From the NCBI GenBank assembly GCA_038450185.1, contig GCA_038450185.1_4765.1: 64,000 bases of DNA. The stretch is one strand, 5' to 3'. Positions 1-64,000 of the stretch are shown here, in pieces. The notes beneath the pieces were generated by a model that saw only the letters and a program-made list of their open reading frames with translations, searched no databases and was not told the DNA's origin. The number at the start of each line of letters is the position of its first letter. Within the stretch, counting starts at the first letter, position 1. The translations under genes were made by a program, and so were the position numbers. The DNA is from a phage.

Positions 1-97
1 TTTACTTGATAGTGGGTTATCTGCTGCTGGTAATGCTTTATCGCGTCTAAATGGCGTTGGTGGGCGTGTGGTGAATACTGTCACTAACTGGTTCTGA
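1..97 (+). CDS. partial CDS, 3' end only (about 31 codons ending ...VTNWF, stop TGA)
   Basis: Open frame from window edge to TGA at about 95-97; convergent with the minus-strand alt cluster; T4 synteny would put a late structural gene here, identity not established. Confidence 0.3.
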   Translation, partial: LLDSGLSAAGNALSRLNGVGGRVVNTVTNWF

Positions 98-106
98 TAA
101 GCGAAA

Positions 107-131
107 GGCGGGGATTATCCCCCGCCTTTTT
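107..131. terminator. bidirectional intrinsic terminator hairpin
   Basis: GGCGGGG-loop-CCCCGCC stem flanked by A-run and T-run, between convergent genes. Confidence 0.55.
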
Positions 132-615
132 ATTTTGCTAAATCATTGCAATATTTTAGTGCCTTAGTTTGAAATTCTGCGCTGTTAAGTTCTTCATAAC
201 GGTCATAATCACCGTTTAATGCTGCCTTTCTTGCTTCTTGCTCTATCTGTATGTCAGACATGATAATACAGCGATCCCGTGCTTTCATCTTCTCAAGTTG
301 TATAGACTCTTCTTTCTGCTTGCGCAATTCTTCTTGACGCTTCTTTTCTTCTTGTGCTTTCTCTTCCCGCGCTTCTTTGATTGCATCCTTGAACATCTGC
401 GTTTGTGGTGCTAAACCAACTTTAACGCGATCCACGTCTCGACGTTCCATTTTAGAAATAAAGCACGATTCGATCTGATCATCACTTGCATATGCTGCTT
501 TACATTCACGAAGCAAGAAAACCGGATCTGATTTAGCATTCATCATAGCTTCCATGTTGGCACAACCAGTAAGCATGAATGCAGCCGCAAGACCAATCAG
601 TTTAATCATTTTCAT
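130..615 (-). CDS. lipoprotein with K/E-rich coiled-coil region (161 aa)
   Basis: N-terminal signal peptide with lipobox LTGC; 4-nt start/stop overlap with upstream ORF. Confidence 0.55.
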   Translation of the reverse strand: MKMIKLIGLAAAFMLTGCANMEAMMNAKSDPVFLLRECKAAYASDDQIESCFISKMERRDVDRVKVGLAPQTQMFKDAIKEAREEKAQEEKKRQEELRKQKEESIQLEKMKARDRCIIMSDIQIEQEARKAALNGDYDRYEELNSAEFQTKALKYCNDLAK

Positions 616-1436
616 TTAGTCACCTCACCGAAAATTGTAAATTGTCTACGATTCTCATCGCCGAAAGATTCTACTACGTCGTTTACCTTGACGCAAGTCC
701 CGCGCGGTAAAATTACTTCACATTCGCAAGGGTTCCATGCAATTGACCCAACAACAAAACCTTTATGATCTTTTACGTCAATTACCCATGATACATTACA
801 AGAATGTTGCATCTTTCCGGTCATTGATTCATATCGATTCTCACAATAAAGGCTAGTGCTGTTTGATAGCCATCCTCCAAAGATGATCGGTGTCATGCTG
901 GTCGATACAAAGTTTTTAAAGGTAAACTCCTTATCTTCAATGATGCGCTCTATTGTCTGAATGTCAAGATGTTGACCGCGATAAAGAGTACCGTTTAACT
1001 TTTCGGTTTTATCCATGACGCAATCCATCAAATCGACAATCTCTGATATCTCATCGGTCATGTCTTCTTCCCCTAAGAGAGCACCATTTACCCATTCGTA
1101 TTGTTCAGATACATAATCACAGATTGCATTATATTCTGCTGGGGTTATGTTGTTATGTTTGTAATGTTTGAATACATTATCTCCAAAGTCTTCGGAGTGT
1201 ACTTCATACATCACATTAATGATTTTCTTGACAAATCCATAATCTTGTGTCTCACGCTCAAGGAAGCGGATAACCTTCACATAATCATCAAAGTTAATCT
1301 GATCGCTGATCATCTCAGTGATCATGTAACCATTAATCCCCTCAATGTCATATGTTTCAATATAATTGTCCATACGTTCCATCATTGATTCGCGTGATTC
1401 TTCTGAAAGACGAAAATCCTGTAATTGTTTGAACAT
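612..1436 (-). CDS. ADP-ribosyltransferase-like protein, paralog of the Alt catalytic region
   Basis: R-S-E-type motifs LYRGQ, FVSTS, CECEVILPRG parallel to those in the adjacent 683-aa Alt-like ORF. Confidence 0.55.
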   Translation of the reverse strand: MFKQLQDFRLSEESRESMMERMDNYIETYDIEGINGYMITEMISDQINFDDYVKVIRFLERETQDYGFVKKIINVMYEVHSEDFGDNVFKHYKHNNITPAEYNAICDYVSEQYEWVNGALLGEEDMTDEISEIVDLMDCVMDKTEKLNGTLYRGQHLDIQTIERIIEDKEFTFKNFVSTSMTPIIFGGWLSNSTSLYCENRYESMTGKMQHSCNVSWVIDVKDHKGFVVGSIAWNPCECEVILPRGTCVKVNDVVESFGDENRRQFTIFGEVTK

Positions 1437-1460
1437 TTTAAACCTCCCATATAACAGAAA

Positions 1461-1494
1461 ACGGGGGCTAGTATAAAACTAGTCCCCGTTTGAG
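1461..1494 (-). terminator. hairpin terminator downstream of alt
   Basis: Inverted repeat AAACGGGG..ACTAG/CTAGT..CCCCGTTT followed by T-rich tract on the minus strand. Confidence 0.45.
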
Positions 1495-1515
1495 TCAACC
1501 ATTATTTCTTAAAAA

Positions 1516-3567
1516 TTACATTTTAAATTTATCTGGCATTGCGTCTACAGATACCAGATCAGCGATAAGCTGACGTAGAGTTGCCTTATCTGCTTTCTTA
1601 CGTTCGGTTTTAGCTTCGGTAATAAAGCTGGAGAAAGACAGGTCAGAAGCAGGTTTAACAACACCTTCACGGATGAATGCATCACCGTCCGCGATCATCT
1701 CGCCAGATTCTTGTAATGCTGCCAGTTCATTTTTGTTCATAATATGTGCCTCAATGTAATAAGTTTCTTGTGAATCCGTCGATGCCGTAGCACGAGTTAC
1801 CGTATCAAAGGATAACACAACACCGCGAGGAAGTAAAATCTCGCATTCTTTGTAAGCAAATGCTTTGTTACCTACTGGCAATACAGGGATGTTTTCCGCG
1901 CCAGCAATGGAGAAAGCAACATTAGCGCCACCTTCACCGCGAGAGCCAGCCATAGAATCAACACCAGCAACGGCACTAGCCACGTTTGCATTCCAGCCGC
2001 CAAAAATGTTAGGTGCAAGGGAAGTGCTCACATAGTTTTTAAAGTAAAACGCTTTTTGCTTACGTGCAGTTTCCCACATTTGAGACCGGAAGTCCATACC
2101 ACGATACAGAATAGTACCCGGATCAAGTTTAACACCATAGTTAGAGAAGGCATTATCCAGTGCATCGCACATCTTGACCAATTCTTCTGGATCTGCGATA
2201 CCATCAAATTCTTCCAGCTTACGGTCGGTTAGGAAGTTGTTCATATTGATGTATGCTGCATCCGCATATTCGCTCAACACAAAACCTTCCGCACCTGGCA
2301 GATCAAGATCAATATCTGCCATCATTTCACCCATGTTGCTAGCAATTGCTTCAAACATACCGGAAGCAACATTACGTAGGGCATCGGTTTTAATCTGGGT
2401 GATATGACTACGCAGCATTTCAGCTTTTACATCTGCTGGCATAGACTGGTCTACTCGATCCATTGCCAGGGCGGTGATCTTGTTTTCGAATACTTCCTCG
2501 CTCATGATTTCTTTTAAGCGTTTGATTGATGCTGCGATAACTTCCGCAGACAACGGATCATATTGATCCTGAACTTTTACCAGTTCGCTTACTGCGTATT
2601 TTGCATCGGCTTCGCTTTCAAAAATAGTACGCATGAAACCATAGCGAGTGATAATATCACTTGTCCAGTCATTCAGAGAACGGGCGGTTGAACGTTCTAA
2701 GGCTTGACGGTCAATCAGAGTATTAAACTGTTTCTTAGGTTCGGCTTCGGTGATATCTTCTTCCGGTTTAAGATTAATTTTTTCTGGATGATTCACATAG
2801 TCGCTGTTATAGGTCGCTTGAGTTTTCAGCATTTCTTCTTTAGTCAAACGAGATTTAGCCGCTACGCGTTGTTCCGCTTCCGCGTTTCGTTCTTCTTCTG
2901 ACACAAGACTAGCCGCATACGCCTCATCTTTAGTCAGAGATTCACCAGTAGCCTTAGATACCCAGCGATCACCTAAATCACTTTCTACTTTAGTGAACAA
3001 GGATTCATCAAGTTTAATCCCTTTAATCTTATCAATCGCCATCCCGCGACGCTTGACAACAACTAAAGCGATCTTTTTGCTGGTCATTACTTCCTGCTGG
3101 AATACTTCAAACTTCGGTGTACGACGCACCAAACGCTCTATAACGCGCTTAACCAGTTCGGTCTTACCTTTCATGCGGGATACGTTAAAACGGAACATAA
3201 CAGCGTCTAATTGCGCTTTACGGGCTGTTTCCATAACCACATCAAAAGCACTTGACATAACTGCAATCGGGTTATCGCCTAGACCATTTTTAAGCTGTAC
3301 AATACGACCGCTTTTGTTCATTTCGCACAGTACAACATGTGCGGTCTTGTCACCCATACGAATGATTTTAGGTGTTTTGTTGGTGAAGTTACAAAGACGG
3401 ACAATCACATCTTTATCGCGTGTCTGTACTGCAAAAAGCTGTTTAGGATTCTGCTTAGGCTTTAAGCACTGTACCGGAGCAATACTGCCAAAGTTTTCTT
3501 CCTCTTCCGTCAACAGCCATTTCTCGAAAGATTCAATCATTAGATCGTCGATTTCTAAGTTAAACAT
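1516..3567 (-). CDS. alt: ADP-ribosyltransferase Alt (virion internal protein)
   Basis: 683 aa, close to the recalled T4 Alt length (682 aa); motifs ILYRGMDFRS, YVSTS, KECEILLPRG; position next to the ligase region as in T4. Confidence 0.7.
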   Translation of the reverse strand: MFNLEIDDLMIESFEKWLLTEEEENFGSIAPVQCLKPKQNPKQLFAVQTRDKDVIVRLCNFTNKTPKIIRMGDKTAHVVLCEMNKSGRIVQLKNGLGDNPIAVMSSAFDVVMETARKAQLDAVMFRFNVSRMKGKTELVKRVIERLVRRTPKFEVFQQEVMTSKKIALVVVKRRGMAIDKIKGIKLDESLFTKVESDLGDRWVSKATGESLTKDEAYAASLVSEEERNAEAEQRVAAKSRLTKEEMLKTQATYNSDYVNHPEKINLKPEEDITEAEPKKQFNTLIDRQALERSTARSLNDWTSDIITRYGFMRTIFESEADAKYAVSELVKVQDQYDPLSAEVIAASIKRLKEIMSEEVFENKITALAMDRVDQSMPADVKAEMLRSHITQIKTDALRNVASGMFEAIASNMGEMMADIDLDLPGAEGFVLSEYADAAYINMNNFLTDRKLEEFDGIADPEELVKMCDALDNAFSNYGVKLDPGTILYRGMDFRSQMWETARKQKAFYFKNYVSTSLAPNIFGGWNANVASAVAGVDSMAGSRGEGGANVAFSIAGAENIPVLPVGNKAFAYKECEILLPRGVVLSFDTVTRATASTDSQETYYIEAHIMNKNELAALQESGEMIADGDAFIREGVVKPASDLSFSSFITEAKTERKKADKATLRQLIADLVSVDAMPDKFKM

Positions 3568-3611
3568 TTTATATCCTCTAGTTGATAACCTATAAACCTA
3601 TATTTATGAAA

Positions 3612-3635
3612 ACGGGGCTTAACGCCCCCTTTTTA
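3612..3635 (-). terminator. hairpin terminator
   Basis: GGGGCTTAACGCCCC stem-loop with flanking T-run. Confidence 0.45.
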
Positions 3636-3848
3636 TTATAATGCACCATCAAGCAATTGCTCTAAGGTGTATCCTGAATAGTCTTTTTCAATCAGGATAT
3701 ATTTTCCTACTCGTTTAATACAACCACGCATTTCAACGTATTCTGCGTAGTTGATGGTACGAGTTGTTCCATCTTCCAGTAATGCAGTACCGATTTCGTT
3801 AATGCGGTCATAAGTTACGTCGGTAATGATGATTTCGATGTTAGCCAT
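3636..3848 (-). CDS. hypothetical small early protein (70 aa from ATG)
   Basis: Track ORF 3636..3899 starts at an upstream GTG inside the promoter; internal ATG is preceded by AAGGAG. Confidence 0.5.
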   Translation of the reverse strand: MANIEIIITDVTYDRINEIGTALLEDGTTRTINYAEYVEMRGCIKRVGKYILIEKDYSGYTLEQLLDGAL

Positions 3849-3884
3849 TTGATACTCCTTAGTAGTTCGTTTCGGTATGTGTGC

Positions 3885-3913
3885 ATTATAGGGGATCACC
3901 GATCCCCTGTCAA
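3885..3913 (-). promoter_or_regulatory. sigma70-type early promoter, TTGACA-17-TATAAT, palindromic spacer
   Basis: -35 TTGACA and -10 TATAAT read on the minus strand; spacer GGGGATCACCGATCCCC. Confidence 0.6.
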
Positions 3914-3920
3914 CAACTTT

Positions 3921-4475
3921 TTAGTTATTTTTTAATTGTTCATCTTGCAATAATGCAATCACATGCTGGCGATGTTCTTCCGATTGAGGTACACCGAAAA
4001 AGTTTGTTTTGTAGAAATACTCTAATCGGTCTTCTCGTGTGCTCTCTTCCATCATGATCGCGGGTAGTCCGAGATTTCGGAAACGTCGCTTTTCTGCTGG
4101 CGTAAAATCACTGTAATACAACATAGAATCATCATTACAAGCAATGCTAAACTCATCCTTCATAAAGGAGAATATTGCGTTTAAACGCTGTTTACCGTCC
4201 ACGATTTCGATCTCATAGCGAGAGCCATCATCAATCTTAGCCATTGCGATAGCACCAACCGGAAAATCATTAATCAGGTTTTCGATAAACATACGTTTGT
4301 TTTCGGTGTCCCATACTAAAGGACGCTGATAATCTGGGTTCATGTTGATATAGCCATCTTCTAACCATGCTTCGTAAACAGAGATGACAAAGTTTTTAGT
4401 ATTGGTATAGTAACGGCGTTTAGGCGTTAAACGGTTCATGTTATAGTCTCCTGAATGGATCATCACGTAAATCAA
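3921..4475 (-). CDS. DUF262 (ParB-like, GmrS-type) domain protein
   Basis: Motifs PDYQRPLVW and IVDGKQRLNA typical of the DUF262 N-terminal domain of GmrSD-type enzymes; alternative ATG at about 4439 right after the upstream stop. Confidence 0.6.
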   Translation of the reverse strand: MIYVMIHSGDYNMNRLTPKRRYYTNTKNFVISVYEAWLEDGYINMNPDYQRPLVWDTENKRMFIENLINDFPVGAIAMAKIDDGSRYEIEIVDGKQRLNAIFSFMKDEFSIACNDDSMLYYSDFTPAEKRRFRNLGLPAIMMEESTREDRLEYFYKTNFFGVPQSEEHRQHVIALLQDEQLKNN

Positions 4476-4773
4476 TATCTTTTAAGAACTCATCCCATGA
4501 ATGGCGGATATTGTTCTTAATTCTCCAGATGAGCGCAGGGATTGAACGCTCTCCCATCTGGAAGTATGGATCATATGATCCGTATGCCCAATATGCTACT
4601 ACAATTCCACAATCAGAGCAATAGTATTCTATTTCACTTGCTGGCGACCAAAGTCCATCAATATGATCGGTGATCTTGCTTTCGATGTTATGGCTATGGC
4701 AATCAGGGCAACGGATGCAATGACCTTGTTTGTCGTAATTTGACGTTAGAGAATACTTAAACAATCTCATCAT
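4441..4773 (-). CDS. Cys/His-rich zinc-binding protein (110 aa)
   Basis: CxxC..CxH and CxxC clusters; translationally coupled to both neighbours. Confidence 0.45.
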   Translation of the reverse strand: MMRLFKYSLTSNYDKQGHCIRCPDCHSHNIESKITDHIDGLWSPASEIEYYCSDCGIVVAYWAYGSYDPYFQMGERSIPALIWRIKNNIRHSWDEFLKDIDLRDDPFRRL

Positions 4774-5486
4774 AGATCCTTATTGGCTTCAAATACTGCC
4801 TTTGCGAATCCTCGCGGGGTAAGCGACCTGATAGTCTTTGTTCTGGTTCCTTTCCCGCCTAGCTTAGAATGCTGTTTACTGTACCCTTTATTAATCTGCA
4901 AAGGTTTCTTTTCTGGCATTATAAAGCCTTGTCCGGTCCATAAGCAAGTCTTTTTTGGGTACATATCACGGGCGGCAATATACTCAGGAAACGTAGGATG
5001 CTTATCATCTTCCGGCAAATAACCGCCATATTCCCACGGATGGAACATATAATCAGGCTTACGCCACATGCTAGAGATAACGCTTACAGGATTCTCTATC
5101 ATGTAGGGAACTCCTAGCCATTCACCCAAATAAGCGGTTATTTTAGCTGCCCGTACATCATGAACTTGAATCAATGGTCCTTGTCCTCGTTTCTTTCGTT
5201 CAAAGTGCGCAGCGCCACTAACAGCTAAATTGGTGCACGGTGGGAATGCAAAGATAATATCCGGTTTCCCCCATTCAAGGTCCATTGCTCTTTCCAGCCA
5301 ATTCAAATCAATCCATGTGTTTACATAAGTAATGTTTGGATGTTCAAATCGGGTATTATACTTTTTGTATGTGCCGTGATCGCCATCGTCAGCATTAAAG
5401 CAGATCACCTTATGACCTTCTTTAGCCCATTCTAGCCCCATTATCCCCGATCCGTCAAAGTTGCAGAATATTAATTTTTGTTTCAT
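4770..5486 (-). CDS. compact C5-cytosine-methyltransferase-like protein (238 aa)
   Basis: Motif I-like FCNFDGSGIMG, motif IV-like IFAFPPCTNLAVSGA (Pro-Cys), motif VI-like ENPVSV, possible motif IX RSLTPRGFAKA; too short to hold a normal target recognition domain. Confidence 0.5.
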   Translation of the reverse strand: MKQKLIFCNFDGSGIMGLEWAKEGHKVICFNADDGDHGTYKKYNTRFEHPNITYVNTWIDLNWLERAMDLEWGKPDIIFAFPPCTNLAVSGAAHFERKKRGQGPLIQVHDVRAAKITAYLGEWLGVPYMIENPVSVISSMWRKPDYMFHPWEYGGYLPEDDKHPTFPEYIAARDMYPKKTCLWTGQGFIMPEKKPLQINKGYSKQHSKLGGKGTRTKTIRSLTPRGFAKAVFEANKDL

Positions 5487-5728
5487 ATACGCCCCTTTAA
5501 TCCAACACAGATTTTAGAAGGTTCTTTGCCGTGCCACATTAAGTAAAGTCCGTTAATGCGGCCTTGTTTTGTATATGATTCTTTTCTGATCTTCTTATAG
5601 TGTCGTGTTTCCTCAACTGATTGTTTAGAATACCAATCATAAAGGAAGAGGCACAAAGGCCAACCATTAGCGGCCTTAATGCAGTTATTAAGAAATTCCT
5701 TATTGCGTTTAATTAATTTTCTTTTCAC
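5483..5728 (-). CDS. hypothetical protein (81 aa), operon member
   Basis: 4-nt overlap with both neighbours. Confidence 0.45.
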   Translation of the reverse strand: MKRKLIKRNKEFLNNCIKAANGWPLCLFLYDWYSKQSVEETRHYKKIRKESYTKQGRINGLYLMWHGKEPSKICVGLKGRI

Positions 5729-5976
5729 GCTGCCCCCATTGGTTTGATAGTAACAGAATCTAAAAGACCTTTGTTAGCCAGTTCGCGGCAAGTTTTCAGA
5801 TCCGCAACTTCCCAGCCAGCCGCAATCAGGTTGTCAATGAGGCTGTTAGCAACTTCTTCGCTCATGAAAGAGCACTGTTTGCCGATGGTGTAGCGTACAC
5901 GCTGTAATTTCAGTTTACGGAAGCCTTTAACGTTCAGGTCTTTAGCGATTTTCTTTGCGGTTTCGATGTTAGCCAT
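5725..5976 (-). CDS. hypothetical protein (83 aa), first gene of operon
   Basis: ORF behind the promoter at about 6017-6045. Confidence 0.5.
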   Translation of the reverse strand: MANIETAKKIAKDLNVKGFRKLKLQRVRYTIGKQCSFMSEEVANSLIDNLIAAGWEVADLKTCRELANKGLLDSVTIKPMGAA

Positions 5977-6016
5977 TGTTTGATTCTCCTAAGTGGTATC
6001 TCGTCTTGATGGTTGT

Positions 6017-6045
6017 ATTGTAGGGGAGTTATCCTCCCCTGTCAA
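6017..6045 (-). promoter_or_regulatory. sigma70-type early promoter, TTGACA-17-TACAAT
   Basis: Spacer GGGGAGGATAACTCCCC is an imperfect palindrome. Confidence 0.5.
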
Positions 6046-6059
6046 CACTTTTTATAAAA

Positions 6060-6227
6060 TTATTTGTTAATTTCTGGTGCGTTGCTCGGATAGTAACCTT
6101 CTTTAACACCCAGATATTTTGCAACCATCCCTACAATCTTCTGTGCTACTACAATGTCAAATTTCAGATAATCTTCGCCGTGGGTTTCAATGATATATGC
6201 TTCACATGCTGCTTTAGTCTCGAACAT
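6060..6227 (-). CDS. hypothetical small protein (55 aa), paralog of 9803..9970
   Basis: C-terminus HGEDYLKFDIVVAQKIVGMVAKYLGVKEGYYPSNAPEINK nearly identical to the second copy; track start is upstream of the promoter. Confidence 0.55.
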   Translation of the reverse strand: MFETKAACEAYIIETHGEDYLKFDIVVAQKIVGMVAKYLGVKEGYYPSNAPEINK

Positions 6228-6260
6228 TTTGATTCTCCTATTTCGTTTCGTTATGTGTGT

Positions 6261-6290
6261 ATTATAGGGGATCGGTGATCCCCTTGTCAA
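6261..6290 (-). promoter_or_regulatory. sigma70-type early promoter, TTGACA / TATAAT
   Basis: Spacer palindrome GGGGATCGGTGATCCCC. Confidence 0.55.
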
Positions 6291-6305
6291 CAACTTTTTT
6301 TAAAA

Positions 6306-6587
6306 TTATTCGTGATTAGTTTCGATGTTGTGCATTTTGCACCAGTTCAGCCAGTCGCCCAGATCTTGATAGTTGATGCTTTTATCTGCTGCCATCGTTT
6401 TTGTCTTGATACCCATATGTGCGTTATGAGTAAGCATTTTTACAGTGAACTCGATTTTATCGCCTTTAGCTTTAACATCAACCAGTTTGGTCCACTGGCT
6501 ACCAGCGCCGCGAATGTTCATACCAACGATGTTTCCGATGTATGCTTCTTTGTTTTTCAGGATTTCGGTTGCTTTGATGAATTTCAT
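6306..6587 (-). CDS. hypothetical early protein (93 aa)
   Basis: ORF behind its own promoter. Confidence 0.5.
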   Translation of the reverse strand: MKFIKATEILKNKEAYIGNIVGMNIRGAGSQWTKLVDVKAKGDKIEFTVKMLTHNAHMGIKTKTMAADKSINYQDLGDWLNWCKMHNIETNHE

Positions 6588-6620
6588 TTTTGGTTCTCCA
6601 GTTCGTTTCGGTATGGGTGT

Positions 6621-6649
6621 ATTATGCTATGTTCTTACTTTGGTGTCAA
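6621..6649 (-). promoter_or_regulatory. sigma70-type early promoter, TTGACA-17-CATAAT
   Basis: -35 and -10 hexamers on the minus strand. Confidence 0.5.
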
Positions 6650-6657
6650 CAACTTTT

Positions 6658-6927
6658 TTAGATATTTTCAGAAATAAATTTTAAAACTTGACGTAAATGT
6701 TTCTCATCTTTGATAGTCGCCGGAAGTTCTTCTTTTACTTCCTGTGCAAGATAGATATTTCCGTTCCAAGTGAAAGATCCGTCTTCGTTTACGCGATAGC
6801 TGAACATCCACTCGCAATCATTTTCGATTTCATATACACACAGAAGGGTGTAATCGTTAAAGCTAGTGATTTCAAGGTCGAAGCCGTGACGTTTTGCAAA
6901 GTTGGTAGTGGTTTTAGTCAGAGCCAT
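6658..6927 (-). CDS. hypothetical early protein (89 aa)
   Basis: ORF behind its own promoter. Confidence 0.5.
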   Translation of the reverse strand: MALTKTTTNFAKRHGFDLEITSFNDYTLLCVYEIENDCEWMFSYRVNEDGSFTWNGNIYLAQEVKEELPATIKDEKHLRQVLKFISENI

Positions 6928-6967
6928 TGTTTGATTCTCCTAAGTGGTATCTCGTTTCGATGTGTGT

Positions 6968-6996
6968 ATTATGCTATAGGCCGGATCTGGTGTCAA
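6968..6996 (-). promoter_or_regulatory. sigma70-type early promoter, TTGACA-17-CATAAT
   Basis: -35 and -10 hexamers on the minus strand. Confidence 0.5.
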
Positions 6997-7002
6997 TGCC
7001 TT

Positions 7003-7030
7003 TTTTAAAAAAGCCGACACTAAGGTCGGC
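7003..7030 (-). terminator. hairpin terminator
   Basis: GCCGAC-loop-GTCGGC followed by T-run on the minus strand. Confidence 0.5.
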
Positions 7031-7231
7031 ACATTTTAAAAATTCTTGCTATATATGCAAGCCTCATAATCTAGAGGATGACCGCCAATCCTACCCGGCT
7101 TAATATTCCAACCGCATCGATATTTGCTGACCATGCTAACAGTTTCGGTTCTTAGAGCATTTCTTTGCAAATCATACCCCCTAAATTCTTGTCTATAAGG
7201 ACAGTCCGCTTTGCAAGTTGGCGGTTCTACG

Positions 7232-7423
7232 TCATTTAGAGGGTCGGAAGCAGTTGGCTTTATTATCAATTCTTTGTTTGCAATAATCATAAGCACATCC
7301 CATTGAAGACAATTTAACATCTTCGCAATAAGTGTTGAATCCGTCAAATACAATCACTTCGTATTTGACTCCATCAGCGATAGCTTTTACTTTATACCAT
7401 CCATGCTTGTATAAAATCTTCAT
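7232..7423 (-). CDS. hypothetical Cys-rich small protein (63 aa)
   Basis: ATG preceded by GAGGAAAT; behind promoter at about 7456-7484. Confidence 0.45.
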   Translation of the reverse strand: MKILYKHGWYKVKAIADGVKYEVIVFDGFNTYCEDVKLSSMGCAYDYCKQRIDNKANCFRPSK

Positions 7424-7455
7424 CTTTATTTCCTCAATCTCGTTTCGATGGGTGT

Positions 7456-7484
7456 ATTATGCTATAGTCGTGATCTGGTGTCAA
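7456..7484 (-). promoter_or_regulatory. sigma70-type early promoter, TTGACA-17-CATAAT
   Basis: -35 and -10 hexamers on the minus strand. Confidence 0.5.
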
Positions 7485-7504
7485 TGCCTTTTTTAAAATT
7501 TTAT

Positions 7505-7536
7505 GCAATAAAAAAGCCGACACTAAGGTCGGCTAA
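7505..7536 (-). terminator. hairpin terminator
   Basis: GCCGAC-CTTAGTGT-GTCGGC followed by a T6 run on the minus strand. Confidence 0.5.
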
Positions 7537-7541
7537 TGAAA

Positions 7542-7847
7542 TCATTTAGACAAATAATCATTCTGTGCAATCCGGTCAGCATGTTCCGGCGTTACGTCAA
7601 TTGCAATCACTTTAACGCGCGCTTTCTTGACTGAATTTTCTCGTAGCCAGTGCGTGTGACCGTGCACATTTTTATACTTTGATGCTTTTTCGAAAGTACG
7701 GATCGGACCTGGGTAATCAGCGTAAAGGATCTCTAGGTCTTCTGTGATGTAAAAATATACATCATAATTACTGTTCTCTAGTTTAAGCAGAGACTTTCGG
7801 AACATTGGGAGATTTTCGCGGGTAAATTCAAAGATATTATCTTTCAT
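7542..7847 (-). CDS. small protein, HxHW paralog family member (101 aa)
   Basis: C-terminal HGHTHWL...VIAIDV motif shared with five nearby ORFs; trimmed to internal ATG. Confidence 0.55.
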   Translation of the reverse strand: MKDNIFEFTRENLPMFRKSLLKLENSNYDVYFYITEDLEILYADYPGPIRTFEKASKYKNVHGHTHWLRENSVKKARVKVIAIDVTPEHADRIAQNDYLSK

Positions 7848-7861
7848 AGTATTATCCTCAA

Positions 7862-7888
7862 TAGTTGGATGAAAAGGGGGCTTAACGC
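7862..7888 (-). terminator. intergenic hairpin (terminator or processing site)
   Basis: GGGGGCTTAACGCCCC stem-loop. Confidence 0.4.
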
Positions 7889-7896
7889 CCCGTATA

Positions 7897-8184
7897 TTAA
7901 AACAGTCCTTCCTGTACACCGTAGTAGAGTTCATCGCTGATAATTTCATTAATGCGACGGTGTGCATATTCCTGATTTGCGAAGTTGTCAGCAAGTTCTA
8001 CTTTAGTTTCGCCGTCATGAGTCCATTTAGTGATAACTTTACCATCTGCAAATTTGAAGTTGAACTCTTTAGCTACTGCATCGCGTACCAGACGTGCAAA
8101 CTTATTGTTGCGGATTGCATTGTCGGTTTCGTGTGCAGCGTGAGCGAATTTGTTAACTTTCAGGGTGATAGTAATGTATGCCAT
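7897..8184 (-). CDS. hypothetical early protein (95 aa)
   Basis: ORF behind its own promoter. Confidence 0.5.
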   Translation of the reverse strand: MAYITITLKVNKFAHAAHETDNAIRNNKFARLVRDAVAKEFNFKFADGKVITKWTHDGETKVELADNFANQEYAHRRINEIISDELYYGVQEGLF

Positions 8185-8230
8185 AATTTGATTCTCCTAG
8201 TTAGAAAGTGTATCTCGTTTCGATGGGTGT

Positions 8231-8259
8231 ATTATGCTATACACCCAACCTCATGTCAA
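8231..8259 (-). promoter_or_regulatory. sigma70-type early promoter, TTGACA-17-CATAAT
   Basis: -35 and -10 hexamers on the minus strand. Confidence 0.5.
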
Positions 8260-8265
8260 CACTTT

Positions 8266-8544
8266 TTATAAAATAATTTTTTGATATTTTTCTATGATGT
8301 TCGTGTAATTCACATCAACCGCTAGCACCGTTGCTTCGAATCCACCGTTTAGCCAATGGCTATGATCGTGATCGTGAAAGAAACCTAGACCAGTACGAAG
8401 ACCTTCTTTATATTCGGCGCGTACATTTAGATCATCATCGATAAACAGATAAAACCATGAATTTTTACTAGGATTGATGATACAACCTTTCAGATTCGGG
8501 AGAATATCACGACTAAGAATAAACTTATCACCTACTTTGAACAT
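8266..8544 (-). CDS. small protein, HxHW paralog family member (92 aa)
   Basis: HDHSHWL...VLAVDV motif; trimmed to internal ATG. Confidence 0.55.
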   Translation of the reverse strand: MFKVGDKFILSRDILPNLKGCIINPSKNSWFYLFIDDDLNVRAEYKEGLRTGLGFFHDHDHSHWLNGGFEATVLAVDVNYTNIIEKYQKIIL

Positions 8545-8558
8545 AATATTTTCCTCAC

Positions 8559-8867
8559 TTATAAAGTTTGACCGTTGTTTTTCGCGTAATGCTGAATGCG
8601 TGCTTGATCTGCTTCCGATGGTGATAGATTCCATGCAACCACTACAACTTCTGAAGCATCGTCATCCGTTTCTGATACCCAATGATTGTGATTCATACAG
8701 TTATTTGCTATCGAGTGAGCAAATGATTTCATCACTGGAGACGTATAATCATAGTAACGGATTTTCAGATTTTCATCAACATACAAGTAGATCGTATACG
8801 GCTTATATTCAGTAACCAATAACAGACAGTTACGCAATTCTGGGAAAATCTTTTTAGTTAATTTCAT
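8559..8867 (-). CDS. small protein, HxHW paralog family member (102 aa)
   Basis: YLYVDENL...NHNHWV...VVVVAW motif pattern. Confidence 0.5.
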   Translation of the reverse strand: MKLTKKIFPELRNCLLLVTEYKPYTIYLYVDENLKIRYYDYTSPVMKSFAHSIANNCMNHNHWVSETDDDASEVVVVAWNLSPSEADQARIQHYAKNNGQTL

Positions 8868-9069
8868 ATTCTAGTTCTCCGTAATACACGGTAATCCATT
8901 TTTCTTCATACTTTGTATCTTTCCAGCACACAATCCCGTTTACTGTGCAATCTTTGGAATTGACGAATGATTCATATTGTTCTGCATCTTCCATCATTTC
9001 ATGAGCGGTCTTTTCATCGAATATATCGCAGATCGCTTTATATGCTCGATAATCTTTAAATTTGCTCAT
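8854..9069 (-). CDS. hypothetical small protein, tandem paralog A
   Basis: MSKFKDYRAY...MMEDA...GIVCWKDT shared with 9072..9281. Confidence 0.5.
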   Translation of the reverse strand: MSKFKDYRAYKAICDIFDEKTAHEMMEDAEQYESFVNSKDCTVNGIVCWKDTKYEEKWITVYYGELEYEIN

Positions 9070-9071
9070 AA

Positions 9072-9281
9072 TTAACACCACTCAAGAGTTTTTGAAAACA
9101 CATCTATCCATTGTTGAGTATATGCGGTTTCTTTCCATGACACAATACCAGTCGAATAATGGTTTTTGTTTCCAGAAAAGGACGGGCATTTTGATGCATC
9201 TTCCATCATCTTTTCGGCGAACTCTGGTGCGTATACTCGCAGGATCTGTTGATATGCTTTATAGTCTTTAAATTTGCTCAT
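9072..9281 (-). CDS. hypothetical small protein, tandem paralog B
   Basis: MSKFKDYKAY...MMEDA...GIVSWKET shared with 8854..9069. Confidence 0.5.
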   Translation of the reverse strand: MSKFKDYKAYQQILRVYAPEFAEKMMEDASKCPSFSGNKNHYSTGIVSWKETAYTQQWIDVFSKTLEWC

Positions 9282-9546
9282 AATCGTTAACTACCTTATC
9301 AGCTTCTTTTATTGTTTTTACATCAACTGCGATAATCCGTAAAGGTTCGTCGAAGGTCCACCAATGATCGTGAATATCAGCTTGTGATTTATCACCAAAG
9401 GAATCACGAATATCATTTTTACATTTATAGCTAATGTGACCGTCATAGTCAACATAAAGGTAATTATCGAAAATCGGCGTTTTTAAGATCATACCGAAAA
9501 ATCTTTCTTTGTGTGTCTTATCCAGTGTTGCAGTAATTCGCATCAT
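9268..9546 (-). CDS. small protein, HxHW paralog family member (92 aa)
   Basis: YLYVDYDG...HDHWW...IIAVDV motif. Confidence 0.55.
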   Translation of the reverse strand: MMRITATLDKTHKERFFGMILKTPIFDNYLYVDYDGHISYKCKNDIRDSFGDKSQADIHDHWWTFDEPLRIIAVDVKTIKEADKVVNDYEQI

Positions 9547-9558
9547 AATATATTCCTC

Positions 9559-9738
9559 TTAGAAAGGGATGGTCATTTCTTGAGCTTGTACATTCTCGTT
9601 AGGATTAAACTTCATCCAACCGATATTGTCTACCAGCATATGTACATTTTTATCATATCCTACGTGAGTAGTCAACACTAAATGTGCTTTACCTTCAACG
9701 ATGATTTCCATGTACTTCTGAACTTCGATAGCTTTCAT
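9559..9738 (-). CDS. hypothetical small protein (about 59 aa, below track cutoff)
   Basis: ATG-initiated ORF MKAIEVQKYMEII... behind a TTGACA -35 at about 9794. Confidence 0.4.
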   Translation of the reverse strand: MKAIEVQKYMEIIVEGKAHLVLTTHVGYDKNVHMLVDNIGWMKFNPNENVQAQEMTIPF

Positions 9739-9802
9739 TTTGATTCTCCGTTTGTTGTCTTGATGGGAGTATATTACTACTCCCTTTAATCATTGTCAAC
9801 TA

Positions 9803-9970
9803 TTATTTGTTAATTTCCGGTGCGTTGCTCGGATAGTAACCTTCTTTAACACCCAGATATTTCGCAACCATTCCGGTGATCTTCTGTGCTACTACGATAT
9901 CGAATTTCAGGTAGTCTTCACCGTGGTTTGCTACAATGTATGCTTCGCATTCTGCTTTAGTCTGGAACAT
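9803..9970 (-). CDS. hypothetical small protein (55 aa), paralog of 6060..6227
   Basis: About 90% nucleotide identity to 6060..6227 by eye; same promoter type. Confidence 0.55.
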   Translation of the reverse strand: MFQTKAECEAYIVANHGEDYLKFDIVVAQKITGMVAKYLGVKEGYYPSNAPEINK

Positions 9971-10003
9971 TTTTGATTCTCCTATATCTCGTTGGTATGT
10001 GTG

Positions 10004-10033
10004 CATTATAGGGGATCACCGATCCCCTGTCAA
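10004..10033 (-). promoter_or_regulatory. sigma70-type early promoter with GGGGATC..GATCCCC spacer
   Basis: Near-identical to promoter at 3885..3913. Confidence 0.55.
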
Positions 10034-10041
10034 CAACTTTT

Positions 10042-10344
10042 TTATTCTTCGTCTTTATCTTTATATGCGTATTTCATAAATTTGTCTGCTACTTCATCGG
10101 CATGTTCCGATTCTACGTCGGATTCGAGAACAATAGCAAGATCGGTTTCGTCGTTTCCGTCATACCAATGATTATGAGTATCGTTTTCTTCGATATAGAA
10201 TGAGTCATTTGGAGTTGGACGACAATATACATCTAAATTCTCATCGATGTAAAAGATCCAATCTTCGTAAAGAATAACCGTATTAGCCAGATTTTTATTG
10301 CCTTCAACGAAAGGTTCAGCTACAAATAGCTTAGTTTGTTCCAT
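10042..10344 (-). CDS. small protein, HxHW paralog family member (100 aa)
   Basis: IFYIDENL...THNHWY...LAIVLESDV motif; trimmed to internal ATG. Confidence 0.5.
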   Translation of the reverse strand: MEQTKLFVAEPFVEGNKNLANTVILYEDWIFYIDENLDVYCRPTPNDSFYIEENDTHNHWYDGNDETDLAIVLESDVESEHADEVADKFMKYAYKDKDEE

Positions 10345-10360
10345 AATATTTTCCTCAAAA

Positions 10361-10552
10361 TTATACAGCTTCGTAAACTTCCCAATGTTCAGCGCCAGCA
10401 CGCTTAACGAAAAGGTTTTCTTTGATGTTATTCATAAACGTCTGGATGGATTTAATGCGGTTGGAAGGTTTCCAGTCTTCGTTAGCATTTCGGCGATACA
10501 TTATAACATTACCAGATCGCTTATATTCAGCAACCATTTTAAGACCACACAT
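10361..10552 (-). CDS. hypothetical small protein (63 aa)
   Basis: ATG-initiated ORF in the array. Confidence 0.4.
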   Translation of the reverse strand: MCGLKMVAEYKRSGNVIMYRRNANEDWKPSNRIKSIQTFMNNIKENLFVKRAGAEHWEVYEAV

Positions 10553-10608
10553 AATATTATCCTCAATTTGTGGGAGAGTATTACCCTCCAGATTATTGTT
10601 ATACTACA

Positions 10609-10911
10609 TTACGCAAAATGGCGTGTCAATGCTTCTTTTGCTGTTCCGCTAAGATTCTCGATCTCTCCTGGCATAACATCAACCGCCAGAACTTCTACAA
10701 CATCCTCTGATCCTAACCAGTGAGTATGACCTTTGTAGAACTTGATATCCCATTTATCGCTATCGCTAGCCCACCACACATCACCGTCGATAAAGTTGAT
10801 GTAAAGCACACTACGACACATTGAATTAATTACTTTCAATACTGCGCCTTTCATATCTTCCACGGTATGGTCTTCCATTTTGAAGACCTCACCTACCTGA
10901 ACTTTTGCCAT
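10609..10911 (-). CDS. small protein, HxHW paralog family member (100 aa)
   Basis: LYINFIDGDV...KGHTHWL...VLAVDV motif. Confidence 0.55.
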   Translation of the reverse strand: MAKVQVGEVFKMEDHTVEDMKGAVLKVINSMCRSVLYINFIDGDVWWASDSDKWDIKFYKGHTHWLGSEDVVEVLAVDVMPGEIENLSGTAKEALTRHFA

Positions 10912-10928
10912 TTAGTCACCTCTCTTTA

Positions 10929-11108
10929 TTACATAACAATCACGCCAGCCGTTGAAAGTTGATGTTTCAACTGAGCATTTTCTGCTACTGTCAAATCAAT
11001 GATTTCTTGTGACGCTGCAATCATATAGCCATTGGTGATATTGTTTTTCATCAGTTCAATGGTTTCTTCGTTGTAGCGGATTTTAGCGATGATTTCGTTG
11101 AAGTTCAT
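10929..11108 (-). CDS. hypothetical small protein (59 aa from internal ATG)
   Basis: Track ORF start lies upstream of the promoter; trimmed. Confidence 0.4.
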   Translation of the reverse strand: MNFNEIIAKIRYNEETIELMKNNITNGYMIAASQEIIDLTVAENAQLKHQLSTAGVIVM

Positions 11109-11142
11109 AATTGATTCTCCTAGTTCGTTTCGGTATGTGTGT

Positions 11143-11171
11143 AGTATAGGGGATCGGTGATCCCCTGTCAA
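11143..11171 (-). promoter_or_regulatory. sigma70-type early promoter with GGGGATCGGTGATCCCC spacer
   Basis: -35 TTGACA, -10 TATACT. Confidence 0.5.
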
Positions 11172-11184
11172 CAACTTTTTTGAA

Positions 11185-11661
11185 TTATTTTTCTTTATGC
11201 TCGCGCTCATACTTTTCGAAATAAAATTCTACTGGCTGGTCGTGGATTGACAGTAAGCCAAAGCGTTTAGCCGCTCGCAATCCCATATTGCGCTGAATGT
11301 ACTTCTGGAAGTTCTCGCGTATACACTTACGCCAGTATTCTAAGCCCATACAGCTTTTATAAAGATTGCATTGCACACATGCCGGATTCATGTTATCAAG
11401 TATATCATGCTCCGGTTTATGCATTCCTACAACCTTATACTTCCACGATCCATCATCATTACGGGCAATTCGTCCATTTTCATCATAGACTACCTTTGAG
11501 CGTCGCAATACTGGTTTGATGTGGTCTGCGTGCCAGCGATCCCCTAGTTCCTCGCCACAATAGGCACAACGTCCACCATATTTCATTTTCAGGATCTGGC
11601 GTTGCTCTTTCTTTGACAATTTTTTAGGTTTAGGGGCTTTCGCCCCTTCATTATCACACAT
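11185..11661 (-). CDS. HNH endonuclease
   Basis: CAYCGEEL...WHADHIKP HNH motif plus C-terminal CVQCN; overlaps the ligase 3' end by 8 nt. Confidence 0.55.
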   Translation of the reverse strand: MCDNEGAKAPKPKKLSKKEQRQILKMKYGGRCAYCGEELGDRWHADHIKPVLRRSKVVYDENGRIARNDDGSWKYKVVGMHKPEHDILDNMNPACVQCNLYKSCMGLEYWRKCIRENFQKYIQRNMGLRAAKRFGLLSIHDQPVEFYFEKYEREHKEK

Positions 11662-13153
11662 CGAATACCTCTTTTACTGTATTTGCAGTGGTCTTGTCGT
11701 AGCGAATACGTTTGATGATCGGGAGAAATAAAGAGAACTCCGGTTCATCTTCTTTACGTGATTTGCTGCGGATATACCCGTTGCATGTCATCTCAATGAC
11801 TTTTCCAATCAGGTTATGACGGTCAGCCCATAACATTTCTCGGTCAAGTTCATTTCTACGATCGAACGGAATCACACGTTCAATACCATCATCTTTTTCG
11901 GTTGTAGTGTCGGTCAATCCCGATCCGGTGTTGGTCATCATTCGTCCGCACGCACTACGGACAGTAAAACCGCCTACCTTATTAGGATCTTTACTATGCG
12001 GATATACATCAACAATTTCCGCGTCGAAGTCAATCACTTCTTTAAATTTAACCTGATCTTTACTGCGACGATCTTCAAATACACCATGCAGATTTTTAAG
12101 GATAATACCTTCTAATCCCATGTTTACATATCGATGATATACTTCGCGAGCTTCATCGATATTGTTAACTACAGTATTTTCGATTATCTGCACACGAGGA
12201 TCGTTAAGTTCTTCAACAATCTGTTTTAGTTCTTCGAATCGATCTTTATATTGCTTCGTTGCTTTCTCGTTTCCGTAATACACATCACGGTTGATAACAT
12301 CCCAGACAGTGTAAACAATACATTGGGCTTCTTCTTTTGGAATAGTTCCTTTCAGTGATTTGTTGAGGATACCATTTCCGGTCTGACGATCTGCAACAAC
12401 GGATTCTTTTACTGCTTCCGCTACTGGCGTTAATGGCATTTCCTCTTCTTCAAATATCCATGACAGAGTACCATCATAAACGCTTTCAACGAAGTTCTGC
12501 GCTGGTGTTTGCGAAAGGGTAGGCATATATACCAATTCGCCATCTAGAACAATTCCACGGCCTCGTAGACGCTCTAAAACAGCAAACAAATCATCCAGCC
12601 CCTGATAGGTATTACCTGAACGGGTATATATTGCTAGTGTTTCCCCGTCAATATCAGCCATACCACGAGCGCCATCACTTTTAAGTTGTGCATATGCCGG
12701 ATATTTGATATTAGCAATAGCCTTATCAGAATATGACGATGCAAGGTGGCATGGTTGCTGTGGGATCAGTTTCTTCCATACCTTGTTTGCAGTGGTAGCG
12801 GAACAACCGCATTCCAGATCACGATTCAGGACCATCATTGCAACTTTAGCATCATCTTCTGACAAGCAAGTCAGAGTATCGGTAACTAGTTGTAATGCAG
12901 CATTACCAGTTACTTGACGCGTGGCAAGTTTATTTTTAAAGACCTGTAATGCACCGGATAAAGACAATACAGACGAATAACGCGATGGTTTATCGTATTT
13001 CTTTACGCCAAACGTAACCTGTTTGCAATATGCCAGATAAAAGCATTCTTTCAGCGTTTCATTGCTTGCAGATTCTTTCAGGATCTTTTCTTTCAGCGAT
13101 GTTTTGTCTGTCGCTGCAAGCTGATTAATGATATTAAGAATTGACATTTTCAC
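11654..13153 (-). CDS. 30: ATP-dependent DNA ligase
   Basis: 499 aa; adenylation motif KSDGAR; position and size match T4 gp30. Confidence 0.85.
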   Translation of the reverse strand: MKMSILNIINQLAATDKTSLKEKILKESASNETLKECFYLAYCKQVTFGVKKYDKPSRYSSVLSLSGALQVFKNKLATRQVTGNAALQLVTDTLTCLSEDDAKVAMMVLNRDLECGCSATTANKVWKKLIPQQPCHLASSYSDKAIANIKYPAYAQLKSDGARGMADIDGETLAIYTRSGNTYQGLDDLFAVLERLRGRGIVLDGELVYMPTLSQTPAQNFVESVYDGTLSWIFEEEEMPLTPVAEAVKESVVADRQTGNGILNKSLKGTIPKEEAQCIVYTVWDVINRDVYYGNEKATKQYKDRFEELKQIVEELNDPRVQIIENTVVNNIDEAREVYHRYVNMGLEGIILKNLHGVFEDRRSKDQVKFKEVIDFDAEIVDVYPHSKDPNKVGGFTVRSACGRMMTNTGSGLTDTTTEKDDGIERVIPFDRRNELDREMLWADRHNLIGKVIEMTCNGYIRSKSRKEDEPEFSLFLPIIKRIRYDKTTANTVKEVFDV

Positions 13154-13613
13154 CTCGTTTTGTTAAACGTTCACGAATATCATTGAGGATACTACAAAAT
13201 TCCGATTCGGTCAATATGGTCTTTAACGGATCAGTTCCACCTATACTATGACGTAATTTCTTATTTCCTGTAGCAAGTAATGCTTTACAAAATTCTGGGT
13301 TATTCCGTGCCATCGTAACAAATGCCAGATGTACCAGTCTGTAATAATGCTCACTCATTCGATGAATCTGGCGACCCTGAAAATATAACATGTGATTCTC
13401 AATCTTTTCAGTTCTTCCGGTTCTTTTTGCTTTGCCACCGTGCATCAAAAAGATTTCTCTTTGTCTCTGAGGGTTCTTAAATCTTAGCCCCTGTAAAAAT
13501 CCTTCTGTGCTGTTAATATCGCAACCAAATAGACGGAATGGTCTTTTATTGAAATTACTCAATTCACCCGATGGATAAGGTCCACCCGCATAGATATCAA
13601 TTTCAGAAGTCAT
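13134..13613 (-). CDS. NADAR (YbiA-like) domain protein
   Basis: N-terminal GPYPSGELSNF...STEGFLQGLRF resembles the NADAR/DUF1768 signature; 159 aa. Confidence 0.5.
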   Translation of the reverse strand: MTSEIDIYAGGPYPSGELSNFNKRPFRLFGCDINSTEGFLQGLRFKNPQRQREIFLMHGGKAKRTGRTEKIENHMLYFQGRQIHRMSEHYYRLVHLAFVTMARNNPEFCKALLATGNKKLRHSIGGTDPLKTILTESEFCSILNDIRERLTKRGENVNS

Positions 13614-13821
13614 TGAAACTAATCTCGCTAATCAGAGAGAACGGATCATAATCGTCATTAGGAATATCGATAGTAATCGAATGAGGATTTACCCATACAC
13701 CAAACTGGTCTTCTTCGGTGAATACTTCGGTATGGATTTCGTGGATGTTTACATTCATAGTTTTCATAATAAAATTCCTTAATAATCAATAACTTACAAA
13801 ATCATATAGCCAAAATATAGG

Positions 13822-13845
13822 CGGGATTATTTCCCGCCGTTTAAA
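13822..13845 (-). terminator. hairpin downstream of gene 31
   Basis: GGCGGGA-loop-TCCCGCC stem-loop. Confidence 0.4.
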
Positions 13846-13849
13846 ATCA

Positions 13850-14173
13850 TTAACCGTAAACTACCACAATATTCTGTTTGTGCGTTACAGTCCATTTCAG
13901 GTCGATCTCTTCTTCCTTCTTAACGCCGTTAATAACGTCTGGATGAGGAACTTTATTCATCTTTCCATGTGGCAGTAGAACAGTTTTACCCAGCAACTCT
14001 TTATCTACCGTTTCACCAATATCAATAATCTTACCTACCAGCGGAATCTCGCCCATAGTGCGCTTTTGCTCAATAATGATCCCCATAGAGCTTTTTACTT
14101 CGGTCCCTGCGCTTTCTGCTTTAGCTTCGATAATTACATAATCACCAAGTGCTTTAGGAGTTTTAACGGTCAT
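13850..14173 (-). CDS. 31: co-chaperonin (GroES-like) for capsid folding
   Basis: 107 aa GroES-like ORF with GDYVII motif; position between cd and ligase as in T4. Confidence 0.6.
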   Translation of the reverse strand: MTVKTPKALGDYVIIEAKAESAGTEVKSSMGIIIEQKRTMGEIPLVGKIIDIGETVDKELLGKTVLLPHGKMNKVPHPDVINGVKKEEEIDLKWTVTHKQNIVVVYG

Positions 14174-14214
14174 AATTTTATTACCTCTTCAAATCAATAC
14201 AGTTTAATGATGAA

Positions 14215-14535
14215 TTATTTATAAATTTCGACGATCTGCGCTGGAGTCAGCCCGTCTACATTAATCAGACTATCAAGCCCAAAACTACGGAAACCTTCAA
14301 CTGCAATTTCATATACTGGCAAAGATGTTTCTGATTCTTTATGCGGTTTTTCAACATTCGGAACTAACCACTTTTCGTATGTTTCAAACGGCATCAGTGC
14401 CGGATCTCGCGTGGCGATCATCTCACGGACAGTACCATCTTTCTTAGTAAACTGTAAAGAGTGAGTACCTACAGCAAGCATTTTCTTTAGTGCTTCACGA
14501 AGTGCGATATTATCAATTTGTTCAGTCATTATCAA
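14215..14535 (-). CDS. hypothetical protein (106 aa)
   Basis: ORF overlapping the cd stop. Confidence 0.45.
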   Translation of the reverse strand: MIMTEQIDNIALREALKKMLAVGTHSLQFTKKDGTVREMIATRDPALMPFETYEKWLVPNVEKPHKESETSLPVYEIAVEGFRSFGLDSLINVDGLTPAQIVEIYK

Positions 14536-15028
14536 TACCCTTCAAATCAGTCAATAATGCTTTTGGAATACGCGTAACCGTAATGTCGGCTTTATCCAAA
14601 ATATCAGCCCAATCACGCCCACCATTTCGGTCGTATGTATCGCAATAGTATAGATGTTTAATACCACTGTTTGCAATTGCTTTAGCGCAATCTGGACACG
14701 GTGAAGCAGTACACCACATACTAGCGCCTTCAATCGATACACCGCTACGGGCAGCAAACAAAATAGCATTTAATTCAGCGTGGATCTCGTTTTTCTGTGA
14801 CCATGCACTATGTTCTGGTCGTTTTTCTGGGATCATTTTACCGTCACCATCCAGCCAACCGCTTTTATGTGCATGACAGCTACAATTTACTTGCCCTGCT
14901 GGAGTGCCATTAAATCCAGTAGAAATGATTCGCCCGTCTTTTTCAATTAGTGCGCCTACCTTCCACGAAACACATTTAGAGTTCTTTGCGATTAGATAGG
15001 CGATCTGCATGTAAGTTTGTGACAACAT
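14522..15028 (-). CDS. cd: dCMP deaminase
   Basis: Zinc-binding motifs HAELNAI and CPDCAKAI. Confidence 0.85.
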   Translation of the reverse strand: MLSQTYMQIAYLIAKNSKCVSWKVGALIEKDGRIISTGFNGTPAGQVNCSCHAHKSGWLDGDGKMIPEKRPEHSAWSQKNEIHAELNAILFAARSGVSIEGASMWCTASPCPDCAKAIANSGIKHLYYCDTYDRNGGRDWADILDKADITVTRIPKALLTDLKGIDND

Positions 15029-15049
15029 AATATAATCCTCACATATTAA

Positions 15050-15253
15050 TTAACCGTATACGCGAAAGTATTCTACTGATCCGTCGCTATATTGTTTTAC
15101 ATTGAATGTATTCACGCCATGATCATTGCTCATAATGACATACACACTGCGACGCTCATCACTAAACGGGTTAACTGGTGCTGGTTCAATTTCAACATTA
15201 AAACCACGTTTAGCAAGTGCTTCGCCTAATTTCTTGAGTTTATCGGTAAACAT
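15050..15253 (-). CDS. hypothetical small protein (67 aa)
   Basis: ORF between pseT and cd. Confidence 0.4.
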   Translation of the reverse strand: MFTDKLKKLGEALAKRGFNVEIEPAPVNPFSDERRSVYVIMSNDHGVNTFNVKQYSDGSVEYFRVYG

Positions 15254-16152
15254 TAAAAGTCTCCGTAGTTAACCTGAAAACATTCTACACCAATTGAGCG
15301 GTACATGTCAACCACTTGATCACGGTCATCTACTGCCAAAACAACATGATATCGCGGTGCAATTTCAGAGAAGAAAATCTCTTTCTTTACTTCATGATCA
15401 GGACGACGATCATTAGTTTCACGTTGAAAGTGATCACTAGGTTCAATACCCTGTTCACGCAACCATTGCAGAGTATCTTCTTCGCAAACATCCTCACGCC
15501 CTGAGCATGTAATGATACGATAGCCATTATCACGATACAGTTTAAGCATTTCGACCACTTGCTGACGTGGTTTATCTTCTTTGACCTTTGTCCAGTCAAA
15601 CGGATGACGACCGCCCTTATCCGCTAATGTTCCATCAATATCAAAGATCACTGCCTTTGGCAGCATAGTATTCGGTTTGTATACTTCTTGACCCATATAT
15701 TCCTGCATCAGATAAAATTGGTTGCGCAAATGAGAAAGTGGAATTGCTTTCTCGCCGCGATAGAAATTACGTTTCTTTAGTGTCTCAAATGATTCATTGA
15801 ACACTTGTTCAGTATACACCGCGTTAAATTCTTTTGCAAGTTCTTTGTAGAATACACGATGTTTTTCTTTCAGGTTAGTATCAGAGATAATGATACTTAA
15901 TCCGCGTGATAGAGTCTCACGAGCAATCATTCTCTGAATAGACTCTACCAGCTTTTCCTTTTCCTTAGTATATTTGTATTTCAAAAGTGAGTCAACACCA
16001 AACAACATAAGACGAAGGTCATCACGATTCACATTACGATAATTACTAAACCTTTTACATGTTTCCATAGCCCATGTAGTTTTACCGGACCCAGAACAAC
16101 CAACGGTTAAAATCACTTCACATTTCGGCATTATTTCTCCTTCGGTTTGCAC
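15253..16152 (-). CDS. pseT: polynucleotide 5'-kinase/3'-phosphatase
   Basis: Walker A GCSGSGKTT and phosphatase motif FDIDGTLA; 299 aa. Confidence 0.85.
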   Translation of the reverse strand: MQTEGEIMPKCEVILTVGCSGSGKTTWAMETCKRFSNYRNVNRDDLRLMLFGVDSLLKYKYTKEKEKLVESIQRMIARETLSRGLSIIISDTNLKEKHRVFYKELAKEFNAVYTEQVFNESFETLKKRNFYRGEKAIPLSHLRNQFYLMQEYMGQEVYKPNTMLPKAVIFDIDGTLADKGGRHPFDWTKVKEDKPRQQVVEMLKLYRDNGYRIITCSGREDVCEEDTLQWLREQGIEPSDHFQRETNDRRPDHEVKKEIFFSEIAPRYHVVLAVDDRDQVVDMYRSIGVECFQVNYGDF

Positions 16153-16586
16153 CGTTCCTCATTAAGTTCTTTTCGATAATAACACATGATCAACTTACTT
16201 TCAAGTGTATATCTCTTAATATCCGCAAGCCAGACTCTGAATTTTTGGGAGTCCTCCCACGACATAGAAACTCTAGGTTTACCGTCTATTGTATCCACTT
16301 TCAGGTCAATGTCAACTTTTTCTATTGGTGCTGGTAGTGGAGGATGTAATTTCGGTTCCTGTGAATAATGGTCCATTGTACACGAAGAAAGAGCAAATAC
16401 AATAGGTACAGCGCAGACATGGATTATGGCGGTCTGAAAATTCTTATGTGCTTTCTTAAACATCCAGTGTATCACGAAAATTGAAAACACCATCAGGATA
16501 ATAATAATGCTTGCACCTATCCCCAGATAATCAACAAGATTAAAATTGTTTATCTGCTCTTGCGTAGACAATATTTCTATGCTCAT
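16131..16586 (-). CDS. putative o-spanin (outer-membrane lipoprotein)
   Basis: Internal signal peptide with lipobox ALSSC; true start probably internal (about 16463); adjacent to pseT as T4 pseT.2. Confidence 0.5.
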   Translation of the reverse strand: MSIEILSTQEQINNFNLVDYLGIGASIIIILMVFSIFVIHWMFKKAHKNFQTAIIHVCAVPIVFALSSCTMDHYSQEPKLHPPLPAPIEKVDIDLKVDTIDGKPRVSMSWEDSQKFRVWLADIKRYTLESKLIMCYYRKELNEERCKPKEK

Positions 16587-16906
16587 TTAGTCGCCTCCTT
16601 TAATTCTTCGGTAAACTCCTTAAATGAATCATTAAGCTGTTTCTCTACCAACTTGGGTTTTTGTGCTACTACATAGCCTCGTGTAGCGTCTTTCATTGCT
16701 TTGTTTTGTTCTTCTGCAAACTTAGTTCTTATTCCGTACATCTCCTTTTGTAGTGAGTCTACGACCTTCATCTTTTCATCTGTCTTTTTCTTATATTCTG
16801 TAAATTCCTGATTCAGTCGATCTACCTCTTTTTTATTTTCCCACCACATATTGCCACCCACCCCCAGCAATACAGATATGATAACAATGTATATCAGCTT
16901 TGACAT
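16583..16906 (-). CDS. putative i-spanin (N-terminal TMD plus coiled coil)
   Basis: MSKLIYIVIISVLLGVGG transmembrane segment then charged helical region; trimmed to internal ATG. Confidence 0.5.
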   Translation of the reverse strand: MSKLIYIVIISVLLGVGGNMWWENKKEVDRLNQEFTEYKKKTDEKMKVVDSLQKEMYGIRTKFAEEQNKAMKDATRGYVVAQKPKLVEKQLNDSFKEFTEELKEATK

Positions 16907-16922
16907 ATTACCCCCAACGACA

Positions 16923-16946
16923 AAAGGCGGGGAACTAGCCCCGCTT
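16923..16946 (-). terminator. hairpin terminator downstream of rnlA
   Basis: GGCGGGG-loop-CCCCGC then T-run on the minus strand. Confidence 0.45.
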
Positions 16947-16950
16947 ATTA

Positions 16951-18120
16951 TTACCAATCAATCTTATCAGCCGGAATAAGTTTCTTATAATTCCGTAGAT
17001 AGTAAGTTTTCATTGAATCCATAATACGGTCATAATCAAGACCATCAAATGCAATCATCAGACACATGAAAATATATGCTTGTGCATCACCGTGTTTACG
17101 TGATTCGATAGTCGCATTTGATGCATATGTCTTTCTGTCTTCTCCCGCGTGTGCGTTATAAAATTCTGTTGCTGTCGTGAAGGCATTGCGAAGAATAGAC
17201 CTGAATGCTTCCTCGAATAGCTCGATTCGTTCCATTGCTTCCGGTTCGCCTTCATATGCAGCACGCAAATCATCGGTTTCGCTTTCTACGACATAGTAGA
17301 TCAGGTTATTAGGAAACATCGATGTGTTTTTAATGTTGTGCACACCAATATACCATTCACTCTTCACTTTGAACATTTGACCGTCTTTAGTGCGGGCAAC
17401 AATTCCTTCGATACCTTCTGCGATCCTAACTTCATCAAGAATATTGCTAAAACGCGCTGAATCAACCTGTAACGCATTTACCAGATGAGGACGTAGGATT
17501 GCGTCAGCAAATAGCATTTGATGCGGTACGTACTCTCCTGTGACGTTATGGCGTACATTCAGAAGTGTTAGCGACGGTTCAGAATATTCTACAACAATTC
17601 GGTTGCTGGGTGCTGTATATTCAAAGTTGAAAGTATAATCAGACCCAATATCAGCAATCTTAGCGCGTAGATCCGCATACTTCTCTGAATACAGAAGACC
17701 GTTTGCTCTCTCTGCCTGGCTTGAGTACAAGGCCGCTTTAGACTTCAACTGAACATAGCCGTTATCAATGTATGTGCTTACTAGACTACCGTCCATTTTG
17801 TCCATGACCATTTCCACATCTTCCGGCTTAAAGCGAGCGCGATCATTCTCGCCCAAATTAAAAAACTTCTCCATAGGACGAGATGCAATGCGGATCGGAC
17901 GACCTTTATCGTCAATTTCAAACATGATCCCGCGACACTCTAACGCATCTGGTTTATTCCACATTTCAGGTTTGCTCAAGTACAGATAACTAAAAATGCG
18001 CATACGGGTTTGCATCGCCGTAATTTCATCTTTGTAATAGAACGTATCAGATCCGTCACATAGTGCCATCAGATTTTTGAACAATGCTAAAACTTTTTTG
18101 TTGTTTTCTTTTGTTGACAT
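16951..18120 (-). CDS. rnlA: RNA ligase 1
   Basis: PDALECRGIMFE, ASRPMEKFFNL and KxDGSLVSTY motifs as in T4 Rnl1. Confidence 0.85.
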   Translation of the reverse strand: MSTKENNKKVLALFKNLMALCDGSDTFYYKDEITAMQTRMRIFSYLYLSKPEMWNKPDALECRGIMFEIDDKGRPIRIASRPMEKFFNLGENDRARFKPEDVEMVMDKMDGSLVSTYIDNGYVQLKSKAALYSSQAERANGLLYSEKYADLRAKIADIGSDYTFNFEYTAPSNRIVVEYSEPSLTLLNVRHNVTGEYVPHQMLFADAILRPHLVNALQVDSARFSNILDEVRIAEGIEGIVARTKDGQMFKVKSEWYIGVHNIKNTSMFPNNLIYYVVESETDDLRAAYEGEPEAMERIELFEEAFRSILRNAFTTATEFYNAHAGEDRKTYASNATIESRKHGDAQAYIFMCLMIAFDGLDYDRIMDSMKTYYLRNYKKLIPADKIDW

Positions 18121-18517
18121 AATTTGTGTTCCATTCTGGTTTAAATTTGGTGATCAAAACAGGTTCTTCGATATCGGCAGTGCTTATAATATCCTTACCC
18201 GTTGGATTCTCGATGTACAACTCAAAGCACTGTCGGTAATAGAATGTTACTGTCTTACCTTCCTCTAGCGCCTTATGAATATTCTTACTCTTGCGAGTAT
18301 CCGCTGTTGGTGTTTGTCTGTTAATGCTAGTCCGGTAATAATTGATCCTCTTTCTGAGATTGACAGTCTGACCAATGTATACCAGTTCATCATCAACCGC
18401 AATAGCGTAAAGAACATTTAAACGGTTCTTCTGAGGCGGCAGAATCACATCACCATCTTTACACTCTAAACATGAATATTTAACGAATCCATAGTTTTCT
18501 ATTAGCTCATTAATCAT
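18056..18517 (-). CDS. denA: endonuclease II (GIY-YIG family)
   Basis: NVLYAIAVDDELVYIGQTVNLRKRINYYR closely matches T4 EndoII. Confidence 0.75.
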   Translation of the reverse strand: MINELIENYGFVKYSCLECKDGDVILPPQKNRLNVLYAIAVDDELVYIGQTVNLRKRINYYRTSINRQTPTADTRKSKNIHKALEEGKTVTFYYRQCFELYIENPTGKDIISTADIEEPVLITKFKPEWNTNYVNKRKQQKSFSIVQKSDGTM

Positions 18518-18540
18518 TATCCTTTCCTCACGTCACAACA

Positions 18541-18566
18541 AAGGCGGGATTTCTCCCGCCCACCTT
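18541..18566 (-). terminator. hairpin terminator
   Basis: GGCGGGA-loop-TCCCGCC stem-loop. Confidence 0.4.
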
Positions 18567-18567
18567 A

Positions 18568-18966
18568 TTAACTTTCCAGAATATCGCGAGCTTCGTTACG
18601 CTCCTTGATGATTTTCAGGACAAATTCCAGTTTTTCTTTGTTTAGTGTTCCGTTTTCCATTGCTTCTTTGACGGTAAACACTCCTCCACCTTGCCCGTAT
18701 ACAGTGACAGTGATTTCACCTAACATCGTGGTGTGAAAACCGCCAATTTTCGGTGATTCGAAAGAAACAATTACCTCGCGGACAGTATTGCCGTCGTTGA
18801 TTTCTGAGAGGGTAATGTCGTTTTTGTAGGCGGTTGCTTTAACCATACGGATCAGCATAGTCTGATCTGGGGAGATGGTCATTTTGTCCATTGCATGTTG
18901 CAATGCAGCGTAACCGAAAACTTTAACGAAGTCCAGAACGTCTTTGCGAGTTTGAAAATTAATCAT
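18568..18966 (-). CDS. hypothetical protein (132 aa)
   Basis: ATG-initiated ORF. Confidence 0.45.
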   Translation of the reverse strand: MINFQTRKDVLDFVKVFGYAALQHAMDKMTISPDQTMLIRMVKATAYKNDITLSEINDGNTVREVIVSFESPKIGGFHTTMLGEITVTVYGQGGGVFTVKEAMENGTLNKEKLEFVLKIIKERNEARDILES

Positions 18967-19253
18967 CTTGATACTCCTTAGTTGTTTTGGTATGGGAGTA
19001 TCTTACTACTCCCGTGATATGCTGTCAACTGCTTTTTTATGCAACCGCAAACATCAACATTTGAACATTCTTGGCTGTCTGGCTTTCAAAGTTCTGACAT
19101 TCTTTGATAATGTCCTCTACTTTCTCGCCGGAGATCTCCGCGTAAGTTTCGATTGCCATTTTCAGTACCGCGTCAAAGTTGTTCATTTGATTCTCCTTAA
19201 AGTGTATTTCGTTTCGATGGGGGTATATTACTACCCCCGTTTCATGCTGTCAA

Positions 19254-19472
19254 CTACTTTTTAATGACAAGTTCGAATTTTGCTACCTTGCGTCCTCGTT
19301 TATTGAAAGCAACCCACGGACGGTTTTCAATGTAGAACAATTCTTCGCCAATAATGAATACTGGCTGATTGTAAAGGCGACCCATCAGGTCACGCTGGCG
19401 AATGGTAGTAGATTCGTATACTTCTCCCACTACAAAGTGTTTGCTGATAGAGTCGGTGCAAGTAAATTTCAT
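19254..19472 (-). CDS. hypothetical small protein (72 aa)
   Basis: ORF behind a promoter. Confidence 0.45.
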   Translation of the reverse strand: MKFTCTDSISKHFVVGEVYESTTIRQRDLMGRLYNQPVFIIGEELFYIENRPWVAFNKRGRKVAKFELVIKK

Positions 19473-19505
19473 TTTGATTCTCCTTTGTTTCGTTTCGATG
19501 GGGGT

Positions 19506-19534
19506 ATATTACTACCCCCGTTATTCAGTGTCAA
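19506..19534 (-). promoter_or_regulatory. sigma70-type early promoter, TTGACA / TAATAT
   Basis: -35 and -10 hexamers on the minus strand. Confidence 0.45.
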
Positions 19535-19541
19535 CTACTTT

Positions 19542-19760
19542 TTACTTGTTGTATTCATTCCACCATTGGGTTAGCTTATCAATTATTTTTGTGTTTCTAT
19601 CCAACTTCTCCCACCGTTTTCTAGGGTTTATCAACCGGAATAGGTAAGGTGTACTTGTTAAGTGAACTCGGTCAATGTAGTGATTGATGTACTGCTTTTC
19701 GATTCTAAGTTTCATCTTTTTACGATGAAAATATGCAATGACTTGTTCTTCTGTTTCCAT
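19542..19760 (-). CDS. hypothetical small protein (72 aa)
   Basis: ORF behind a promoter. Confidence 0.45.
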   Translation of the reverse strand: METEEQVIAYFHRKKMKLRIEKQYINHYIDRVHLTSTPYLFRLINPRKRWEKLDRNTKIIDKLTQWWNEYNK

Positions 19761-19784
19761 ATGTTCCTCCGTTTCGATGTGCGT

Positions 19785-19813
19785 ATTATGCTATGGCAAG
19801 ATCTGATTGTCAA
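19785..19813 (-). promoter_or_regulatory. sigma70-type early promoter, TTGACA-17-CATAAT
   Basis: -35 and -10 hexamers on the minus strand. Confidence 0.5.
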
Positions 19814-19819
19814 CACCCA

Positions 19820-19848
19820 ATAACAAAAAAGTCGCCACTATGGGCGAC
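19820..19848 (-). terminator. hairpin terminator
   Basis: GTCGCC-loop-GGCGAC then T6 on the minus strand. Confidence 0.5.
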
Positions 19849-19860
19849 TTTGAACAAACA

Positions 19861-20337
19861 TTAATCATGACCGTGATTTGCAATATCCGCTCGTGTCGTG
19901 TCTTTGTGATTTCCTACGTCAAAGACACGATAGCCGTTTTCTCTGAGAACTTTAATCACTTCTGGGTTATCTTCGAATACTCCCACCACTTCATCTTTAT
20001 CAAATGATTTAATTACCTCTAATTTGATGTGATAGTCTTTACGGGAATCGGTACGTCCTCTCATAAAGATTTTATCAAAACACACCCCGTTAGAAATTAA
20101 CCAATCAATTGTTTCCATGTAAGCATGTGAACTTCGTCCTGTGAGGATGTAAATCAAATGCCCGTTGTCGGAAAGAGCATTGATAACACGGATTACATCG
20201 TAAATGGGGGAATCTCCCCCACATGCCTTGTTATATTCGATCCATGACTCGACTTTATCAAGATTTTCGGTTGGCATCTTTGCTAGTCGATGCGTTGGAT
20301 CTGTGATCGTAAAATCTAAATCGACAAAATATATCAT
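19861..20337 (-). CDS. HAD-like phosphatase (158 aa)
   Basis: N-terminal DxDxT motif FVDLDFTITD; overlaps nrdB stop by 4 nt. Confidence 0.4.
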   Translation of the reverse strand: MIYFVDLDFTITDPTHRLAKMPTENLDKVESWIEYNKACGGDSPIYDVIRVINALSDNGHLIYILTGRSSHAYMETIDWLISNGVCFDKIFMRGRTDSRKDYHIKLEVIKSFDKDEVVGVFEDNPEVIKVLRENGYRVFDVGNHKDTTRADIANHGHD

Positions 20338-21521
20338 AGATATTTCCCGAATCGGTTGTAGTCGTCGTCTGTTAAATCGGTATTAACCTGAGATACCAGA
20401 TACATGATCTCTACTTCTTGCGCCGCGTTTTGAACTTCGTCAGAGTTTAACCACTTACGCATCCACGGTAAAGGATGACGACGAACACTAAACGGGCTTT
20501 TCAGTCCGGCAGCACGCATACGGGAATCTGCCAGGTATTCTACATAGGTTTTCAGAATTTCCGGTGACAGGTTAGGAATTGCCCCCATTGCGAATAGGTG
20601 GTCTACCCATTCTTTTTCTTGCTCGACAACATCCAGAAAGATTTTCGTTGCTTCGCCTTCAAGTTCTTCCGCAATCTGTTTCCACTCATCACCATCAACC
20701 CCCGTTTGCCATTGACGAATAATGTATTGTGTGCCTTTTAAATGAAGTTGTTCATCACGCGCAATAAATTTCATGATCTTCGCGTTACCTTCCAGTAAAC
20801 CACGTTCGGCAAAGCTGAAAGTACATGCAAAGGACACATAAAAACGGATTGCTTCCAGTGCATTGACGCAGTGTGCACACAGATAAATCGAAGCCATCAG
20901 ATCTCGTTTTGTATCTTCAAAAAATCTTCTTGCATCATCTAATTCTGTCTGATCGTCTCGTTCTTCCCAATAGTGGTGGAGAACTTCTTCTTCCCAATAG
21001 CGGAGATCTTCTTTTGCATTCTCATACTTACGAATCCAATAAAGAACATCATCATAATATTTCCCGATAGATTCCGCTCGCTTCATGATAGCAGGGTTAT
21101 CGATGATCTGGTCGAACTCACTAGCCGGATCAATGAAACAGTTACGCATAATGTGTGTATAGCTTCGGCTATGAATCGTTTCGCTGAATGTCCATGTTTG
21201 CAACCATGTATCGAGAGTTGGATCAGATACAATTGGACCAAATGCTGCGGACGGTGCGCGACCTTGAATAGAATCAAGTAATGTCTGATACTTCAAGTTT
21301 TCAGTAAAGAAACGCTTTTCAACGTCACCCATATTAAGATATTGAATGCGGTCGGTTGCAAGTGAAATTTCTTCTGGACGCCAGAAAAATGACAATTGCT
21401 TTTCGATCAGTTCTTCAAATACTTGATGACGCTGAATATCATAGCGAGCGATACCCAACCCACTACCCAGAAACATTGGTTCGTTCATAATATCAACATG
21501 TTCGCGGTTAAATACGCTCAT
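20334..21521 (-). CDS. nrdB: ribonucleotide reductase small subunit
   Basis: 395-aa class I RNR beta-subunit-like ORF next to nrdA; uninterrupted. Confidence 0.85.
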   Translation of the reverse strand: MSVFNREHVDIMNEPMFLGSGLGIARYDIQRHQVFEELIEKQLSFFWRPEEISLATDRIQYLNMGDVEKRFFTENLKYQTLLDSIQGRAPSAAFGPIVSDPTLDTWLQTWTFSETIHSRSYTHIMRNCFIDPASEFDQIIDNPAIMKRAESIGKYYDDVLYWIRKYENAKEDLRYWEEEVLHHYWEERDDQTELDDARRFFEDTKRDLMASIYLCAHCVNALEAIRFYVSFACTFSFAERGLLEGNAKIMKFIARDEQLHLKGTQYIIRQWQTGVDGDEWKQIAEELEGEATKIFLDVVEQEKEWVDHLFAMGAIPNLSPEILKTYVEYLADSRMRAAGLKSPFSVRRHPLPWMRKWLNSDEVQNAAQEVEIMYLVSQVNTDLTDDDYNRFGKYL

Positions 21522-21703
21522 TAATTCACCTCACTATCACTTTTTAACACAAAAGAACTTAGTATTTCTGTTTATTTCGTTATCCTGTTGCAATTCCTGC
21601 ACGGCTTCAAAACAGCTTTGATGTGATGAAAACTCCACGCTGGTAACAGTTCCTTTATTATATGATCCTACGCTAACGGAAAGCAATAACCATACAGTAG
21701 CCA

Positions 21704-21871
21704 TTATCCTACAACCTCAAAACATTTATCATCGGGAAGAATAACCCATTCTACGCCGTATTCATCCTCAACGTAGTAGCAAGTCCCATCATATCGAGCC
21801 TCATATACATTACCGACAACAAAGCTATCAGCTAGCTCAAAATCTACAGCAACACATTTTAATTTGGTCAT
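21704..21871 (-). CDS. hypothetical small protein (55 aa)
   Basis: Internal ATG with RBS; between nrdA and nrdB. Confidence 0.4.
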   Translation of the reverse strand: MTKLKCVAVDFELADSFVVGNVYEARYDGTCYYVEDEYGVEWVILPDDKCFEVVG

Positions 21872-21939
21872 AATAAAATCCTCACTTGTTTTTGATGGTT
21901 GTATTATAGCGGGGATTTCTCCCCGCGTCAACACTTATT

Positions 21940-24183
21940 TTACAGCTTGCAAGATGAGCACTCGCTAGCGTCTTCCGTACCATCTGCACCGTCGCGAACG
22001 TTCGCATAATACAGGGTTTTCAGACCGTAATATTGAGCAAACAACATATCATCTAACACATCAGCAATATCGACTTTACCAGTCTTATAAGTGCTTGGAT
22101 CATAGGATGTATTGGAACTAATCGCCTGATCTACAAACTTCTGCATGATCGCTGCCAGTGTCAGATAGGGCTTGTTACCTTTCTTGATCAGTGTCCAAAG
22201 CAGGTCAATAACATCAGCATTATTCTCTACGTTCGGAATAACCTGATTAAATTGCCCTTCTTTCGATCCTTTAACCGATACAATCCCGCGAGGCGGTTCA
22301 ATACCGTTTGTGCTGTTAGATACCTGAGAAGACGACTCACAAGGCATCAGAGCCGAAAGCGTACTATTACGAATGCCATATTTTTTCAGGTCTTCGCGCA
22401 GTTCTTCCCAATCCATCTCATACACAGGATCAACCAGTTCATCTACTGTCTTTTTGTACCAGTCGATAGGCAGTTCACCGCGTCCATAACGTGTTTCGTG
22501 CATCAGTTCGCAAGCACCCTTCTCTTTAGCCAGTTGCACACTAGCCTTAATCAGAGCATATTGCAAGCGTTCAAACGTTTTATGCGTAAACTCGTTAGCG
22601 TCTTCATATGTGAAGAAATTATCCGCTAGATATGACGCAAAGTTAGTAACACCAACACCCAGAGAGCGACGTTTTTTGGCTGTCAGAGCTTGTTCTACAG
22701 GATAATCCTGATAATCTAACAGGTTGTCAAGTGCACGCACCATAACCATAGCAATGCGTTCTACTTCTTCCATGTTTTCGATATCGAAATTACCTAAAAC
22801 ATATGCTGCCAAAGTACATAGGCTGATCTCTGAATCATCACGCCCCATCGGTTTAGTAGGCAGAGCAATTTCACAACACAGGTTAGATTGTTTAATTGGT
22901 GCTACATTACGAATAAACGCCCCGTGATTGTTCATGTTGTCTGTGAATGTTGGGTAGATTCGACCAGTGTTAAAACGTTCAATTGCCACCGCTAAAAACA
23001 GGTCTTCGGCTTTAACACGAGTTTTACGAACACTCGGATCTTTTTCCAGTTTTTCGTAAAGCTGGCGGAAACCTTCCTCATCTCGGAAGTACAGATCCCA
23101 CAACAAGCCACCTGCAACATCTGGACTAAACAGAGTAATGTAATCCCGTTTAAGGAATCGCTCTACCATCAGGTTATTAATCTGTACGCCGTAGTCAAGA
23201 TGGCGAATGCGGTTATCTTCCACGCCCTTATTGTTCTTTAACACAATCAGACTTTCAAACTCTAAATGCCACATTGGGTAATAGAGAGTCGCCGCCCCGC
23301 CACGAATACCGCCTTGTGAGCATGACTTAACGGCAGTCTGAAAATGTTTCCAGAATGGGATAACGCCAGTATGACGAACTTCACCATGCCCGATCTTAGA
23401 TCCTTCCGCGCGAATCATGCCAGCGTTGATACCGATACCAGCACGCTTGCTAATATACTTGATGATTGCATTTGCTGTTTCGTTGATGCCCTGCAATGAG
23501 TCATCACTTTCAATCACCACACACGAACTAAATTGTCGTGTTGGAGTACGCACACCCGCCATAATCGGAGTAGGCAGAGAGATTTGCTTATTCGCAACAG
23601 CATTATAAAAATCAATCACATGTTCAAGTCGATTTTCTGTCTCTTCTTGATGCAAACACATACCAATCAGCATATACGCAAATTGCGGTGTTTCGATGAT
23701 TTTCTTAGTGCTGCGATCCTGAACAAGATATTTCTCTTTTAACTGCATCGCACCAGCATAGGTCATTTTAAAATCAAGTTTATGGTCGATGAATTTCTCC
23801 AGATATTCCACTTCTTCACGGGAATATTTTTGCAGAATTTCGCGATCATATTTTCCGGTTGCAATATTACGCTCAATATGGCTATAAAAATCAATAGGTT
23901 GGAATTGACCGTATACTGATTTACGAAGCGCGAACATTGCAAGGTTACTTGCTACATATTGATAATCAGGCGTTTCTACAGTAATGTTATCTGCGGCGAC
24001 CTTAATCAATACTTTCTGGATATCATTGGTAGACATACCTTCTGTCAGAAGTGGTTCAACCATATCAAACAATTCATATGGATCAACGTTATGACCTTCG
24101 GCTGCCGCTTCCAGAATTTTCATTACTTTTTCTTTTTCAAACGGAACAGTCAGACCGGAAGACTTAACAACATTTTTAATCAT
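21940..24183 (-). CDS. nrdA: ribonucleotide reductase large subunit
   Basis: 747 aa (T4 NrdA about 754); active-site region NLCCEI and C-terminal CESSS.. Cys cluster. Confidence 0.9.
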   Translation of the reverse strand: MIKNVVKSSGLTVPFEKEKVMKILEAAAEGHNVDPYELFDMVEPLLTEGMSTNDIQKVLIKVAADNITVETPDYQYVASNLAMFALRKSVYGQFQPIDFYSHIERNIATGKYDREILQKYSREEVEYLEKFIDHKLDFKMTYAGAMQLKEKYLVQDRSTKKIIETPQFAYMLIGMCLHQEETENRLEHVIDFYNAVANKQISLPTPIMAGVRTPTRQFSSCVVIESDDSLQGINETANAIIKYISKRAGIGINAGMIRAEGSKIGHGEVRHTGVIPFWKHFQTAVKSCSQGGIRGGAATLYYPMWHLEFESLIVLKNNKGVEDNRIRHLDYGVQINNLMVERFLKRDYITLFSPDVAGGLLWDLYFRDEEGFRQLYEKLEKDPSVRKTRVKAEDLFLAVAIERFNTGRIYPTFTDNMNNHGAFIRNVAPIKQSNLCCEIALPTKPMGRDDSEISLCTLAAYVLGNFDIENMEEVERIAMVMVRALDNLLDYQDYPVEQALTAKKRRSLGVGVTNFASYLADNFFTYEDANEFTHKTFERLQYALIKASVQLAKEKGACELMHETRYGRGELPIDWYKKTVDELVDPVYEMDWEELREDLKKYGIRNSTLSALMPCESSSQVSNSTNGIEPPRGIVSVKGSKEGQFNQVIPNVENNADVIDLLWTLIKKGNKPYLTLAAIMQKFVDQAISSNTSYDPSTYKTGKVDIADVLDDMLFAQYYGLKTLYYANVRDGADGTEDASECSSCKL

Positions 24184-24252
24184 ATTACCTCACTTCATAT
24201 TTTAGCAGGAACAAGTTTTATCCTCCATATTGGGGGCTTTCGCCCCCTTTGT

Positions 24253-25488
24253 TTATACTGCCATTTGAGCGGTGATCGCTGGATGGCTTTGATAGTTGTG
24301 AATTTTAAAGTCTTTCGGAGTCTTTGTCAATACCTCATCTAAAGACTTAAATTCCGGCAACTCAATTGTTGGTTTATCAAACGGAACACGGCTTAACTGT
24401 TCCATAACTTGATCAAAATGGTTTTTGTAAATGTGGCAATCCCCACACTGATAAACCAGTTCGCCAACTTCTAACCCGCAAATCTTCGCGATGATATGCG
24501 TTAACAGTGCATAGCTCGCTACGTTGAACGGATTCCCTAAAAAGAGATCATTCGAACGCATGAAAAATAAACAACTCAATTTGTTGTCGTTGGAAACATA
24601 AAACTGTACCATCGGATGACATACACCTAACACAGCATTATGCGTTTCCTGTACGTTCCATGAATCAATGATAATACGACGACTATACGGATCATTCTTG
24701 ATCATGTCAATAACTTTTTGTAACTGGTCTTCCCAAATCTTCGGGCGATAGACATATTCTTCATCGTCTTTAGTGCTTGATGTGTCTACGTCCATACTAG
24801 CAAAGATCGTGGTATCTGGTGCTAAAATATCCCCACCCAGATAATCACTATCAAGCAGATAACCGAAATAACCATCATCTACCCATTCCTGGAATCCCCA
24901 CAAGCAATATGCATCATTAACAAAATTAGATTGAGTCTTCCAGTGATCGGCTACTAAGAATTGATTATATTCAGAATCAAACTCTTCATAACGCATACCA
25001 CGCCAGATAGCACATAAACGGTCTTCTGTTTCATTGGTTGGCGTAAAGTCTTCTACCCACGGGTGCTTAAATGTATGTGCATATTTGCTCTTAACTCGCT
25101 TAATTTTGATTTCACCGTGTGGATGAATCGGTTTGCGTCGCCACGCCATACCATACATATTGCCGACATTATAACCATTGAATCGCAAGGGATTCTTTTC
25201 TTTCATATCAAGACAGTTGCCGCGCCAAATATCAAAGGCTTCCTCGTCAAACTTGCCGCGTGTAATTTCCTGTAAGCGACGGCGGTCAAGTGATCCCTCC
25301 ATAAACCATAGCAATTCGCCAATTACAGAGGCTGTAGCCATCTTTTTAGTGGTCAGTAAGGGGAAACCCTTGCTTAAGTCAATTCGCATTTCTGCACCGA
25401 ATTTAGAGAGCGTACCTACCCCCGTGCGGTCTTCACGAGGCCAGCCATTATCAAGAACATCACGCAACAGTTTCAAATATTCTTTCAT
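24253..25488 (-). CDS. td: thymidylate synthase with a large in-frame insertion
   Basis: ThyA motifs DRTGVGT, PLLTTKK, SRRIIIDSWNV, LGVCHPMVQFYV, RSNDLFLGNPFNVASYA; 411 aa against about 286 in T4. Confidence 0.8.
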   Translation of the reverse strand: MKEYLKLLRDVLDNGWPREDRTGVGTLSKFGAEMRIDLSKGFPLLTTKKMATASVIGELLWFMEGSLDRRRLQEITRGKFDEEAFDIWRGNCLDMKEKNPLRFNGYNVGNMYGMAWRRKPIHPHGEIKIKRVKSKYAHTFKHPWVEDFTPTNETEDRLCAIWRGMRYEEFDSEYNQFLVADHWKTQSNFVNDAYCLWGFQEWVDDGYFGYLLDSDYLGGDILAPDTTIFASMDVDTSSTKDDEEYVYRPKIWEDQLQKVIDMIKNDPYSRRIIIDSWNVQETHNAVLGVCHPMVQFYVSNDNKLSCLFFMRSNDLFLGNPFNVASYALLTHIIAKICGLEVGELVYQCGDCHIYKNHFDQVMEQLSRVPFDKPTIELPEFKSLDEVLTKTPKDFKIHNYQSHPAITAQMAV

Positions 25489-25750
25489 CCCACTTCCCCT
25501 TTTTCTTTGCTTTCTTACGCAGTTTTGCTACTGTCTCGCTAATGTTAATAAAAATATCGTCTGGACCGAATACAGTAACAGGTCTTGATATATCGCTATT
25601 TTCTTGTACAGGAAACCATGACGCTTTCGATTCATCATAGAGATATTGCAACCCGTAAAGATCTTCTGCTACTGCGTAGTTTTCATGGGTTGCCGACCAT
25701 AATCGAATAATACTGATTTTCATTATTGTTCCCGTCCGCAGTGTAAACAC
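25460..25750 (-). CDS. hypothetical small protein
   Basis: ORF between frd and td; start uncertain. Confidence 0.4.
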   Translation of the reverse strand: MFTLRTGTIMKISIIRLWSATHENYAVAEDLYGLQYLYDESKASWFPVQENSDISRPVTVFGPDDIFINISETVAKLRKKAKKKGKWDERIFETVA

Positions 25751-25816
25751 CGACTACCAGCAAACATCAAAGATTCACCACAATGTTTGCATTCATAATC
25801 TGTCAGAATTTTCATG

Positions 25817-26386
25817 TTACGCCTTCTTACGTTCTAAAATTTGTTCGCTGATCAGGTAATCATCAAGGAAGTAATTATGTTCTTCTTTTGTTGCAAAGTC
25901 AAAATATAATTCCTGAATCATTTCCTTAGAGATACCAACATCATATTCGAACGGATCATTAATTCCTGCTCGTTGAACATACGTTAACACAATACGGTCC
26001 GCAAAGTCAACCGCTTTTTCAATCAGGGAAGGTCCGCCGATAACACTTACCAAACCTTGCGTTTTCTCTAGGGCTTTTAACAGATCCTTCAATTCAATTC
26101 CAGTATACACATCAGGTTGGTCGCCGTTTTTAGCTTTCGGTTCTGGCTTGTTGGTATCGGTGCTAACAACCACATTCAAACGTCCCCAAAGTGCTTTAGG
26201 CAGACTTTCAAAGGTATTGCGTCCCATTACTACCGCAGAAAAATCAACCTCGCCAATAGTGCGGATTTGAAAGTTTTCCATATCTTTTTTGATTGGACGA
26301 CCCCACGGTAAACCGCCTTTAAAACCAAAAGCCCAATTTTCATCCGACATTTTAGTGTCACCAATAGCAAATACACATTGAATCAT
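25817..26386 (-). CDS. frd: dihydrofolate reductase
   Basis: FGFKGGLPWGRPIKKDMENF DHFR motif; 189 aa. Confidence 0.8.
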   Translation of the reverse strand: MIQCVFAIGDTKMSDENWAFGFKGGLPWGRPIKKDMENFQIRTIGEVDFSAVVMGRNTFESLPKALWGRLNVVVSTDTNKPEPKAKNGDQPDVYTGIELKDLLKALEKTQGLVSVIGGPSLIEKAVDFADRIVLTYVQRAGINDPFEYDVGISKEMIQELYFDFATKEEHNYFLDDYLISEQILERKKA

Positions 26387-26401
26387 AATATAAATCTCCC
26401 A

Positions 26402-26731
26402 TCAAATCAGTTTGAAATAGTTTTCGTTTACATTTTCTTCTGTGATTGCTGTCTTAAATTCTTGACCGTTATCCGGTGTGATGAAATAACGGTCAGAATA
26501 ATCACGAAAACGTTTTAAGTGAGATACACCAACATTAACACCATTTTCCCAAAAACGAAAGGTAATCATTTTTGGTTCATATCGATAGTCGCTGGTTAAC
26601 ACAGTACCATCACCGCGACGGGCTTCATAAACCGTAATACATTCACGATTGGCGGCTTTTAAGCATTCTTCAATAGTGCCGCACGAGATAATACTTACTT
26701 TTTCATCTACGATTTGTTCTACAGTCCACAT
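26402..26731 (-). CDS. hypothetical protein (109 aa)
   Basis: Internal ATG behind promoter. Confidence 0.45.
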   Translation of the reverse strand: MWTVEQIVDEKVSIISCGTIEECLKAANRECITVYEARRGDGTVLTSDYRYEPKMITFRFWENGVNVGVSHLKRFRDYSDRYFITPDNGQEFKTAITEENVNENYFKLI

Positions 26732-26762
26732 AATATAATCCTCTCTTTGTTTCGATATGTGC

Positions 26763-26790
26763 ATTATACACTATTGCGTTACGCTGTCAA
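26763..26790 (-). promoter_or_regulatory. sigma70-type early promoter, TTGACA / TATAAT
   Basis: -35 and -10 hexamers on the minus strand. Confidence 0.5.
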
Positions 26791-27795
26791 CTCTTTTTCA
26801 AAAGTTTTTACGATATACATGATAGTGCTCAATTCAGACGGCGCGACTGTTTCTGTGTAGCCATCCGGCATATCTTCTTTTGAGATATAGGAAGTTTTAC
26901 CTTTCATCGCTTCCTTGATCTTGTTCTCTAATTCTAAGATCTTTTGACCGTCTTGTAAAGTCAATTCATAAAAGATCTCGTGGTCGAATTTAGATTTCGC
27001 TGATTGGTTTCTCATTCGTTCTTGTGTTGTTAAATTGGTTATTCCAAATTTGATTCCATAAAAACATGATTTTTTAATTAGTTTTTGAATGTATAGTGTT
27101 CCGTGTTTTAAAGTGTTGTATCCAAATCTAGCACAACTTGAACATCTATTTCCTGATAGAAACCCGTTAATTGTTGGTGTAAATGTATGACCATTACAAC
27201 ATTGCAATTTTAATTTTGTTGTATTTCCTTTCCATTCACCTATAAATCCATTGAATAGTATGTTTTCTTTATCAAAGATTGGTTTAATTCTAATAATATA
27301 GTCATCTTTGGGTATTGATTTTAATTCTTTCAGTTTTAACCGGTAGCATTCTTGGCAGCGTCTTCCATTTTTGAAATTGTTAATTGTTGGTGTAAATGTA
27401 TGTCCATTACAACATTGTAGATTTAATTTTGTCGATGACCTTTTCCATTCACCTATAAATCCATTGAATAGTATGTTTTCTTTATCAAAGATTGGAGTTA
27501 ACTTATGTAGATGTTCATCTTCCGAAAAAGATTTCATCCTTCCATTCTTTATGTCTGCACATTTATGACAGCGATTTCCAGCGTTGAAATTGTTAATTGT
27601 TATTGTAAATGTATGACCATTACAACATTGCAATTTTAATTTTGTTGTATTTCCTTTCCATTCACCTATAAATCCAATAAACTTTATATTTTCTTTAAAG
27701 AATGTTGGTTTTAATTCTTCGTAGTAATTCACTGGAGATTTTGAATTGTGAGCTTTTCTAACCCATTCAATCTCATGTGCTTGACGTACTAACAT
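26779..27795 (-). CDS. T5orf172-like (GIY-YIG superfamily) protein with three tandem Cys-rich repeats
   Basis: Three copies of about 70 aa containing FIGEWKGNTTKLKLQCCNGHTFT..NRC..C; C-terminal GTLYIQKL...YGIKFGITNLTTQERMRNQ. Confidence 0.5.
   Translation of the reverse strand: MLVRQAHEIEWVRKAHNSKSPVNYYEELKPTFFKENIKFIGFIGEWKGNTTKLKLQCCNGHTFTITINNFNAGNRCHKCADIKNGRMKSFSEDEHLHKLTPIFDKENILFNGFIGEWKRSSTKLNLQCCNGHTFTPTINNFKNGRRCQECYRLKLKELKSIPKDDYIIRIKPIFDKENILFNGFIGEWKGNTTKLKLQCCNGHTFTPTINGFLSGNRCSSCARFGYNTLKHGTLYIQKLIKKSCFYGIKFGITNLTTQERMRNQSAKSKFDHEIFYELTLQDGQKILELENKIKEAMKGKTSYISKEDMPDGYTETVAPSELSTIMYIVKTFEKELTA
27160..27700 (-). repeat. three tandem direct repeats, about 210 bp each, inside the CDS
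   Basis: Near-identical blocks ...GTAAATGTATGACCATTACAACATTGCAATTTTAATTTTGTTGTATTTCCTTTCCATTCACCTATAAATCCA... at about 27170, 27380 and 27590. Confidence 0.75.
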
Positions 27796-27825
27796 AATTT
27801 TATCCTCCGTTGTTTCTATGGGTGC

Positions 27826-27853
27826 ATTATACATTACCACATCAGCATGTCAA
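27826..27853 (-). promoter_or_regulatory. sigma70-type early promoter, TTGACA / TATAAT
   Basis: -35 and -10 hexamers on the minus strand. Confidence 0.5.
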
Positions 27854-27881
27854 TACATTTTCATAAAATTTTATGCAATAA

Positions 27882-27906
27882 AAAAGCCTCCCCGAAGGAA
27901 GGCTTT
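27882..27906 (-). terminator. intrinsic terminator downstream of gene 32
   Basis: GCCTTCC-TTCGGG-GAGGC hairpin then T6 on the minus strand. Confidence 0.55.
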
Positions 27907-27914
27907 AAAATTCA

Positions 27915-28889
27915 TTACATCCCTAACAGAGCGTCAAGATCATCCAGATCAGAAGCGGAGGAAGTACCGCCACCCAGGTCCAGAGATGCCATCAGGTCAT
28001 CAGCGGAAGAATCTAACGCCGTGCTAGCTGCGTTAATACCAACTACAGTGCTAGCTGCGGTCATACCAGAATCGAATGCATTCATCTGTGCGTCAAAATC
28101 GTCAAGCTGGCTGTTAATCGCTGCCGCAGCACTGGAAGCCGCAGCACCAGCTACCATAGAAACGCCCATAGTTTTCTTAAATTTGGTTTCCAGTTCATCG
28201 AACGGTTTAAACTGGCTAGGCGCTACAATCTCACTCAGATCAACCATGTTTTCCATCAGATATTTCTGATATGCTTCGTCTTCAATTTTCGGAAGCTGTG
28301 ATTGCTGCATGAAACGAGAATCATCATAGTTCTGGTGTTTATCAACCTTCTTAGCTTTCAGGAGGAAGTTAGCACCGGAGAACACACAAGTTACATCGAC
28401 CGGAACTTCGCCCATGTCGGTATTCACGTTCACCATTGCAACGATCTTATCATAAATTTTCTGACCGAAGCGGAATTTGAATACCTTACCTTCATTTTCT
28501 GGTGCTTGAGGATCTTTCAGTACCAGAATATTTGCGTAGTAAGACGCTTTACGCTTAATCAGTTGCCATTCGGTTTTATCGGTATTGTACAAGTCTTTTT
28601 CGTTAATATATTTGCACACAGGGCAAGAATCAAAATCACCGTGGGTGCTAGAGCAGTTTTCCCAATACCATTTGCCATTAACTTTGAAGGAATGGTTTAC
28701 CAGTTTCACAATCGGCAGACCGTCTTCTGTCTTAGACGGCAGGAAGCGAATCAGGGCTTCACCGTTACCTGCTGCATCAGTCTTAATCTTCCACTCTTTC
28801 GGATCTTCTTTGGAGAAACCGTTGCCACCTTTCAGTGCGGCCAGTTGAGCTTGCAATTTGGAGCTATCTTGACGACGAAACATGTTCAT
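27915..28889 (-). CDS. 32: single-stranded DNA-binding protein
   Basis: IRFLPSK...[24 protein letters not shown] matches the T4 gp32 zinc-binding core; acidic C-terminus. Confidence 0.9.
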
Positions 28890-28949
28890 AATTATACCTC
28901 TTTATACATTAACTATTGATTAATTTACGTTTTATACTATATCAGATAC

Positions 28950-29546
28950 TTAATTGCTTGTCAATACTTTATCAATTATATCTAACAGTTTTGGCTTTCT
29001 ATTTTCAAATTCTAACATCTCTTCGGGAGAAATGTCAACTACTTCTGTTTTGTTGAAAAAGTTTGGGTCTATAGCATCAGCAACAAAGTTTCTCGCAAGT
29101 GCTGCCGCTTTCTCATGAACATATATTCCCAAATATATCAACTTCTTTCTTTCGACCTGAATATTGGCAACATATTTACCATCTCGTTTATAAAGACTAA
29201 CACCGATATATTCAGACGATCGACCTTTCTGTTTACCCATATTTCTTGAGTTTTGTTGCTCGTTCGCATCTCTCAAGTTTTCAATCCGATTATCTGTTAT
29301 AATTCGGTTAACATGGTCAACGTATTTTGGCATGTATCCATGATGCATAAAGAAAATTATTCTATGCTCTTTATGATGTTTACCATCGATACACACCAAT
29401 CTGTATCCATGACTAGGATTAACTCCACCAGCTCTAGATCCGACTTTATGCTTTCGGTTTGTCGATATCTTGCAAATCAGCTTACCGTTATCATATTTAA
29501 AGAGTTCATGACAACGAGCATACAATTCAGGATCATATGTTTTCAC
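28950..29546 (-). CDS. HNH endonuclease with AP2-type DNA-binding domain
   Basis: HNH motif HHKEHRIIF...DHVNRI..DNRIENLR; AP2-like YIGVSLYKRDGKYVANIQV...IYLGIY; lies between genes 32 and 59. Confidence 0.6.
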   Translation of the reverse strand: MKTYDPELYARCHELFKYDNGKLICKISTNRKHKVGSRAGGVNPSHGYRLVCIDGKHHKEHRIIFFMHHGYMPKYVDHVNRIITDNRIENLRDANEQQNSRNMGKQKGRSSEYIGVSLYKRDGKYVANIQVERKKLIYLGIYVHEKAAALARNFVADAIDPNFFNKTEVVDISPEEMLEFENRKPKLLDIIDKVLTSN

Positions 29547-30210
29547 CTTTTAACCTCGATATTTCTTTACACTCTTTAACTACTTTAACAAATAATGCTC
29601 TTGCTTTTGCGGCGTCAATAACAAGTAGTTTCTTGTACGCCTTCATTTTAACACTATAAGTTTGCCAAATCAAGTCTTTGGCTACCTTGTCGTGTTCGTC
29701 GATTATATTTAGAAAGCTATCTAACAACATAAACGACTCAAACGATATAATCCGATTTTGCAGTAGTTTAAAAATACCGCTTGTTTCGGTTGCGGGATTA
29801 TATGTAATTAGCTCTTTAAGAGTAACCCCGCGTTTCTCGGAGAAGTATACCAGACTTTTAATGTCATCGTCAAATCTTGTTGCTGCATCGGTTATCTTTC
29901 CTATGTATTCCATATAAAAGCCGTATGCGTCAACATCAGTGATTTCACCTACCCATGCATCGGTATTAGCTACCAGATTGCTTAGGAATAGGAAGTATAA
30001 TTCTCTTAGATTGTATTTTTCCGCTAATTTCGCGAAATAATACTTATCTCTGCGTTTATTGAATGCGGCATCAGATAACCGCATCCTCCAATTATATTTT
30101 ACGCAATCATAACGCCCGTTCATATGAGCTTTCATCATGCAATATAACATATACACAGATTTAGCATTAATTCGCATATCTGGATCTGGAGGAAGACGGT
30201 TTCTGATCAT
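29533..30210 (-). CDS. 59: helicase loader gp59
   Basis: Size (225 aa), position between 32 and 33, and similarity to the recalled T4 gp59 N-terminus. Confidence 0.65.
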   Translation of the reverse strand: MIRNRLPPDPDMRINAKSVYMLYCMMKAHMNGRYDCVKYNWRMRLSDAAFNKRRDKYYFAKLAEKYNLRELYFLFLSNLVANTDAWVGEITDVDAYGFYMEYIGKITDAATRFDDDIKSLVYFSEKRGVTLKELITYNPATETSGIFKLLQNRIISFESFMLLDSFLNIIDEHDKVAKDLIWQTYSVKMKAYKKLLVIDAAKARALFVKVVKECKEISRLKGENI

Positions 30211-30219
30211 ACATACCCC

Positions 30220-30489
30220 TTAAATATCGAGAGTGTTGGTCGGTTCGTCGATCACTCCCTTCCTGAGTGTTCTATTTACTATACATTCTTGTGTGATCTT
30301 GTCAATAATGGACACCGGAATATACTTCTGATAGTGACCATATTCTATAGAGTTTTCCTCTACAAACTGAGTGGTCGCTTCAAGATAAGTCAATCCCTCT
30401 TCAACAACCAGTTTTTCGATTGCAAGACCGTTTGCTGTTTTGTTCGCGGCTTTTACCGCATGTTCATTAAGCATTGAACACCCGATCAT
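30220..30489 (-). CDS. 33: late transcription accessory protein gp33
   Basis: Small acidic protein with EEGLTYLEATTQFVEENSI region at the T4-syntenic position. Confidence 0.5.
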   Translation of the reverse strand: MIGCSMLNEHAVKAANKTANGLAIEKLVVEEGLTYLEATTQFVEENSIEYGHYQKYIPVSIIDKITQECIVNRTLRKGVIDEPTNTLDI

Positions 30490-30742
30490 AGAGTTCTACC
30501 GCTTCGTCGCGTTCTGCTTCGAAGGTTTCGCGCTGTTGCTGGTGATACAGTTTAAACAGAATGCCCCACATTTTACCATCTACGCCTAATTCTTCTTTAG
30601 CACGCTGTTTGATCTCTTTGATCTTATCGCCATATGCTTCTTGAATTGTTTTCTGATCGCTGGCTTCTTTAATCAGTTGTGCCAGGGTATTTCCGTGTAC
30701 ATTTTCATCGAATACTACTTTTTCTTTTTTCTGTTCAGTCAT
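30467..30742 (-). CDS. dsbA: double-stranded DNA-binding protein
   Basis: 91 aa; KEASDQK...AKEELGVDGKMWGILFKLYH...ELYDRVF matches T4 DsbA. Confidence 0.7.
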   Translation of the reverse strand: MTEQKKEKVVFDENVHGNTLAQLIKEASDQKTIQEAYGDKIKEIKQRAKEELGVDGKMWGILFKLYHQQQRETFEAERDEAVELYDRVFNA

Positions 30743-30747
30743 AATAT

Positions 30748-31350
30748 TTAACCCTCTTTCGTCATTAATTGAAAACCACGTTCAGCTTTTGAAATTTCGC
30801 TAGGACTTAAATCGTCACCAACATATTCTAGCATCATTTCTCGGATAATGTCAAGTGCTTTTTCATCACCTGATTTTAACTCGAACTCAAGTTCATAATT
30901 TGCGCTTGTGTTGATAGTATATCTACCTATTCCTGCATAATTAAATGCATCTGTGCATATTTCAACTAAGCCTACACCAGTATCAATTGTTCTAGCTACT
31001 CTCGCTGTCATCACATAAAATTGCGGTCTAAGTTGTGTTAAATTGACACCCAGACAATCAACAAATTCAGAAAAATCTTGATAATTACATAACACTATTT
31101 CTTCTCGGTTAAATAAACCGCTTTCGTGACTTCCATGTTTTATTAGAAATTTATTTGTCTTTTTGTCAAGACGTGCATACACTCCCTGTTTATGTAAAAT
31201 ATATTCTTCGTCATCATAATACGATTCTAGCTTATTATAGATTTTTCTGTCTACAATACTATAACAATCATATAACTTAGAACATGCGTCAAAAATAGAC
31301 TTAAGCCCTTTGTTTGACCTTGCATAGTATTTTAATTCAAGTTCTTTCAT
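30748..31350 (-). CDS. CYTH-like triphosphate tunnel metalloenzyme domain protein
   Basis: N-terminal ExExK signature MKELELKYY and C-terminal acidic strand ELEFELK; 200 aa. Confidence 0.4.
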   Translation of the reverse strand: MKELELKYYARSNKGLKSIFDACSKLYDCYSIVDRKIYNKLESYYDDEEYILHKQGVYARLDKKTNKFLIKHGSHESGLFNREEIVLCNYQDFSEFVDCLGVNLTQLRPQFYVMTARVARTIDTGVGLVEICTDAFNYAGIGRYTINTSANYELEFELKSGDEKALDIIREMMLEYVGDDLSPSEISKAERGFQLMTKEG

Positions 31351-31360
31351 ATGTCAATCC

Positions 31361-32308
31361 TTAGAACTCACCAATTTTCTGCAACATTTTAACTAACGCA
31401 TTTGTTACAAAATAGTTATAAATCTTACCGCGTGGTGCTGGTTTAGATTTCTCCCATGACTCCAGGATCTGATTCTGGATATTGTCTGGGATCTCGTCAA
31501 AGTCAATCAACTGACGGTTTTCATCAAAGCGTCGTGCTTCTTCCTCTGTCATCAAAGACTTTGGATCTTCGGCATCGAAAATTTGCTCTAACCATTTGGT
31601 TGCAATTGGTTTAGCTCGTTCTCCTTCCAGTCGTGAGATAATGAAATCACTACGGCACTTGATCGAAGCTACACCGTCTTTTGCGTCACCCTTAACACAT
31701 TTTACCATAAGGTCTTTGTAAGGGCTACCATATTTGCATTTCTTCCATGCTTTCTGTACTGGCGCCCACTGTTTCACGTTTTTGTATTTGTGCAACTGTG
31801 TGTAGTCACCATCGCCGGAGTTGATTAGCACCTGGCGACCTTCTACAGAAAACTTTTTAGTTAACACAGCGATTATATCATCCGCTTCAACTTTGTCAAC
31901 CTTAATAACGTGATAAGGCATGTTCTCTTTAAACTCTTCGGTGATCTTATTGATCGCAGCAAAGATCATCTCCCAATCACGCGGATCTGCGTCTCGTTTT
32001 TCCTTACGGTTGCGTTTATAGTAAGGGGCGATATCACGTCGCCAGTAACCTTTGCTTGAATCAAAGGCAAGTACCGTAATTGGGTATTGCTCTTTGAATT
32101 TTGTCATATTATAACGCATGGTGTCAAGAATAAGATGACGGATCATGCCTTCACTAATAGGGTCTTCCGGTTTAAAGGTATGCGAGATAGTAGCAATCAT
32201 AAGCTGCGACATATCAATCAAATGCACACCTTCCGGCAGTTTATCTTCTGGATCATCGAAGAAATCATTAAGTGTAGCGGTAGTTTTTGTAAACGGGTTA
32301 TACGTCAT
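31361..32308 (-). CDS. rnh: RNase H (FEN-family 5'-3' exonuclease)
   Basis: 315 aa; multiple matches to T4 Rnh (GYWRRD, NMPYHVIKVDKVEADD, HKYKNVKQW, VRSDF, IDFDEIPDNI). Confidence 0.85.
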   Translation of the reverse strand: MTYNPFTKTTATLNDFFDDPEDKLPEGVHLIDMSQLMIATISHTFKPEDPISEGMIRHLILDTMRYNMTKFKEQYPITVLAFDSSKGYWRRDIAPYYKRNRKEKRDADPRDWEMIFAAINKITEEFKENMPYHVIKVDKVEADDIIAVLTKKFSVEGRQVLINSGDGDYTQLHKYKNVKQWAPVQKAWKKCKYGSPYKDLMVKCVKGDAKDGVASIKCRSDFIISRLEGERAKPIATKWLEQIFDAEDPKSLMTEEEARRFDENRQLIDFDEIPDNIQNQILESWEKSKPAPRGKIYNYFVTNALVKMLQKIGEF

Positions 32309-32310
32309 AA

Positions 32311-32496
32311 TTAAGTTCTCTCCACTCTCACAACAACATATTCGCCAAACGAGTTAGATACTTCACGATCATACCCGTATTTCTCCATAACTCGCAGAAT
32401 TGCATTGTTTAATTCGGCACGGAAATAATTATAATCCTTATCAGGGATTCTGTCAACTACCCATTTTGCACCTTCTGACAAATCAACTTTAACCAT
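32311..32496 (-). CDS. hypothetical small protein (61 aa)
   Basis: ORF directly upstream of rnh. Confidence 0.4.
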   Translation of the reverse strand: MVKVDLSEGAKWVVDRIPDKDYNYFRAELNNAILRVMEKYGYDREVSNSFGEYVVVRVERT

Positions 32497-32534
32497 AATA
32501 TATCATCCTCTTTTGTTTCTATCAAGCCTCATTT

Positions 32535-32542
32535 TATAAATA
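32535..32542 (+). promoter_or_regulatory. T4-type late promoter TATAAATA
   Basis: Exact TATAAATA about 29 nt upstream of the gene 34 ATG. Confidence 0.65.
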
Positions 32543-32570
32543 TGAACATACTATAAAAGGAGACCCAATA

Positions 32571-35500
32571 ATGGCAGATTTTTCTCAACATTTCAAGGCC
32601 ACATTTGGCTTTGACGCTGGTAATGAAAAGGTCGTCAATGTAGCATTGGCTGATAAGAATGTCAACACCGATGCGGTCAACGTTGAATTTTTCAATTACC
32701 ATAATGGTATTACTCAGTATGACACAACTCGCGGTTATGATCAATACGGAACTACAATCTATCAAAACCGTCCGTATTATGCAAAAGAAGATATCACAAA
32801 ACCAGCAGGTGACTTTGACCCGACTAAATGGCAAGCACTGCGCACGGACCCACGTTGGGATTATGTTGCAGCAACTTCCGGCGATACTCCTTTAAAGTCC
32901 GGTGATTATATCGCAGCGGACTGTCAGTTTGCAAACTTGACATTCTCAATGCCTACTAATCCGGCAGAGGGCGACACTATAACAGTAAAAGATATCGGTG
33001 GCAAGTGCGGTGTTAATGAGTTATCGTTCCTTGCGGCTGGTCATGAGTTCTATCATAACGGTGTGGTAAACAACCGCAAATGGTATTGTACTACCCCTTA
33101 TGCAATGAACTACTTCATTTTTGCTCGCAATCGCTGGCACGTTTACCAGACGGGAACAGAGCCGCGCGGGGTATATGCACAACCATCTATCGACCCGATT
33201 CAGATGCAAAACGGTGATCAGGTATTCCGCCGTAGTTCTTTGGGTAACATTGTTTTGATGCTTCCTAAGTTTGCTAATAACGGTGATATAATCCAGACTA
33301 CCGATCTTGACGGATTGACTGCAACCAACCATGTTACGGTAAAAGTGCATGAAGGTGCGCAAGAACAATCGATCGGTACTTTCGGGGTAAAAGAAATTGT
33401 TGGTAAGCGTAGCGGTCATGGTGTATTCATATTTGACAAACCGGAAAACTTATGGCGTTTGTGGGATGGTGATCAGTCTGTTCGCTTGAATCCTATCATT
33501 AGTGATACTCGCTTATCCCCCAATAGCTATGTTGCAGTATTTGGTGATCGTGATGTTACCTTGACTTTACCGACCAATGTCGAGCCGGGTGATCGTATTC
33601 AAGTTTCTATGCAGTATATGCACGGAAACCAGACTTGCCGAATCATTACCTCAGAAGAGGATACAAAAATCCTTATGCAGAAAAACATGGTTCAGTTTCC
33701 TAAGCGTAGCGAGTACCCATTCAATGGGGCCGATACATGGACGGGAGTGTCTGAATTGTCTTTCAACGCTGCAAATGATTATGTACCTTATCTGGAGTTC
33801 TCTTATTCAGAAGGTGATGATGGTAAGAAATACTGGTTGGTGGCACATGCTCACCCGATTGTAGAACGAGTAGATCCGACTCGTAAAGATCGTGTTGGTG
33901 TAATTGCACTGGCTACCCAGGATGAAACAAACAAAAACCATGAAGATAATCCTAGCGACGAAGTTGCGGTGACTCCAAAGGTTCTGGCTAATAAAACAGC
34001 CAACGAAACTCGACGCGGTATTGCTCGCATTGCAACTCAAGCGGAAACTCATCAAGATACTGGTTCCAGCTTCCTGGATGATGTTATCGTTACACCTAAA
34101 AAGTTAAATGACTGTGTTGCTACCGAAGCCCGTCGTGGTGTGATGGAAATTGCAACTCAACATGAAACCAACGAAGGTTTAGACGATACCCGCGCAATCA
34201 CTCCTAAGAAGTTAGAAGAGCGTCGAGCGTCAGAGGATCTTGCTGGTATCGCTGAAATTGTTCAGGTAGGCGGTAATGCTGCCGCTCTAAGGGGTGAAGC
34301 TGGTACAGGGATCTATAACATCAATGACCATGCTAAAATTGTTACACCGCAAAACATCAACGAAGTTAAGGCGACCGAAACTTCCCGTGGTGTTGGGTAT
34401 CTGGCGACGGATGAGGAAGTTCAAGGGGCTACTGAATCAACCCCGCAAGATGCATTGCTGATCACTACTCGCACGTTAACCAAGCGCACTGCTACCGAAT
34501 CCCGTACTGGTATCGCTGAAATTGCAACTCAAGAAGAAACAAACTTAGGCCAAAGTGATGACCATATCATCACACCTAAAAAACTGCATACTCGCCGCGC
34601 AACGGAAACTTTACATGGTTTAGCAGAAATTGCAACTCAAGAAGAGTTTGACGCAGGTCTTGACGATGCTCGCATTTCTACCCCATTGAAGATTAAAACC
34701 TTCTTTGAGAATGCACAGCGTTTGAAAGTAGACCCGACTCAGGGGCTTAACCTTACTGGTGATTTGTGGCAAGGTATCATGATCAGCGGTCTGGACGCAA
34801 CCGAAGACACAAAAGGTGTCGCTAAAGTTGCTACTACTCAGCTTACGGATGCTGGTCAAGATGATACTACAATCATCACGCCTAAAAAGCTGCAAGGCAA
34901 AAAAGCCACCGAAGGTAAAGAAGGTATTATCCGCGTTGGTACTCAAGCCGAAACCGTGGCTGGTACACTGGCTAATGTAGCAATTTCTCCGAAGAACTTC
35001 AAATATGTTGTTCAGACAGAGGATACATGGAAAGCAACCGAAGCGCGTCGTGGATTCTTGAAAGTTGCTACTCAGGAAAACTGTTTTGTTGGTGATAATC
35101 TGCAAGGTTCTACTCAAGAACTAGGAAACTACCAGCATGACGGAATTGCTGTTACCCCGAAAGGATTAAACTACGCACTTGCTAATTTCTTACCTAAGAT
35201 GGCAACTGCTCAGAATAGTTTGAAATTGGGTAACGTAGAGGCCGCTAAATGGGCGCGTAGAGACATTGACCAGACCATAGAGAGCAATTACACGTTTAAT
35301 AAAAACGTTAACGTGAAGGGCGATTTAGAGTGCTTAAAATCAGGTTCCTTTGAAACTCTATCTGTGACTAAGAACTCGACCGATGTTCCGAGTAATGGTC
35401 ATCTGGTGTTGGGTGAGCGTGGAGTTGACGGTCACACCGGAATTACTCTGCATGGCACAACCGCATCGGAAGGCATGAAAAACTCTTGGTCTATTATCGT

Positions 35501-36311
35501 TGGTGGCACTGGAACAGCGCAAGTTGTTGATAGTGATGCTATCGCTTTCGGTAAAATCAATGATGGTGGAGTCGTTGAGCATTACGCCTTTGCTATGAAA
35601 CACAATGGCGACGCGACAGCATATAGAGACTTTATTGCAGGTCGTAACCTGTATGCGAAACAAGGCGGTTTATACATTGTTGACCAGTCTAATCCGGCAA
35701 TGACTCGTTCCCCAGATGGTATGCTGAATATCGGTCACGGTGGAAGTGTTAACATCAAGGCAGGTCATCAAACGTTAACTACAGAGATCGCCGGACAGAA
35801 ATATCAGATCGTACACGCAGGAAACGCTGACGAAGTTCTTAACCGTCAGTTTGTTAAGAATGCTGGCGATACAATGGTCGGTAAGCTGACTATGGATAAT
35901 GCGCCTATTGTTTCTGTTAAGCATGAAGCTAGCGCGGCAACCGCTCCGGCAATCGGTAACATCGGTTTCTGGAATATGCGAGTTACTACCCAGAACATCA
36001 AAGAAACTTATCCAGAGAAGAAAAACGGTACTCTGATGCAATGGGGTACTGACGCGGACGGGCTTACCCAGCTTTGGTCCCCCGATGGTACTCATAAACA
36101 TTATATCCGTTCCGGTACTGGTGGTCAATGGACCGCATGGGGTGAAATTTACACCAAACAGAATAAGCCTACCGCTCAGGAAATCGGGGCAGTAGTTGCA
36201 GAAGGTGGTTTAATGAACTCTATGACGGTTCGTGATTGGATCAAAGTTGGTAATGTTAAAATCATCGCCAATAATCTGACTCGTACCGTAGACTTTATCT
36301 GGGAAGACTAA
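32571..36311 (+). CDS. 34: long tail fibre proximal subunit
   Basis: 1246 aa; repeated ATQ.ET..G.DDT..ITPKKL motifs and LAEIATQEEFDAGLDDARISTPLKIKT as in T4 gp34. Confidence 0.85.
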   Translation: MADFSQHFKATFGFDAGNEKVVNVALADKNVNTDAVNVEFFNYHNGITQYDTTRGYDQYGTTIYQNRPYYAKEDITKPAGDFDPTKWQALRTDPRWDYVAATSGDTPLKSGDYIAADCQFANLTFSMPTNPAEGDTITVKDIGGKCGVNELSFLAAGHEFYHNGVVNNRKWYCTTPYAMNYFIFARNRWHVYQTGTEPRGVYAQPSIDPIQMQNGDQVFRRSSLGNIVLMLPKFANNGDIIQTTDLDGLTATNHVTVKVHEGAQEQSIGTFGVKEIVGKRSGHGVFIFDKPENLWRLWDGDQSVRLNPIISDTRLSPNSYVAVFGDRDVTLTLPTNVEPGDRIQVSMQYMHGNQTCRIITSEEDTKILMQKNMVQFPKRSEYPFNGADTWTGVSELSFNAANDYVPYLEFSYSEGDDGKKYWLVAHAHPIVERVDPTRKDRVGVIALATQDETNKNHEDNPSDEVAVTPKVLANKTANETRRGIARIATQAETHQDTGSSFLDDVIVTPKKLNDCVATEARRGVMEIATQHETNEGLDDTRAITPKKLEERRASEDLAGIAEIVQVGGNAAALRGEAGTGIYNINDHAKIVTPQNINEVKATETSRGVGYLATDEEVQGATESTPQDALLITTRTLTKRTATESRTGIAEIATQEETNLGQSDDHIITPKKLHTRRATETLHGLAEIATQEEFDAGLDDARISTPLKIKTFFENAQRLKVDPTQGLNLTGDLWQGIMISGLDATEDTKGVAKVATTQLTDAGQDDTTIITPKKLQGKKATEGKEGIIRVGTQAETVAGTLANVAISPKNFKYVVQTEDTWKATEARRGFLKVATQENCFVGDNLQGSTQELGNYQHDGIAVTPKGLNYALANFLPKMATAQNSLKLGNVEAAKWARRDIDQTIESNYTFNKNVNVKGDLECLKSGSFETLSVTKNSTDVPSNGHLVLGERGVDGHTGITLHGTTASEGMKNSWSIIVGGTGTAQVVDSDAIAFGKINDGGVVEHYAFAMKHNGDATAYRDFIAGRNLYAKQGGLYIVDQSNPAMTRSPDGMLNIGHGGSVNIKAGHQTLTTEIAGQKYQIVHAGNADEVLNRQFVKNAGDTMVGKLTMDNAPIVSVKHEASAATAPAIGNIGFWNMRVTTQNIKETYPEKKNGTLMQWGTDADGLTQLWSPDGTHKHYIRSGTGGQWTAWGEIYTKQNKPTAQEIGAVVAEGGLMNSMTVRDWIKVGNVKIIANNLTRTVDFIWED

Positions 36312-36315
36312 TTAA

Positions 36316-36334
36316 AGGGGGCGAAAGCCCCCTA
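36316..36334 (+). other. intergenic stem-loop between genes 34 and 35
   Basis: GGGGGC-GAAA-GCCCCC hairpin without a T-run. Confidence 0.4.
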
Positions 36335-36344
36335 TGGGGTTATT

Positions 36345-37484
36345 ATGACACAAGAGATAGAATTACGCAACACTGGAATTACGTTTGCGCATTTCGACGA
36401 AGACTCTGCGACATTTACAAGCATTTCAGAAAACAACTCTGTAATGTATAAGCTGGAAGTGCGCGGATCTAATGCAGATTCTACCAAACCAGCAAGGATT
36501 AGATTTAATGGAGTGGAGATCGTTGGTACTGGCTATGAAAATGGCCTAAATTTTAAAGTTCTTACTCCAACTGGACAACTACACGAAGAAAAGGTATTCT
36601 ATGGTCGCGGTGCTGTTTTGGCAATGCGTGATTATCTTTCTTTGCTGAAAGGTGACTATATCATTGCGATGGCAACTCATGGAGAATTGTTTGCAGATCC
36701 GATAAGTGATGTTGTATTTTCTAAGATGGGATCTGTATCATTCCCGAATCACATTTTGTTACAGCAAATGCCTCGTGTATCCTATGCAGCAATTTATTCT
36801 ACTAAAATGGGTAAAATTGTGTGCGAAGGGATGCAAGCAACTAACGGGGAAGGACAAAATTCATCTATACAAATTGAGAAAGTCTATGATACTATAGATG
36901 ATCTTGCTATAACAGGAACACCACAACGATTTTTAGATTATCCGGTTGAGTATGTTAGCGAAGATGCCGAACATTTCGAGCTAATACAATGGCCTCATGA
37001 TGAGACCAGCGCCCCACTTGAGGATTTTAACATAAAGGCAGGTGACAAACTATCAATATCCTTTGAATTGTTCCGTGATAGTGCCGCAGCCGCAGCCAAC
37101 GTAACAGCGCGTTTCTATCACAACTACTTCACCGATGGACAATATAAAACTGGTGTTCGATACAATGCCAGCAAAAAAGACCAGTGGGAAAAGTTTGAAG
37201 CAGTCTATACCGTACCGGAAGGTGTCGATAGTGTAGTAACTGGTTGTATCAGATATCCAACCAACTCAAATGAAGGTATTGTTAAAATTAGAAACATACT
37301 AATAACGCCGATCAGTGGAGTCGTCAAAACTACTGGTCCGACTTCATTTGGTGTTAATGGTGTTAGAACAACTCATATTCAGGATAACGGTGATTTTACT
37401 AACCCTGTAATGAGTCTTCTTAAACTTCCTAGAGACAATAAACATATCACATCCAACAACTTTAAAGAGTTCGATGTTGATTAA
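36345..37484 (+). CDS. 35: long tail fibre hinge connector
   Basis: 379 aa (T4 gp35 about 372) between 34 and 36. Confidence 0.7.
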   Translation: MTQEIELRNTGITFAHFDEDSATFTSISENNSVMYKLEVRGSNADSTKPARIRFNGVEIVGTGYENGLNFKVLTPTGQLHEEKVFYGRGAVLAMRDYLSLLKGDYIIAMATHGELFADPISDVVFSKMGSVSFPNHILLQQMPRVSYAAIYSTKMGKIVCEGMQATNGEGQNSSIQIEKVYDTIDDLAITGTPQRFLDYPVEYVSEDAEHFELIQWPHDETSAPLEDFNIKAGDKLSISFELFRDSAAAAANVTARFYHNYFTDGQYKTGVRYNASKKDQWEKFEAVYTVPEGVDSVVTGCIRYPTNSNEGIVKIRNILITPISGVVKTTGPTSFGVNGVRTTHIQDNGDFTNPVMSLLKLPRDNKHITSNNFKEFDVD

Positions 37485-37498
37485 CATTTTTAACAAGC

Positions 37499-37524
37499 CG
37501 ATCCTCGTGGTCGGCTTTATTTTT
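37499..37524 (+). terminator. intrinsic terminator after gene 35
   Basis: AGCCGATC-loop-GGTCGGCT then TTTATTTTT. Confidence 0.55.
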
Positions 37525-37644
37525 ATACAGTTGGTTAAATTGTAACCAAAACGAAGAAAGATCTTTAGAATAATAAAAATTTGTTTCGGTTAAAAAGTAG
37601 TCAGTGCCTACGGCACGTCGCGAAGCGATATTTTGTTAACATTC

Positions 37645-37652
37645 TATAAATA
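37645..37652 (+). promoter_or_regulatory. T4-type late promoter TATAAATA
   Basis: Exact TATAAATA about 34 nt upstream of the gene 36 ATG. Confidence 0.65.
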
Positions 37653-37685
37653 CTCGGAACTATAACTAATTTTTGAGGTTACTTT

Positions 37686-39176
37686 ATGGCAGATTTGAAA
37701 TATGGATCTACTGTAGGTGGATCTCCCATTTGGACGCAAGGAAACTTGACGATCCAGCCAGCGGGGGATCAGCTTTTCTACAAAGGTCATAAAATCTATA
37801 CCGCTTTTGATAGACCTTCGGCTACCGATTTTGATGCTGTTAGTGCATCTGAAGGTGGCACATTTCAAAAGCAAGTTCATTTCGAGGAAGGTTTAAGCGT
37901 AGGTAGCGCATCGGCTGGAGAAACCAAAAAGAATGGTATCTTTAAAGGTCAGAGTGACGCTGCTAATTTTGACGGCGTAAGCTGGGGTTTGCATTCATGG
38001 AAGTCAATCGGCTTTGTTAATGCCCGTGATGGCGTTATTATGGCGTATATTGACACCACAACGGGCGAATTTAAGTCTAAAGGGACTATCGAAGGGACAA
38101 CCATTAAAGACACAGGTCAACGCGTCTATAGCCCTGTTAATAAACCAACGAATAATGATTTAGATTTGGTGTCTCGTCGCGGTGATACTCTCACAGGAAC
38201 ATATAATTTAAACACTGTCACTGTTAAACTATCGGTTGATTCGAAATTAATTGCAAGGGAACGTGATTTAATTAATTTTGATGCGACTAAGATCTATTAT
38301 GGTAACGTTCTTGATACGTTGGTCTTCCGAAGTAAAGATGAGCCTACCATTTTTGTTAATGGCATAGAAGGTCGTTTTTATCACACCAACAATAAACCAA
38401 CTAAAGCCGATGTTGGACTAGGCAATGTCACCAATGATGCACAGGTTAAACGTGCTGGTGATATTATGGAAGGTAACTTGCAAGCGCCTAGAATGTTGGC
38501 GACAAACGATCCTGCTGGTCCTAATGAATTGGTTCGTTTGAGCTACTTTGAGAGAAAATCAATGGTAGCAAATCCAACCATCATAGGAAACGTTGATTGG
38601 AACACTCTTATTAATCGCGGTATCTATCGTGTGGAAAATGCTGGGTCGGGTACTAATAAACCGTCTGATAGCTATTATAACGGCGTTTTGATGGTATATC
38701 GCCCAGAAGATGCGGTCGGTACTCGTCGAATTGTTCAGGTGTATTATCCTGAATCTATTGACCATCCGATGTGCTGGCGTTCGTGTTCTAATGAATCATG
38801 GACTGCATGGAACTATGTAGATCACCGTAAATTGGCTGATATTCGCTATGTTAACGTCACTGGCGATACCATGACAGGACCGTTAACTGTTCCTGCTGCA
38901 AATGGCGTTAGAACGGCTAGAGGTGCATATAATGGTGATAACTACTATGCTGGGTTAAATAGTGCTGATGGCACTGCTATGATTCACCGTATCAGCGATA
39001 TTAAAGCCACCGAAAAATTGGGTATTACTCACGATTCTAAAGCTGTTTTCATTAAAGCGCGTGGAAATACTCAAGACACAGACCGCTATGAACTTTACCA
39101 CGAAGGCCATAAACCGACACCCGCAGAGGTTGGCGCGGTTCCACTTAATGCGGTGATTGATTTTGGTACTTTCTAA
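37686..39176 (+). CDS. 36: long tail fibre distal hinge subunit, enlarged
   Basis: N-terminus MADLKYGSTVGGSPIWTQGN matches T4 gp36; 496 aa against about 221 in T4. Confidence 0.75.
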   Translation: MADLKYGSTVGGSPIWTQGNLTIQPAGDQLFYKGHKIYTAFDRPSATDFDAVSASEGGTFQKQVHFEEGLSVGSASAGETKKNGIFKGQSDAANFDGVSWGLHSWKSIGFVNARDGVIMAYIDTTTGEFKSKGTIEGTTIKDTGQRVYSPVNKPTNNDLDLVSRRGDTLTGTYNLNTVTVKLSVDSKLIARERDLINFDATKIYYGNVLDTLVFRSKDEPTIFVNGIEGRFYHTNNKPTKADVGLGNVTNDAQVKRAGDIMEGNLQAPRMLATNDPAGPNELVRLSYFERKSMVANPTIIGNVDWNTLINRGIYRVENAGSGTNKPSDSYYNGVLMVYRPEDAVGTRRIVQVYYPESIDHPMCWRSCSNESWTAWNYVDHRKLADIRYVNVTGDTMTGPLTVPAANGVRTARGAYNGDNYYAGLNSADGTAMIHRISDIKATEKLGITHDSKAVFIKARGNTQDTDRYELYHEGHKPTPAEVGAVPLNAVIDFGTF

Positions 39177-39182
39177 TTTTAG

Positions 39183-39205
39183 CGGGGAGATAATCCCCGC
39201 TTTTC
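39183..39205 (+). terminator. intrinsic terminator after gene 36
   Basis: GCGGGGA-loop-TCCCCGC then TTTTC. Confidence 0.5.
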
Positions 39206-39246
39206 TAAATAATATTATTCTAATAACCGTTTAAGGATTTTATAAA

Positions 39247-42162
39247 ATGGCAGATTTAAGCAGAATCCAATTTAAACGTACTAGCACTAAAGGCCGTCGA
39301 CCTGATGCTGGTACGATGAATCCGGGGGAATTGGCAATCAACCTTGCGGATCAATATCTTCTTACTAAAAATGATTCCGGTGCTATTATCAATTTAAGTT
39401 GTCCTCCGGTTTATGACAGCGATGTTACAATGGCGGGTAAGGTTAAAGGAAATAATTATATTTTAAGTAAAACCGCTAATTATTTTGAAGACCAAACCGC
39501 GCGAGATCTTAATTATTTTGGTGCGTTTCGACCGAATAATGCTGATGGTTGGTCTAACTTGATTCTGAACATTCCTCATCCCAGCGGTAAAGCACACGGT
39601 CGCGGGTTTGAATTTGAATATGGTTCTAGTTCCTCTCAGGTTAAAACCTATGGCTTTGATAAGGATGGTAACAAGAGATTCAGCTTTCGCATGTATCACG
39701 AAGGTGATAAACCTACTCCCTCAGAATTGAACGTCTATAGCAAACAAGAAATTGACCGTATGTTTGTTAAGAACGTTAAAATGGTTGTTCCTTCTGGTGG
39801 TGCAACCCGTGGTTATTTTAAAATTGCATCCGCAATGATCCCGCAGAGTGGTCGGATGGCGTTTCTGCGAATCTATGGTGGTAATGGATATAATGTAAAC
39901 TCATATGATCAAGTTGATTTTCTTGAAATTGTTATTCGTAGTGGTAATAATAACCCTAAAGGCGTTAGTATTGCTGCATATCGTCGAAATTCTTTGAACG
40001 TCCATGAAGTATTTGCAATTAATACTTCCGGTGATAACTATGACATTTATGTTAACTATGGTCGCTTCACCGATAACGTTATTGTAGAGTTTGGAAAAAC
40101 TGTTGATGTTGCATTGACTGTTCACGATGTTCCTGAATTTTCGGCGACTAAACCAGAAACCGGAACTAAATTTGATGCTCGTGTTATTACTATGTTCAAC
40201 ACCGAAAACAAAGCCGGAACGTTGATGTTTGATAATAACTCACAAACAACCTATGATATTGTTAGCCTTAATAACGTACCAGACAACAATAAAAAATATA
40301 TGCGTAAATTCCGCAGTCGTGCGGCGGAAACAATATGGCATGAAACTGTTCAAGGTGATGTTTATCGCCTAGCGACAGGGGCTACCGATCAGAAAGAAGT
40401 GTTAAAGATTGTAGGTAGTGATGGTTTATTTGTCAATAGACTTCATCTGCAAGGCAATAACGCGATTCGTATGTGGCGTCCTACTGGTTGTAGTAACTAT
40501 TTTGAATATATGGATCAGCGAGACGGGGCTAATAAACGTCAAGGCTGGTTTGGTTTTGGTTCTACAGAAACCAACGATTTTCAATGGTATAGTGACGAAG
40601 GTAAAAACTTTGTTAAGCTAGAAGCAAGTGGTCAAGTATCTTTAAGCGCAGGTGCAACCAAAATTGTATACACTAATGGTCAATATGTAGCTGCCAATTC
40701 TGATGCATACCGTATGATCTTTGGTAATTATGGTGCATTCTGGCGTAATGACGGCACTAAAGTTTATCTTATGTCTACTGCCGAAAATGATAGATTTGGT
40801 GGCTGGAATGCCTATCGTCCATTCATTTATGATTTAACTTCCGGTAACGTTCAATTAGGCGGTGATGGTAACGAAGATGCATTAACGTTAGAAAGTGCTT
40901 CTCGTGCCGCTCGCTTTAGTAATGACGTTTACATTAAGAAAGGGCTTTTGACTTTCGACGCTGGGCGATTAAATTCCCGCGATTACTTCCGGTTTAACCA
41001 TTGGGGCGATAGCAATAACGGTCGCGATAACATTTTACAGCTTGACGATAGCATAGGTCCACACTTCACCACTGAACGTACTTTAGCAACTGGTTCAATT
41101 AAAACTAAATTCTTCGGTAATTTGGAATCTGCTGGTCAAATTAAATGGGGTAAAGGGACCGCCACATCTACGTTTACTCTACGTGTATGGGGTAGCGATA
41201 GCCGTAAACAAATATTTGAATGCGGCGATGAAAGCGGGTGGCATTGGTATACCCAACGCGCGGGCGGTCCTGATACTTCTGCAATTGATTTTGCCATCAA
41301 TGGTACTGTTAGGCCTCAAGCAATTCACACTGGCGGTAATATCACTATCAACGGTGCTGATATTGAGTTTAAACGCACTGGCAATAAGCACATCTGGTTT
41401 AGAGATCCAAACGGCTTAGAGTTAGGTCTGTTGTACTGCGATGATGCTGGCGTTATGCGTATGCGCGGTAAGAAACAAACCGAAGTCTGGAAATTCGGCG
41501 GTAAGATGATTCAACTTGAAACTGGTACTGTAACCGGTGGCGGTAGTGGTCTGATTCGTGGTAGCGTTGCTGGTGGTAGTTGGACTAGCTGGCGCGATCG
41601 TGCTTCCGGTTTACAGGTCGACTGTCAACAATCAACCGTTTCCGCTCATAACGTATGGAAAGCAACCCATCAAGGTAAATATCATATAGCAGCAATGGGT
41701 GTACACGTTCCTAGTGGTACTATCGGAAATGCTATGGTGCGTATGCACGTACACGATGCAACTTTTGACTTTGGTGCGAGCGGTGACTTCCAGGCAAGCC
41801 GTAATGGTAATTTTAACGATGTTTATATTCGTTCTGATGCTCGCCTTAAAATCAATAAGGAAGAGTATAAGGAGAATGCCACCGATAAAGTTAATCGCTT
41901 GACGGTATACACCTATGACAAGGTTAAATCTTTAACCGACCGTACTGTCATTGCTCATGAAGTTGGTATTATTGCTCAGGATCTTGAAAAAGAATTGCCG
42001 GAAGCCGTAACAACTTCTAAGATCGGCGATCCAGATAATCCAGAAGAGATCTTAACAATTTCTAACTCCGCTGTCAACGCTCTTTTAATTAAGGCGTTTC
42101 AGGAAATGAGCGAAGAACTTAAAGCCGTTAAAGCTGAACTAGCGGAACTTAAAAAGAATTAA
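39247..42162 (+). CDS. 37: long tail fibre distal subunit with C-terminal intramolecular chaperone domain
   Basis: N-terminus MADLSRIQFKRTSTKGRRPDAG..GELAINL matches T4 gp37; C-terminal roughly 108 aa begin at an S-D-A-R-L-K motif. Confidence 0.85.
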   Translation: MADLSRIQFKRTSTKGRRPDAGTMNPGELAINLADQYLLTKNDSGAIINLSCPPVYDSDVTMAGKVKGNNYILSKTANYFEDQTARDLNYFGAFRPNNADGWSNLILNIPHPSGKAHGRGFEFEYGSSSSQVKTYGFDKDGNKRFSFRMYHEGDKPTPSELNVYSKQEIDRMFVKNVKMVVPSGGATRGYFKIASAMIPQSGRMAFLRIYGGNGYNVNSYDQVDFLEIVIRSGNNNPKGVSIAAYRRNSLNVHEVFAINTSGDNYDIYVNYGRFTDNVIVEFGKTVDVALTVHDVPEFSATKPETGTKFDARVITMFNTENKAGTLMFDNNSQTTYDIVSLNNVPDNNKKYMRKFRSRAAETIWHETVQGDVYRLATGATDQKEVLKIVGSDGLFVNRLHLQGNNAIRMWRPTGCSNYFEYMDQRDGANKRQGWFGFGSTETNDFQWYSDEGKNFVKLEASGQVSLSAGATKIVYTNGQYVAANSDAYRMIFGNYGAFWRNDGTKVYLMSTAENDRFGGWNAYRPFIYDLTSGNVQLGGDGNEDALTLESASRAARFSNDVYIKKGLLTFDAGRLNSRDYFRFNHWGDSNNGRDNILQLDDSIGPHFTTERTLATGSIKTKFFGNLESAGQIKWGKGTATSTFTLRVWGSDSRKQIFECGDESGWHWYTQRAGGPDTSAIDFAINGTVRPQAIHTGGNITINGADIEFKRTGNKHIWFRDPNGLELGLLYCDDAGVMRMRGKKQTEVWKFGGKMIQLETGTVTGGGSGLIRGSVAGGSWTSWRDRASGLQVDCQQSTVSAHNVWKATHQGKYHIAAMGVHVPSGTIGNAMVRMHVHDATFDFGASGDFQASRNGNFNDVYIRSDARLKINKEEYKENATDKVNRLTVYTYDKVKSLTDRTVIAHEVGIIAQDLEKELPEAVTTSKIGDPDNPEEILTISNSAVNALLIKAFQEMSEELKAVKAELAELKKN

Positions 42163-42204
42163 GGAAAAATCCCAGGGAAGGGAAACTATTAAGGAGAAAC
42201 GGCT

Positions 42205-42444
42205 ATGGTCTATAATATCGTCATTGGTGCTTTGTCTAGTTTCGGAATGAAACTATTATCAAAGTTAATTAGTGAAAAGATGCTCACTAAAATTTTCTTC
42301 TATTGCGCTCGTCGTCTTGCGGCTTATACCAATACGCCAATTGATGATCGTTTTGTGGAAGAACTTTATAAGGAGTTTAATAAAGATCAGTCAGAAGATA
42401 GTAACGAGCAAGATAAACCTAGTGATAGTCAACTACCTAAATAA
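42205..42444 (+). CDS. hypothetical small protein (79 aa) between gene 37 and holin
   Basis: Strong RBS AAGGAG; hydrophobic N-terminus and acidic C-terminus; no similarity recognised to gp38. Confidence 0.45.
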   Translation: MVYNIVIGALSSFGMKLLSKLISEKMLTKIFFYCARRLAAYTNTPIDDRFVEELYKEFNKDQSEDSNEQDKPSDSQLPK

Positions 42445-42477
42445 GAATACACTGTCATAGTTATCTTAGGGCATTAT

Positions 42478-43134
42478 ATGCAAGTTTCTGAAAAAGGGAA
42501 AGACTTTGCTATCTCAAATGTCCTGCGCGCTATTTTCACAACTAAAAGCACGGAGTTGCTCGTACTTCGTGTTTTTGCTGCCGTCGTGTTGTCCGTATTG
42601 GCATTTGTCGTTTATAGTAAAAACGAGTTATTTGCGCTTTATAAAGAGACTCGTTATGAGACTTATGCTCACATTCTCCAGGTAGAGAAAGACCGCAATT
42701 TTGATAATGCAGCACAGGAGCAGTTACAGATAGTTCATGTGTCGGCTGATGCCGATTTTTCTGCTGTTTTTAGCTTTCGTCCGAAAAACCTAAACTATTT
42801 TGTTGATTTGGTGGCATATGAAGGAAAGCTACCGCATACGATCGATGAAAAGAATTTAGGCGGATTCCCTATCAATAAAACGAGTGAAGAATATCGTAGG
42901 CATCTTTTAGGTAAATCATATTTTACCGATAAAGATTTCCAGTATATTCCATCGAGGGAGAAAAAATTAGAGAATATCGATATAGGGTTTATGTATTCTT
43001 GTCCTATATTCAATCTCGATAATGTCTATTCTGGTAGTATCGCCATTGCATGGAAGAATAAACCGGATATTGACATTGAGAATTTGGATACTCTTTGCAA
43101 TCAATCTGCCAGAATCCTCGGAAGGATTAGATAA
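42478..43134 (+). CDS. t: holin
   Basis: 218 aa, same length as T4 holin T; LEQLQIVHVSADADFSAVFSFRPKNLNYFVDLVAYEGKLP and C-terminal ARILGR match. Confidence 0.85.
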   Translation: MQVSEKGKDFAISNVLRAIFTTKSTELLVLRVFAAVVLSVLAFVVYSKNELFALYKETRYETYAHILQVEKDRNFDNAAQEQLQIVHVSADADFSAVFSFRPKNLNYFVDLVAYEGKLPHTIDEKNLGGFPINKTSEEYRRHLLGKSYFTDKDFQYIPSREKKLENIDIGFMYSCPIFNLDNVYSGSIAIAWKNKPDIDIENLDTLCNQSARILGRIR

Positions 43135-43141
43135 CTTAAAG

Positions 43142-43168
43142 GGGAAGCCTTTCGGCCTCCCCTTCTTT
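43142..43168. terminator. bidirectional intrinsic terminator
   Basis: GGGGAAGCC-TTTCG-GCCTCCCC hairpin flanked by A-run and T-run, between convergent genes. Confidence 0.6.
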
Positions 43169-43169
43169 T

Positions 43170-43418
43170 TTATTGGCGCATAGAAGCCCCTGAATCACAT
43201 TTTGACGCTGTATGATGAAAACAGGTAGCGTACCAGTCATCGGCTTGTTTGTCTTCGTCAGAAAACGCGTAATTTCGTTGTATGCCGTTTTCTACTTTGA
43301 CCAGCGCAATAGCTGTTTCTGGAAGATCAATCAATCGGACAAAATCGCCATCTTCCCATTCTACACGAGCAATATCATAACCCATCTCAAAGTATACAAT
43401 CGCTTGTCCTAATTTCAT
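43170..43418 (-). CDS. hypothetical protein (82 aa)
   Basis: ORF, 4-nt overlap with upstream gene. Confidence 0.4.
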   Translation of the reverse strand: MKLGQAIVYFEMGYDIARVEWEDGDFVRLIDLPETAIALVKVENGIQRNYAFSDEDKQADDWYATCFHHTASKCDSGASMRQ

Positions 43419-43747
43419 TCTGGAAACTTCCCGTAAATGTTCTCTGCCAACATACGCGCATCGCTAATGATATCTTTCATGCTATGACCGTAGTGTTCAG
43501 CCATTGAGTTGACACAATCAACAAAGAAATTATAACGGCGACGGTTTAAGATTTCTTCTCTGCTATAGTTTTCATATTTGACGGTCGAGTGTGCTTTCTC
43601 GATTGCCTTGATCGCTATATTGACTTCATTGATAATGGTTTTAGCATTGTATGCGCCACGACGGATCAGGATATTTGTCAATTCTCTTGCAATATCTTGC
43701 AATTCTTCATATTCATGTTCAAACATAATCAACCTCTCAAAATACAA
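43415..43747 (-). CDS. hypothetical protein (110 aa)
   Basis: ORF; start may be internal. Confidence 0.4.
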   Translation of the reverse strand: MYFERLIMFEHEYEELQDIARELTNILIRRGAYNAKTIINEVNIAIKAIEKAHSTVKYENYSREEILNRRRYNFFVDCVNSMAEHYGHSMKDIISDARMLAENIYGKFPE

Positions 43748-43750
43748 TCC

Positions 43751-44083
43751 TTACAGATGAAAACCTGTTACGATCACCGCATCGATCTTACCGCTAGGAA
43801 TAAACGGTTCGCCCTCTTTTATTTCAACTTTGAATTGATGCCATTTCGCTAATACTTCTTCCGGTACACCCAGCGATTCGGCGTCTGCTTTAGTTTCATC
43901 CATAATCCAACTAGGCTGCATGAGAGCATAGTTTACATAGTCCATTTCTGGGGTCATGTCATCAATGTTAATATATTTGCAGTTGACGCGTTTCAGAATT
44001 TCAAATTCTTTATTATCAACCTGTACCATGTATAATTCAGTAGTTTCTGGAATCAGTTCCCACACAATCAGTACATTTTTCAT
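43751..44083 (-). CDS. hypothetical protein (110 aa)
   Basis: ATG-initiated ORF. Confidence 0.4.
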   Translation of the reverse strand: MKNVLIVWELIPETTELYMVQVDNKEFEILKRVNCKYINIDDMTPEMDYVNYALMQPSWIMDETKADAESLGVPEEVLAKWHQFKVEIKEGEPFIPSGKIDAVIVTGFHL

Positions 44084-44091
44084 AGTTCACC

Positions 44092-44460
44092 TCACTTAAC
44101 AAAGATTTTCTTTAATGCTTTCAGGATCGTTGCTTCCGGCGCTTCTTCCGGTGGAGGAAGCAATTCTACCACTTCCTCTTCCAACTCGATATAGTCTACC
44201 AGATATTCTACATAGAATGCAAGTGCTTCCATGAAATTAGATGCTACATCCGATTCACCACAAGCGCCTACATGCATTGTATAAACATCACTGCGATCAA
44301 GTTTGTGGATGCTTCCCAGATAGTTTCGGTTATACCAGACTTCCCACACTTTCAGCTTTCCGGTTTTGGTTGCTGTTTTATAATCGGTTTCGTAATGATG
44401 CAATTGACGTTGCAAATCATTGATAATAACACATTTTTCGTAATTGTTTTGAATTTCCAT
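44092..44460 (-). CDS. hypothetical protein (122 aa)
   Basis: ATG-initiated ORF. Confidence 0.4.
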   Translation of the reverse strand: MEIQNNYEKCVIINDLQRQLHHYETDYKTATKTGKLKVWEVWYNRNYLGSIHKLDRSDVYTMHVGACGESDVASNFMEALAFYVEYLVDYIELEEEVVELLPPPEEAPEATILKALKKIFVK

Positions 44461-44470
44461 GATGTAATCC

Positions 44471-44662
44471 TCACTTATCGTTAAGAAGTTCTAAAACTTT
44501 CTGTCGTACTTTGTCAATATTAGTTGATTCAAAAACTGTACGGTATCCCCAGCTTTGACCGTATGAGCGGTTGCAATCTCCATATCCCCATTGTTCAACC
44601 TGATAGTATTCAAGGAATGGGTGCTGCCGAACTATGATACCATCGCGATTAAAAATTACCAT
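44471..44662 (-). CDS. hypothetical small protein (63 aa)
   Basis: ATG-initiated ORF. Confidence 0.35.
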   Translation of the reverse strand: MVIFNRDGIIVRQHPFLEYYQVEQWGYGDCNRSYGQSWGYRTVFESTNIDKVRQKVLELLNDK

Positions 44663-44685
44663 AATATAATCCTCACGTCAACAAC

Positions 44686-44973
44686 TTATTTTCGGTTGTG
44701 GTCACGATATGTTTTAAAATATCCCTCGTACCACGGTAAAACATCTGGATTTTTACCACTATACAGACCTTTAACCATCATGTCAATAAGACCGTCCGGT
44801 GTTTGATAATTACCAGCTTTTATAAGCTCTCTGATTAAAATTTCCCTGTATATGTCTTTCGGATCTTCGTAATCAACTTGTATCGTGGTTGTTGTCTCGC
44901 TTAATTTGGTTTCTGGAGTATCTTGCATCGCCTTCCACCAATCTTTTGTGATCTTCATGTTATTGAATTGCAT
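44686..44973 (-). CDS. hypothetical protein (95 aa)
   Basis: ATG-initiated ORF. Confidence 0.4.
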   Translation of the reverse strand: MQFNNMKITKDWWKAMQDTPETKLSETTTTIQVDYEDPKDIYREILIRELIKAGNYQTPDGLIDMMVKGLYSGKNPDVLPWYEGYFKTYRDHNRK

Positions 44974-44984
44974 AATTTAACCTA

Positions 44985-45743
44985 TTACTTGCAAACGTAT
45001 TGATCTACATCAATTGCGCCACCGAATGTAGGATGACGTTTTTCGAATCGAATAGTTCCGTCGTTTGGTTCGAAAACGGAGTATTCATATAGATCTTTCT
45101 TGCCAACATTCTTATAAAACCCGCCTTTAGTCATAACGGTTTCTTGTACGTTTGCTTTGTGTACGTTGTATTCATCAATGTATACAAAATCAACCATCTT
45201 CCCATTTTTAATTGTTACTTTAAGATCTCCTGGTTGGTTTCCATATTTGGCATACAGTGGCGCTTCTTTAATTTTTGTGGAAATTCCATCTTTCATACTC
45301 CACTCATAACGAACGGTGCATTGATAGGTAAAAGTTTCGACCTTCGGTTCTTCTACCACTTTTTCTTCCTGTTTCGGTTGTTCTTCTTCAACCTTCACAG
45401 AAGTCTCTGAATCGCTTTCTGACGCGGTTTCTTCTTTAGGTAATACATTCATCAAGTTTTGGATTTGAGCGTTGTATACAGCCTCCAGTGGCTGAATCTG
45501 CCCGATATTGATCATTGTATCACGAACAGTTTTATTCCAGTTGCGTTGCTCTTGTTTCAGAGACGGATCAATCTTAACAGCTTTAACATATACTTCATGA
45601 AGTTTCGAATCCAGTGCGGAGATTGACTCATTAACACAAATAAACTTCTCTGATTTGGTAGTAGCCTTAGTGCAATCAAAGGACGCAGCATTAGCACCTA
45701 AAGCAGTAGCAGAAAGAACGATAGCAGCGATAATGTTTTTCAT
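44985..45743 (-). CDS. secreted protein with LprI-like (DUF1311) N-terminal domain
   Basis: Signal peptide MKNIIAAIVLSATALGANA; then FDCTKATTKSEKFICVNESISALDSKLHEVY as in lysozyme-inhibitor LprI-type domains. Confidence 0.45.
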   Translation of the reverse strand: MKNIIAAIVLSATALGANAASFDCTKATTKSEKFICVNESISALDSKLHEVYVKAVKIDPSLKQEQRNWNKTVRDTMINIGQIQPLEAVYNAQIQNLMNVLPKEETASESDSETSVKVEEEQPKQEEKVVEEPKVETFTYQCTVRYEWSMKDGISTKIKEAPLYAKYGNQPGDLKVTIKNGKMVDFVYIDEYNVHKANVQETVMTKGGFYKNVGKKDLYEYSVFEPNDGTIRFEKRHPTFGGAIDVDQYVCK

Positions 45744-45813
45744 AATATATTCCTCAATGTTTTGTCTTGATGGGAGTATCTTACTACTCCCTTAATCCGG
45801 TGTCAACTACTTT

Positions 45814-45969
45814 TTAAATTTCTTCTACAGTAAAGTCTTCAATGTTGTTGTGCTCGGCGAACGTTGCCAGACCAGCATTCCATGCATCATCCTCAGAGAA
45901 GAATACACCGTAACGTTCATATCCTTTAGCGCCTTCAAATTTAACCATTAATTTGTGAGTATGTTTCAT
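45814..45969 (-). CDS. hypothetical small protein (51 aa from internal ATG)
   Basis: Track ORF start lies across the promoter; trimmed. Confidence 0.35.
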   Translation of the reverse strand: MKHTHKLMVKFEGAKGYERYGVFFSEDDAWNAGLATFAEHNNIEDFTVEEI

Positions 45970-46000
45970 TTTGATTCTCCTTCGTTGTCTTGATGAGTTC

Positions 46001-46029
46001 ATTATAGGGGATCGCAGATCCCCTGTCAA
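46001..46029 (-). promoter_or_regulatory. sigma70-type early promoter with GGGGATCGCAGATCCCC spacer
   Basis: -35 TTGACA, -10 TATAAT. Confidence 0.55.
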
Positions 46030-46041
46030 CTATTTTTTAAA

Positions 46042-46323
46042 TTATTTTCGCCATTCACCGGAAACAATGAAGTTTGTAAAGTGATTGTGGTCCGTGATAA
46101 TGTCATTAAGTACCATATGCGGATATGCTTTAGTGTAATCACGTTTACGATCAGTCATCCAACCAACGAAAGTCGGTGCAAAGTACGGCACACCGTCAGA
46201 TGATGCCATATTAAACCCTTTATCAGCCATAAATGCAGCCGCCCTAAGATTTTTAATTGAAGTAGTGCGACTAATTTCAAAAACTTTATCGGTAAAATTC
46301 ATTTTAAACCCCCACTCGTGCAT
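46042..46323 (-). CDS. hypothetical protein (93 aa)
   Basis: ATG-initiated ORF. Confidence 0.4.
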   Translation of the reverse strand: MHEWGFKMNFTDKVFEISRTTSIKNLRAAAFMADKGFNMASSDGVPYFAPTFVGWMTDRKRDYTKAYPHMVLNDIITDHNHFTNFIVSGEWRK

Positions 46324-46513
46324 TAATACGCATTTTCTGCATAGCCATGATCTGGCTTACTGCTTCTTCTTTACGTTCTTGCGTGATAACGTGACCAGAT
46401 TCCGCAAACTCTCCCGTAACTTCTTCTATGATCTCGCGAACTTGAGAACGTCCAAAGATGCGGTTTCCTTCGTAGCTCATAAATTCAGTCACTACTTGCT
46501 CAATAGATTTCAT
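46304..46513 (-). CDS. hypothetical small protein (69 aa)
   Basis: ATG-initiated ORF. Confidence 0.4.
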   Translation of the reverse strand: MKSIEQVVTEFMSYEGNRIFGRSQVREIIEEVTGEFAESGHVITQERKEEAVSQIMAMQKMRINARVGV

Positions 46514-46578
46514 GTGATTCTCCTTTCGTTTGGTATGGGAGTATCTTACTACTCCCTTATCTTTACGTCAACCAGTTT

Positions 46579-46821
46579 TTAGAAATTTTTCGCTTCTTCT
46601 TCGGTCATCATCACCGCGCATTCGTGCATAACTTTGAAAACCGGGTCAATCATATCGAATGCTTCGCGGGACAGTTTACGAGAAGCGATTTTGATTGCTT
46701 CAACGTCTTCTACTACAGGAACAAAAACAGTTTTCAGTTCGTCGAGCACGGCAGCTTCTTTTTCATTCAGGAAGATTCCAGCGTCGTACAATGCAACTTC
46801 GATAACATTAACTTTAACCAT
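46579..46821 (-). CDS. hypothetical small protein (80 aa from internal ATG)
   Basis: Trimmed to internal ATG. Confidence 0.4.
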   Translation of the reverse strand: MVKVNVIEVALYDAGIFLNEKEAAVLDELKTVFVPVVEDVEAIKIASRKLSREAFDMIDPVFKVMHECAVMMTEEEAKNF

Positions 46822-46884
46822 TTTTATTTCCTCCAGTTCGTTTCGGTATGGGAGTATAATACTACCGATGACCTTTGGCGTCAA

Positions 46885-47085
46885 CTAGTTTTTGTTATTT
46901 TCGTGAAAATTTTTCGTCGCCTCATGTGCTTTTCGCTGGGCTTCTTGTTGTGCTTGCTGGCGTGCTGCCTCTTGCGATGCCATAACAGACGCATTTGCAG
47001 CAGTTACAGCCGCGACCATCGCTGCGGTATTAGCATTTACCGTACATGCACTAGCCAGCAAAGCAATTGCAATCATTTTCTTCAT
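46885..47085 (-). CDS. small secreted or lipoprotein-like protein (66 aa)
   Basis: Signal peptide MKKMIAIALLASACTVNA. Confidence 0.4.
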   Translation of the reverse strand: MKKMIAIALLASACTVNANTAAMVAAVTAANASVMASQEAARQQAQQEAQRKAHEATKNFHENNKN

Positions 47086-47252
47086 AGTTTCCCCTTTAGG
47101 TTATCTTCGACCTTCACCCATTCCGCGTATTCTTGCGCGGCTACTTTCGGATTTAAGCCGTCTTCGTACATTGCTTCAAGTAATTCTTCGTCGGTTGGCT
47201 TATACCCTAGATAAGCCTCCACCTGATTTTTCCAAATTTTATACCAGTTCAT
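47082..47252 (-). CDS. hypothetical small protein (56 aa)
   Basis: Trimmed to internal ATG. Confidence 0.35.
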   Translation of the reverse strand: MNWYKIWKNQVEAYLGYKPTDEELLEAMYEDGLNPKVAAQEYAEWVKVEDNLKGKL

Positions 47253-47256
47253 ATTA

Positions 47257-47529
47257 TCACCAGTCAAGAGCGCGTGTCTCTGCGTCTTCCCATGCTTGAT
47301 CCATAACAGCCTTGAAAACATATTCTAGAGTATCATCTTTAGAGAATCCGAAGACTTTAGACGGAATATCTTCGATTGCTACTCCCGCAACTTCTGCATT
47401 ACGCGCTTGGCAATAATGCAACTCTAAGTTATCGAGATAGCGACCGCCTAATTTCTCCATATCATCCCAGCATTTCCAGTAACCTACTTTATCTGCAATT
47501 GCCAACACTTTGCTGTTTTCGTTGTTCAT
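47257..47529 (-). CDS. hypothetical protein (90 aa)
   Basis: Trimmed to internal ATG. Confidence 0.4.
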   Translation of the reverse strand: MNNENSKVLAIADKVGYWKCWDDMEKLGGRYLDNLELHYCQARNAEVAGVAIEDIPSKVFGFSKDDTLEYVFKAVMDQAWEDAETRALDW

Positions 47530-47560
47530 CTTTGATTCTCCTTTTGTTTGGTATGTGTGT

Positions 47561-47589
47561 ATTATGCAATGATGGATTATGGAAGTCAA
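47561..47589 (-). promoter_or_regulatory. sigma70-type early promoter, TTGACT / CATAAT
   Basis: -35 and -10 hexamers on the minus strand. Confidence 0.45.
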
Positions 47590-47605
47590 CAACTTTTAAA
47601 ATAAA

Positions 47606-47628
47606 AAAGCCGACCACAAGGATCGGCT
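47606..47628 (-). terminator. hairpin terminator
   Basis: GCCGATC-loop-GGTCGGC then T-run on the minus strand. Confidence 0.5.
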
Positions 47629-47638
47629 TAATAATCAG

Positions 47639-48034
47639 TTACTTACTAAATTTCTTTTTGGCTTCGTCTACTGCATGAGATGCTAGTACCGCTGCCGCAT
47701 GTGCACTTTTATCTGTGTTGCAGAGAACACCCAGATAAACATCACGCCAAAGTTTAATCATCTCATAGATCATATCAATATCATTTTCTTGTTTGTTGGC
47801 GATGCTATTCGTCGTTATCTGGTAAGGTAACGGCTTGATCTGTACTGGTTCCGCCATCGGGCTAATCGGTTTCGGATCAGTCATAATAGGTGCTGTTGTG
47901 GGTGGTGTTTTCCATACATCATTATTCCACGGTTTAATCGTTGTGTCGTAAAGTTTATAAGGATTTTTGTCTGGGTCAACCATCCATGCATGATGAGTAC
48001 CCAAACCATTTGAAGTGATGCGTCGTTCAGTCAT
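47639..48034 (-). CDS. hypothetical protein (131 aa)
   Basis: ATG-initiated ORF. Confidence 0.4.
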   Translation of the reverse strand: MTERRITSNGLGTHHAWMVDPDKNPYKLYDTTIKPWNNDVWKTPPTTAPIMTDPKPISPMAEPVQIKPLPYQITTNSIANKQENDIDMIYEMIKLWRDVYLGVLCNTDKSAHAAAVLASHAVDEAKKKFSK

Positions 48035-48236
48035 ACTTTCCCTCCAAAAATTCTTTCATCAAATAGTCTATCGTTACTCTGTGTTCTGGTGTGTTTGTTA
48101 TCTCTGCTAACTTATTCAGAGATTCAATAGTGATCCGGTTGGCTTCTTCCATAGTCTCAACGACCATCGGTACAATCTTTTTATTGTTGTACACGAAAGC
48201 CACATAACCGCCTTCTGGATATTCTTTCATAATCAA
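48027..48236 (-). CDS. hypothetical small protein (69 aa)
   Basis: ORF overlapping both neighbours. Confidence 0.4.
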   Translation of the reverse strand: MIMKEYPEGGYVAFVYNNKKIVPMVVETMEEANRITIESLNKLAEITNTPEHRVTIDYLMKEFLEGKYD

Positions 48237-49612
48237 CCCTTCTTAAGTTCTTTAAGATCTTTCTTATATTCCTTCATTGCGGTCGTCTTTGTCCAATACT
48301 CATATTCACTATGATGTTTATCGGCATCTTTGACCAGTCGATCATACTCTTCTTGAGTAACGCTATACAATGGCATAGAAACTAGCTTATCGGCGTATGG
48401 ACGCAGTTTTTCATGTCCATTGATGGATTGCATTACCTCGGCCTTTTTCTTTCCCTGTAGCTCGATTTCGCCCTTAATTACAAGGTCGATAAATTCAGCT
48501 TTAGCCATTGCATAATTGTATGCTTCCAGTGTTTCCGCTTGCATCAATTCAATGCGTTTATCTACATAGCCTAATCGGATTTCGACGAATCGACGGATCA
48601 GATCGCTCGCTTTTTCGAATACTTCTACTAAACCACGTTCGTTAACTACTACGATATTCTGGGCTACTAACTGCGTTAGTTTAAAATCCTTCATGATTTG
48701 CTCATGTCGAGCGGATTCATCTTCGCTTTTGAAATAATCACGTTTCAGTGTTACTTCAAATCTGAATCCGTCCTTAGAGCAACGGTCATTATACGATACA
48801 ATCAGATCTTTTTCTTCCAGTGCATCCAGTACCGCTACATATTCTTCACGGTCGAACTTATAAGGAACTTCTGATATTGTCAGTTTAGTCTTGCCGTTTA
48901 GTTCATATGTACCCTCAAGAATCACACCATCGCGATCATCTCGCGGGATAACTTTACCCGTGAATTTCGGGAATTGAACACTAGGTTCTTTATCCAGTTT
49001 TCCGGCAAGTGCTAGCTCTGTGCATTCAATAAGGCTTTCCAGTGAATGCGGTAAAATGTCAGTTTTATACCCTGTAGCAATACCACTAATACCGTTAGCC
49101 AATACCATTGGAACAACTGGCAAGTAGAACGCTGGCGGGATGTGTTCCAGATCTTCGTGCTTAGGTGCGCAATTCATATCTTTATAGATTTTAAAGAAGT
49201 TTTCATGAACACGAGCAAAGATATAACGTGCCGCACCTGCTTTCTGGACTAAACGCGATCCGAAGTTACCTTGACCGTCAAGCAGTGGAGTATTATTGCT
49301 CCATGTATTCGCCATGAGTGATCCGGCTTCTACGGCATTAGTTTCCCCGTGGTGATAACCCAACTCAGCAACACCAGATCCAATATCTGCCATCTTACGG
49401 AATTTCTTACGGTCGCCTTTACTCTTTTGAAGTGCGCACTCCATAACAAAGCGTTGCACTGGTTTAAGCCCATCCACTAATTGAGGAATCCCGCGTTCCT
49501 CGGCAGAATAGATCGCATATTCCTTAGCTTCATTATGTACAATGCTTTCAAGGCTGCGGTAAGTAAATGTGTTTACAATTTGACTAATTTTATCCATCTT
49601 CACCTCATACAC
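48233..49612 (-). CDS. 52: DNA topoisomerase II medium subunit (GyrA-like)
   Basis: 459 aa; GyrA-type PQLVDGLKPVQRFVM motif; T4 gp52 about 442 aa. Confidence 0.8.
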   Translation of the reverse strand: MYEVKMDKISQIVNTFTYRSLESIVHNEAKEYAIYSAEERGIPQLVDGLKPVQRFVMECALQKSKGDRKKFRKMADIGSGVAELGYHHGETNAVEAGSLMANTWSNNTPLLDGQGNFGSRLVQKAGAARYIFARVHENFFKIYKDMNCAPKHEDLEHIPPAFYLPVVPMVLANGISGIATGYKTDILPHSLESLIECTELALAGKLDKEPSVQFPKFTGKVIPRDDRDGVILEGTYELNGKTKLTISEVPYKFDREEYVAVLDALEEKDLIVSYNDRCSKDGFRFEVTLKRDYFKSEDESARHEQIMKDFKLTQLVAQNIVVVNERGLVEVFEKASDLIRRFVEIRLGYVDKRIELMQAETLEAYNYAMAKAEFIDLVIKGEIELQGKKKAEVMQSINGHEKLRPYADKLVSMPLYSVTQEEYDRLVKDADKHHSEYEYWTKTTAMKEYKKDLKELKKG

Positions 49613-49967
49613 GCTTACAAATCACATTCTTTACTTTATCAGATTTATCAGCCCAATCCAATAGCCATTTTAACGGAAGGATTGAAACAATAAACGGGGC
49701 AGCAATCAAAGCAAACATGATACCCCTGATAATCAGGAAAGCGCAAGTGACAAAACTGGCGATAGTGATCCCGACAAAACAAAATACCATAGAAAACAGA
49801 GTAATGATATAGAAAGGCCAGAATACCCACTCCCGCATCTTAACTCCTTTGTATTCTCTGAATTGCTTAAAATCTACAAACAACTCTCGGATAGACGCGT
49901 ACAGGACCGAAAAATCATCTTTCATTGCTCTGAATGAGCAATCTTCTATTTTAGAATGACCTAGCAT
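49605..49967 (-). CDS. hypothetical membrane protein (120 aa)
   Basis: Two or three predicted transmembrane helices. Confidence 0.4.
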   Translation of the reverse strand: MLGHSKIEDCSFRAMKDDFSVLYASIRELFVDFKQFREYKGVKMREWVFWPFYIITLFSMVFCFVGITIASFVTCAFLIIRGIMFALIAAPFIVSILPLKWLLDWADKSDKVKNVICKRV

Positions 49968-49969
49968 TA

Positions 49970-50263
49970 TTAACCGCCTTTAACCATTGATACAGGAATT
50001 GTTTTCTGATTTGTGTATAAGTGGCCTACTTCAATTTTTTCTTGAATCACCACGACGTTACAATATCCACTGTCTTTAAGTTTTCTGATAATGACTCGCT
50101 TTTGTTCGTCGGTGATAGGATTGACTGTTCTCACCAATTCACCACAAATAATAGCACCATCTTTACAATTACCAGTAACTTTCATGCTACGACCGTGAAC
50201 AACAACCACGTCACCGTAAATCACATTTTCGTCGTCGTATTTGGTAATAACCGTGACCGTCAT
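49970..50263 (-). CDS. hypothetical protein (97 aa)
   Basis: ATG-initiated ORF. Confidence 0.4.
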   Translation of the reverse strand: MTVTVITKYDDENVIYGDVVVVHGRSMKVTGNCKDGAIICGELVRTVNPITDEQKRVIIRKLKDSGYCNVVVIQEKIEVGHLYTNQKTIPVSMVKGG

Positions 50264-50282
50264 AATGTATACCCTCTAAGAA

Positions 50283-50305
50283 AGGCCGCTTTGCGCGGCC
50301 TATGT
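50283..50305 (-). terminator. intergenic hairpin
   Basis: GGCCGC-TTTG-CGCGGCC stem-loop. Confidence 0.4.
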
Positions 50306-50308
50306 TTA

Positions 50309-50626
50309 TTATTGTTCTACAGTATAACCGTTGTTTTCAAGCCATGCAATAACAATCTTTTCGCCAATTTCATCGAGCATTTCATCAGCGCCATATTCTT
50401 TAATGAAAGTCGATGGATCATTATTGCTTACTACGTGCTGGATCACAACATGTTCAGGGATTGCATCTAACAGTTCATCATGGTCATACTCGTTAGCAAT
50501 ATCTTCAACGGTAACATTATTAGCCAGATCCACATCGTCTAAAGTCACCGTAACGCGTCGAGATGGATATAATACCTGTTCTACTTCAACATGTGCACTT
50601 TCGCAAGTAACCTTCATATCAATCAT
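50309..50626 (-). CDS. hypothetical acidic protein (105 aa)
   Basis: ATG-initiated ORF downstream of rIIB. Confidence 0.4.
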   Translation of the reverse strand: MIDMKVTCESAHVEVEQVLYPSRRVTVTLDDVDLANNVTVEDIANEYDHDELLDAIPEHVVIQHVVSNNDPSTFIKEYGADEMLDEIGEKIVIAWLENNGYTVEQ

Positions 50627-50640
50627 AATTAATTCCTCTA

Positions 50641-51642
50641 TTAGTAATGGCTAAAACCTTCGGTTACATCTTCAACCACATAGTAACGATGACAGCGCAT
50701 TTTGGCATTCGCATAATCTTTCGGGATACTTACAACGTGACGCGGATCAACTTTGCATTTAATGATTCGGCCTCGCCCACCGCCATAGTGCGGAATATAG
50801 TGTTTCGCTGCAACGTGGAGGCCATTAGAGCAAGTGCGATCATCATCTGGGTCCACGTCTTTACGCTTCATTTTAACCGTGCGCCCTGGGCTATTATCAA
50901 ACGTATGCGTAAAGAAATCTTTATAATCAACATCAACACGTTTCCATGCATAGAAACAACCATCTTCCCCGATCTCAATGTCGTTGTGCTCTAAGAAGTC
51001 AAACAGACGATCTACGGCCTTACGGCTAGGGTTTTTCTTGCACTTCTCAAAGAAGTTCAGATAGTGCGTATATGGCTTATTCTCTTTAATCGACTCCACC
51101 ACTCGACGAGTCAGATTATTATCAAGAACAATATTATGATAATACACAATACCATTTTCGATACGGAAAGCACCGTGATAATATACTTCAACCGCTTTCT
51201 TAATGTCAATCAGCGTAATAGCTTTGATGAAATCATTATGTTTAATCGCTTCCAGTGCTTCATTAAAGTTAACATGTGATGGGTCAGCAGTATAAACAAT
51301 GTCACCACATGTAATAGTAATAAATTTAGATGAGGCTATTGCTACGATTTTTGAGGAAGTAGTCACGGGCTTTTTTGCGCGTTCACCGCCTTTTCCTTTA
51401 CTGGTTTTACGGCGTGCTTTACGGTTTTCCAGTGCCTTGCGACCTTCCGCTACTGCGTCTTTCTGAATCAGTAATACACGAGAGGCAGTGCGACGAGATA
51501 CACCGAATGCTGCCGCAAGTGCTTCGCGGGTAGTAAACTTACCTTCGCCCCACTGTTTAGCCAGTTTGATTTGTTTTGCGGAGTCCAGACATTGAACGTT
51601 ACGGTCAGAGACGGTGATTTTTGCTTTAGTCATATTATTCAT
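50641..51642 (-). CDS. rIIB: rIIB protein
   Basis: 333 aa; SQKAVSRLFDFL, YFYAWK, HTFDNSPG, VDPDDD, DYANAKMR, YVVEDVTE match T4 rIIB. Confidence 0.85.
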   Translation of the reverse strand: MNNMTKAKITVSDRNVQCLDSAKQIKLAKQWGEGKFTTREALAAAFGVSRRTASRVLLIQKDAVAEGRKALENRKARRKTSKGKGGERAKKPVTTSSKIVAIASSKFITITCGDIVYTADPSHVNFNEALEAIKHNDFIKAITLIDIKKAVEVYYHGAFRIENGIVYYHNIVLDNNLTRRVVESIKENKPYTHYLNFFEKCKKNPSRKAVDRLFDFLEHNDIEIGEDGCFYAWKRVDVDYKDFFTHTFDNSPGRTVKMKRKDVDPDDDRTCSNGLHVAAKHYIPHYGGGRGRIIKCKVDPRHVVSIPKDYANAKMRCHRYYVVEDVTEGFSHY

Positions 51643-51695
51643 TCCTCTATTAGTTGGGCGACTCTCGCCGCCCGATTCACATCATTATACCAGAA

Positions 51696-51827
51696 TTATT
51701 TTGCTTCTACAACCTTGCGGATTGTGCGGTCTGATACATTATAGATTCGTGCCAGTTCGCCTTTAGTCAAGCCGCGAGCGTATTGTTTACGGATGGTTTC
51801 TTTCTGGATAGCGGTCAGTTTAGTCAT
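51696..51827 (-). CDS. small helix-turn-helix protein (about 43 aa, below track cutoff)
   Basis: ORF MTKLTAIQKETIRKQYARGLTKGELARIYNVSDRTIRKVVEAK with SD AAGAGGTGA; sits between rIIA and rIIB. Confidence 0.45.
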   Translation of the reverse strand: MTKLTAIQKETIRKQYARGLTKGELARIYNVSDRTIRKVVEAK

Positions 51828-51838
51828 AATATCACCTC

Positions 51839-53944
51839 TTAAAATTTAACATTCTTAACCAGTTTCATAAAGTCTTGTGCGCGTTTGTCGTTATGCAGAA
51901 TACGATACCAGTTATCTACAATATCATACAGTAACGGGCTATTCTCTTTAAACTTCGCACAAACTGCTTTAATTCGTTCGTTTGCTGCCGTGAATTTTTC
52001 ATCACAAATCTTTTTAGTTTCTTCGTCCATAATCCAACGAGTACGAAGGAGTAACTTGGAAACCTCTTTATTATAATGACGACCGTACAGTCTGTCAATA
52101 AATTCTGGAATACAGCGTTCTAGTTCATCGTCATGAAACAACATAGTGATCACACCCAGATATTCGCCATACCCCAGATGATTGGTCTTAACCTTCTTAG
52201 CCAGACCAGCCAGCTTACCGCGAACAAATTCTAGCGCACATTCCAATTGTTCGTCAACGAGATATTTTTGTGTCTCGTTTCTAGTAATAATATACTTTGT
52301 TACCCCGAAGTAGTCAAGCGCCGTGTGTAATGTATTTTCACTATAGATCGATTTACGACTACGGCTTTCGAATGCATCACCTACGCGGAACATGTGCAAG
52401 CCTGATAACTCGCGAATCTCTGCCGCTTTCATGTGATGGCTGGTTTTATGCCAACTGTCACCAATCTTTTCCATGATATACACGTTAGGCAGCTTGGGAG
52501 TCGCTTCACGTTGTGTGCTCGGTCTTTCCGGTTTAACTGCTTTAGCACGCAGATCATCGGCCTCTGATACCTTAATCACGGTCATTTCAGAATCATCATA
52601 ATACTGTTTGATGTACTCGAAAGTCTCCATATGTTTTTCGTTGTTCTGACGGAACACCAGTACCTTTTTATTGATGCCGTATTCTTGGACCATGCCGTTA
52701 AGAGTCAGTGCACGCAGTTTCGGTTTATCAGTATCATCAATAAGACACGTAATATCTTCTTTATGCATCCATACAAAATGCGTAATGTTGTATTGACTGC
52801 TAACGAAAGCAGGGCGCAATTTGCTGATTGTGTGACGAGTACGATACAGAGTATACACCTGACCTTCTACGTCATTTGGCGAATCTTTACCCGCATTCAC
52901 AAACTTATTATAGGTTGCTACCGGATCATCCCACTGCCCGATCTTACCCATCTTGCTAATAATATTGCGTTGAGTCGATGAATACTCGCTCATAAATTGC
53001 GCAAGTTTACGCTCTGTTTTAATGTTGGCGATCTTTTCTTTAACCTTTTCCAACATCATTTCATTGATTTCTGCAATGCGTTTTTCGATGTTCGCTTTAG
53101 TCTCAATTGACAAGTGAACTTCTTCACGCGATGGCATCAGGTCCAGATCACCCAACTCAAAACTAATGTAAATGGTCTGGTGCTGGCGGTTTACAGCTTC
53201 TAACCATGTTCCGCGAACATATTCATACGGGATCGGATACTGGATCTTACCCATGATTGCATATACTACATAGGAATCGTTATCACGCCCATTACAAACA
53301 TAATAATTATCAAAGCTAGGGAAATAATTAATTTCGATTGCATTGATATTCGGTTTGTGTTCCCCAAAATGACGCAGTACAAATTGCGCTTCTCGATGCC
53401 ATGTCTGAATGTCTTTTTCTTTCACCGGAATAGTGATTTTCAGACCGTTGTCTTCATAGGTCGGTTCGTCGAAAATCTGCACCATTTTCGGAATAGAGTT
53501 TTGCACAAATGCAGTAAAGCCATAAGCGCGACCATTGTAGTAGTTTACGATTGTAAAGGTGTCAGTATAGCTATAAGCAGACTTCGCACCTAAACCAAAA
53601 GATCCGATATAATCATTAGTCTGGTCTTTGGTTGATTCAAAGTAAACAGTAAACAGTTGTTCTAATTCTTTCTTAGACGGAATACCCGTACCATAATCAC
53701 GCACAGAGAAATAAGGTTCAATTGCGGTAGGCAAATGAATATCAAACGGACGATCTAAGGTTCCGGCTTCTTTGTGGGTGTCGGTAGCATTACATGAATA
53801 CTCACGGACACAAGCACGTTCACAATATTGATAAGTGTTCTTAGAAAGCACCATAAAAGCCTTGCTACTTGCTTTCAGAGAAAAATCAACCGCACCGCTC
53901 AAGTCACTGCCAAATACTTCTTCATTATCAATATGCATTTTCAT
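51839..53944 (-). CDS. rIIA: rIIA protein
   Basis: 701 aa; YIGSFGLGAKSAYSYTDTFTIVNYYNG matches T4 rIIA. Confidence 0.85.
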   Translation of the reverse strand: MKMHIDNEEVFGSDLSGAVDFSLKASSKAFMVLSKNTYQYCERACVREYSCNATDTHKEAGTLDRPFDIHLPTAIEPYFSVRDYGTGIPSKKELEQLFTVYFESTKDQTNDYIGSFGLGAKSAYSYTDTFTIVNYYNGRAYGFTAFVQNSIPKMVQIFDEPTYEDNGLKITIPVKEKDIQTWHREAQFVLRHFGEHKPNINAIEINYFPSFDNYYVCNGRDNDSYVVYAIMGKIQYPIPYEYVRGTWLEAVNRQHQTIYISFELGDLDLMPSREEVHLSIETKANIEKRIAEINEMMLEKVKEKIANIKTERKLAQFMSEYSSTQRNIISKMGKIGQWDDPVATYNKFVNAGKDSPNDVEGQVYTLYRTRHTISKLRPAFVSSQYNITHFVWMHKEDITCLIDDTDKPKLRALTLNGMVQEYGINKKVLVFRQNNEKHMETFEYIKQYYDDSEMTVIKVSEADDLRAKAVKPERPSTQREATPKLPNVYIMEKIGDSWHKTSHHMKAAEIRELSGLHMFRVGDAFESRSRKSIYSENTLHTALDYFGVTKYIITRNETQKYLVDEQLECALEFVRGKLAGLAKKVKTNHLGYGEYLGVITMLFHDDELERCIPEFIDRLYGRHYNKEVSKLLLRTRWIMDEETKKICDEKFTAANERIKAVCAKFKENSPLLYDIVDNWYRILHNDKRAQDFMKLVKNVKF

Positions 53945-53958
53945 AATATAATCCTCAC

Positions 53959-54216
53959 TTAATTAAAATCTTCTTTGTCCATCTCTGCGTAGATTACATC
54001 CCACGCCCATAAATCAATAAACGCATTATATGTCACGGTGCAATCGTTGTCAATCACTTCTTTCGCATATTTCTTGATGTTTTCGTAGGAAACTTGCGGA
54101 TCAATTTTGTGTTTACGAAGGTGTGCATATTCATACCTCAAACATTTCATAAACAGGTCCATCGATTTCTTTTCTCGATGGTACTTGGCGAACATAAAAT
54201 CAAAACTTCTATTCAT
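53959..54216 (-). CDS. hypothetical small protein (85 aa)
   Basis: ATG-initiated ORF. Confidence 0.4.
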   Translation of the reverse strand: MNRSFDFMFAKYHREKKSMDLFMKCLRYEYAHLRKHKIDPQVSYENIKKYAKEVIDNDCTVTYNAFIDLWAWDVIYAEMDKEDFN

Positions 54217-54226
54217 TTTCTACTCC

Positions 54227-54421
54227 TTATACATTTTCAATCACCCATTGCAGATGGGCTTCTGCGTCAACCAGTTCAGCGCGGCTTTTCTCTAAGCACT
54301 TGCTGTATTCTTTACGTTCCCAATCAGCAATTTCGTTTTTCAGGACTTCTTCATAGTAAGCAATTACGCCTTTCAGATCGGAAACTTTACGGCTTGCCAG
54401 TTCGATGTAATGGTTACGCAT
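54227..54421 (-). CDS. hypothetical small protein (64 aa)
   Basis: ATG-initiated ORF. Confidence 0.4.
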   Translation of the reverse strand: MRNHYIELASRKVSDLKGVIAYYEEVLKNEIADWERKEYSKCLEKSRAELVDAEAHLQWVIENV

Positions 54422-54617
54422 TTTGATTCTCCTTTGTTACTAGATAACGAATTTGGTCTTGCATTGCAATCAGTTCCCAGCGTGCTACTTTCATCATAGA
54501 AACCGACTCTTTGAACATAATATTAGCTTTTTCCTTATCCCCTGTCAAGTAGATTTCTGCAATTTTTTCACAAAATTTTTGAGTTTCTTCATTCTTAAAC
54601 GGTTTCATATAAGTCAA
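54414..54617 (-). CDS. hypothetical small protein (67 aa)
   Basis: ORF behind promoter-like TTGACA at about 54662. Confidence 0.4.
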   Translation of the reverse strand: MTYMKPFKNEETQKFCEKIAEIYLTGDKEKANIMFKESVSMMKVARWELIAMQDQIRYLVTKENQNA

Positions 54618-54674
54618 CCTTTTGTTTTCGATGGGGATATTATGATATATCCCCGATCCAGTGTCAACAGATTT

Positions 54675-54974
54675 TTAATCTTTTTTCAGTGCATCCATTA
54701 CTCGCTCTGCGATCAGTTCTCTTAAGCACTGATAACCATGATATTTGATGGCAATGTCACGCAGATCATTAACCAGTTCCCGTACTTCATGGTCTTTCAG
54801 ATCGTCTCTGTATTTCGATTTAATCGTATCTTTAGGTGGATTGCGGATAACCTGAAAACCTTGTTCTGCAATCACTGCGGCTTCTCGCTGGCGTTCATGC
54901 TGTACGGTATTTTTGATCAGGTCTGCTTCCATGAACTTTGCCATACTCATCATCATGTTATTCTTTTTGCTCAT
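54675..54974 (-). CDS. hypothetical protein (99 aa from internal ATG)
   Basis: Internal ATG with GAGGA Shine-Dalgarno; downstream of gene 39. Confidence 0.4.
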   Translation of the reverse strand: MSKKNNMMMSMAKFMEADLIKNTVQHERQREAAVIAEQGFQVIRNPPKDTIKSKYRDDLKDHEVRELVNDLRDIAIKYHGYQCLRELIAERVMDALKKD

Positions 54975-55039
54975 CGTTAAATCCTCATAAAAGAAAAGGG
55001 AGACTCCCATTATAGAGAATCTCCCTTGTATGTCAAGTG

Positions 55040-56863
55040 TTATGATTGCATCCAAATTTTGCGCTGATCTGCATCTTCACTATAGAGCAAATCGAATAGC
55101 TCTTTATAGTTTTCCGGTAACGTGATGATCTCCATGACAGGATCGTTGATCACGCGATGATAGTCGGATTCTGTGAGCGATGCTAAACCTTTGATATATC
55201 GAATGTTGTAACCTTTGATATTATCTCGGTCGTTCTCGAAATCTTCTAGGTCATAATACCATCGAACATCATCACCTTTCTTTGGTTCAGCAATGATAAT
55301 AGGTGTTTTGATAAACCGGATTCGTCCATCTTCAAACAATTCAGGCCAACGTGCAAAGAAAGAGATCAGACTAGGTTTAATAGACCCGATCCCGTCAGTA
55401 TCAGCGTCGGTCATAATCGCAATATTTTTGTATTGCATAACTTCCAATGCATCAACACCAAATTGCAAACCAGTGATCGCCATGATGTTAAAAATTTCGG
55501 CGTTCTTAACGATCTTTGCCTCTGGTTGTTCCCACGTTGTAAGAGTTTTACCTCGCAACGGGAAACCGCCATGTAAATCTTGATCACGTACAGAGATCAG
55601 ATAGTTGATCGCGGAATCACCTTCCGTCAAAAACAGGGTAGTTTCTGCGTCAGTTCCAATAAGGTTAGCTTTAACGTGTTTTGCTACCTTAGCCCGTTTC
55701 GCTGCTTTTGCTGCCTTAGTCGCTGCCGCTTTATCTGCTGCCTCTTTGCGTGCCAGGACTACAGCAATAATAGGCATGATAATGTTTTCTTTCTTCGCAA
55801 TGACTTTAGCCAGCTTTTTAAAATCAAGAACAATATGACGCTTGATATCACCAGTTGGGTTAGTCAAGCGTTCTTTTGTCTGTGAATCAAAGCGCAAGTT
55901 AGGCAATTCACGAACAATAAGAATACAGGTCAATCCAGACTTAACCGCAGCTTTAGTAACATCAACCTTATATTCTTTCTTGATTCGTTTTACAATCTCT
56001 TCACAAAGATCATCTGTCACATAATCAACGTGTGTTCCCCCGTTTTTGGTAAACAGACCATTAGCAAAGGATACTGATTTAAAACCTTCTCCCTCGACCG
56101 CCGGAACTAGAGCAAGTGAAAAGTTTTTATCTTCAATGACAAACGGATCATCATTGTATAGTTTAGCATAATCCTTGAACTTACTAACAATGCGTTTACC
56201 ATTAAACTTAAACGTGATCTTAGGAAAGATTACGCTCAATGATTGCAGACGATCATGAACAATATCTAAAACAGAGTTGTCCATCATATAACCTTCGAAG
56301 TGGTCGAAGTCTGGGCAAAATGTAACCTTTGTTCCCTTCAATTTTGATGGTTTTGATGACCATGTGATATTTTCAGCACCGTTTGTGCATTGAACGGTCA
56401 TTTCTGTTTCGCCGTCACAGGTCACACCAGTAAACCAATCGCTAAAGAAATTTGACAACGACGACCCCACACCGTTCATCCCTTGCGTTAATCGATTGGT
56501 ATCATCAAAGTTAGACCCTGCTTTTGTTCGTGTCCATGCGGCTACAGGTTGCGGAATCTGCGTACCCTCTGGGGTAGTAACCATATGTTGAGGAATACCG
56601 CGACCATTGTCTGTTACCGTAACAATATTGTTTTGGATATCGACGCTAATCACATTGGCAAATTCAAAATTAGTGCGGATCGCCTCGTCTACAGAGTTGT
56701 CGATGATCTCATCAATGATTTTAACCAGTCCAGGAACGTATGAAATTTTTGTCCATTTACCGAACAGGAAACGTTGATGTTCTTCGTAAGTTGTTGATCC
56801 TATATACATTCCTGCACGCTTAAGGACATGTTCACGATCAGATAAAATGCGAAACTCACTCAT
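55040..56863 (-). CDS. 39: DNA topoisomerase II large subunit (GyrB-like), single uninterrupted ORF
   Basis: 607 aa; GyrB-type ATPase and Toprim regions; no split gene 60 segment. Confidence 0.85.
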   Translation of the reverse strand: MSEFRILSDREHVLKRAGMYIGSTTYEEHQRFLFGKWTKISYVPGLVKIIDEIIDNSVDEAIRTNFEFANVISVDIQNNIVTVTDNGRGIPQHMVTTPEGTQIPQPVAAWTRTKAGSNFDDTNRLTQGMNGVGSSLSNFFSDWFTGVTCDGETEMTVQCTNGAENITWSSKPSKLKGTKVTFCPDFDHFEGYMMDNSVLDIVHDRLQSLSVIFPKITFKFNGKRIVSKFKDYAKLYNDDPFVIEDKNFSLALVPAVEGEGFKSVSFANGLFTKNGGTHVDYVTDDLCEEIVKRIKKEYKVDVTKAAVKSGLTCILIVRELPNLRFDSQTKERLTNPTGDIKRHIVLDFKKLAKVIAKKENIIMPIIAVVLARKEAADKAAATKAAKAAKRAKVAKHVKANLIGTDAETTLFLTEGDSAINYLISVRDQDLHGGFPLRGKTLTTWEQPEAKIVKNAEIFNIMAITGLQFGVDALEVMQYKNIAIMTDADTDGIGSIKPSLISFFARWPELFEDGRIRFIKTPIIIAEPKKGDDVRWYYDLEDFENDRDNIKGYNIRYIKGLASLTESDYHRVINDPVMEIITLPENYKELFDLLYSEDADQRKIWMQS

Positions 56864-56962
56864 TATTAAACCTCTTCATAACATAACCATAACTTACTGC
56901 AACCGCCACAAAGACGGCTGCAACAATCATATTAAAAATTGAGTGATTGTCAAGTATATGAC

Positions 56963-57136
56963 TCATGACACGCGCACATTTTTATCATAGTACCCGCCAT
57001 TAATCCCGCGCGGGGCAGTTAATCCCTGTTTGCATTCTTTACCACATTCAGGGCATTCTGCCTTTTCACGCTCGGAAATTTTGCGGATTTTCTGAAATTG
57101 ACCGTGTTCTTCACAAGAATAATCGTATAATGGCAT
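56963..57136 (-). CDS. FmdB-like zinc-ribbon protein (57 aa)
   Basis: MPLYDYSCEEHGQFQ...CPECGK pattern; trimmed to internal ATG. Confidence 0.4.
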   Translation of the reverse strand: MPLYDYSCEEHGQFQKIRKISEREKAECPECGKECKQGLTAPRGINGGYYDKNVRVS

Positions 57137-57137
57137 A

Positions 57138-57806
57138 TTATCCCCTTTGTTTCTTAACTGAATTTGGATCTGGATTTTCTGGTAGGTCTTCCAGACCCAT
57201 AGCATAACGTTGTGCATAGATTAGCATAAGAATATCGCGAGCGCAATCATGAATTGCATCATGTGCGATAAAACCATCTAGCGTACCCATTGGTAACGGA
57301 CACTCACACATCCCGCGATGCATCAATGTACGCTCAATGGCGGTGCGAACATCTCGGATGTTCCAGAATCGCACAGGTTCAAGATTGAACGTCTCTCGTG
57401 TATTGTGTGCACAGCGGATCATATCAACTAGTAACGGAATATCAAACGCATTACCGCGTGACCACATTACGGATTTAACCGGATCTACCCCTACGGCTTC
57501 ACAGAATGCGTTAAAACGCGCTAAACCTTCTTTAGTTGATACTTCCGTACCATTTGTGATTAATTGCTTTCTCATACCTTCTGAGGCGGTATTCTTCCAC
57601 CATTCAACCACACCATGATCAAACACCCTTACACCTTTCTGGGAAGGAATATCAAATTTTACCAGAAAGGAATTGTCGACCAGTTCTTTAAATGTAGGTG
57701 GATTGTGCGGATCTTCTTTAAATCCGATTGCCGCCATATTGATAACCGCCCCATCGGGCGGATAACCTAAACTTTCAAAGTCAATCATTAAATCCACTGG
57801 AAGCAT
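57138..57806 (-). CDS. dexA: exonuclease A (DnaQ-like 3'-5' exonuclease)
   Basis: IDFESLGY, KFDIPSQKG, EWWKN, LEPVRFWNIRD, CPLPMGTLDGFIAHDAIHDCARDILM, YAMGLEDLP match T4 DexA. Confidence 0.75.
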   Translation of the reverse strand: MLPVDLMIDFESLGYPPDGAVINMAAIGFKEDPHNPPTFKELVDNSFLVKFDIPSQKGVRVFDHGVVEWWKNTASEGMRKQLITNGTEVSTKEGLARFNAFCEAVGVDPVKSVMWSRGNAFDIPLLVDMIRCAHNTRETFNLEPVRFWNIRDVRTAIERTLMHRGMCECPLPMGTLDGFIAHDAIHDCARDILMLIYAQRYAMGLEDLPENPDPNSVKKQRG

Positions 57807-57807
57807 T

Positions 57808-58050
57808 TTAAATATCCTCCGCGATATGCCGGAACAACTCCAGATCGTTTTTATCCAGAATGAAACCGCTACAATCAATAATCCCGTTACCGTAATTATC
57901 GGTTAACAGTCGTTCCGTTGCCATGTATGCGCGTACTTTGTTGTTAAAATTCATTACATGTTGTGCATAGTCACAATGAATCTTTTGACGGTTCCACGCG
58001 ACAATTGATTGTAGATGTATTACATTAGCCACATTATTAATAACAACCAT
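57808..58050 (-). CDS. hypothetical small protein
   Basis: Internal ATG inside the repeated RBS element. Confidence 0.35.
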   Translation of the reverse strand: MVVINNVANVIHLQSIVAWNRQKIHCDYAQHVMNFNNKVRAYMATERLLTDNYGNGIIDCSGFILDKNDLELFRHIAEDI

Positions 58051-58292
58051 ATCAAAACCCTCGCTTAGTGGAATGTTCTGGCATTTTATTGATACATTCA
58101 GCTTGGTCGTCACGAGATTTTTTTGACGAATTAAGAGCTACAGCCAAAAAATCCTGTAACTGTTCGTTTGTCATTTTTGGCTTACACCGCGTATCTAAAC
58201 CCTTCGTTCTTCTAGCTTCATTAGCCATATCAAAACCCTCGCTTAGTGAAATGCTCGATCATTTTATTGATACATGCAGCTTCACTATCGCC
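58046..58292 (-). repeat. two copies of an about 65-bp direct repeat spaced about 180 bp apart
   Basis: CATATCAAAACCCTCGCTTAGTG.AATG.TC...CATTTTATTGATACAT.CAGCTT at about 58046 and 58226; on the minus strand each spans a conserved C-terminus, stop, and RBS-ATG of the next small ORF. Confidence 0.6.
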
Positions 58293-58407
58293 GGACACGT
58301 TCCAGCCGTATAGACCCCATCTAAAGCACATGGTAACAGTTCCATTGTGACGGCTTACCGTCACATCATTAAATTCTGGGATACTTCGCATAATCATAAT
58401 AATTTCC

Positions 58408-59799
58408 TCAAATATAGTCTACTCGATACCGCGCACGGGTAACACCCACATATAATAACTGCATTGCCAATTCAAAGTCAACATTGTCTGTACACATGCA
58501 AGGAGTATACAGGAACACGCGGTCTACGCTGATCCCTTGTGACTTATGAATGGTGCAAGCTGGTAATGCTTTTACATTCAAGAACATACGCTTCATCGTC
58601 CAGAAGGAATCCCAATCTGGTTTAAATTTTGGATTCTCTTTCTTCATTTCGCGATATTGTCCGGCGACCGTATTCAGATAGATAGAGAAAATGTTCTTCT
58701 GACGTTGTTCTGTCAGAATGTTGATTTCTACTAAATCTGGTTTATCTGTAGTGATTCCGACTGCATCTAAACCGACTTTCTGATTTAGGATTTCTTTGTC
58801 TTCGTCATCATCGACGCTTTCCACTTTCAGAGTATAGCCTAAAACTGGTTGCGGATCTACCCCCGTGCAACGTAATGTAAATTCGCGCGGGATGACCTCT
58901 TTAACTCGGATCATCTCACCATTGTTAAAAATAACATTGGGAATCTTCTTCCCGCGTTCATCTCGCAGATATTCGATCAATGGTTCCTGAGTAACCAGAA
59001 TTTCATCTACAATCACTGGTTCATCGGTGTTATAAACGCGCTTACGCACAATTTCATTGAGTTTTTCGACGCTCTTGTTAGTGTAGGCCAGAATACGGTT
59101 TTCTAGCAGGTCTTCCGGCGTTTTAACGGTTTCGAAATAATGCTTCATAAACTCCGGCAGAGTTGAGCTATGGAATACACCCTCGTTGCCGCACTGCTTT
59201 TCGAATACCCATTTACCATTACGGACAGCGGTCGCCACATCAATGATCGGTGCATTAGATCGTTTAATTTCTGTCAACTCCACGTTTTGAAAATTTTCAT
59301 CCGTGAAGAAAGGAGAGATCGACGTTGCACCGCTCGGATCAACTGGTCGTAACTGGTGCGGATCGCCAACTGCAATAACAACAATTCGACCGTTGATACT
59401 CTTCATGAGAATATCAAATAGTTTCTTATCGACCATACTCGCTTCATCAACAATGATGATCTGAACATCATCTAGCTTAGGAGTATCTTTTTGTTCAAAT
59501 ACTTGAGTATCTTCATAGTTGGTTGGATTTAGTCGCAGTAGTGCATGTAAAGTAAATGCTTGACGACCTACCGCCTTACTCAAAACTTTTTTAGCCTGGT
59601 GGGTAGGCGTTGCCAAAACCACACCAGTTACACCACGGCGGACCATTTCCTGAACAATGAATTTCATCATTGCGGTTTTACCAGTACCCGCCGCACCACG
59701 GACAGTTGTATGCTTCTTTTGTTCAATACGTTTCATTAGAACATCAAAAGCATGTTTTTGCCCGTCTGTTAACATATCGAAAGTTAATACTCTGCTCAT
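58408..59799 (-). CDS. dda: Dda DNA helicase (SF1)
   Basis: Walker A GAAGTGKT; N-terminus LTDGQKHAFDVLMKRIEQKKH matches T4 Dda. Confidence 0.85.
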   Translation of the reverse strand: MSRVLTFDMLTDGQKHAFDVLMKRIEQKKHTTVRGAAGTGKTAMMKFIVQEMVRRGVTGVVLATPTHQAKKVLSKAVGRQAFTLHALLRLNPTNYEDTQVFEQKDTPKLDDVQIIIVDEASMVDKKLFDILMKSINGRIVVIAVGDPHQLRPVDPSGATSISPFFTDENFQNVELTEIKRSNAPIIDVATAVRNGKWVFEKQCGNEGVFHSSTLPEFMKHYFETVKTPEDLLENRILAYTNKSVEKLNEIVRKRVYNTDEPVIVDEILVTQEPLIEYLRDERGKKIPNVIFNNGEMIRVKEVIPREFTLRCTGVDPQPVLGYTLKVESVDDDEDKEILNQKVGLDAVGITTDKPDLVEINILTEQRQKNIFSIYLNTVAGQYREMKKENPKFKPDWDSFWTMKRMFLNVKALPACTIHKSQGISVDRVFLYTPCMCTDNVDFELAMQLLYVGVTRARYRVDYI

Positions 59800-60149
59800 T
59801 ATCCTAAAATCCTCACCTTGCGAACACAGATAGTATTGAGTTCTCGCCGTACCCGTTCTTTTTCATATTCAGGAATTTTATATTCGATACCATCCCGAAC
59901 AATTTCAGAAGACCGGATTATGCCAAATTTTCGTTTAGGTACAACCTTGTATTTCGGTTCACCCGCCAATAGACTCTCACAATAATCTATCTGATCACAC
60001 ATTGACGCTAACGCAGCATCATGTGTTTCGCAAGTTAGGACGCGACCCTTCGCGTCCACTGAGTATTGAAAGAATCCGTCTTTATCACGATAACATACAG
60101 CAAATACATGCATTATAAACCTACCTTCGCTTTCATCAATTCGATCCAC
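59799..60149 (-). CDS. hypothetical protein
   Basis: ORF between srd and dda; start may be the internal Met. Confidence 0.4.
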   Translation of the reverse strand: MDRIDESEGRFIMHVFAVCYRDKDGFFQYSVDAKGRVLTCETHDAALASMCDQIDYCESLLAGEPKYKVVPKRKFGIIRSSEIVRDGIEYKIPEYEKERVRRELNTICVRKVRILG

Positions 60150-60868
60150 GACGCATCAATCGGAAGCCCGTATTTCACGCGTTCTTTTTGTGCTGGCGTT
60201 AAGTTCTCATACTTAGAAAGAGATTCAATCAAAACGCTGGTATATTTTAGCACGATTTCGGTATTGTTTGCAATAGCCTTAAGTTTTTCTTCTTTCTTGT
60301 TGATTTCGCTAAGGGCTTGCTTGAGATCTGCAATTTTCTGATAACGTTCTTCCATACGTAAGAGAGTATTTTTAATCGCTCGCTCGGCTGCCTCTGCTTT
60401 CTCCGGTTCGTTGTGCTTTTTGTGGCGCTCTATTGCTAATTTCTTTTCTTCGATTGCCATTTCCTGATTTTTGATGCGATTCTCGTTAAGTTCGATCCAC
60501 TCGATGTACTTCGCACGTAGGGCAATTTCATCATCAGAAAGTTTACCGTTAGTTCCTAGTTCCTGGATCTCTTTAAGAGATTCGATAGTGTGATTGCCAC
60601 GGAAAGAATTGTATTTCAGTTTAACCGGAATTACATTGCCATCAACATATCCCAGATTGCAATCAATGCGCTCTAAGGAGAGTCCGTCATCACCTTCACC
60701 GAAAGCCTCACCTGAATAGGCACAATGAGTCTGGCGGTAAATGTTACGCACAGTGACTAAGCTCATAGAGAAGTCTTTGTTGCGACGTGAAGCACCAGCC
60801 ATGATAGAGTTCAGCCGGAAAACAACCAGCGCCAATTCTTCGTTAGATTTAAAAGCAAACAGTTTCAT
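60113..60868 (-). CDS. srd: Srd-like protein
   Basis: 251 aa at the T4-syntenic position between dda and the Mod-like gene; identity is from position and size only. Confidence 0.45.
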   Translation of the reverse strand: MKLFAFKSNEELALVVFRLNSIMAGASRRNKDFSMSLVTVRNIYRQTHCAYSGEAFGEGDDGLSLERIDCNLGYVDGNVIPVKLKYNSFRGNHTIESLKEIQELGTNGKLSDDEIALRAKYIEWIELNENRIKNQEMAIEEKKLAIERHKKHNEPEKAEAAERAIKNTLLRMEERYQKIADLKQALSEINKKEEKLKAIANNTEIVLKYTSVLIESLSKYENLTPAQKERVKYGLPIDASWIELMKAKVGL

Positions 60869-60929
60869 AATTGATTCTCCTTAGTTGGTATGTGTGTATT
60901 ATTGTCTATCTGGTTTGTGCTGTCAACAC

Positions 60930-61433
60930 TTAAATTAAAGAAAATTTGTAAATCTCTATCAGATCGCCATTACACGCGTAAACTTCCTCGATCTCATCAA
61001 GGATCATGGTCGTCCCTGTCTTGTATATGCACTCGCGCTCATCTGCCAACATAGCATACAAAGACAGTCGAGTAGTCGGATTGTCATACTCTTTAGACAC
61101 CACTCGGTCAATAGCATGTTCGTAATAATTCATGCAAGGCTTGGTAGGTTTTATTGCAATAATCTTTCCTGTTGCATAAACATCGGTTGCAAAGTCCTCT
61201 GCTGTTGATTGCAGTGGCGTAAAGCTCATAGGACGCTCTACAACGAAAGAATCGCCTACAATTAAGGTATCCAGCTTACGGCCTTCTCTTTTGCTCACAC
61301 CGCGATACAAGGCTTCATGATGCACTAACCGCTCAGTCTTTTCAATCAATCCATTAAGGATCGACATATCGATATTTTCTTTAGAGTTCATCACCTCATC
61401 AATGATGTTAAGTTCTTCTGGTGTAAATTGCAT
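60930..61433 (-). CDS. ADP-ribosyltransferase, ModA/ModB-like
   Basis: ALYRGVS, SFTPLQSTAED and ADERECIYKTG motifs parallel to the Alt-like proteins; 167 aa. Confidence 0.5.
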   Translation of the reverse strand: MQFTPEELNIIDEVMNSKENIDMSILNGLIEKTERLVHHEALYRGVSKREGRKLDTLIVGDSFVVERPMSFTPLQSTAEDFATDVYATGKIIAIKPTKPCMNYYEHAIDRVVSKEYDNPTTRLSLYAMLADERECIYKTGTTMILDEIEEVYACNGDLIEIYKFSLI

Positions 61434-61444
61434 AATAAAAAAGC

Positions 61445-61468
61445 CTCCAATCTTTCGACGGGAGGCAT
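61445..61468 (-). terminator. hairpin terminator
   Basis: GCCTCC-loop-GGAGGC then T6 on the minus strand. Confidence 0.5.
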
Positions 61469-61502
61469 AATAAAACCATTATAGAGTAGTGTCAACTAAT
61501 TT

Positions 61503-62027
61503 TTAGTAGCCGCGTTCTTGACGGGCGAAGTTTTCAGCATTTTTCAGATAGTACAGAATAAAGAGTTCTTGAGCGTCAATACCCAGCGGGATCATCTTTG
61601 ACAGAATGAAGTGGATCGCGTCCACAAATTCAAATTTCACTTCAAGCTGATCTTCCGGTGACAGTTCAGAGAATTTACGCGCTCGCGCTTCCCCGTGGTT
61701 CTTTTTCCACATTTTCCAGATTGCACTTGCATCTTTACCATTGGACATTCCACCCAGAGATGTGTAAAGCTCTCGTGTTTCGTCTGCGATAGCGTCATCC
61801 ATCCGTTGCATCCAATCCAGCATTTCACCGCAAGTCTCTAGCTTAGTTGGATTTGGGACCCAATCAAATTTTTCGGATAATGCAACCTGCAAACCAGTTT
61901 GCATTTCGAGCATCACCTGAAACGGATCTTTACCTTCTGCAATCGCGTGATGATATGCGGCGATAGCCGCGTTAATATCTTTTTCGTTAACCAGACCAGC
62001 ACAAGAATTAAATTCTGACATATTCAC
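61503..62027 (-). CDS. putative dCTP pyrophosphatase (gp56-like, MazG-type)
   Basis: 174 aa (T4 gp56 about 171) adjacent to primase; identity is inferred from size and position. Confidence 0.4.
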   Translation of the reverse strand: MNMSEFNSCAGLVNEKDINAAIAAYHHAIAEGKDPFQVMLEMQTGLQVALSEKFDWVPNPTKLETCGEMLDWMQRMDDAIADETRELYTSLGGMSNGKDASAIWKMWKKNHGEARARKFSELSPEDQLEVKFEFVDAIHFILSKMIPLGIDAQELFILYYLKNAENFARQERGY

Positions 62028-62035
62028 CTCATTAA

Positions 62036-63064
62036 TTAAAATTTACAATATTTCATAAACCGCATTTTAGCCATCAGACCTTGTACGGTGTTCTCTTTGA
62101 TATATTCCATGATCTGGTCGCGTGTAGCGCCCTCGTCCTGAATCATGGCGTTAACGTCTTTAGAATGCCACGGGCAGCGATCCCACAAAACAATCTTTTC
62201 CCCTGCATTGATAAACTTTTCCAGTCGGTGCATTGTATCGGCAGACCGTGGTTCCGCATCAAGTACAAACACTCGCTGATCAGGGAAAGGAATTTCATCT
62301 AATCCCAAAGTACCGCCAGTAATTGCACACCCGTTATCAATAAACAATGAATCGATCGGACCTTCTAAGAAATACACAGGTTTACTCGGATCGGCGCGTT
62401 CAAGACCATAGACCTTACTCGCTAACTCATGAGTTTTAATCGTCATATATTTGGTCTTTCCGTAATCCTTTCTCAATGCTCGCCCCTGAATGGATTCTAT
62501 CTTGTTCTCGCGGTTAAAGATAGGAATCACTAAACGCGGTTCAGGTTGTGGATTCTTGAAAGTATCAGCCTTAATGTGATTTGCTACCTTTTGCCATTCT
62601 CTCGTGAAATACAGAAGATCCCATTTATCGTGAGGAATACAGCGATCACTGACATACTTTATTATAGGATGATTAGCCGGAAGAGTATCTAATCTCTCGC
62701 AGAAAGGCAATGTTTGCACTTTCTTAATCTCCGGCTTTTCTACCTTTTTCAGTGGCTTGAACGTGGTGTTCTTGTGGTCGCCTTGTTCCTTCCGTCTCTC
62801 CATAAGCCATTCCCTGAATAGGTCCGGCTTATACTGTTTGAGAAATTCACCTAACGGCTGATTGTAGTTACAGTTGAAACAACCACAACGCAAACTATCT
62901 TTATAGGTATAGATACGGAATCGCGCTTGAGTATGATTTTTCTTTGAGTCACCGCAGATCGGACAACTACAGACCAGCGTAAATGAGCTAGTATGCAACC
63001 GTTTAAAATTTCGTTCGCCGTATATGGCTTTTTCCGCTATTTCATAATCTGCGTAGTAAATCAT
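62036..63064 (-). CDS. 61: DNA primase
   Basis: 342 aa, same as T4 gp61; zinc ribbon CSCPICGDS..CGCFNC; Toprim-like YFLEGPIDSLFIDNG. Confidence 0.75.
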   Translation of the reverse strand: MIYYADYEIAEKAIYGERNFKRLHTSSFTLVCSCPICGDSKKNHTQARFRIYTYKDSLRCGCFNCNYNQPLGEFLKQYKPDLFREWLMERRKEQGDHKNTTFKPLKKVEKPEIKKVQTLPFCERLDTLPANHPIIKYVSDRCIPHDKWDLLYFTREWQKVANHIKADTFKNPQPEPRLVIPIFNRENKIESIQGRALRKDYGKTKYMTIKTHELASKVYGLERADPSKPVYFLEGPIDSLFIDNGCAITGGTLGLDEIPFPDQRVFVLDAEPRSADTMHRLEKFINAGEKIVLWDRCPWHSKDVNAMIQDEGATRDQIMEYIKENTVQGLMAKMRFMKYCKF

Positions 63065-63073
63065 AATAACCTC

Positions 63074-63277
63074 TTATAGCTCAAATTTCATGAAAGTTCC
63101 TACACTTTCATTTTCATTCTCTCCGTTTTCATCTAAGCCAAATTTGTAGACACTACCATCTGGCGATGTGTAAGAGAATACACGAAAACGGCCTACCGAA
63201 TCAAGTTCTGTAAATTCATATTCTTTTCCGGCTTCAAAAAGTGCATATGTGCTTTTAAGACATTTCATCGTAATCAT
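63074..63277 (-). CDS. hypothetical small protein (67 aa)
   Basis: ORF upstream of primase. Confidence 0.35.
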   Translation of the reverse strand: MITMKCLKSTYALFEAGKEYEFTELDSVGRFRVFSYTSPDGSVYKFGLDENGENENESVGTFMKFEL

Positions 63278-63597
63278 TTAAGCGCCACCGACAACAGAAT
63301 GAGAACTACACCAACATACATTGTGATCTCGGATAACTTTTCTGTTTTTGTTTTGTGTCCAGATAATCCGAAAACAACAACACCGATAATAGCGGACAGC
63401 AAGCCAACGATAAACATGATGATACTAAGCACCGTCTTTCTCCTTTTTGCGTTTTTCTTTACCCGCTACACTAGGTCCACGATTGGTAATAGATCCGCTC
63501 GTTTCACCTGCTGCGATCTTCTCAGGATTGCCGCCAGCATCGCCAGCGGTCATATCTTCTTTGAGTTTATTTTCTTCAACAAACTGTTTAAAGCCAA

Positions 63598-63975
63598 TCA
63601 TAGAATAATCTCTTTCAGTAAGTCAACAATCTGGTCTTTCGTCAGTTTATCCTGATTCTCTACAATCTTGATAACACAAGCGTTAACATCTTTTCGAGTA
63701 ACGCGGGAGATCGTTTTAATACGATGAAACGGTTCGTAGAAATATACTGCTTCATTATAGAGCGCAGCAATTTTTCGACGCATTTGATCTTTATCCGACA
63801 AGAAAACAAGTGCTGTTTTATGACCTTCTACACCCGCCACGTTATATAGTTCAGCAACACCCCAGCGACCTTCCGGTTCAATCATTCCGGCGTGTTTACC
63901 GTCGATAAAAATAAGAATATCTCCGTTGAATGCGGTTTTGAATGCTACATCTTCCGGCGTAATCATATTTTTCAT
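63598..63975 (-). CDS. hypothetical protein (125 aa)
   Basis: ATG-initiated ORF near window end. Confidence 0.4.
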   Translation of the reverse strand: MKNMITPEDVAFKTAFNGDILIFIDGKHAGMIEPEGRWGVAELYNVAGVEGHKTALVFLSDKDQMRRKIAALYNEAVYFYEPFHRIKTISRVTRKDVNACVIKIVENQDKLTKDQIVDLLKEIIL

Positions 63976-64000
63976 AATATAGTCTCCTTAGAGTTTCATT

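Follow-up and report, generated by a model that had tools for sequence, protein, structure and literature searches.

A predicted trimmed copy of Alt and a lipoprotein with exchanged alleles downstream of alt in a Krischvirus genome

The window analyzed here, a 64,000-nucleotide stretch of phage DNA, comes from a Krischvirus (RB49-like coliphage) and is about 99% identical to published phages. Downstream of a full-length alt gene it carries a short Alt-like ADP-ribosyltransferase (ART) gene and a lipoprotein gene (Table 1), and on balance we lean toward an explanation in which the short ART is a trimmed Alt copy made early in infection and the lipoprotein is an independent envelope protein. All three open reading frames of the original prediction were recovered on the minus strand, and their translations contain the catalytic motifs that it had quoted (LYRGQ, FVSTS, and CECEVILPRG in the short ART; ILYRGMDFRS, YVSTS, and KECEILLPRG in Alt). 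The ART pair is ordinary, and the arrangement has been described before. Over its first 4 kb the window shares 98–99% identity with 59 Krischvirus records, and GenBank records of near-identical published phages already annotate two ADP-ribosyltransferases and a putative lipoprotein, including Sf20_gp54 ([quoted passage not shown]) and W115_160 ("putative lipoprotein"). RB49ORF183c was described in 2006 as a paralogous duplication of alt and was listed with T4 alt.-1/alt.-2 among alt duplications (Nolan et al., 2006; PMC1524935). The literature searched yielded no expression, proteomic, or enzymatic data on the short ART–lipoprotein pair.

Table 1. Features of the window discussed in the text.
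Feature	Position	Strand	Basis
Bidirectional intrinsic terminator shared by the lipoprotein gene and convergent gene 54	103..130	.	−19.2 kcal/mol, z −4.4
Lipoprotein, 161 aa, phrog_16112	130..615	-	Signal peptide and lipobox, structure model
Exchangeable cassette, mature-protein coding part of the lipoprotein gene	133..560	-	Nucleotide comparison of relatives
Short Alt-like ART, 274 aa (RB49ORF183c, Sf20_gp54)	612..1436	-	PF03496; phrog_15144, E 4e-198
PeSL-type cassette between alt and the short ART gene	1437..1515	-	Sequence; hairpin MFE −20.8 kcal/mol
alt, full-length Alt homologue, 683 aa	1516..3567	-	phrog_802, E 1e-179; PF03496
CATAAATA, late-promoter-like, 7/8 match to T4-type TATAAATA	3601..3608	-	Sequence; function inferred
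Intrinsic terminator-like hairpin GGGGC-GTTAA-GCCCC with T run, upstream of alt	3614..3628	-	Sequence
Single Mod-type ART, 167 aa	60930..61433	-	PHROG 832 "RNA polymerase ADP-ribosylase", E 1e-20

The product of alt comprises an N-terminal Tevenvirinae_ADPRT-type region, an R-S-ExE ART domain (R489, S514-T-S516, E574-x-E576), and a conserved C-terminal tail (...AMPDKFKM). Both PF26846, which matches in the region of Alt residues 1–392, and PF03496 are carried by relatives' Alts that are 97–99% identical to that of the window. Although only about 26% identical to T4 Alt, the window protein resembles it in length (T4 Alt has 682 aa), three-part architecture, and R-STS-ExE residues, and both genes adjoin gene 54 and are preceded by a terminator and a late-promoter-like element. 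The element CATAAATA lies immediately after the terminator and 33 nt upstream of the alt ATG; T4 has a terminator, TATAAATA, 28 nt, and then ATG. Exact copies of TATAAATA occur three times in the window, two of them preceding tail-fibre genes. The GEC-3S record also has a terminator at this site upstream of alt, and one was reported upstream of alt in five of six genomes (Nolan et al., 2006; PMC1524935). As in T4, this first Krischvirus copy would be transcribed late, packaged via its N-terminal domain, and injected.

The 274-aa protein was proposed to be an Alt-like ART with the catalytic motif pattern of Alt, and the data agree: it scores 59.3 bits against PF03496 (Alt, 37.3 bits; Pfam gathering score, 23.4 bits) and contains R153, S178-T179-S180, and E238-x-E240. 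The R, STS, and ExE residues are invariant in 7–9 family members, with homologues 41–84% identical. Whether the protein had lost the NAD-binding fold was the decisive question attached to the original prediction; the structure model (pLDDT 83.8, pTM 0.83) retains it, with Foldseek matches to Vis, Certhrax, C3bot, CDTa, and iota Ia at probability 1.0, and the best PDB matches are arginine-specific or C3-like ARTs. The fold and NAD-binding motifs are held in common with C3, VIP2, iota, CDTa, and Vis (PF03496, R-S-E mono-ARTs), as is the ExE ARTT motif typical of arginine-specific members. However, these proteins are secreted toxins with 15–20% sequence identity to the short ART, which is a predicted cytoplasmic phage enzyme and is further set off by a conserved FGGW...N.TSLYCE insertion behind the STS motif, modelled at low confidence.

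By BLASTP, similarity between the short ART and Alt is confined to residues 151–257, whereas profile–profile alignment with hhalign equates residues 64–272 with Alt 393–609 (probability 99.9%, E 9e-35). The N-terminal region had been called unrelated to Alt, which was overstated: residues 64 onward align, and it is the first 63 or so, a helical extension, that are without an Alt counterpart. Alt residues 1–392 and the conserved C-terminal ...MPxKF tail are missing. We consider the protein very likely to be an Alt paralogue with predicted activity, apparently a maintained mono-ADP-ribosyltransferase of the arginine type (R-S-ExE).

The locus may be the remains of an old tandem alt duplication common to T4-type phages and resolved differently in each lineage, with the second copy here trimmed to the catalytic domain and given a new helical leader. 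RB49ORF183c, T4 alt.-1/alt.-2, and 44RRORF187c/188c all lie directly downstream of alt and before gene 54, with a duplication origin; the T4 GenBank record describes alt.-1/-2 as duplicating the first part of alt, and a Tequatrovirus-like contig has a near-complete second alt copy split into 273 and 415 aa. Unlike T4, where only small N-terminal remnants survive (61 and 67 aa), Krischviruses retain an intact catalytic part on which purifying selection acts. It might be argued from its truncation, and from the decay that such duplicates can undergo in T4, that the 274-aa frame is itself a functionless, decaying remnant. Selection and fold data contradict this highly improbable reading: the catalytic residues are invariant across diverged homologues, the ART fold is confidently predicted, dN/dS is 0.00–0.07 with up to 40 synonymous changes, and the gene is found in 59 of 59 Krischvirus records.

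The region between alt and the short ART gene fits the definition of a PeSL given by Arbiol et al. (2010; PMC2839356), who demonstrated promoter and terminator activities experimentally for other PeSLs. Behind the alt stop come an AT-rich stretch, promoter boxes (−35 TTGACT, 1498–1493; 17-nt spacer; −10 TATACT, 1475–1470), a polyG/polyC stem-loop (1459–1491) that overlaps the −10 box, a T run, a Shine–Dalgarno sequence (GGGAGG), and the ATG, as in the RB49/phi1 PeSL cassettes with their AT-rich stretch, sigma70 boxes, stem-loop over the −10 box, Shine–Dalgarno sequence, and start (PMC2839356). The GEC-3S record annotates a promoter at this intergenic spot. Because it has a sigma70 PeSL cassette of its own, the short ART is probably made early and not packaged. 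T4 Alt is a packaged RNA-polymerase ADP-ribosyltransferase; the short ART has its catalytic domain without the N-terminal 392 residues and the C-terminal tail, and with an early-type promoter. It would thus be synthesized inside the infected cell instead of being delivered by the virion, and host ADP-ribosylation would come in a second wave or reach a different set of targets.

Packaging of the short paralogue had also been suggested, which would make it a second virion-delivered enzyme, carried in the head and injected with the DNA beside Alt, perhaps by means of an N-terminal capsid-targeting-like leader cut by the prohead protease. This is an unlikely outcome in our view, although the gene is an alt paralogue directly downstream of alt, where late read-through transcription is possible, and family members conserve the first ~63 residues. 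The N-terminus, MFKQLQDFRLSE followed by E, has an L-x-E motif such as the T4 prohead protease cuts during head maturation. This motif is not at a fixed position among homologues, however, and so short a sequence could arise by chance. Packaging is disfavored because the short ART is missing the N-terminal part and tail found in every full-length Alt and in the longer paralogues P0007 and P0008, and because the gene is preceded not by a terminator and late promoter but by the PeSL, with its near-consensus sigma70 promoter and a terminator hairpin separating it from alt. Two observations weigh against the proposed timing of expression: the late-promoter match before alt extends to only 7/8 positions, and transcripts running on from alt could supply the downstream genes late as well.

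The third gene encodes a genuine lipoprotein. The predicted lipobox LTGC was confirmed in its signal peptide, MKMIKLIGLAAAFMLTGC, with Cys18 as the lipidation site and Ala at +2. The lipobox and Cys38, Cys51, Cys116, and Cys156 are invariant in all true family members. The mature protein is modelled as an all-helical rod (pLDDT 86.5) with a 62-residue helix (72–133) that includes the K/E-rich stretch noted earlier, at residues about 80–115. It would be exported, lipidated, and sorted to the outer membrane (Ala +2), with periplasmic disulfide bonds and a rod roughly 9 nm in length. No homology or fold similarity was detected to Cor, Llp, Sp, Imm, or any characterized protein; a phrog_1119 match (E 0.0075) was rejected as covering the signal peptide only. 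The 4-nt overlap with the ART gene is real, the ART stop and lipoprotein start sharing ATGA at 612–615, and the lipoprotein Shine–Dalgarno sequence (GAGGTGA) is embedded in the final ART codons. The lipoprotein gene has no promoter of its own and would be co-transcribed with the short ART gene. The GEC-3S record annotates the terminator shared with gene 54 on both strands.

Among near-identical phages the mature lipoprotein exists as three alleles that are 29–47% identical (A in 51 records, B1 in 2, and B2 in 6; each of the 59 records carries one), while the ARTs of the carriers are 96–100% and their Alts 97–99% identical. In relatives L009 and L012, nucleotide identity is ~100% down to ~560, 30–55% across ~560–135, and 92–100% thereafter, which places the breakpoints at the end of the signal-peptide coding part and at the terminator. 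Unlike the RB49/phi1 PeSL cassettes, this swap is not bounded by PeSLs, its left breakpoint lying inside the gene. The exchange is confined to this precisely bounded segment and does not follow the ART, gp54, or the gp37 tip. Three cleanly swapped versions among such similar phages hint at an arms-race role, and their deep divergence and independent exchange suggest an envelope protein that acts on its own and is subject to diversifying or frequency-dependent selection.

The original prediction regarded the lipoprotein as a coupled partner of the ART. This holds for the operon, for translation, and for the pairing in all diverged relatives. It does not hold for the mature proteins, since one is swapped while the other stays nearly constant, which argues against a direct protein partnership; independent action of the lipoprotein is likely. 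A two-component module, in which the lipoprotein serves the short ART as a dedicated factor for immunity, regulation, or export, for example, would account for several regularities. The lipoprotein follows the short ART in every relative examined, even at 24–31% lipoprotein identity, and the order 271–282-aa ART, lipoprotein, gp54 recurs in L004, L009, L011, L012, L014, and L016 (in L015, at a contig edge, what precedes the lipoprotein is a partial ART, a 63-aa C-terminal fragment). At the junction the two genes always overlap or come close to doing so, the Shine–Dalgarno sequence is encoded by the conserved ART C-terminus, no lipoprotein was met without a short ART among the relatives examined, and L006 and L008, longer Alt-like paralogues with the C-terminal tail, have no lipoprotein. 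Such a module is nevertheless quite improbable. The predicted compartments differ, with no signal peptide in the ART and a lipobox and four conserved cysteines in the lipoprotein, and the alleles have been exchanged without compensatory change in the ART. Moreover, all loci belong to one syntenic lineage (alt-ART-lipoprotein-gp54), so adjacency is explicable by inheritance and dependence on the ART promoter and Shine–Dalgarno sequence, and tight overlaps are common in this genome (4-nt overlaps in 8 of 73 same-strand neighbour pairs by a crude gene call). Strict adjacency across lineages at 24–45% identity could still reflect a functional link.

As to what an independent lipoprotein might do, we tentatively propose a predicted role in exclusion or envelope defence, with early superinfection exclusion or envelope protection following the logic of T5 Llp and T1/phi80 Cor. 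Llp of T5 and Cor of T1/phi80/N15, expressed early or from prophages, are outer-membrane lipoproteins that block FhuA; the window protein is likewise a small phage lipoprotein with an outer-membrane-type sorting signal and probably early expression, and its allelic diversity suggests an interaction under conflict. It differs in having no sequence or fold similarity to them, in its larger size, helical rod, and two probable disulfides, and in an allele that is independent of the gp37 tip. A somewhat weaker possibility is that it acts at the envelope in another way, through lysis timing or inhibition, outer-membrane stabilization, or countering an envelope-associated host defence. The same localization features would serve this reading, as would the allele's failure to track the gp37 tip and the absence of detected homology to known exclusion proteins, but three deeply diverged alleles are more typical of proteins facing an evolving partner than of housekeeping envelope functions, and the phage is already equipped with T4-type spanins. 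Against the exclusion role, the allele does not vary with the gp37 tip, as it might if the protein masked a receptor in keeping with the adhesin of its own phage. An o-spanin or unimolecular spanin could share the outer-membrane-type lipidation and periplasmic cysteines; this identity is effectively refuted by a PseT.2-type o-spanin at 16131–16463, adjoining pseT (phrog_812, E 1e-32), and by protein features unlike those of a spanin, namely a helical, 161-aa chain that is not short and Pro-rich, without a C-terminal transmembrane segment or an adjacent i-spanin gene. RB49, JSE, and Phi1 have been placed in the T4 PseT.3 and PseT.2 spanin families (PMC6139136).

T4 ModA and ModB are early, non-packaged enzymes, and the short ART is proposed to be likewise small, made after infection, and expressed from an early promoter. 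It is, however, non-homologous to them beyond the ART core and belongs to the Alt branch. The true Mod homologue is the third ART, located between srd (60113–60868) and gene 56 (61503–62027); its predicted Mod type is supported by alignment with T4 ModA and ModB, in which R44, S70, and E132-x-E134 are invariant. One mod gene is present in the window, compared with two in T4.

The first 4 kb of the window are shared, at 98–99% identity, with 59 records of Krischvirus, a phage genus that includes RB49, Phi1, JSE, GEC-3S and Shigella phage Sf20. Gene order in the window is that of T4, with genes 29, 48 and 54 converging on alt, and the long tail-fibre genes, holin t, dda, srd, a mod gene, gene 56 and primase 61 lie farther along. 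Three ORFs encoding 683, 274 and 161 aa were recovered on the minus strand exactly where the original prediction had placed them, and the ADP-ribosyltransferase (ART) motifs that it quoted are present in the translations. The stop codon of the 274-aa ORF (hereafter, the short ART) and the start codon of the 161-aa ORF overlap by 4 nt (ATGA), as had been claimed.

Coordinates of the ART genes, the lipoprotein gene and their predicted regulatory signals in the window
Feature	Coordinates	Strand	Basis
Alt (683 aa)	1516-3567	-	PF03496 (Pfam ADPrib_exo_Tox), 37.3 bits (gathering score 23.4)
Short ART (274 aa)	612-1436	-	PF03496, 59.3 bits (gathering score 23.4) over residues 82-266
Lipoprotein (161 aa)	130-615	-	End-to-end match to phrog_16112, a family of unknown function
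Mod-type ART (167 aa)	60930-61433	-	phrog_832 'RNA polymerase ADP-ribosylase', E 1e-20
Terminator hairpin upstream of alt	3614-3628	-	Hairpin prediction
Late-promoter-like motif CATAAATA	3601-3608	-	7/8 match; after the terminator, 33 nt 5' of the alt ATG
PeSL cassette between alt and short ART	1437-1515	-	AT-rich stretch, TTGACT-17-TATACT, G/C-tract stem-loop over the -10, T run, SD, ATG
Bidirectional terminator	103-130	both	Strong; closes the short ART-lipoprotein unit

Residues 16–683 of Alt match phrog_802 ('Alt-like RNA polymerase ADP-ribosyltransferase', E 1e-179), and proteins 97–99% identical to it carry both PF26846 and PF03496. Alt contains an N-terminal Tevenvirinae_ADPRT domain, an ART domain and a conserved C-terminal tail (...MPDKFKM) that aligns with the tail of T4 Alt (...MPYKFVQG), and its gene lies by gene 54 as in T4. 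The third enzyme had been predicted to be of the ModA/ModB type, which the alignment with T4 ModA and ModB bears out (25–27% identity, with R44, S70 and E132-x-E134 invariant). Similar to the T4 mod genes, its ORF is located between srd (phrog_1400) and gene 56 (a gp56-like ORF).

The short ART matches phrog_15144 in PHROGs ('ADP-ribosyltransferase', E 4e-198), and a profile search of the PDB returned Lmo0066, C3, Vip2, iota and others. Its residues R153, S178-T179-S180 and E238-x-E240 are invariant in 7–9 homologues, down to identities of 21–41%. The NAD-binding fold is intact in the AlphaFold2 model (pLDDT 83.8, pTM 0.83), for which Foldseek searches against the PDB retrieved Vis, Certhrax, C3bot/C3bot2, CDTa and iota Ia with a probability of 1.0 and a target-normalised TM of 0.6–0.67 for single-domain targets. 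Its profile, motifs and predicted fold (a helical N-lobe and a beta-sandwich NAD pocket) place the short ART among the R-S-E mono-ADP-ribosyltransferases. An ExE in the ARTT motif points to an arginine acceptor, and the short ART is thus predicted to be arginine-specific.

BLASTP aligned the short ART with Alt at 37% identity over 109 residues only, and the comparison of a short-ART profile (n = 7) with an Alt profile (n = 6) in hhalign aligned residues 64–272 to Alt residues 393–609 with 99.9% probability. The N-terminal region had been described as unrelated to that of Alt; this holds for the first ~63 residues, which have no Alt counterpart, but is overstated for the homologous remainder. 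The alignment further revealed that the short ART lacks Alt residues 1–392 and the C-terminal tail (...MPxKF...), which is kept in every full-length Alt as well as in P0007 and P0008, two longer Alt-like paralogues. Judged by these comparisons, the short ART is a paralogue of Alt and not its orthologue. Its Sf20 counterpart, Sf20_gp54, is annotated in GenBank as 'ADP ribosyltransferase; distinct from T4 Alt and Sf20_gp55; lacks C-terminus'.

We also considered that the short ART might be a pseudogene or remnant. Between the short ART and its close relatives there are 10–40 synonymous and 0–10 non-synonymous differences (dN/dS 0.00–0.07). On this evidence, together with the fold, this reading was rejected, and the short ART is a maintained gene. 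Literature searches found nothing specific on a characterised short Alt paralogue and no Krischvirus virion proteome. A segment following the STS motif (residues 183–208, window about 813–890; P-I-I-F-G-G-W-x-x-N-S-T-S-L-Y-C-E-N) ranks with the best-conserved stretches of the short ART family and of the Alt family, and contains the sole low-confidence part of the short ART model (pLDDT below 50 at residues 185–195). It may be a loop peculiar to the Alt branch that serves in substrate recognition or is of the phosphate-nicotinamide type.

RB49ORF183c (the short ART of RB49), 44RRORF188c and T4 alt.-1/alt.-2 have been described as apparent paralogues that arose by duplication of alt, and 44RRORF187c as a full-length alt duplicate (Nolan et al., 2006; PMC1524935). 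According to the T4 record, alt.-1 and alt.-2 jointly represent the initial part of alt, duplicated long ago. In a Tequatrovirus-like metagenomic contig (L006 1086–5248; also in L007), a near-complete second alt copy was identified in the same slot, split into a 273-aa ORF for the N-terminal domain and a 415-aa ORF for the ART and C-tail that overlap by 4 nt. At this place T4 has only the alt.-1/alt.-2 remnants, and the alt.-3 of the contig is almost identical to that of T4. The duplicates in RB49, 44RR, T4 and this contig indicate that T4-type phages share a tandem alt duplicate in the alt–gene 54 interval, which has variously decayed, with the Krischviruses retaining its catalytic part. In the Sf20 record (L002 4436–4871), alt is annotated with 589 aa only, a 435-nt unannotated gap precedes the short ART, and there are about 73 extra bases compared with the window. 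These differences suggest that the 3' portion of alt in this record has undergone an indel or frameshift.

The layout upstream of alt mirrors that in T4, where a terminator is followed by the canonical late promoter TATAAATA, 28 nt and the ATG. The terminator and the late-promoter-like motif in the window suggest that alt is expressed late and that Alt is packaged as in T4. By sequence comparison, the region between alt and the short ART has every part of the published definition of a promoter-early stem-loop (PeSL), and a promoter is annotated at the equivalent spot in GEC-3S. PeSLs have been described for RB49 and phi1, and promoter and terminator activities were shown for other copies (PMC2839356). 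Together with the closing terminator, the PeSL cassette points to the short ART and the lipoprotein as an early two-gene transcription unit. The short ART would thus be made early in the infected cell, where it would ADP-ribosylate host, and possibly phage, proteins on arginine and complement both Mod and the Alt that is injected.

The 161-aa ORF has the features of a bacterial-type lipoprotein, including a positively charged n-region, a hydrophobic h-region and a lipobox ([LVI][ASTVI][GAS]C) conserved in homologues. Its signal is of the textbook type (MKMIK / LIGLAAAFM / LTGC), and the residue at +2 is Ala. G17 and C18 do not vary, and every true family member has a lipobox (LTGC, INGC, LVGC, LFGC or MTGC). 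According to the Lol rule of E. coli, Ala at +2 predicts sorting to the outer membrane. An Ala or Ser in this position, in place of the Asp that signals Lol avoidance, along with four invariant periplasmic Cys, suggests that the protein is lipidated and sorted to the outer membrane. These cysteines (C38, C51, C116 and C156), kept in all family members, are compatible with a disulfide-bonded periplasmic protein, the two predicted bonds being C38–C51 and C116–C156. The predicted structure is all-helical (pLDDT 86.5), with a 62-residue helix at residues 72–133, the middle of which is a K/E-rich, indel-prone segment. The family is very small, with about 10 clusters in a set of 1.84 billion representatives; library, profile and fold searches revealed no functional relative, and a literature search on the lipoprotein found nothing specific. 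W115_160 is annotated in GenBank as 'putative lipoprotein', and the UniRef name of the KFS-EC protein is 'Lipoprotein'.

Two assignments of the lipoprotein to known phage proteins were rejected. Against an o-spanin, the lipoprotein has no homology to o-spanin families and its gene no adjoining i-spanin, a PseT.2-type o-spanin is found at 16131–16463, adjoining pseT (phrog_812), and RB49, JSE and Phi1 are listed in T4 spanin families (PMC6139136). T4 alt.-3 is not a counterpart either because it is unrelated and has no signal peptide.

In six diverged loci (L004, L009, L011, L012, L014 and L016), a lipoprotein gene stands after an ART of 271–282 aa and ahead of gene 54, an order that holds even where the lipoprotein is only 24–31% identical to that of the window. 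At the edge of a further contig (L015), it follows a partial 63-aa C-terminal fragment of the ART. The two genes overlap or lie within 1 nt of each other in all examined loci, and the coding sequence of the conserved C-terminus of the short ART (...F-x-E-V-x, codons GAG GTx) doubles as the Shine-Dalgarno sequence of the lipoprotein in the window (616–640), L004, L011, L014, L015 and L016. This dual constraint may help explain why both genes stay together. The longer Alt-like paralogues of L006 and L008 have the C-tail and no lipoprotein.

Coupling of the lipoprotein to the short ART, as originally predicted, might be taken to imply a physical partnership of the two proteins. Conserved adjacency, the overlap and the Shine-Dalgarno sequence within the ART support coupling of the genes, but several observations speak against the partnership. 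The 4-nt overlap was discounted as evidence, such overlaps being common in the window (8 of 73 neighbour pairs), and the two proteins have different predicted compartments. In Whisky (L011), L009 and L012, Alt is 97–99% and the short ART 96–100% identical to those of the window, whereas the lipoprotein is 33–38% identical behind a signal peptide that is equal letter for letter. A direct interaction is hard to reconcile with an ART that remains unchanged while its neighbour is replaced by a 30%-identical protein. The lipoprotein would be co-expressed with the short ART, exported and anchored in the outer membrane, and would act alone at the envelope.

The exchange of lipoprotein alleles has sharp boundaries: nucleotide identity is about 100% up to position ~560, where the coding region of the signal peptide ends, falls to 30–55% across the mature-protein part, and is back to 92–100% at the terminator in L009 and L012. 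Three allele classes, one per record, were identified in the 59 Krischvirus records, namely A (51 records, including the window), B1 (Whisky and JK32) and B2 (011D4, AV108, E26, PHB13, G37-3 and PTE-Eco09), counts that are not independent because the records include RefSeq/GenBank duplicates. B1 and B2 are 46–47% identical to each other and both about 30% identical to A. This trimorphism suggests that the lipoprotein is in conflict either with a host system or with other phages.

No co-variation was seen between the lipoprotein allele and the gp37 tip, whose identity to the window is 61–90% within A, 62% and 82% in B1, and 75–85% in B2; no gp38 adhesin, to which host range in RB49-like phages has been attributed (Efimov et al., 2022), was found between gp37 and t in the window, and the comparison is thus one of gp37 without gp38. 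The distal part of gp37 (window 40960–42159, plus strand) is the receptor-recognising end and is highly variable among Krischviruses; its best match in the phage collection is 89.6%, compared with about 99% to several records for the rest of the genome. A diverged gp54 (88%) is confined to non-A carriers, four of the eight (Whisky, JK32, AV108 and PTE-Eco09), which might be read as a functional link. Given that gp54 is 99–100% identical in four B2 carriers, we favor a linked import whose donor was more distant, with later recombination.

Predicted localization, inferred timing and the allele pattern tentatively suggest that the lipoprotein could act in superinfection exclusion, similar to Llp of T5 and Cor of T1/phi80, an analogy of function since homology to Cor or Llp was not found in either sequence or structure. 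Somewhat more doubtful is the broader proposal that the short ART and the lipoprotein form a conserved early module of Krischvirus-like phages in which the lipoprotein is a strain-specific envelope determinant and A, B1 and B2 are 'exclusion types', a cassette swapped precisely while the signal peptide stays fixed, representing a T-even-group counterpart of T5 Llp/T1 Cor with an unrelated helical-rod fold. If true, exclusion types would set compatibility groups among near-identical therapeutic coliphages, with a bearing on phage-cocktail design, and the lipoprotein would add a new fold to the few phage exclusion lipoproteins. Three deeply diverged alleles swapped behind an identical signal peptide in widely isolated therapy phages point to a gene in active conflict, which could matter if it sets such groups.

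The tandem Alt-type ARTs with a Mod-type ART are a known, annotated arrangement in a well-sampled genus; describing two Alt-type and one Mod-type enzyme is correct but ordinary, repeats genome papers and GenBank, and alone changes nothing. The homology limits of the short ART, the PeSL-driven unit, the strict ART–lipoprotein synteny in diverged lineages and the three-allele cassette appear to be unreported in the searchable literature, and are modest leads, not a new kind of system. The extra Alt-domain ART of Krischviruses is catalytically intact, under selection and probably expressed early. With this enzyme beside Alt and Mod, RB49-like phages lend themselves naturally to studying what the additional ART modifies and for what purpose T4-type phages have more than one.

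Several minor features were also noted in the compared genomes. A 180-nt ORFan (W115_156 / BN201_0191), located between a 70-aa ORF and a DUF262/GmrSD_N-like ORF in most Krischviruses, is absent from the window (3850–3920, compared with L001 6845–7166 and L003 5345–5666) and also from Sf20, one RB49 record, Cognac and KFS-EC. This indel is flanked by consensus sigma70 PeSL-type promoters (TTGACA-17-TATAAT at 3913–3885), boundaries as expected for PeSL-mediated ORFan shuffling. Upstream of alt, the DUF262/GmrSD_N-like ORF (phrog_1583; 3921–4475, minus strand) and an ORF that the Sf20 record labels a putative SAM-dependent methyltransferase (4770–5486, minus strand) may be related to DNA modification or anti-restriction. 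The gp29 tape-measure/hub gene of Whisky (L011 7017–8695) is called as two ORFs of 178 and 370 aa. Finally, a 66-aa ORF with no PHROG match (46885–47085, minus strand) carries a lipobox (MKKMIAIALLASAC...) and is a candidate second small lipoprotein.

Follow-up and report, generated by a model that had tools for sequence, protein, structure and literature searches.

Early promoters with GATC-containing palindromic spacers in a Krischvirus genome are copies of published promoter-early stem-loops

Five promoters with a palindromic spacer and their gene cassettes

The DNA analyzed here (referred to as the window) is a 64-kb stretch of a phage genome of about 164 kb. On sequence identity, we assign the window to a Krischvirus (RB49-like, T4-type) genome: its positions 3000 to 7000 are 98.6% identical to Shigella phage Sf20 and to a Krischvirus RB49 assembly, and 97 to 98% identical to about 50 other Krischvirus genomes. 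A search of the window for the palindrome GGGGATCNNNGATCCCC, allowing up to two mismatches, returned five matches, all of them perfect (3891-3907, 6267-6283, 10011-10027, 11149-11165, and 46007-46023). Shuffled sequence gave a mean of 0.05 matches, and five or more were found in 0 of 100 shuffles. Every copy of GGGGATC-N3-GATCCCC lies on the minus strand and occupies the spacer of a consensus sigma-70 promoter (5/5 for both).

Three of these promoters, all read on the minus strand, have the form TTGACA-N17-TATAAT (3885-3913, 10005-10033, and 46001-46029). A fourth, on the same strand, is TTGACA-N17-TATACT (11143-11171), and the promoter at 6261-6290 (minus) is TTGACA-N18-TATAAT, with an additional A ahead of the palindrome. 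Scored against the consensus hexamers, the four sites with a 17-bp spacer reach 12/12 (three sites) or 11/12 (one site), and the site with the 18-bp spacer reaches 12/12. The loops between the palindrome arms, read on the plus strand in site order, are ACC, GGT, ACC, GGT, and GCA, and each palindrome contains two GATC sites 7 bp apart. An initial annotation of this DNA had described palindrome promoters with a TTGACA -35 and a TATAAT-like -10 element at five or more sites; the window-wide motif scan confirmed these promoters and found exactly five. The loop sequences and the two GATC sites per palindrome are as the annotation read them at all five sites. Its coordinates were correct for four sites, while the third begins at 10005 rather than 10004, and the promoters are read on the minus strand. 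The palindrome had also been placed exactly between the -35 and -10 elements, which is accurate at four sites but not at 6261-6290, where the extra A lies beside the -35 element.

The promoters are embedded in cassettes that have about 80 bp in common, comprising an upstream stop codon, AAAAAAGTTG, the promoter, CACACATACCGAAACGAA, AGGAGAATCAA, and the ATG of an ORF of 51 to 70 aa. At all five sites the 40 nt upstream of the promoter read ...TAA(N)AAAAAAGTTG, an AT-rich tract with the upstream stop codon. The upstream ORFs end at 3921, 6306, 10042, 11185, and 46042, which places the hairpin 25 to 35 nt past the upstream stop codon. On the other side of the promoter, an AGGAG sequence is found 4 to 11 nt ahead of the ATG, the ATG is 31 to 36 nt past the -10 element, and the downstream ORFs are 51 to 70 aa long.

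Cassette 1 (3846-3923, minus) starts at the stop codon of a 184-aa ORF with a GmrSD_N domain, followed by an A-rich tract. It continues with TTGACA at 3913-3908, the palindrome GGGGATCGGTGATCCCC at 3907-3891, TATAAT at 3890-3885, and a 5' untranslated region with an AGGAG Shine-Dalgarno sequence, and it ends at the ATG (3848) of a 70-aa ORF. In cassette 2 (6225-6308, minus), TTGACA at 6290-6285 is followed by the additional A, the palindrome GGGGATCACCGATCCCC at 6283-6267, and TATAAT at 6266-6261; this cassette leads into a 55-aa ORF (6060-6227). Cassette 3 (9968-10044, minus) has TTGACA at 10033-10028, the palindrome GGGGATCGGTGATCCCC at 10027-10011, and TATAAT at 10010-10005, and leads into another 55-aa ORF (9803-9970), which is paralogous to the one that follows cassette 2. 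Cassette 4 (11106-11187, minus), with TTGACA at 11171-11166, the palindrome GGGGATCACCGATCCCC at 11165-11149, and TATACT at 11148-11143, separates an upstream HNH-endonuclease ORF (11185-11661) from a 59-aa ORF (10929-11108). Finally, cassette 5 (45967-46044, minus) contains TTGACA at 46029-46024, the palindrome GGGGATCTGCGATCCCC at 46023-46007, and TATAAT at 46006-46001, upstream of a 51-aa ORF (45814-45969).

Several other features of the window were recorded alongside the cassettes. The 184-aa ORF upstream of cassette 1 (3921-4475, minus) matches the N-terminal GmrSD/DUF262 domain only (72.6 bits). A 238-aa ORF nearby (4770-5486, minus) is annotated as a C5 or DNA methyltransferase in relatives and has an FPPC motif; it gave no Pfam match. 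Both ORFs belong to the hyperplastic region and may act in anti-restriction or modification. The tetranucleotide GGCC is strongly underrepresented in the window (31 observed versus 72.5 expected, ratio 0.43), and AGCT, GCGC, CCGG, and GTAC have ratios of about 0.7 to 0.75. These low values are consistent with restriction-site avoidance by a phage with unmodified cytosine. Farther along, a 43-aa ORF (51696-51827, minus) lies between rIIA (51839-53944) and rIIB (50641-51642). It encodes a stand-alone helix-turn-helix (HTH) that is also similar to sigma-70 region 4. The N-terminal part of the rIIB ORF is similar to it.

Relation to the published promoter-early stem-loops

Elements of this kind have been described before. 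Arbiol, Comeau, Kutateladze, Adamia, and Krisch (2010, Genome Biol Evol 2:140; PMC2839356) reported about 50 promoter-early stem-loops (PeSLs) in each of the phages RB49 and phi1. Each of these elements joins an AT-rich tract that holds the upstream stop codon to a sigma-70 consensus promoter, a polyG/polyC stem-loop, and a Shine-Dalgarno sequence with a start codon (PMC2839356). Five subclasses were defined by the position of the stem-loop, and the subclass with the stem-loop "between -35 and -10" is among the two commonest (PMC2839356). In a later study, Comeau et al. (2014; PMC4122927) described the stem-loops of RB49 and phi1 as G(N)-loop-C(N).

We compared the window with the RB49 genome (AY343333). 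The core at 10005-10033 equals that of RB49 PeSL206/205, and cassette 3 is identical to PeSL206/205 from GTTGTTGACA to the ATG. Similarly, the core at 11143-11171 equals that of RB49 PeSL210/209, as does the downstream half of cassette 4. RB49 PeSL211/210 reads GGGGATCACGTATCCCC, which is one stem base and the variable loop away from the palindromes of the window. All five cassettes have the promoter, the AT-rich upstream region with a stop codon, the stem-loop, and the Shine-Dalgarno sequence followed by a small ORF, and the genes that flank them are annotated as "hypothetical protein" in RB49, GEC-3S, JSE, and phi1, as expected of the hyperplastic region. The five promoters are therefore copies of published PeSLs of the "between -35 and -10" subclass, and as such they were already known. 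The initial annotation was right to recognize a sigma-70-type family of early promoters with a true stem-loop-forming inverted repeat in the spacer.

The cassettes of the window and the PeSLs of RB49 and phi1 come from the same genus and share architecture, sequences, stem form, and association with ORFan insertions and deletions, and we found no structural difference between them. What differs is the description: "GATC" and "palindrom" have zero occurrences in the PeSL papers, whereas the commonest stem carries two GATC sites, and those papers make no mention of the 3-nt loop in both orientations. A literature search on Krischvirus promoters and terminators returned nothing beyond the PeSL papers. 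When an 85-nt cassette was used as a query, it matched 59 phage records, all of them Krischvirus, at 6 to 10 places per genome, and the exact motif was present in only 2 contigs of IMG/VR. This confinement indicates that the motif is a genus-specific repeated element.

The window also contains promoters with hairpins of other sequence or position. Two spacer hairpins have no GATC site. One, at 6017-6045 (minus), reads TTGACA GGGGAGGATAACTCCCC TACAAT, has a predicted hairpin of about -13.6 kcal/mol, and is identical to RB49 PeSL191/190. The other, at 21903-21931 (minus), reads TTGACG CGGGGAGAAATCCCCGC TATAAT (CGGGGAGAAATCCCCG), has a hairpin of about -15 kcal/mol, and is kept in GEC-3S and OZ035808. 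Both belong to the same PeSL subclass as the GATC cassettes. In about nine promoters of the window, a hairpin between a G-run and a C-run overlaps the -10 element instead of the spacer; this class includes the sites at 9771-9799, 19000-19028, 19225-19253, 19506-19534, 45778-45806, 54639-54667, and 8231-8259, an example being GGGAGT-AGTAAGAT-ACTCCC. The -10 hexamer lies inside the hairpin loop here, and the stem is followed by sequences such as AUCAAGAC rather than by a U-rich tail. Hairpins of -10 kcal/mol or below occur at 16 of 68 promoter-like sites of the window and in 22 of 300 random windows (p = 3e-4); we used this threshold since a cutoff of -6 kcal/mol was uninformative, with 67 of 150 random windows passing it. 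Separately, a canonical terminator of the form (A)GCCGACCTTAGTGTCGGC(T) plus a T-run occurs twice (7534-7515 and 7030-7013, minus), each time just upstream of a TTGACA...CATAAT promoter, and both arrangements resemble the PeSL subclass whose stem-loop precedes the -35 element.

Conservation of pairing and the GATC sites

To identify what is conserved in these elements, we added the hyperplastic regions of another 12 Krischvirus sources, giving 13 sources in all. Together they hold 73 copies with the stem-loop in the promoter spacer, every one of which is predicted to fold (-9.2 to -14.9 kcal/mol). Two GATC sites are present in 47 of these copies, one in 7, and none in 19. The loops vary across copies and include GGT, ACC, GGGA, ATC, TGC, GCC, and TGT. 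In the window, the stem formed by AGGGGATC and GATCCCCU has 8 bp and a predicted energy of about -12.8 kcal/mol, and it appears in both the minimum free energy and the centroid folds of 101-nt contexts. Upstream of the ORF209 orthologues, nine sources have GGGGATC-(ACC/GGT/GGGA)-GATCCCC or a variant with one GATC, and four have GGGGAG-GTTAAA-CTCCCC instead. An A-to-G change in the 5' arm (GGGGGTC...GATCCCC) is found in RB49 PeSL187/186, phi1 PeSL193/191, and JK32 PeSL206/205; in these variants a G.U pair still forms in the sense RNA, but the DNA dyad and one GATC site are lost.

We also looked for compensatory changes within the stems. In a MAFFT alignment of the "between" subclass the variable-length loops fell out of register, and pair counts were made on the fixed-length class with the hairpin over the -10 element only. 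The 19 distinct sequences of that class are 100% paired, with one stem pair present as A-U (13 sequences), G-C (5), or G-U (1). An automated count of mismatches over all promoter hairpins gave 7 G.U versus 11 A.C, most of the A.C cases coming from unrelated elements or from pairs added spuriously at the outer end of the stem. Recounted by eye within the core stem, there were 4 G.U (3 in the spacer class and 1 in the class overlapping the -10 element) and 0 A.C, a suggestive asymmetry with numbers too small for significance. Inside the GATC subclass there is very little covariation, the copies being recent paralogues homogenized by recombination. Since stems are swapped at orthologous sites and hairpins extend over the -10 element elsewhere, the conserved feature is the pairing, that is, the hairpin, and neither GATC nor a fixed sequence at a fixed place. 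This pattern fits an RNA hairpin in read-through transcripts and not a fixed duplex operator, although the degree to which GGGGATC is conserved could also mask a factor that reads the sequence itself.

Conservation of pairing bears directly on the first function suggested by the initial annotation, in which the palindrome is an operator for a dimeric repressor or activator. A perfect dyad between -35 and -10 occupies the classic operator position, and every copy we found sits inside a promoter. In addition, the PeSL authors speculated that the GGGG...CCCC stem-loop could be bound by a recombination protein (PMC2839356). We therefore considered a dimeric protein that binds the duplex palindrome either as a regulator of early promoters or as a factor that targets PeSLs for recombination. 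The swap of GGGGATC/GATCCCC for GGGGAG-GTTAAA-CTCCCC at orthologous positions, with a different loop, speaks against it, as do the variation of the loop in length and sequence and the tolerance, in three phages, of the A-to-G change that breaks the dyad while keeping a G.U pair. The location of other PeSL hairpins over the -10 element, including in other promoters of the window, or upstream of the -35 element argues in the same direction. The 43-aa ORF at 51696-51827, which had been named as a candidate repressor or activator, does appear HTH-like (CENP-B_N, 26 bits), but it is a generic HTH that nothing links to the motif, and no cognate protein was identified. A sequence-specific operator is thus not supported, and we regard binding of the duplex by a dimeric protein as improbable.

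A second suggestion was that the GATC sites form a methylation switch. The E. coli host has Dam, and two GATC sites 7 bp apart are present in each of the five promoters; methylation could in principle couple promoter activity to replication, through SeqA on hemimethylated sites or through altered promoter strength. Known Dam-sensitive promoters and spacer operators resemble the elements of the window in having a dyad between -35 and -10 and GATC sites, but at orthologous sites the window elements and their relatives keep the pairing and not the sequence. Moreover, 26 of the 73 copies are short of one or both GATC sites, and the hairpin is always retained. The window as a whole shows no enrichment of GATC, with 353 sites and an observed/expected ratio of 1.03. 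The nonpalindromic promoter cores show none either, as 9 of 63 contain GATC and 9.0 are expected by chance from genome density. The sites in the palindromes lie in the spacer, outside the hexamers, and among ORFs of 120 aa or more in the 64-kb window of the approximately 164-kb genome, none has the DPPY motif of an adenine methylase. These observations leave a Dam switch very hard to credit. In our best reading, the GATC sites are incidental to a ..ATC/GAT.. stem allele, which may have spread among the cassettes via recombination and gene conversion.

The third suggestion was a cruciform. Extrusion of the palindrome in supercoiled DNA could alter the geometry of the -35 and -10 elements and with it promoter activity, or could provide a substrate at which nucleases of the endonuclease VII type start recombination. 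The inverted repeat is perfect, and orthologues differ by inversion of the loop from GGT to ACC, which suggests that a hairpin mediated template switching at the DNA level. Arms of 7 to 8 bp with a 3-nt loop are nonetheless short, on general grounds, for stable extrusion. The G.U-only variants are also mismatched on the complementary DNA strand. From the published work, stem-loops on a single-stranded template block sequencing without betaine, which speaks for structure in DNA, while the extreme strength of cloned promoters (about 13,000 Miller units for PeSL206/205) speaks against a disruptive structure (PMC2839356). Taken together, the balance makes cruciform extrusion highly implausible.

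More broadly, we have little confidence that the GGGGATC...GATCCCC dyad is read as double-stranded DNA by any phage or host factor, be it a recombination-targeting protein or SeqA and Dam acting on hemimethylated sites. If it were, early-promoter shut-off or cassette shuffling would be coupled to a specific protein-DNA interaction, and the GGT-to-ACC flips would be traces left by hairpins or cruciforms that had arisen in vivo as intermediates.

Proposed roles in read-through transcripts and cassette shuffling

The explanation offered in the PeSL literature (PMC2839356) is that the hairpin is a terminator or attenuator of read-through RNA and the cassette a recombination linker, and we consider this explanation probably correct for the elements of the window. 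In outline, the approximately 80-bp cassette links the stop codon of one small early gene with the start codon of its downstream neighbor, and its consensus sigma-70 promoter would be recognized early in infection by the unmodified RNA polymerase of the host. Transcription from this promoter is expected to start downstream of the hairpin, and the palindrome would be absent from the promoter's own transcript; thus, the hairpin should form only in read-through RNA. A transcript arriving from the upstream gene would contain an RNA hairpin of 8 bp and about -13 kcal/mol, followed by UAUAAU, the RNA copy of the -10 box. This hairpin may terminate or attenuate read-through and so insulate each small gene cassette.

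The weak point of this model is the sequence that follows the stem. Intrinsic terminators of E. coli and phage T4 likewise have a GC-rich RNA hairpin of about -13 kcal/mol at the 3' end of a gene, but the hairpins of the window lack a U-run and are followed by UAUAAU only, whereas canonical terminators are present nearby (7534-7515 and 7030-7013). The tail after the stem reads UAUAAUGC (TATAATGC), which does not contain a canonical U-run. A terminator scan demanding at least five T in eight bases called none of the five sites and did call other hairpins in the same region. Terminator activity has been reported for one reporter construct in one paper, in which the PeSL211/210 stem-loop lowered lacZ expression to an extent "comparable with" rrnB T1 (PMC2839356). 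The drop in lacZ could also reflect RNA processing. That every GATC-type hairpin terminates transcription, and the way in which it would do so, is inferred.

These considerations bring in a variant of the same model, in which the RNA hairpin is real and serves mainly as a stabilizer of 3' ends, a barrier to processing, or a pause site for polymerase. Such a role would account for the lack of a canonical U-tract past the stem, for the sequences such as AUCAAGAC that follow the stems overlapping the -10 element, and for the position of the hairpin 25 to 35 nt beyond the upstream stop codon. The knockdown by the PeSL211/210 stem-loop, on a par with that of rrnB T1 (PMC2839356), argues against it, and we consider this variant unlikely, though it stays in play.

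The second half of the preferred explanation, a cassette that serves as a recombination linker, is illustrated by the genome comparisons. Insertion or deletion breakpoints relative to RB49, JSE, GEC-3S, or OZ035808 are found at four of the five sites. We relied on the clean breakpoints against these four genomes, as greedy chaining of breakpoints lost some high-scoring pairs for phi1 and LF73P4. At 3885-3913, RB49 and JSE are 211 bp longer (ORF186). At 6261-6290, RB49 is 537 bp longer (ORFan192), and ORFan192 is also missing from phi1 (PMC2839356). At 11143-11171, RB49 is longer by 769 bp (ORF210 and ORF211), JSE by 744 bp, and OZ035808, a second RB49 assembly, by 340 bp. The window itself is longer at 46001-46029, by 273 bp relative to OZ035808 and by 489 bp relative to GEC-3S, with one edge at the element. 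Cassette 1 is a chimera, with an upstream part matching RB49 PeSL187/186, a downstream part matching PeSL186/185, and the crossover in the common CATACCGAAACGAA. The association with breakpoints and the chimera match the published model of modular shuffling by PeSLs, and mini-circles are reported in the literature to form between PeSLs. Near-identical repeats of about 80 to 100 bp, present many times in the hyperplastic regions, would act as patches for homologous recombination, through which the ORFs that they flank could be deleted, inserted, or swapped.

Other traces of rearrangement were seen around the cassettes. The 55-aa ORFs at 6060-6227 (MFETKAACEAYII...) and 9803-9970 (MFQTKAECEAYIV...), both on the minus strand, are paralogues, and window positions 6059-6297, which hold the first of these ORFs and its cassette, are 86.8% identical over 242 aligned columns to the RB49 stretch orthologous to the second 55-aa ORF and its cassette, from which it follows that gene and cassette were duplicated together. 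The HNH-endonuclease ORF (11185-11661, minus; 27 bits) occupies the spot of the missing RB49 ORF210 and ORF211. The length of the spacer drifts between 17 and 18 bp at 6261-6290 and at orthologous sites in phi1, JK32, and GEC-3S, through one-base changes in the G-run (GGGG, GGGGG, or GGGGGG) or an extra A or T beside the stem; this homopolymer slippage is either tolerated by the promoters or tunes them.

Read on the minus strand, the 3-nt loop is GGT in some cassettes and its exact reverse complement, ACC, in others, a flip seen among paralogues within the window (3891-3907, 6267-6283, 10011-10027, and 11149-11165) and also among orthologues. In the PeSL210/209 orthologues of JK32 (about position 6525) and Brandy (about 6406), the flipped loop is the sole difference, and GCC and GGC loops are found at orthologues of the 46007 site. 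These flips look like loop inversion by template switching at a hairpin, like gene conversion among cassettes, or like a combination of the two. Loops that differ as exact reverse complements are likewise known from small hairpin-loop inversions flanked by short inverted repeats, in noncoding chloroplast DNA and in template-switch models. The phage elements differ in that both loop orientations coexist among paralogous cassettes of one genome, and therefore gene conversion can spread a single flip.

PeSLs give T4-type phages a means of reshuffling small accessory genes that each bring along a promoter and an insulator. The window illustrates this shuffling anew, as four of its five sites are deletion or insertion joints relative to close relatives. 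Beyond the PeSL papers, our analysis adds that the GATC sites are incidental, that the hairpins are without canonical U-tracts, and that the loops flip, and it leaves the overall picture of these elements unchanged.

Follow-up and report, generated by a model that had tools for sequence, protein, structure and literature searches.

The window analysed here, a 64,000-nt stretch of phage DNA (GenBank assembly GCA_038450185.1, contig GCA_038450185.1_4765.1), belongs to an RB49-like Krischvirus genome and contains a cassette of five consecutive minus-strand genes, termed g1 to g5, bounded on both sides by sigma-70-type promoters with a stem-loop in the spacer (PeSL) (Table 1). The five open reading frames lie where a preliminary description of this DNA had placed them, and the motifs it had quoted, FCNFDGSGIMG, IFAFPPCTNLAVSGA and ENPVSV in the methyltransferase-like protein and DYQRPLVW and DGKQRL in the DUF262 protein, were all found in the sequence. 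Given that all five proteins gave strong PHROG matches (E 5e-59 to 7e-34) and that the cassette is conserved in 57 Krischvirus genomes, with g2 missing from 8 of them, we regard the five reading frames as real genes.

Table 1 Features of the five-gene cassette and its flanks in the window.
Feature	Position	Strand	Description
Upstream PeSL	6017..6045	-	Sigma-70-type early promoter, stem-loop in spacer; TTGACA-GGGGAG-GATAA-CTCCCC-TACAAT
g1	5725..5976	-	83 aa, phrog_14908 (5e-59)
g2	5483..5728	-	81 aa, GTG start, phrog_7065 (5e-38)
g3	4770..5486	-	238-aa compact Dcm-like C5-cytosine DNA methyltransferase
g4	4441..4770	-	109-aa putative Cys4 zinc-ribbon protein (CxxCxxC...CxxC), phrog_2993 (7e-34)
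g5	3921..4439	-	172-aa standalone DUF262 (ParB/Srx-fold) protein; start at ATG 4439 most likely
Downstream PeSL	3885..3913	-	TTGACA-GGGGATC-GGT-GATCCCC-TATAAT, 12/12 match

Read from the sequence, the g1/g2 junction is GTGA, a 4-nt overlap in which g2 starts with GTG, the g2/g3 junction is ATGA, and the g3/g4 junction is ATGATGA, with an overlap of 1 or 4 nt. The start-to-stop overlap proposed for all five genes thus holds for these three junctions but not for g4 and g5, which abut as TAAcATG once the start of g5 is corrected. Most likely, g5 begins at ATG 4439 rather than at TTG 4475: the ATG is preceded by AGGAG, lies 1 nt past the g4 stop codon and is also the annotated start in phages TB34 and W115, and the resulting N-terminus MNRL aligns with homologues. 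TTG 4475 is only the start of the longest reading frame, so that the two genes abut and do not share a 35-nt overlap. Start/stop overlaps are also common among neighbouring genes and in phage RB43, and those within the cassette are therefore no sign of a functional link. As for the two smallest genes, g1 is confined to Krischvirus among the loci examined and weakly matches the PADLOC model DRT RT_UG35 in the model's C-terminal portion (2.6e-5). The cassette can do without g2; a metagenomic relative (L009) lacks g2, and there a g1-like reading frame adjoins the methyltransferase gene.

The single promoter that had been placed upstream of the cassette was borne out as TTGACA-17-TACAAT (11/12 match), with a spacer hairpin of −19.4 kcal/mol (z −5.8). 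Counting this promoter, the window has 25 sites of this type, every one on the minus strand, versus 1.5 expected by chance. At the downstream end, the hairpin has a free energy of −14.1 kcal/mol and probably attenuates transcription of the five-gene unit, and the promoter that encloses it drives the next small gene; PeSL stem-loops have been reported to function as terminators, and PeSL-rich hyperplastic regions to shuffle unrelated accessory genes (PMC2839356). The cassette has the hallmarks of such a region, namely flanking sigma-70-like promoters with stem-loops and an AT-rich upstream tract, and indels among close relatives, including a 79-bp tandem duplication of the downstream PeSL in phage SAP relative to TB34.

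The preliminary description had seen C5-methyltransferase motifs I, IV and VI in g3 and had judged the protein too short for a normal target recognition domain (TRD); both points were upheld, as g3 adopts the C5-methyltransferase catalytic-domain fold and has no full-size TRD. In a 30-sequence family alignment, F10, G12, S13 and G14 of motif I, P82-P83-C84-T85 of motif IV and E131-N132-P133 of motif VI were invariant, and K178/K179 are predicted to contact DNA. The protein matched phrog_757, annotated as DNA methyltransferase, over residues 1-237 (E 6.4e-90). Its match to Pfam PF00145 covered residues 10-101 only and, at 13.9 bits, did not reach the cut-off of 22 bits; NCBIfam returned no match for four of the five cassette proteins, g3 among them, and sequence searches of PDB chains with g3 and its family profile gave nothing useful, so that the methyltransferase assignment rests on the PHROG match, the motifs, the fold and a characterised orthologue.

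The compact methyltransferase is no oddity, its family being very common among phages. The orthologue from phage K42/KarlJaspers, bas06_0055, also of phrog_757, is a trigger of retron Ec86 and, expressed alone, forms 5-methylcytosine (5mC) as determined by LC-MS (bioRxiv 10.1101/2023.08.16.553469). Characterised homologues of the whole operon, which the preliminary description had named as grounds against its proposal, were thus found in part, namely for g3. The two proteins are 55% identical over their full length (236 aa in bas06_0055, 238 aa in g3) and share motifs I, IV and VI; the four functionally tested residues C82, E128, K175 and K176 of the orthologue correspond to C84, E131, K178 and K179 in g3, and the DNMT3 catalytic domain is the best structural match for both. 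They differ in the variable loop, which is DNPGW in the orthologue and GYSxQ in g3, and at position 86, adjoining the catalytic PPCT motif, where g3 has N in place of the D found in the orthologue and in 90% of relatives. Membership of the GYSxQ subclass together with N86 implies that the specificity or activity of g3 may differ from that of the orthologue. The genomic settings also differ, bas06_0055 lying beside siphovirus helicase/replication genes and g3 in the early hyperplastic region of a T4-like myovirus, as does the use of CCWGG, which is not avoided in KarlJaspers (observed/expected, O/E, 1.04) but is depleted in the window (O/E 0.34). In phage DNA flanking the family's loci, CCWGG had an O/E of 1.07 for the DNPGW type versus 0.89 for the GYSxQ type, a weak trend confounded by lineage, and a literature search found no relevant methylome data on the compact family.

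DNA of the Krischvirus phage TB34 contained no detected modified nucleosides (PMC13390438), and g3 could therefore be inactive on phage DNA. A g3 that is catalytically silent, or repurposed for example for DNA or SAM binding, would also accord with the strong avoidance of CCWGG in a window that carries the gene and with the D86N exchange beside the PPCT motif. We nevertheless consider a silent g3 quite improbable, because the protein keeps every invariant catalytic and SAM-binding residue and is conserved at 97-99% across the 57 Krischvirus genomes, and rare-site 5mC, at ~0.2% of C, could escape detection by HPLC.

Another Krischvirus, SAP, carries glucosyl-methyl-dC, for which the genus has no known pathway genes (PMC13390438). 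As no other C5-cytosine-directed enzyme was identified in the region, g3 might be supposed to make the 5mC precursor of this hypermodification, with g5 reading or protecting the modified DNA. This proposal appears extremely unlikely: SAP, which is modified, and TB34, which is not, have the same coding sequences for g1 to g5, a methyltransferase that acts after replication at specific sites cannot yield the reported ‘full complement’ of modified cytosine, and the SAP study itself found no glucosyltransferase genes and no leads in its comparison of SNPs between SAP and TB34 (PMC13390438). We likewise rejected the cassette as the place to which the difference in modification between the two phages maps, the PeSL duplication being the sole difference nearby.

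For g4, a Cys4 zinc ribbon is plausible, but all Pfam zinc-ribbon matches were sub-threshold, and the earlier designation as a zinc-finger protein is kept here as putative. Homologues of g4 occur in Nonagvirus 9g and its relatives, with no methyltransferase or DUF262 gene adjoining. The DUF262 signatures of g5, by contrast with the sub-threshold matches of g4, were corroborated by an above-threshold Pfam match (GmrSD_N, 6e-20) and a confident ParB/Srx fold, with the YQR and DGQQR-type motifs that mark the GmrSD_N domain intact as Y37-Q38-R39..V42-W43 and D81-G82-K83-Q84-R85. The absence of a nuclease half was also confirmed: g5 ends at residue 172 with no DUF1524 or His-Me finger nuclease and no other Pfam match, and PF03235 was the sole domain in 120 of 120 g5 relatives among the matches listed. 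Given that neither g5 nor these relatives contain a C-terminal nuclease, g5 is not a GmrSD enzyme. We also rejected a truncated GmrSD pseudogene, because short proteins are the rule in a large family, comprising ~2,650 standalone proteins without a nuclease half or a conserved partner, that has its own invariant C-terminal motif (N146-F-x-G-V-P-Q-S-x-E-H156 in g5); in this ~170-aa family, YQR..VW, DGKQR and NFxGVPQSxEH are all invariant.

Our literature search on the function of phage-encoded or standalone DUF262 proteins returned host defence systems only. One reading of g5 is anti-defence against enzymes with a DUF262 sensor (GmrSD/BrxU, SspE, Menshen NsnA, DUF262-Schlafen and PD-T4-2), in which g5 would act as a dominant-negative or decoy subunit or sequester the nucleotide or DNA ligand. 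Early expression, a fold common to BrxU and SspE, best PADLOC matches to NsnA (3.6e-20) and PD-T4-2_A (5e-12), in each case to the N-terminal half, and the occurrence of an autonomous, partnerless gene across many lytic and temperate phages are consistent with such a role. However, g5 shares only 12-19% identity with the solved defence enzymes, which makes generic heterodimerisation with them unlikely, and the conservation of motifs of a catalytic type points to an enzyme or a switch rather than to an inert decoy. Moreover, the T-even genera Tequatrovirus and Mosigvirus, classic targets of GmrSD, were absent from 40 phage records drawn at even intervals from the ranked DUF262 matches, a sample that included RB43, Klebsiella/Enterobacter/Cronobacter phages of 174-180 kb and Krischvirus, and no support for anti-defence was found in the literature. 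Taking both sides together, we consider anti-defence against these DUF262-based enzymes, a reading that takes in the anti-restriction decoy of the preliminary description, unlikely as the role of g5. On a broader and still more tentative view, which we hold to be quite unlikely, the standalone family would represent a new class of phage NTP-dependent ParB/Srx switches or enzymes that counter defences built on the same domain or serve an early nucleotide-dependent step, and the pairing in Krischvirus would shield 5mC-marked DNA from modification-dependent nucleases.

The proposal that the methyltransferase, zinc ribbon and DUF262 protein form a module did not hold up outside Krischvirus. Partner genes within 10 kb were found at none of 78 non-Krischvirus methyltransferase loci and none of 53 non-Krischvirus DUF262 loci, the neighbourhoods in RB43, 9g and ST64B differ from the cassette, and no neighbour family is shared by more than 2 of 23 lineages. 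A modification module specific to Krischvirus, in which the TRD-poor g3 would be targeted to DNA in trans by g4 and/or g5, may still be envisaged despite this lack of conserved linkage. Split C5-methyltransferases exist, as in M.AquI and M.EcoHK31I, and ParB-like domains often accompany phage methyltransferases; g3, g4 and g5 are tightly coupled, each is at least 90% identical in the 57 Krischvirus records, and the missing full-size TRD would fit recognition in trans. Against such a lineage-specific interaction, the orthologue of g3 is active when expressed alone and the KarlJaspers genome has neither g4 nor g5, proteins throughout the compact family are of the same length and lack a partner, and co-occurrence in one genus at 97-99% identity amounts to vertical inheritance, so that with 78 of 78 and 53 of 53 outside loci unlinked we regard the interaction as very unlikely.

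We favour, with a probability of roughly 0.7, a PeSL-bounded early mosaic cassette of independent accessory proteins, in which g3 is a self-sufficient methyltransferase and g5 an autonomous switch. Host RNA polymerase would transcribe the cassette from the 6045-6017 promoter soon after infection, and the tight gene spacing, usual in early regions of T4-like phages, would couple translation of five proteins that modular shuffling, rather than assembly into one machine, may have brought together. With SAM and Cys84, g3 would place 5mC on phage DNA of otherwise unmodified cytosine at a rare motif, for which CCWGG is a candidate by analogy with the characterised orthologue; the likely benefit would be protection from cognate restriction enzymes and the likely cost the triggering of retron sensors of the Ec86/Eco1 type. 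We infer that g5 is an NTP-binding or NTP-hydrolysing switch that works by itself in early infection, its most likely role being host takeover or counter-defence. What appeared to be a new DNA-modification module would thus be a mosaic of independent accessory genes, one of which belongs to a family already known to write 5mC and trigger retron Ec86. This reading predicts that Ec86/Eco1-type retrons should sense Krischvirus phages and that Krischvirus carries rare-site 5mC that nucleoside HPLC may miss.

Compared with canonical C5-methyltransferases of the PF00145 type (M.HhaI, M.HaeIII and E. coli Dcm), g3 is ~90 residues shorter, at 238 aa versus ~330 for the smallest canonical enzymes, lacks the full-size TRD and has no partner restriction enzyme. 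The N-terminal ParB/Srx fold of g5 resembles that of GmrSD, BrxU and SspE, in which DUF262 is joined to DUF1524, and the YQRxxxW and DGxQR motifs align exactly; by contrast, g5 is a 172-aa protein without the DUF1524/His-Me nuclease, has K for the first Q of DGQQR, ends in the NFxGVPQSxEH motif, and is phage-encoded and expressed early. The cassette as a whole differs from the PeSL-flanked ORFan cassettes of RB49 and phi1 (Arbiol et al. 2010, PMC2839356) in comprising five genes over 2.1 kb, versus the single ORFans stressed in that study, but shares with them the strong sigma-70-like promoter, the AT-rich upstream tract, the G/C-tract stem-loop, and the insertions, deletions and duplications between close relatives that fall at such cassettes.

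The 2.9 kb around the cassette matched more than 50 Krischvirus genomes, T4-like myoviruses of the Straboviridae that include RB49, Sf20, KFS-EC, TB34 and SAP, at 97-98.5% identity, and in deposited annotations the last cassette gene is a "DUF262 domain protein" in one record, while g1, g2 and g4 are hypothetical. All five minus-strand ORFs of the preliminary description are present in the window, and they represent real genes because each protein has a PHROG family match (E 5e-59 to 7e-34, with 6e-90 for g3) and all five are kept across the genus. The start proposed for the DUF262 gene g5 did not stand, as the gene almost certainly begins at ATG 4439 (172 aa) rather than TTG 4475, with AGGAG just upstream, an N-terminus that aligns with homologues, and the same start annotated in TB34 and W115. 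The junctions read GTGA (g1/g2), ATGA (g2/g3), ATGATGA (g3/g4) and TAAcATG (g4/g5); start/stop overlaps are also frequent among the neighbouring genes and in RB43, and are a property of the genome and no sign of shared function among the cassette genes.

Features in and around the cassette (window positions)
Feature	Position	Strand	Details
g1	5725-5976	-	83 aa
g2	5483-5728	-	81 aa
g3, methyltransferase	4770-5486	-	238 aa
g4, putative zinc-ribbon protein	4441-4770	-	109 aa
g5, DUF262 protein	3921-4439	-	172 aa
Early promoter with hairpin spacer (PeSL)	6045-6017	-	TTGACA-17-TACAAT; hairpin -19.4 kcal/mol, z = -5.8
Second PeSL cassette, same kind	3913-3885	-	begins 8 nt past DUF262 stop codon
Example promoter sites	3885-3913, 6017-6045, 6261-6290, 10005-10033, 11143-11171, 21903-21931, 46001-46029 and others	-	TTGACA-N17-TAYAAT
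Large gene downstream of cassette	1516-3567		Alt-like RNA polymerase ADP-ribosyltransferase (PF03496, 2.4e-9)
Terminator-like hairpin	3614-3628		own to and upstream of Alt-like gene

The promoter predicted ahead of g1 was found at its expected place, as one of 25 TTGACA-N17-TAYAAT sites in the 64-kb window (1.5 expected by chance), all on the minus strand; in part of them the spacer holds an almost identical GGGGATC...GATCCCC hairpin. The sites represent RB49-type PeSL cassettes, and the five genes lie in a hyperplastic region rich in PeSLs. Elsewhere in the window, negative GC skew gives way to positive skew across some 10 kb (~32000-42000) and GC content reaches 0.46, which suggests a plus-strand gene block within an otherwise minus-strand window.

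The reading of the five genes as a new module was not supported by linkage outside Krischvirus. Among 80 viral methyltransferase loci searched with 10-kb flanks by tblastn and a DUF262 profile, DUF262, zinc-ribbon, g1 or g2 homologues lay near the methyltransferase only in two Krischvirus loci, and in the reverse direction only two Krischvirus loci of 55 short-DUF262 loci held the methyltransferase or other cassette genes. Cassette-gene homologues in RB43, 9g and ST64B are surrounded by unrelated genes, and no neighbour gene family was seen in more than two of 23 DUF262 lineages. Within the genus, g2 is missing in 8 of 57 records (JSE, pEJ01 and phiS type); it is also missing from a metagenomic relative (comparison locus L009, 9774-10004), where the methyltransferase gene starts with GTG and directly adjoins a g1-like ORF whose N-terminus differs. 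Recombination between promoter/stem-loop cassettes was shown to shuffle accessory ORFs in hyperplastic regions (Arbiol et al., PMC2839356). This accounts for the juxtaposition of unrelated genes in the cassette. Separately, PADLOC matched g1 weakly (E 2.6e-5) to RT_UG35, a defence-associated reverse transcriptase, over positions 722-785 of its 938-position model. The closest g4 relatives outside Krischvirus are encoded by Nonagvirus phages (9g, JenK1, JenP1/2) and by siphoviruses of Proteus and Klebsiella; the 9g homologue (locus L004, 2450-2770) is annotated 'ZPR1 zinc finger protein' and has no methyltransferase or DUF262 gene nearby.

The DUF262 assignment of g5 was borne out by an above-threshold Pfam GmrSD_N match (6e-20), and PADLOC matched it best to NsnA (Menshen) and PD-T4-2_A, in each case to the N-terminal half. 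A profile search retrieved 2,656 relatives; among the matches listed (120), PF03235 was the only domain and the closest relatives were 160-190-aa proteins from large phages. Thus, g5 is not a GmrSD enzyme, since the nuclease domain is absent, nor a truncated protein, since the short form makes up a family in its own right. Our literature search found no paper on the function of a standalone DUF262 protein. An anti-defence role is possible, but a sample of 40 phage records, spaced evenly along the ranked DUF262 hits, contained no T-even genera, the classic GmrSD targets, and g5 is only 12-19% identical to solved defence enzymes. We infer that g5 would be a nucleotide-binding switch or enzyme working alone early in infection.

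A 2026 paper reported glucosyl-methyl-cytosine in SAP and unmodified DNA in TB34, phages 99.96% identical, and identified no pathway genes for the modification (PMC13390438). The cassette does not explain this difference, because over the 9 kb compared the coding sequences of g1-g5 are identical and the only substantive change is a 79-bp tandem PeSL duplication in SAP just 3′ of the DUF262 gene (L149 3601-3679 versus L001 3600, comparison loci), which duplicates the element at window 3885-3913; five 1-nt homopolymer indels make up the rest.

For g3, Pfam DNA_methylase was sub-threshold (13.9 bits, cut-off 22) and NCBIfam and PDB sequence searches gave no matches, while phrog_757 "DNA methyltransferase" matched at full length (E 6e-90). 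Relatives numbered 7,299 in a large protein database and 1,141 among representatives of clusters formed at 50% identity, and occurred in 1,523 phage records, including Drexlerviridae (KarlJaspers), Dhillonvirus (KarlBarth), Vequintavirus (FFH2), Jersey and many ~49-kb Klebsiella phages. The compact form is the family norm, as nearly all the proteins in these records span 210-260 aa; FxGSG, PPCT and ENP are invariant in a 30-sequence alignment, and the AlphaFold model is confident (pLDDT 87). Residue 86, straight after PPCT, is Asn in Krischvirus and Asp in at least 90% of family members.

A characterised orthologue comes from K42, a KarlJaspers relative, whose 711-bp dcm is mutated in escapers of retron Ec86, raises 5mC in msDNA (LC-MS) when expressed alone in E. 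coli, and loses its effect upon mutation of C82, E128, K175 and K176 (bioRxiv 10.1101/2023.08.16.553469, of which a later version is cited in the literature). Its CCWGG specificity was inferred from E. coli Dcm together with msDNA mutagenesis and not from a methylome (10.1101/2023.08.16.553469). CCWGG is depleted in the window (22 observed, 65 expected, O/E 0.34), unlike in KarlJaspers (1.04). CCSGG is more strongly depleted (5 versus 30, 0.16; KarlJaspers 0.17), GGCC is low (0.43) and GATC is not depleted (1.03). HPLC/MS detected no modified nucleosides in TB34 DNA (PMC13390438), which argues against frequent or non-specific methylation and fits rare-site 5mC, because CCWGG sites would make up only ~0.17% of C.

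The 236-aa KarlJaspers Dcm carries C82, E128, K175 and K176 at exactly the positions named for K42 and aligns with g3 over its full length (55% identity, E = 3e-91), all four residues being kept as C84, E131, K178 and K179; the variable-loop subclass differs, GYSxQ in g3 versus DNPGW in the K42/KarlJaspers type. This difference, Asn at residue 86, the CCWGG depletion, the indirect basis of the K42 specificity and the TB34 HPLC/MS result qualify the assignment. The C5-methyltransferase-like call thus gained a characterised orthologue in addition to the phrog_757 match and invariant motifs. Given this identity, the kept residues and a KarlJaspers genome without g1, g2, g4 or g5, g3 is, as judged from sequence, a further member of an already known, experimentally supported and self-sufficient methyltransferase family.

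Follow-up and report, generated by a model that had tools for sequence, protein, structure and literature searches.

The window (the whole stretch of 64,000 nt of phage DNA that was analysed) contains two small genes, copy A and copy B, each encoding a 55-residue protein and each preceded by a promoter that encloses a hairpin. The segment is 93-96% identical to genomes of Krischvirus, the RB49-like T4-type coliphages, and the region holding the two genes is 93% identical to positions 116820-122088 of RB49; the window is assigned on its sequence to Krischvirus. The region lies between alt and gene 30 (DNA ligase), as in HPR3 of RB49, and from 3.5 to 13 kb of the window all the genes are on the minus strand. 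The window resembles phage phi1 in being without RB49 ORF192 but, unlike phi1, carries ORF195/196-like genes. In the RB49 and phi1 records the orthologues of copies A and B, ORF191 and ORF205, are both named 'hypothetical protein'. The features are listed in Table 1.

Table 1 Features of the two cassettes, of related promoter-hairpin units (PeSLs) and of a neighbouring tandem gene pair
Feature	Position in window	Strand	Description
PeSL before copy A (phi1 PeSL193/191 position)	6228-6305	minus	A-rich tract after ORF193 stop, through to UTR with AGGAG (6239-6235)
Copy A promoter	-35 TTGACA 6290-6285; -10 TATAAT 6266-6261	minus	12/12 consensus, 18-nt spacer
Copy A hairpin GGGGATCACCGATCCCC	6283-6267	minus	MFE -14.3 kcal/mol, z = -2.9
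Copy A CDS	6060-6227	minus	168 nt, 55 aa + stop, MFETKAACEAY...APEINK; RB49/phi1 ORF191 orthologue; PHROG 8009, E = 7e-38
PeSL191/190, 3' boundary of cassette A	5977-6059	minus	TTGACA, hairpin GGGGAGgataaCTCCCC, TACAAT; -20.5 kcal/mol, z = -3.8
PeSL before copy B (PeSL206/205)	9971-10041	minus	Hairpin and UTR with AGGAG
Copy B promoter	-35 10033-10028; -10 10010-10005	minus	12/12 consensus, 17-nt spacer
Copy B hairpin GGGGATCGGTGATCCCC	10027-10011	minus	MFE -15.1 kcal/mol
Copy B CDS	9803-9970	minus	168 nt, 55 aa + stop, MFQTKAECEAY...APEINK; RB49/phi1 ORF205 orthologue; PHROG 8009, E = 1e-38
PeSL205/204, 3' boundary of cassette B	9739-9802	minus	TTGACA, hairpin GGGAGTAgtaataTACTCCC overlapping -10; -15.2 kcal/mol, z = -4.0
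PeSL at 186/185 position, unrelated gene	3849-3920	minus	GATC-hairpin; -35 to -10 identical to PeSL of copy B
PeSL, unrelated gene	11109-11195	minus	GATC-hairpin; closest relative (87%) of PeSL of copy A; repeat family D2
Tandem paralogue 1	8854-9069	minus	71 aa, MSKFKDYRAY...; RB49 ORF201-like; PHROG 8471
Tandem paralogue 2	9072-9281	minus	69 aa, MSKFKDYKAY...; phi1 ORF202-like; PHROG 8471

The original prediction was of two near-identical 55-residue genes about 3.7 kb apart with roughly 90% nucleotide identity. The genes are as described, with 49 of the 55 residues the same in both proteins. Ungapped alignment of the coding sequences gave 146 identities in 168 nt; this value of 86.9% is high, though slightly lower than predicted, and lies far above the 70% that had been set as the lower limit for the claim. 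Third codon positions account for 15 of the 22 differences, and by codon there are 13 synonymous and 6 non-synonymous differences. The same pair was returned independently by a repeat search (6059-6230 against 9802-9973, 87%; repeat family D3). When the flanks were included in the pairwise alignment, the similarity stretched from just past the upstream gene's stop codon to that of the cassette itself.

The sequences upstream of both copies have the anatomy of PeSLs (promoter-early stem-loops), which were described for this same region of RB49 and phi1 by Arbiol et al. 2010, Genome Biol Evol (PMC2839356). About 50 occur per genome, mainly before ORFans in hyperplastic regions, and five subclasses are told apart by the position of the hairpin (PMC2839356). 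Sigma-70 boxes, stem-loop, AT-rich tract, Shine-Dalgarno (SD) sequence, ORFan and hyperplastic region were all found here. The layout is TAA-TTTTAAAAAAAGTTG-TTGACA ... TAGGAGAATCAAA-ATG, that is, an AT-rich tract running from the upstream stop codon and, beyond the promoter, the SD sequence and the ORFan start. The hairpins of copies A and B are 17-nt palindromes between -35 and -10, with 8-bp stems in the predicted folds, and they read GGGGATC-ACC-GATCCCC and GGGGATC-GGT-GATCCCC, respectively. The two genes do share a promoter type, as had been claimed: each has a GGGGATC-nnn-GATCCCC PeSL with 12/12 matches to TTGACA/TATAAT.

Such units are not confined to the two genes. Near-consensus promoter sites number 31 in the window, where 2.5 would be expected, and every one is on the minus strand; there are five PeSLs of the GGGGATC-nnn-GATCCCC type (-35 boxes at 3913, 6290, 10033, 11171 and 46029). 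Promoters are annotated at the same PeSL sites in the GenBank record of GEC-3S. The PeSL206/205 of RB49 is identical to that of the window from GTTGTTGAC to the ATG, and in RB49/phi1 this PeSL was a strong promoter in a lacZ fusion (~13,000 Miller units; PMC2839356). Terminator activity was shown only for PeSL211/210, where it was as strong as that of rrnB T1 (PMC2839356). A simple terminator scan of the window did not call the PeSL hairpins of copies A and B, since each is followed by TATAAT and not by a T-run. Two other genes on the minus strand also lie between PeSLs in this hyperplastic region: one for a protein named 'DUF262 domain protein' in the W115 record (3921-4475) and one for a DNA methyltransferase (4770-5486; RB49 ORF189).

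PeSLs were compared over a set interval that opens 22 nt before the -35 box and closes at the start codon. The PeSLs of copies A and B are 78% identical to each other, whereas that of copy A is 87% identical to the PeSL at 11171 and that of copy B 81% identical to the PeSL at 3913, both of which drive genes unrelated to copies A and B. The similarity of the promoters is therefore a trait of the PeSL repeat family and not of the gene pair. Hence the proposal that gene and promoter were duplicated together as one cassette could not be upheld, as co-duplication of the promoter is not demonstrable where each PeSL is closer to one before an unrelated gene than to its counterpart. The promoters may have been swapped after duplication of the gene, or may never have been co-duplicated with it.

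The ACC-loop hairpins (6267-6283 and 11149-11165) and the GGT-loop hairpins (3891-3907 and 10011-10027) are exact reverse complements of each other, with the loop flipped. At PeSL206/205 the loop is ACC in phi1 and GGT in the window, RB49, Brandy and Cognac, and from -35 to the start of the UTR the phi1 PeSL206/205 is identical to the 11171-type PeSL of the window. These patterns suggest either conversion of one PeSL by another or inversion of the hairpin. A dedicated protein for recombination or nicking may even act on the GGGGATC...GATCCCC hairpin, which would then not be a passive patch of homology, an idea on which Arbiol et al. speculated (PMC2839356).

The phylogenetic range of the pair was then considered. 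A tblastn search with the 55-residue protein matched 71 phage records and, among the matches listed, every Krischvirus record had exactly two copies, except for six with a single copy. Across nine phages the identities were 96.4-100% within A, 94.6-98.2% within B and 84.5-90.5% between A and B, and 12 differences between A and B are fixed, all of them in nt 7-99. By this comparison copies A and B each form an ortholog group of their own throughout the genus.

For the pair in the window the Nei-Gojobori method gave dN = 0.055 and dS = 0.67. The ratio of ~0.08 implies that strong purifying selection acts on both copies and that both are functional genes. The divergence is a mosaic: dS is ~1.47, near saturation, for codons 1-33 and falls to ~0.16 for codons 34-55, and the raw differences are distributed 20/99 and 2/66 over these two parts (Fisher p = 0.001). 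Moreover, polymorphisms in nt 100-168 are common to the A and B lineages; at sites 114/117/120, for example, copy A of the window and of Cognac has the B-type TGT, and copy A of RB49, phi1 and FL04 has CCA. The low dS and shared polymorphisms argue that the 3' 40% of the CDS has been homogenised repeatedly by gene conversion. In Brandy, six diagnostic sites in a row within copy B (nt 51-75) are A-type, a run absent from copy B of JK32, UPWr_E1, MIZ5, RB49, phi1 and the window, which indicates a gene conversion tract there too.

The separate ortholog groups, the fixed differences and the mosaic dS together imply that, on the time scale of the sampled genus, the duplication (or double acquisition) is an ancient event. 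The original prediction had instead regarded it as a recent segmental duplication of gene and promoter, a reading to which the 87% nucleotide identity, the shared promoter subtype and the near identity of the last 69 nt would lend themselves. The high overall identity, however, is due in part to the homogenisation of nt 100-168 and not to youth; with both copies conserved as orthologues throughout the genus, the 5' 60% of the CDS saturated at synonymous sites (dS ~1.5 in codons 1-33) and the same kind of promoter in front of unrelated genes, a recent origin is highly improbable.

The relatives were also examined for the state of the locus. At cassette A, 52 of 59 Krischvirus records have the normal context, two are recombinants between A and B, three are without A and two have a larger deletion. 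In Cognac there is one copy only, with ORF206 upstream and ORF190 downstream, and ORF193-ORF204 are gone. This copy is a chimera in which the PeSL and UTR are B-type (…CCAACGAGATATAGG) and the CDS and everything downstream are A-type, placing the crossover within ATAGGAGAATCAAAATGTTC. FL04 has the same gene order as Cognac but its UTR is already A-type, so that its crossover lies near the A-tract/-35. As the crossovers differ, the two deletions are regarded as independent events; both single-copy states are taken from the deposited assemblies.

Brandy, JK32 and UPWr_E1 are without cassette A, and a single chimeric PeSL, with a 5' part of the GATC-hairpin type and a UTR of the PeSL191/190 type, links ORF193 to ORF190; this may reflect loss or gain of the cassette, in either direction. 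In MIZ4 and MIZ5 ORF193 is joined directly to ORF185 via the 186/185 PeSL (the 3913 copy in the window), and ORF191 to ORF186 are removed. The junctions in Brandy/JK32/UPWr_E1, MIZ5, FL04 and Cognac are all chimeric PeSLs, so the PeSL acts as a site of crossover, and the positions of the crossovers (AT-rich/-35, or -10 to SD/ATG) agree with those of the published mini-circles (PMC2839356). Mini-circles arising from exchange between PeSLs have been sequenced, one of them with ORF191-194 (PMC2839356). The single chimeric copies of Cognac and FL04 and the conversion tract in Brandy thus bear out the earlier suggestion that the copies are substrates for recombination, and their position in a hyperplastic region agrees with its description of the region as variable.

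The census also bears on whether the presence of both copies could be an artefact of assembly, through expansion or mis-joining of a repeat. Beyond the general risk that attaches to any repeat nothing points this way. The copies differ at 22 sites and stand in different unique contexts, and the same two loci recur in the large majority of the 59 independently assembled genomes. With both copies and the same diagnostic A/B differences in dozens of independent assemblies, an artefact is so unlikely that it can be set aside for practical purposes.

Both copies match the PHROG 8009 profile over its full length (residues 1-55/55; E = 6.8e-38 and 1.2e-38), while searches of Pfam, NCBIfam and PDB sequences with the 55-residue protein gave nothing significant. 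The family is very small: a set of 5.8 billion proteins yielded 17 clusters and one of 1.84 billion yielded 13 representatives, and deep sequence searches gave no link to a larger family. Conservation within it follows the pattern M-F-x-T-K-x-x-C-E-x-Y-I…G…A…A…(E)G-x-Y-x-S. An AlphaFold model from a 6-sequence alignment was poor (pLDDT 61) and was set aside for one from a 13-sequence alignment, which is compact (pLDDT 94.4, pTM 0.73). The predicted structure has helices at 5-16, 18-22 and 33-39, strands at 28-31 and 44-47 and a bridge residue at 2; no structural relatives of this model were found, nor any solved member of the family.

Outside Krischvirus, homologues are found in the siphoviruses Swiduovirus and Skatevirus (69-72% aa identity) and Sashavirus (38-40%). 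At three siphovirus loci (L006 4001-4358, L008 2501-2858 and L007 1492-2125) the gene belongs to a short opposite-strand cluster beside terL, and the swi2 cluster carries a promoter-like site of its own and a terminator-like hairpin. Other homologues (L014-L016, ~6001-6162) are on a chromosomal island, that of P0012 in Salmonella genomes; there, a terS-like gene (phrog_57, E = 1e-18) lies ~2 kb away and a weak match to a major head protein is close by. This context suggests that the islands are phage satellites or phage remnants.

The mobility of the family, in unrelated siphoviruses (38-72% aa) and chromosomal islands, raises another possibility, namely that copies A and B are xenologues, acquired horizontally and independently at two PeSLs and later partly homogenised. 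Insertion of foreign cassettes is explicitly allowed by the PeSL model (PMC2839356), and the PeSLs of A and B both have closer relatives than one another. The dS of ~1.5 in codons 1-33 would also fit, although a value so near saturation would suit a duplication within the genome equally well. On the other hand, A and B are 89% identical in amino acids, more than either is to the next closest homologue, P0003 (83%; on a contig with bacterial genes), or to the siphovirus proteins (at most 72%); both copies sit in the same region, and a donor lineage is not known. Two separate acquisitions are therefore considered unlikely, and descent of the two copies as old paralogues is preferred.

As to function, the protein is most likely, as a best guess, a small early accessory or host-interaction factor. 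More tentatively, and with a low probability, it might be an early effector with a new fold, acting in anti-defence, host takeover or DNA packaging. This idea comes from the confident predicted model with just 13 representative clusters among 1.84 billion proteins, from the maintenance of the gene in two diverging copies at dN/dS ~0.08, and from its horizontal spread to three siphovirus genera and a satellite-like island of Salmonella, beside terminase genes.

A second pair of paralogues, also predicted to be a recent duplication, does exist in tandem between the two cassettes, but it is not recent. The proteins are 46% identical (31/68 aa; BLASTP, E = 4e-21), which marks an old duplication; the mean column identity of 78% from MAFFT is not a pairwise identity and was discarded in favour of the BLASTP value. 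The genes are separated by 2 nt and no promoter intervenes, and at the DNA level strong similarity is limited to the first ~40 nt (family D5). Pfam, NCBIfam and PDB sequence searches with the pair gave no significant match.

Other repeats were observed in the region. Six small paralogues on the minus strand (7542-7847, 8266-8544, 8559-8867, 9268-9546, 10042-10341 and 10609-10911; ~92-102 aa) are 25-30% identical to the first member and share an invariant H-x-H-W together with Y-L-Y-(I/V)-D-E-D-L-like and A-V-D-V-like motifs. They match PHROGs 9345, 17255, 15972, 15965 and 16486 but have no Pfam match. This H-x-H-W family is much larger than the 55-residue pair and fills the interval between the cassettes. 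At 6960-7540 there are two near-identical units (family D1), each an early promoter plus an intrinsic terminator, AGCCGACCTTAGTGTCGGC and then a T-run (terminators at 7013-7030 and 7515-7534), which flank the ORF195/196-like genes that phi1 lacks. A 79-nt repeat with 77% identity (5941-6019 and 6892-6970; family D4) covers the UTR/SD and first codons of an ORF190-like gene (MANIE…) and an ORF194-like gene (MALTK…), and the ORF185-like gene (3636-3848) also starts MANIE. PeSL homology thus sometimes reaches into the first codons.

Taken together, the results make it likely, at a probability of about 0.8, that copies A and B are old paralogous PeSL + ORFan cassettes that act as a dispersed direct repeat of ~230 bp. 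Each copy would be a self-contained early transcription unit, made up of the A-rich tract, the promoter with its hairpin, the UTR with the SD sequence and one small ORF, and bounded downstream by the next PeSL. Both would presumably be expressed by the host RNA polymerase right after infection, and the G/C hairpin between -35 and -10 would in addition attenuate read-through from upstream, an activity taken from the RB49/phi1 literature. We infer that the two copies originated by homologous exchange between PeSLs, through re-insertion of an excised mini-circle or unequal crossing-over in replicating concatemers. The T4-type recombination machinery would then use the A/B repeat in three ways: for gene conversion that has homogenised the 3' 40% of the CDS, for deletion of the intervening 3.7-4.3 kb, and for removing or adding one cassette cleanly at the PeSLs that flank it. 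Beyond this usual T4-like machinery no integrase, excisionase or recombinase was identified in RB49/phi1 (PMC2839356).

The promoter, terminator and mini-circle data in this account come from experiments on RB49 and phi1; the anatomy of the window, the orthology, selection, divergence and recombinants come from sequence analysis. The literature already covers the type of element, this region and one promoter of the two. New here are the paralogy of ORF191 and ORF205, of which a text search of Arbiol et al. found no mention (PMC2839356), the concerted evolution of the 3' part and the natural A x B deletion recombinants; indels at the cassettes are not discussed in the Brandy/Cognac/Whisky paper (PMC9569957). 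These details give incremental support to the published PeSL model and leave existing knowledge unchanged. The support is from natural populations, in that at least four distinct recombinant states occur at one cassette among 59 relatives. A duplicated cassette also stretches the recombining homology into the CDS, with concerted evolution and multi-gene deletions as the outcome. As the 3.7-kb interval is dispensable and unstable, this is of use to those who annotate or engineer Krischvirus phages for therapy.

The closest known systems are the PeSL + ORFan cassettes of RB49/phi1 (PMC2839356; Comeau et al. 2014, PMC4122927), which belong to the same genus and hyperplastic region, include the orthologous ORF191 and ORF205 and have the same order of A-rich tract, sigma-70 promoter, polyG/polyC hairpin between -35 and -10, SD sequence and ORFan. 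There too, as in the relatives of the window, crossovers fall inside PeSLs. The present pair departs from published PeSL exchange in that the recombining repeat includes the CDS and not the PeSL alone, in the conversion inside an ORF and in the deletion of a 12-gene interval (Cognac, FL04). Morons (Hendrix et al. 2000, discussed in PMC2839356) are likewise single small accessory genes with their own promoter and a terminator-like hairpin, and the siphovirus homologues, in small opposite-strand clusters beside terminase genes, resemble them. The Krischvirus cassettes, by contrast, are co-oriented with their neighbours and mobilised through homology of the regulatory linkers, not by illegitimate recombination. 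Integron gene cassettes, an analogy drawn by the PeSL authors themselves (PMC2839356), are also small, promoter-associated single-gene modules that can form circles and are inserted at a conserved site; every PeSL cassette, however, has its own promoter, and its exchange is apparently by general homologous recombination.
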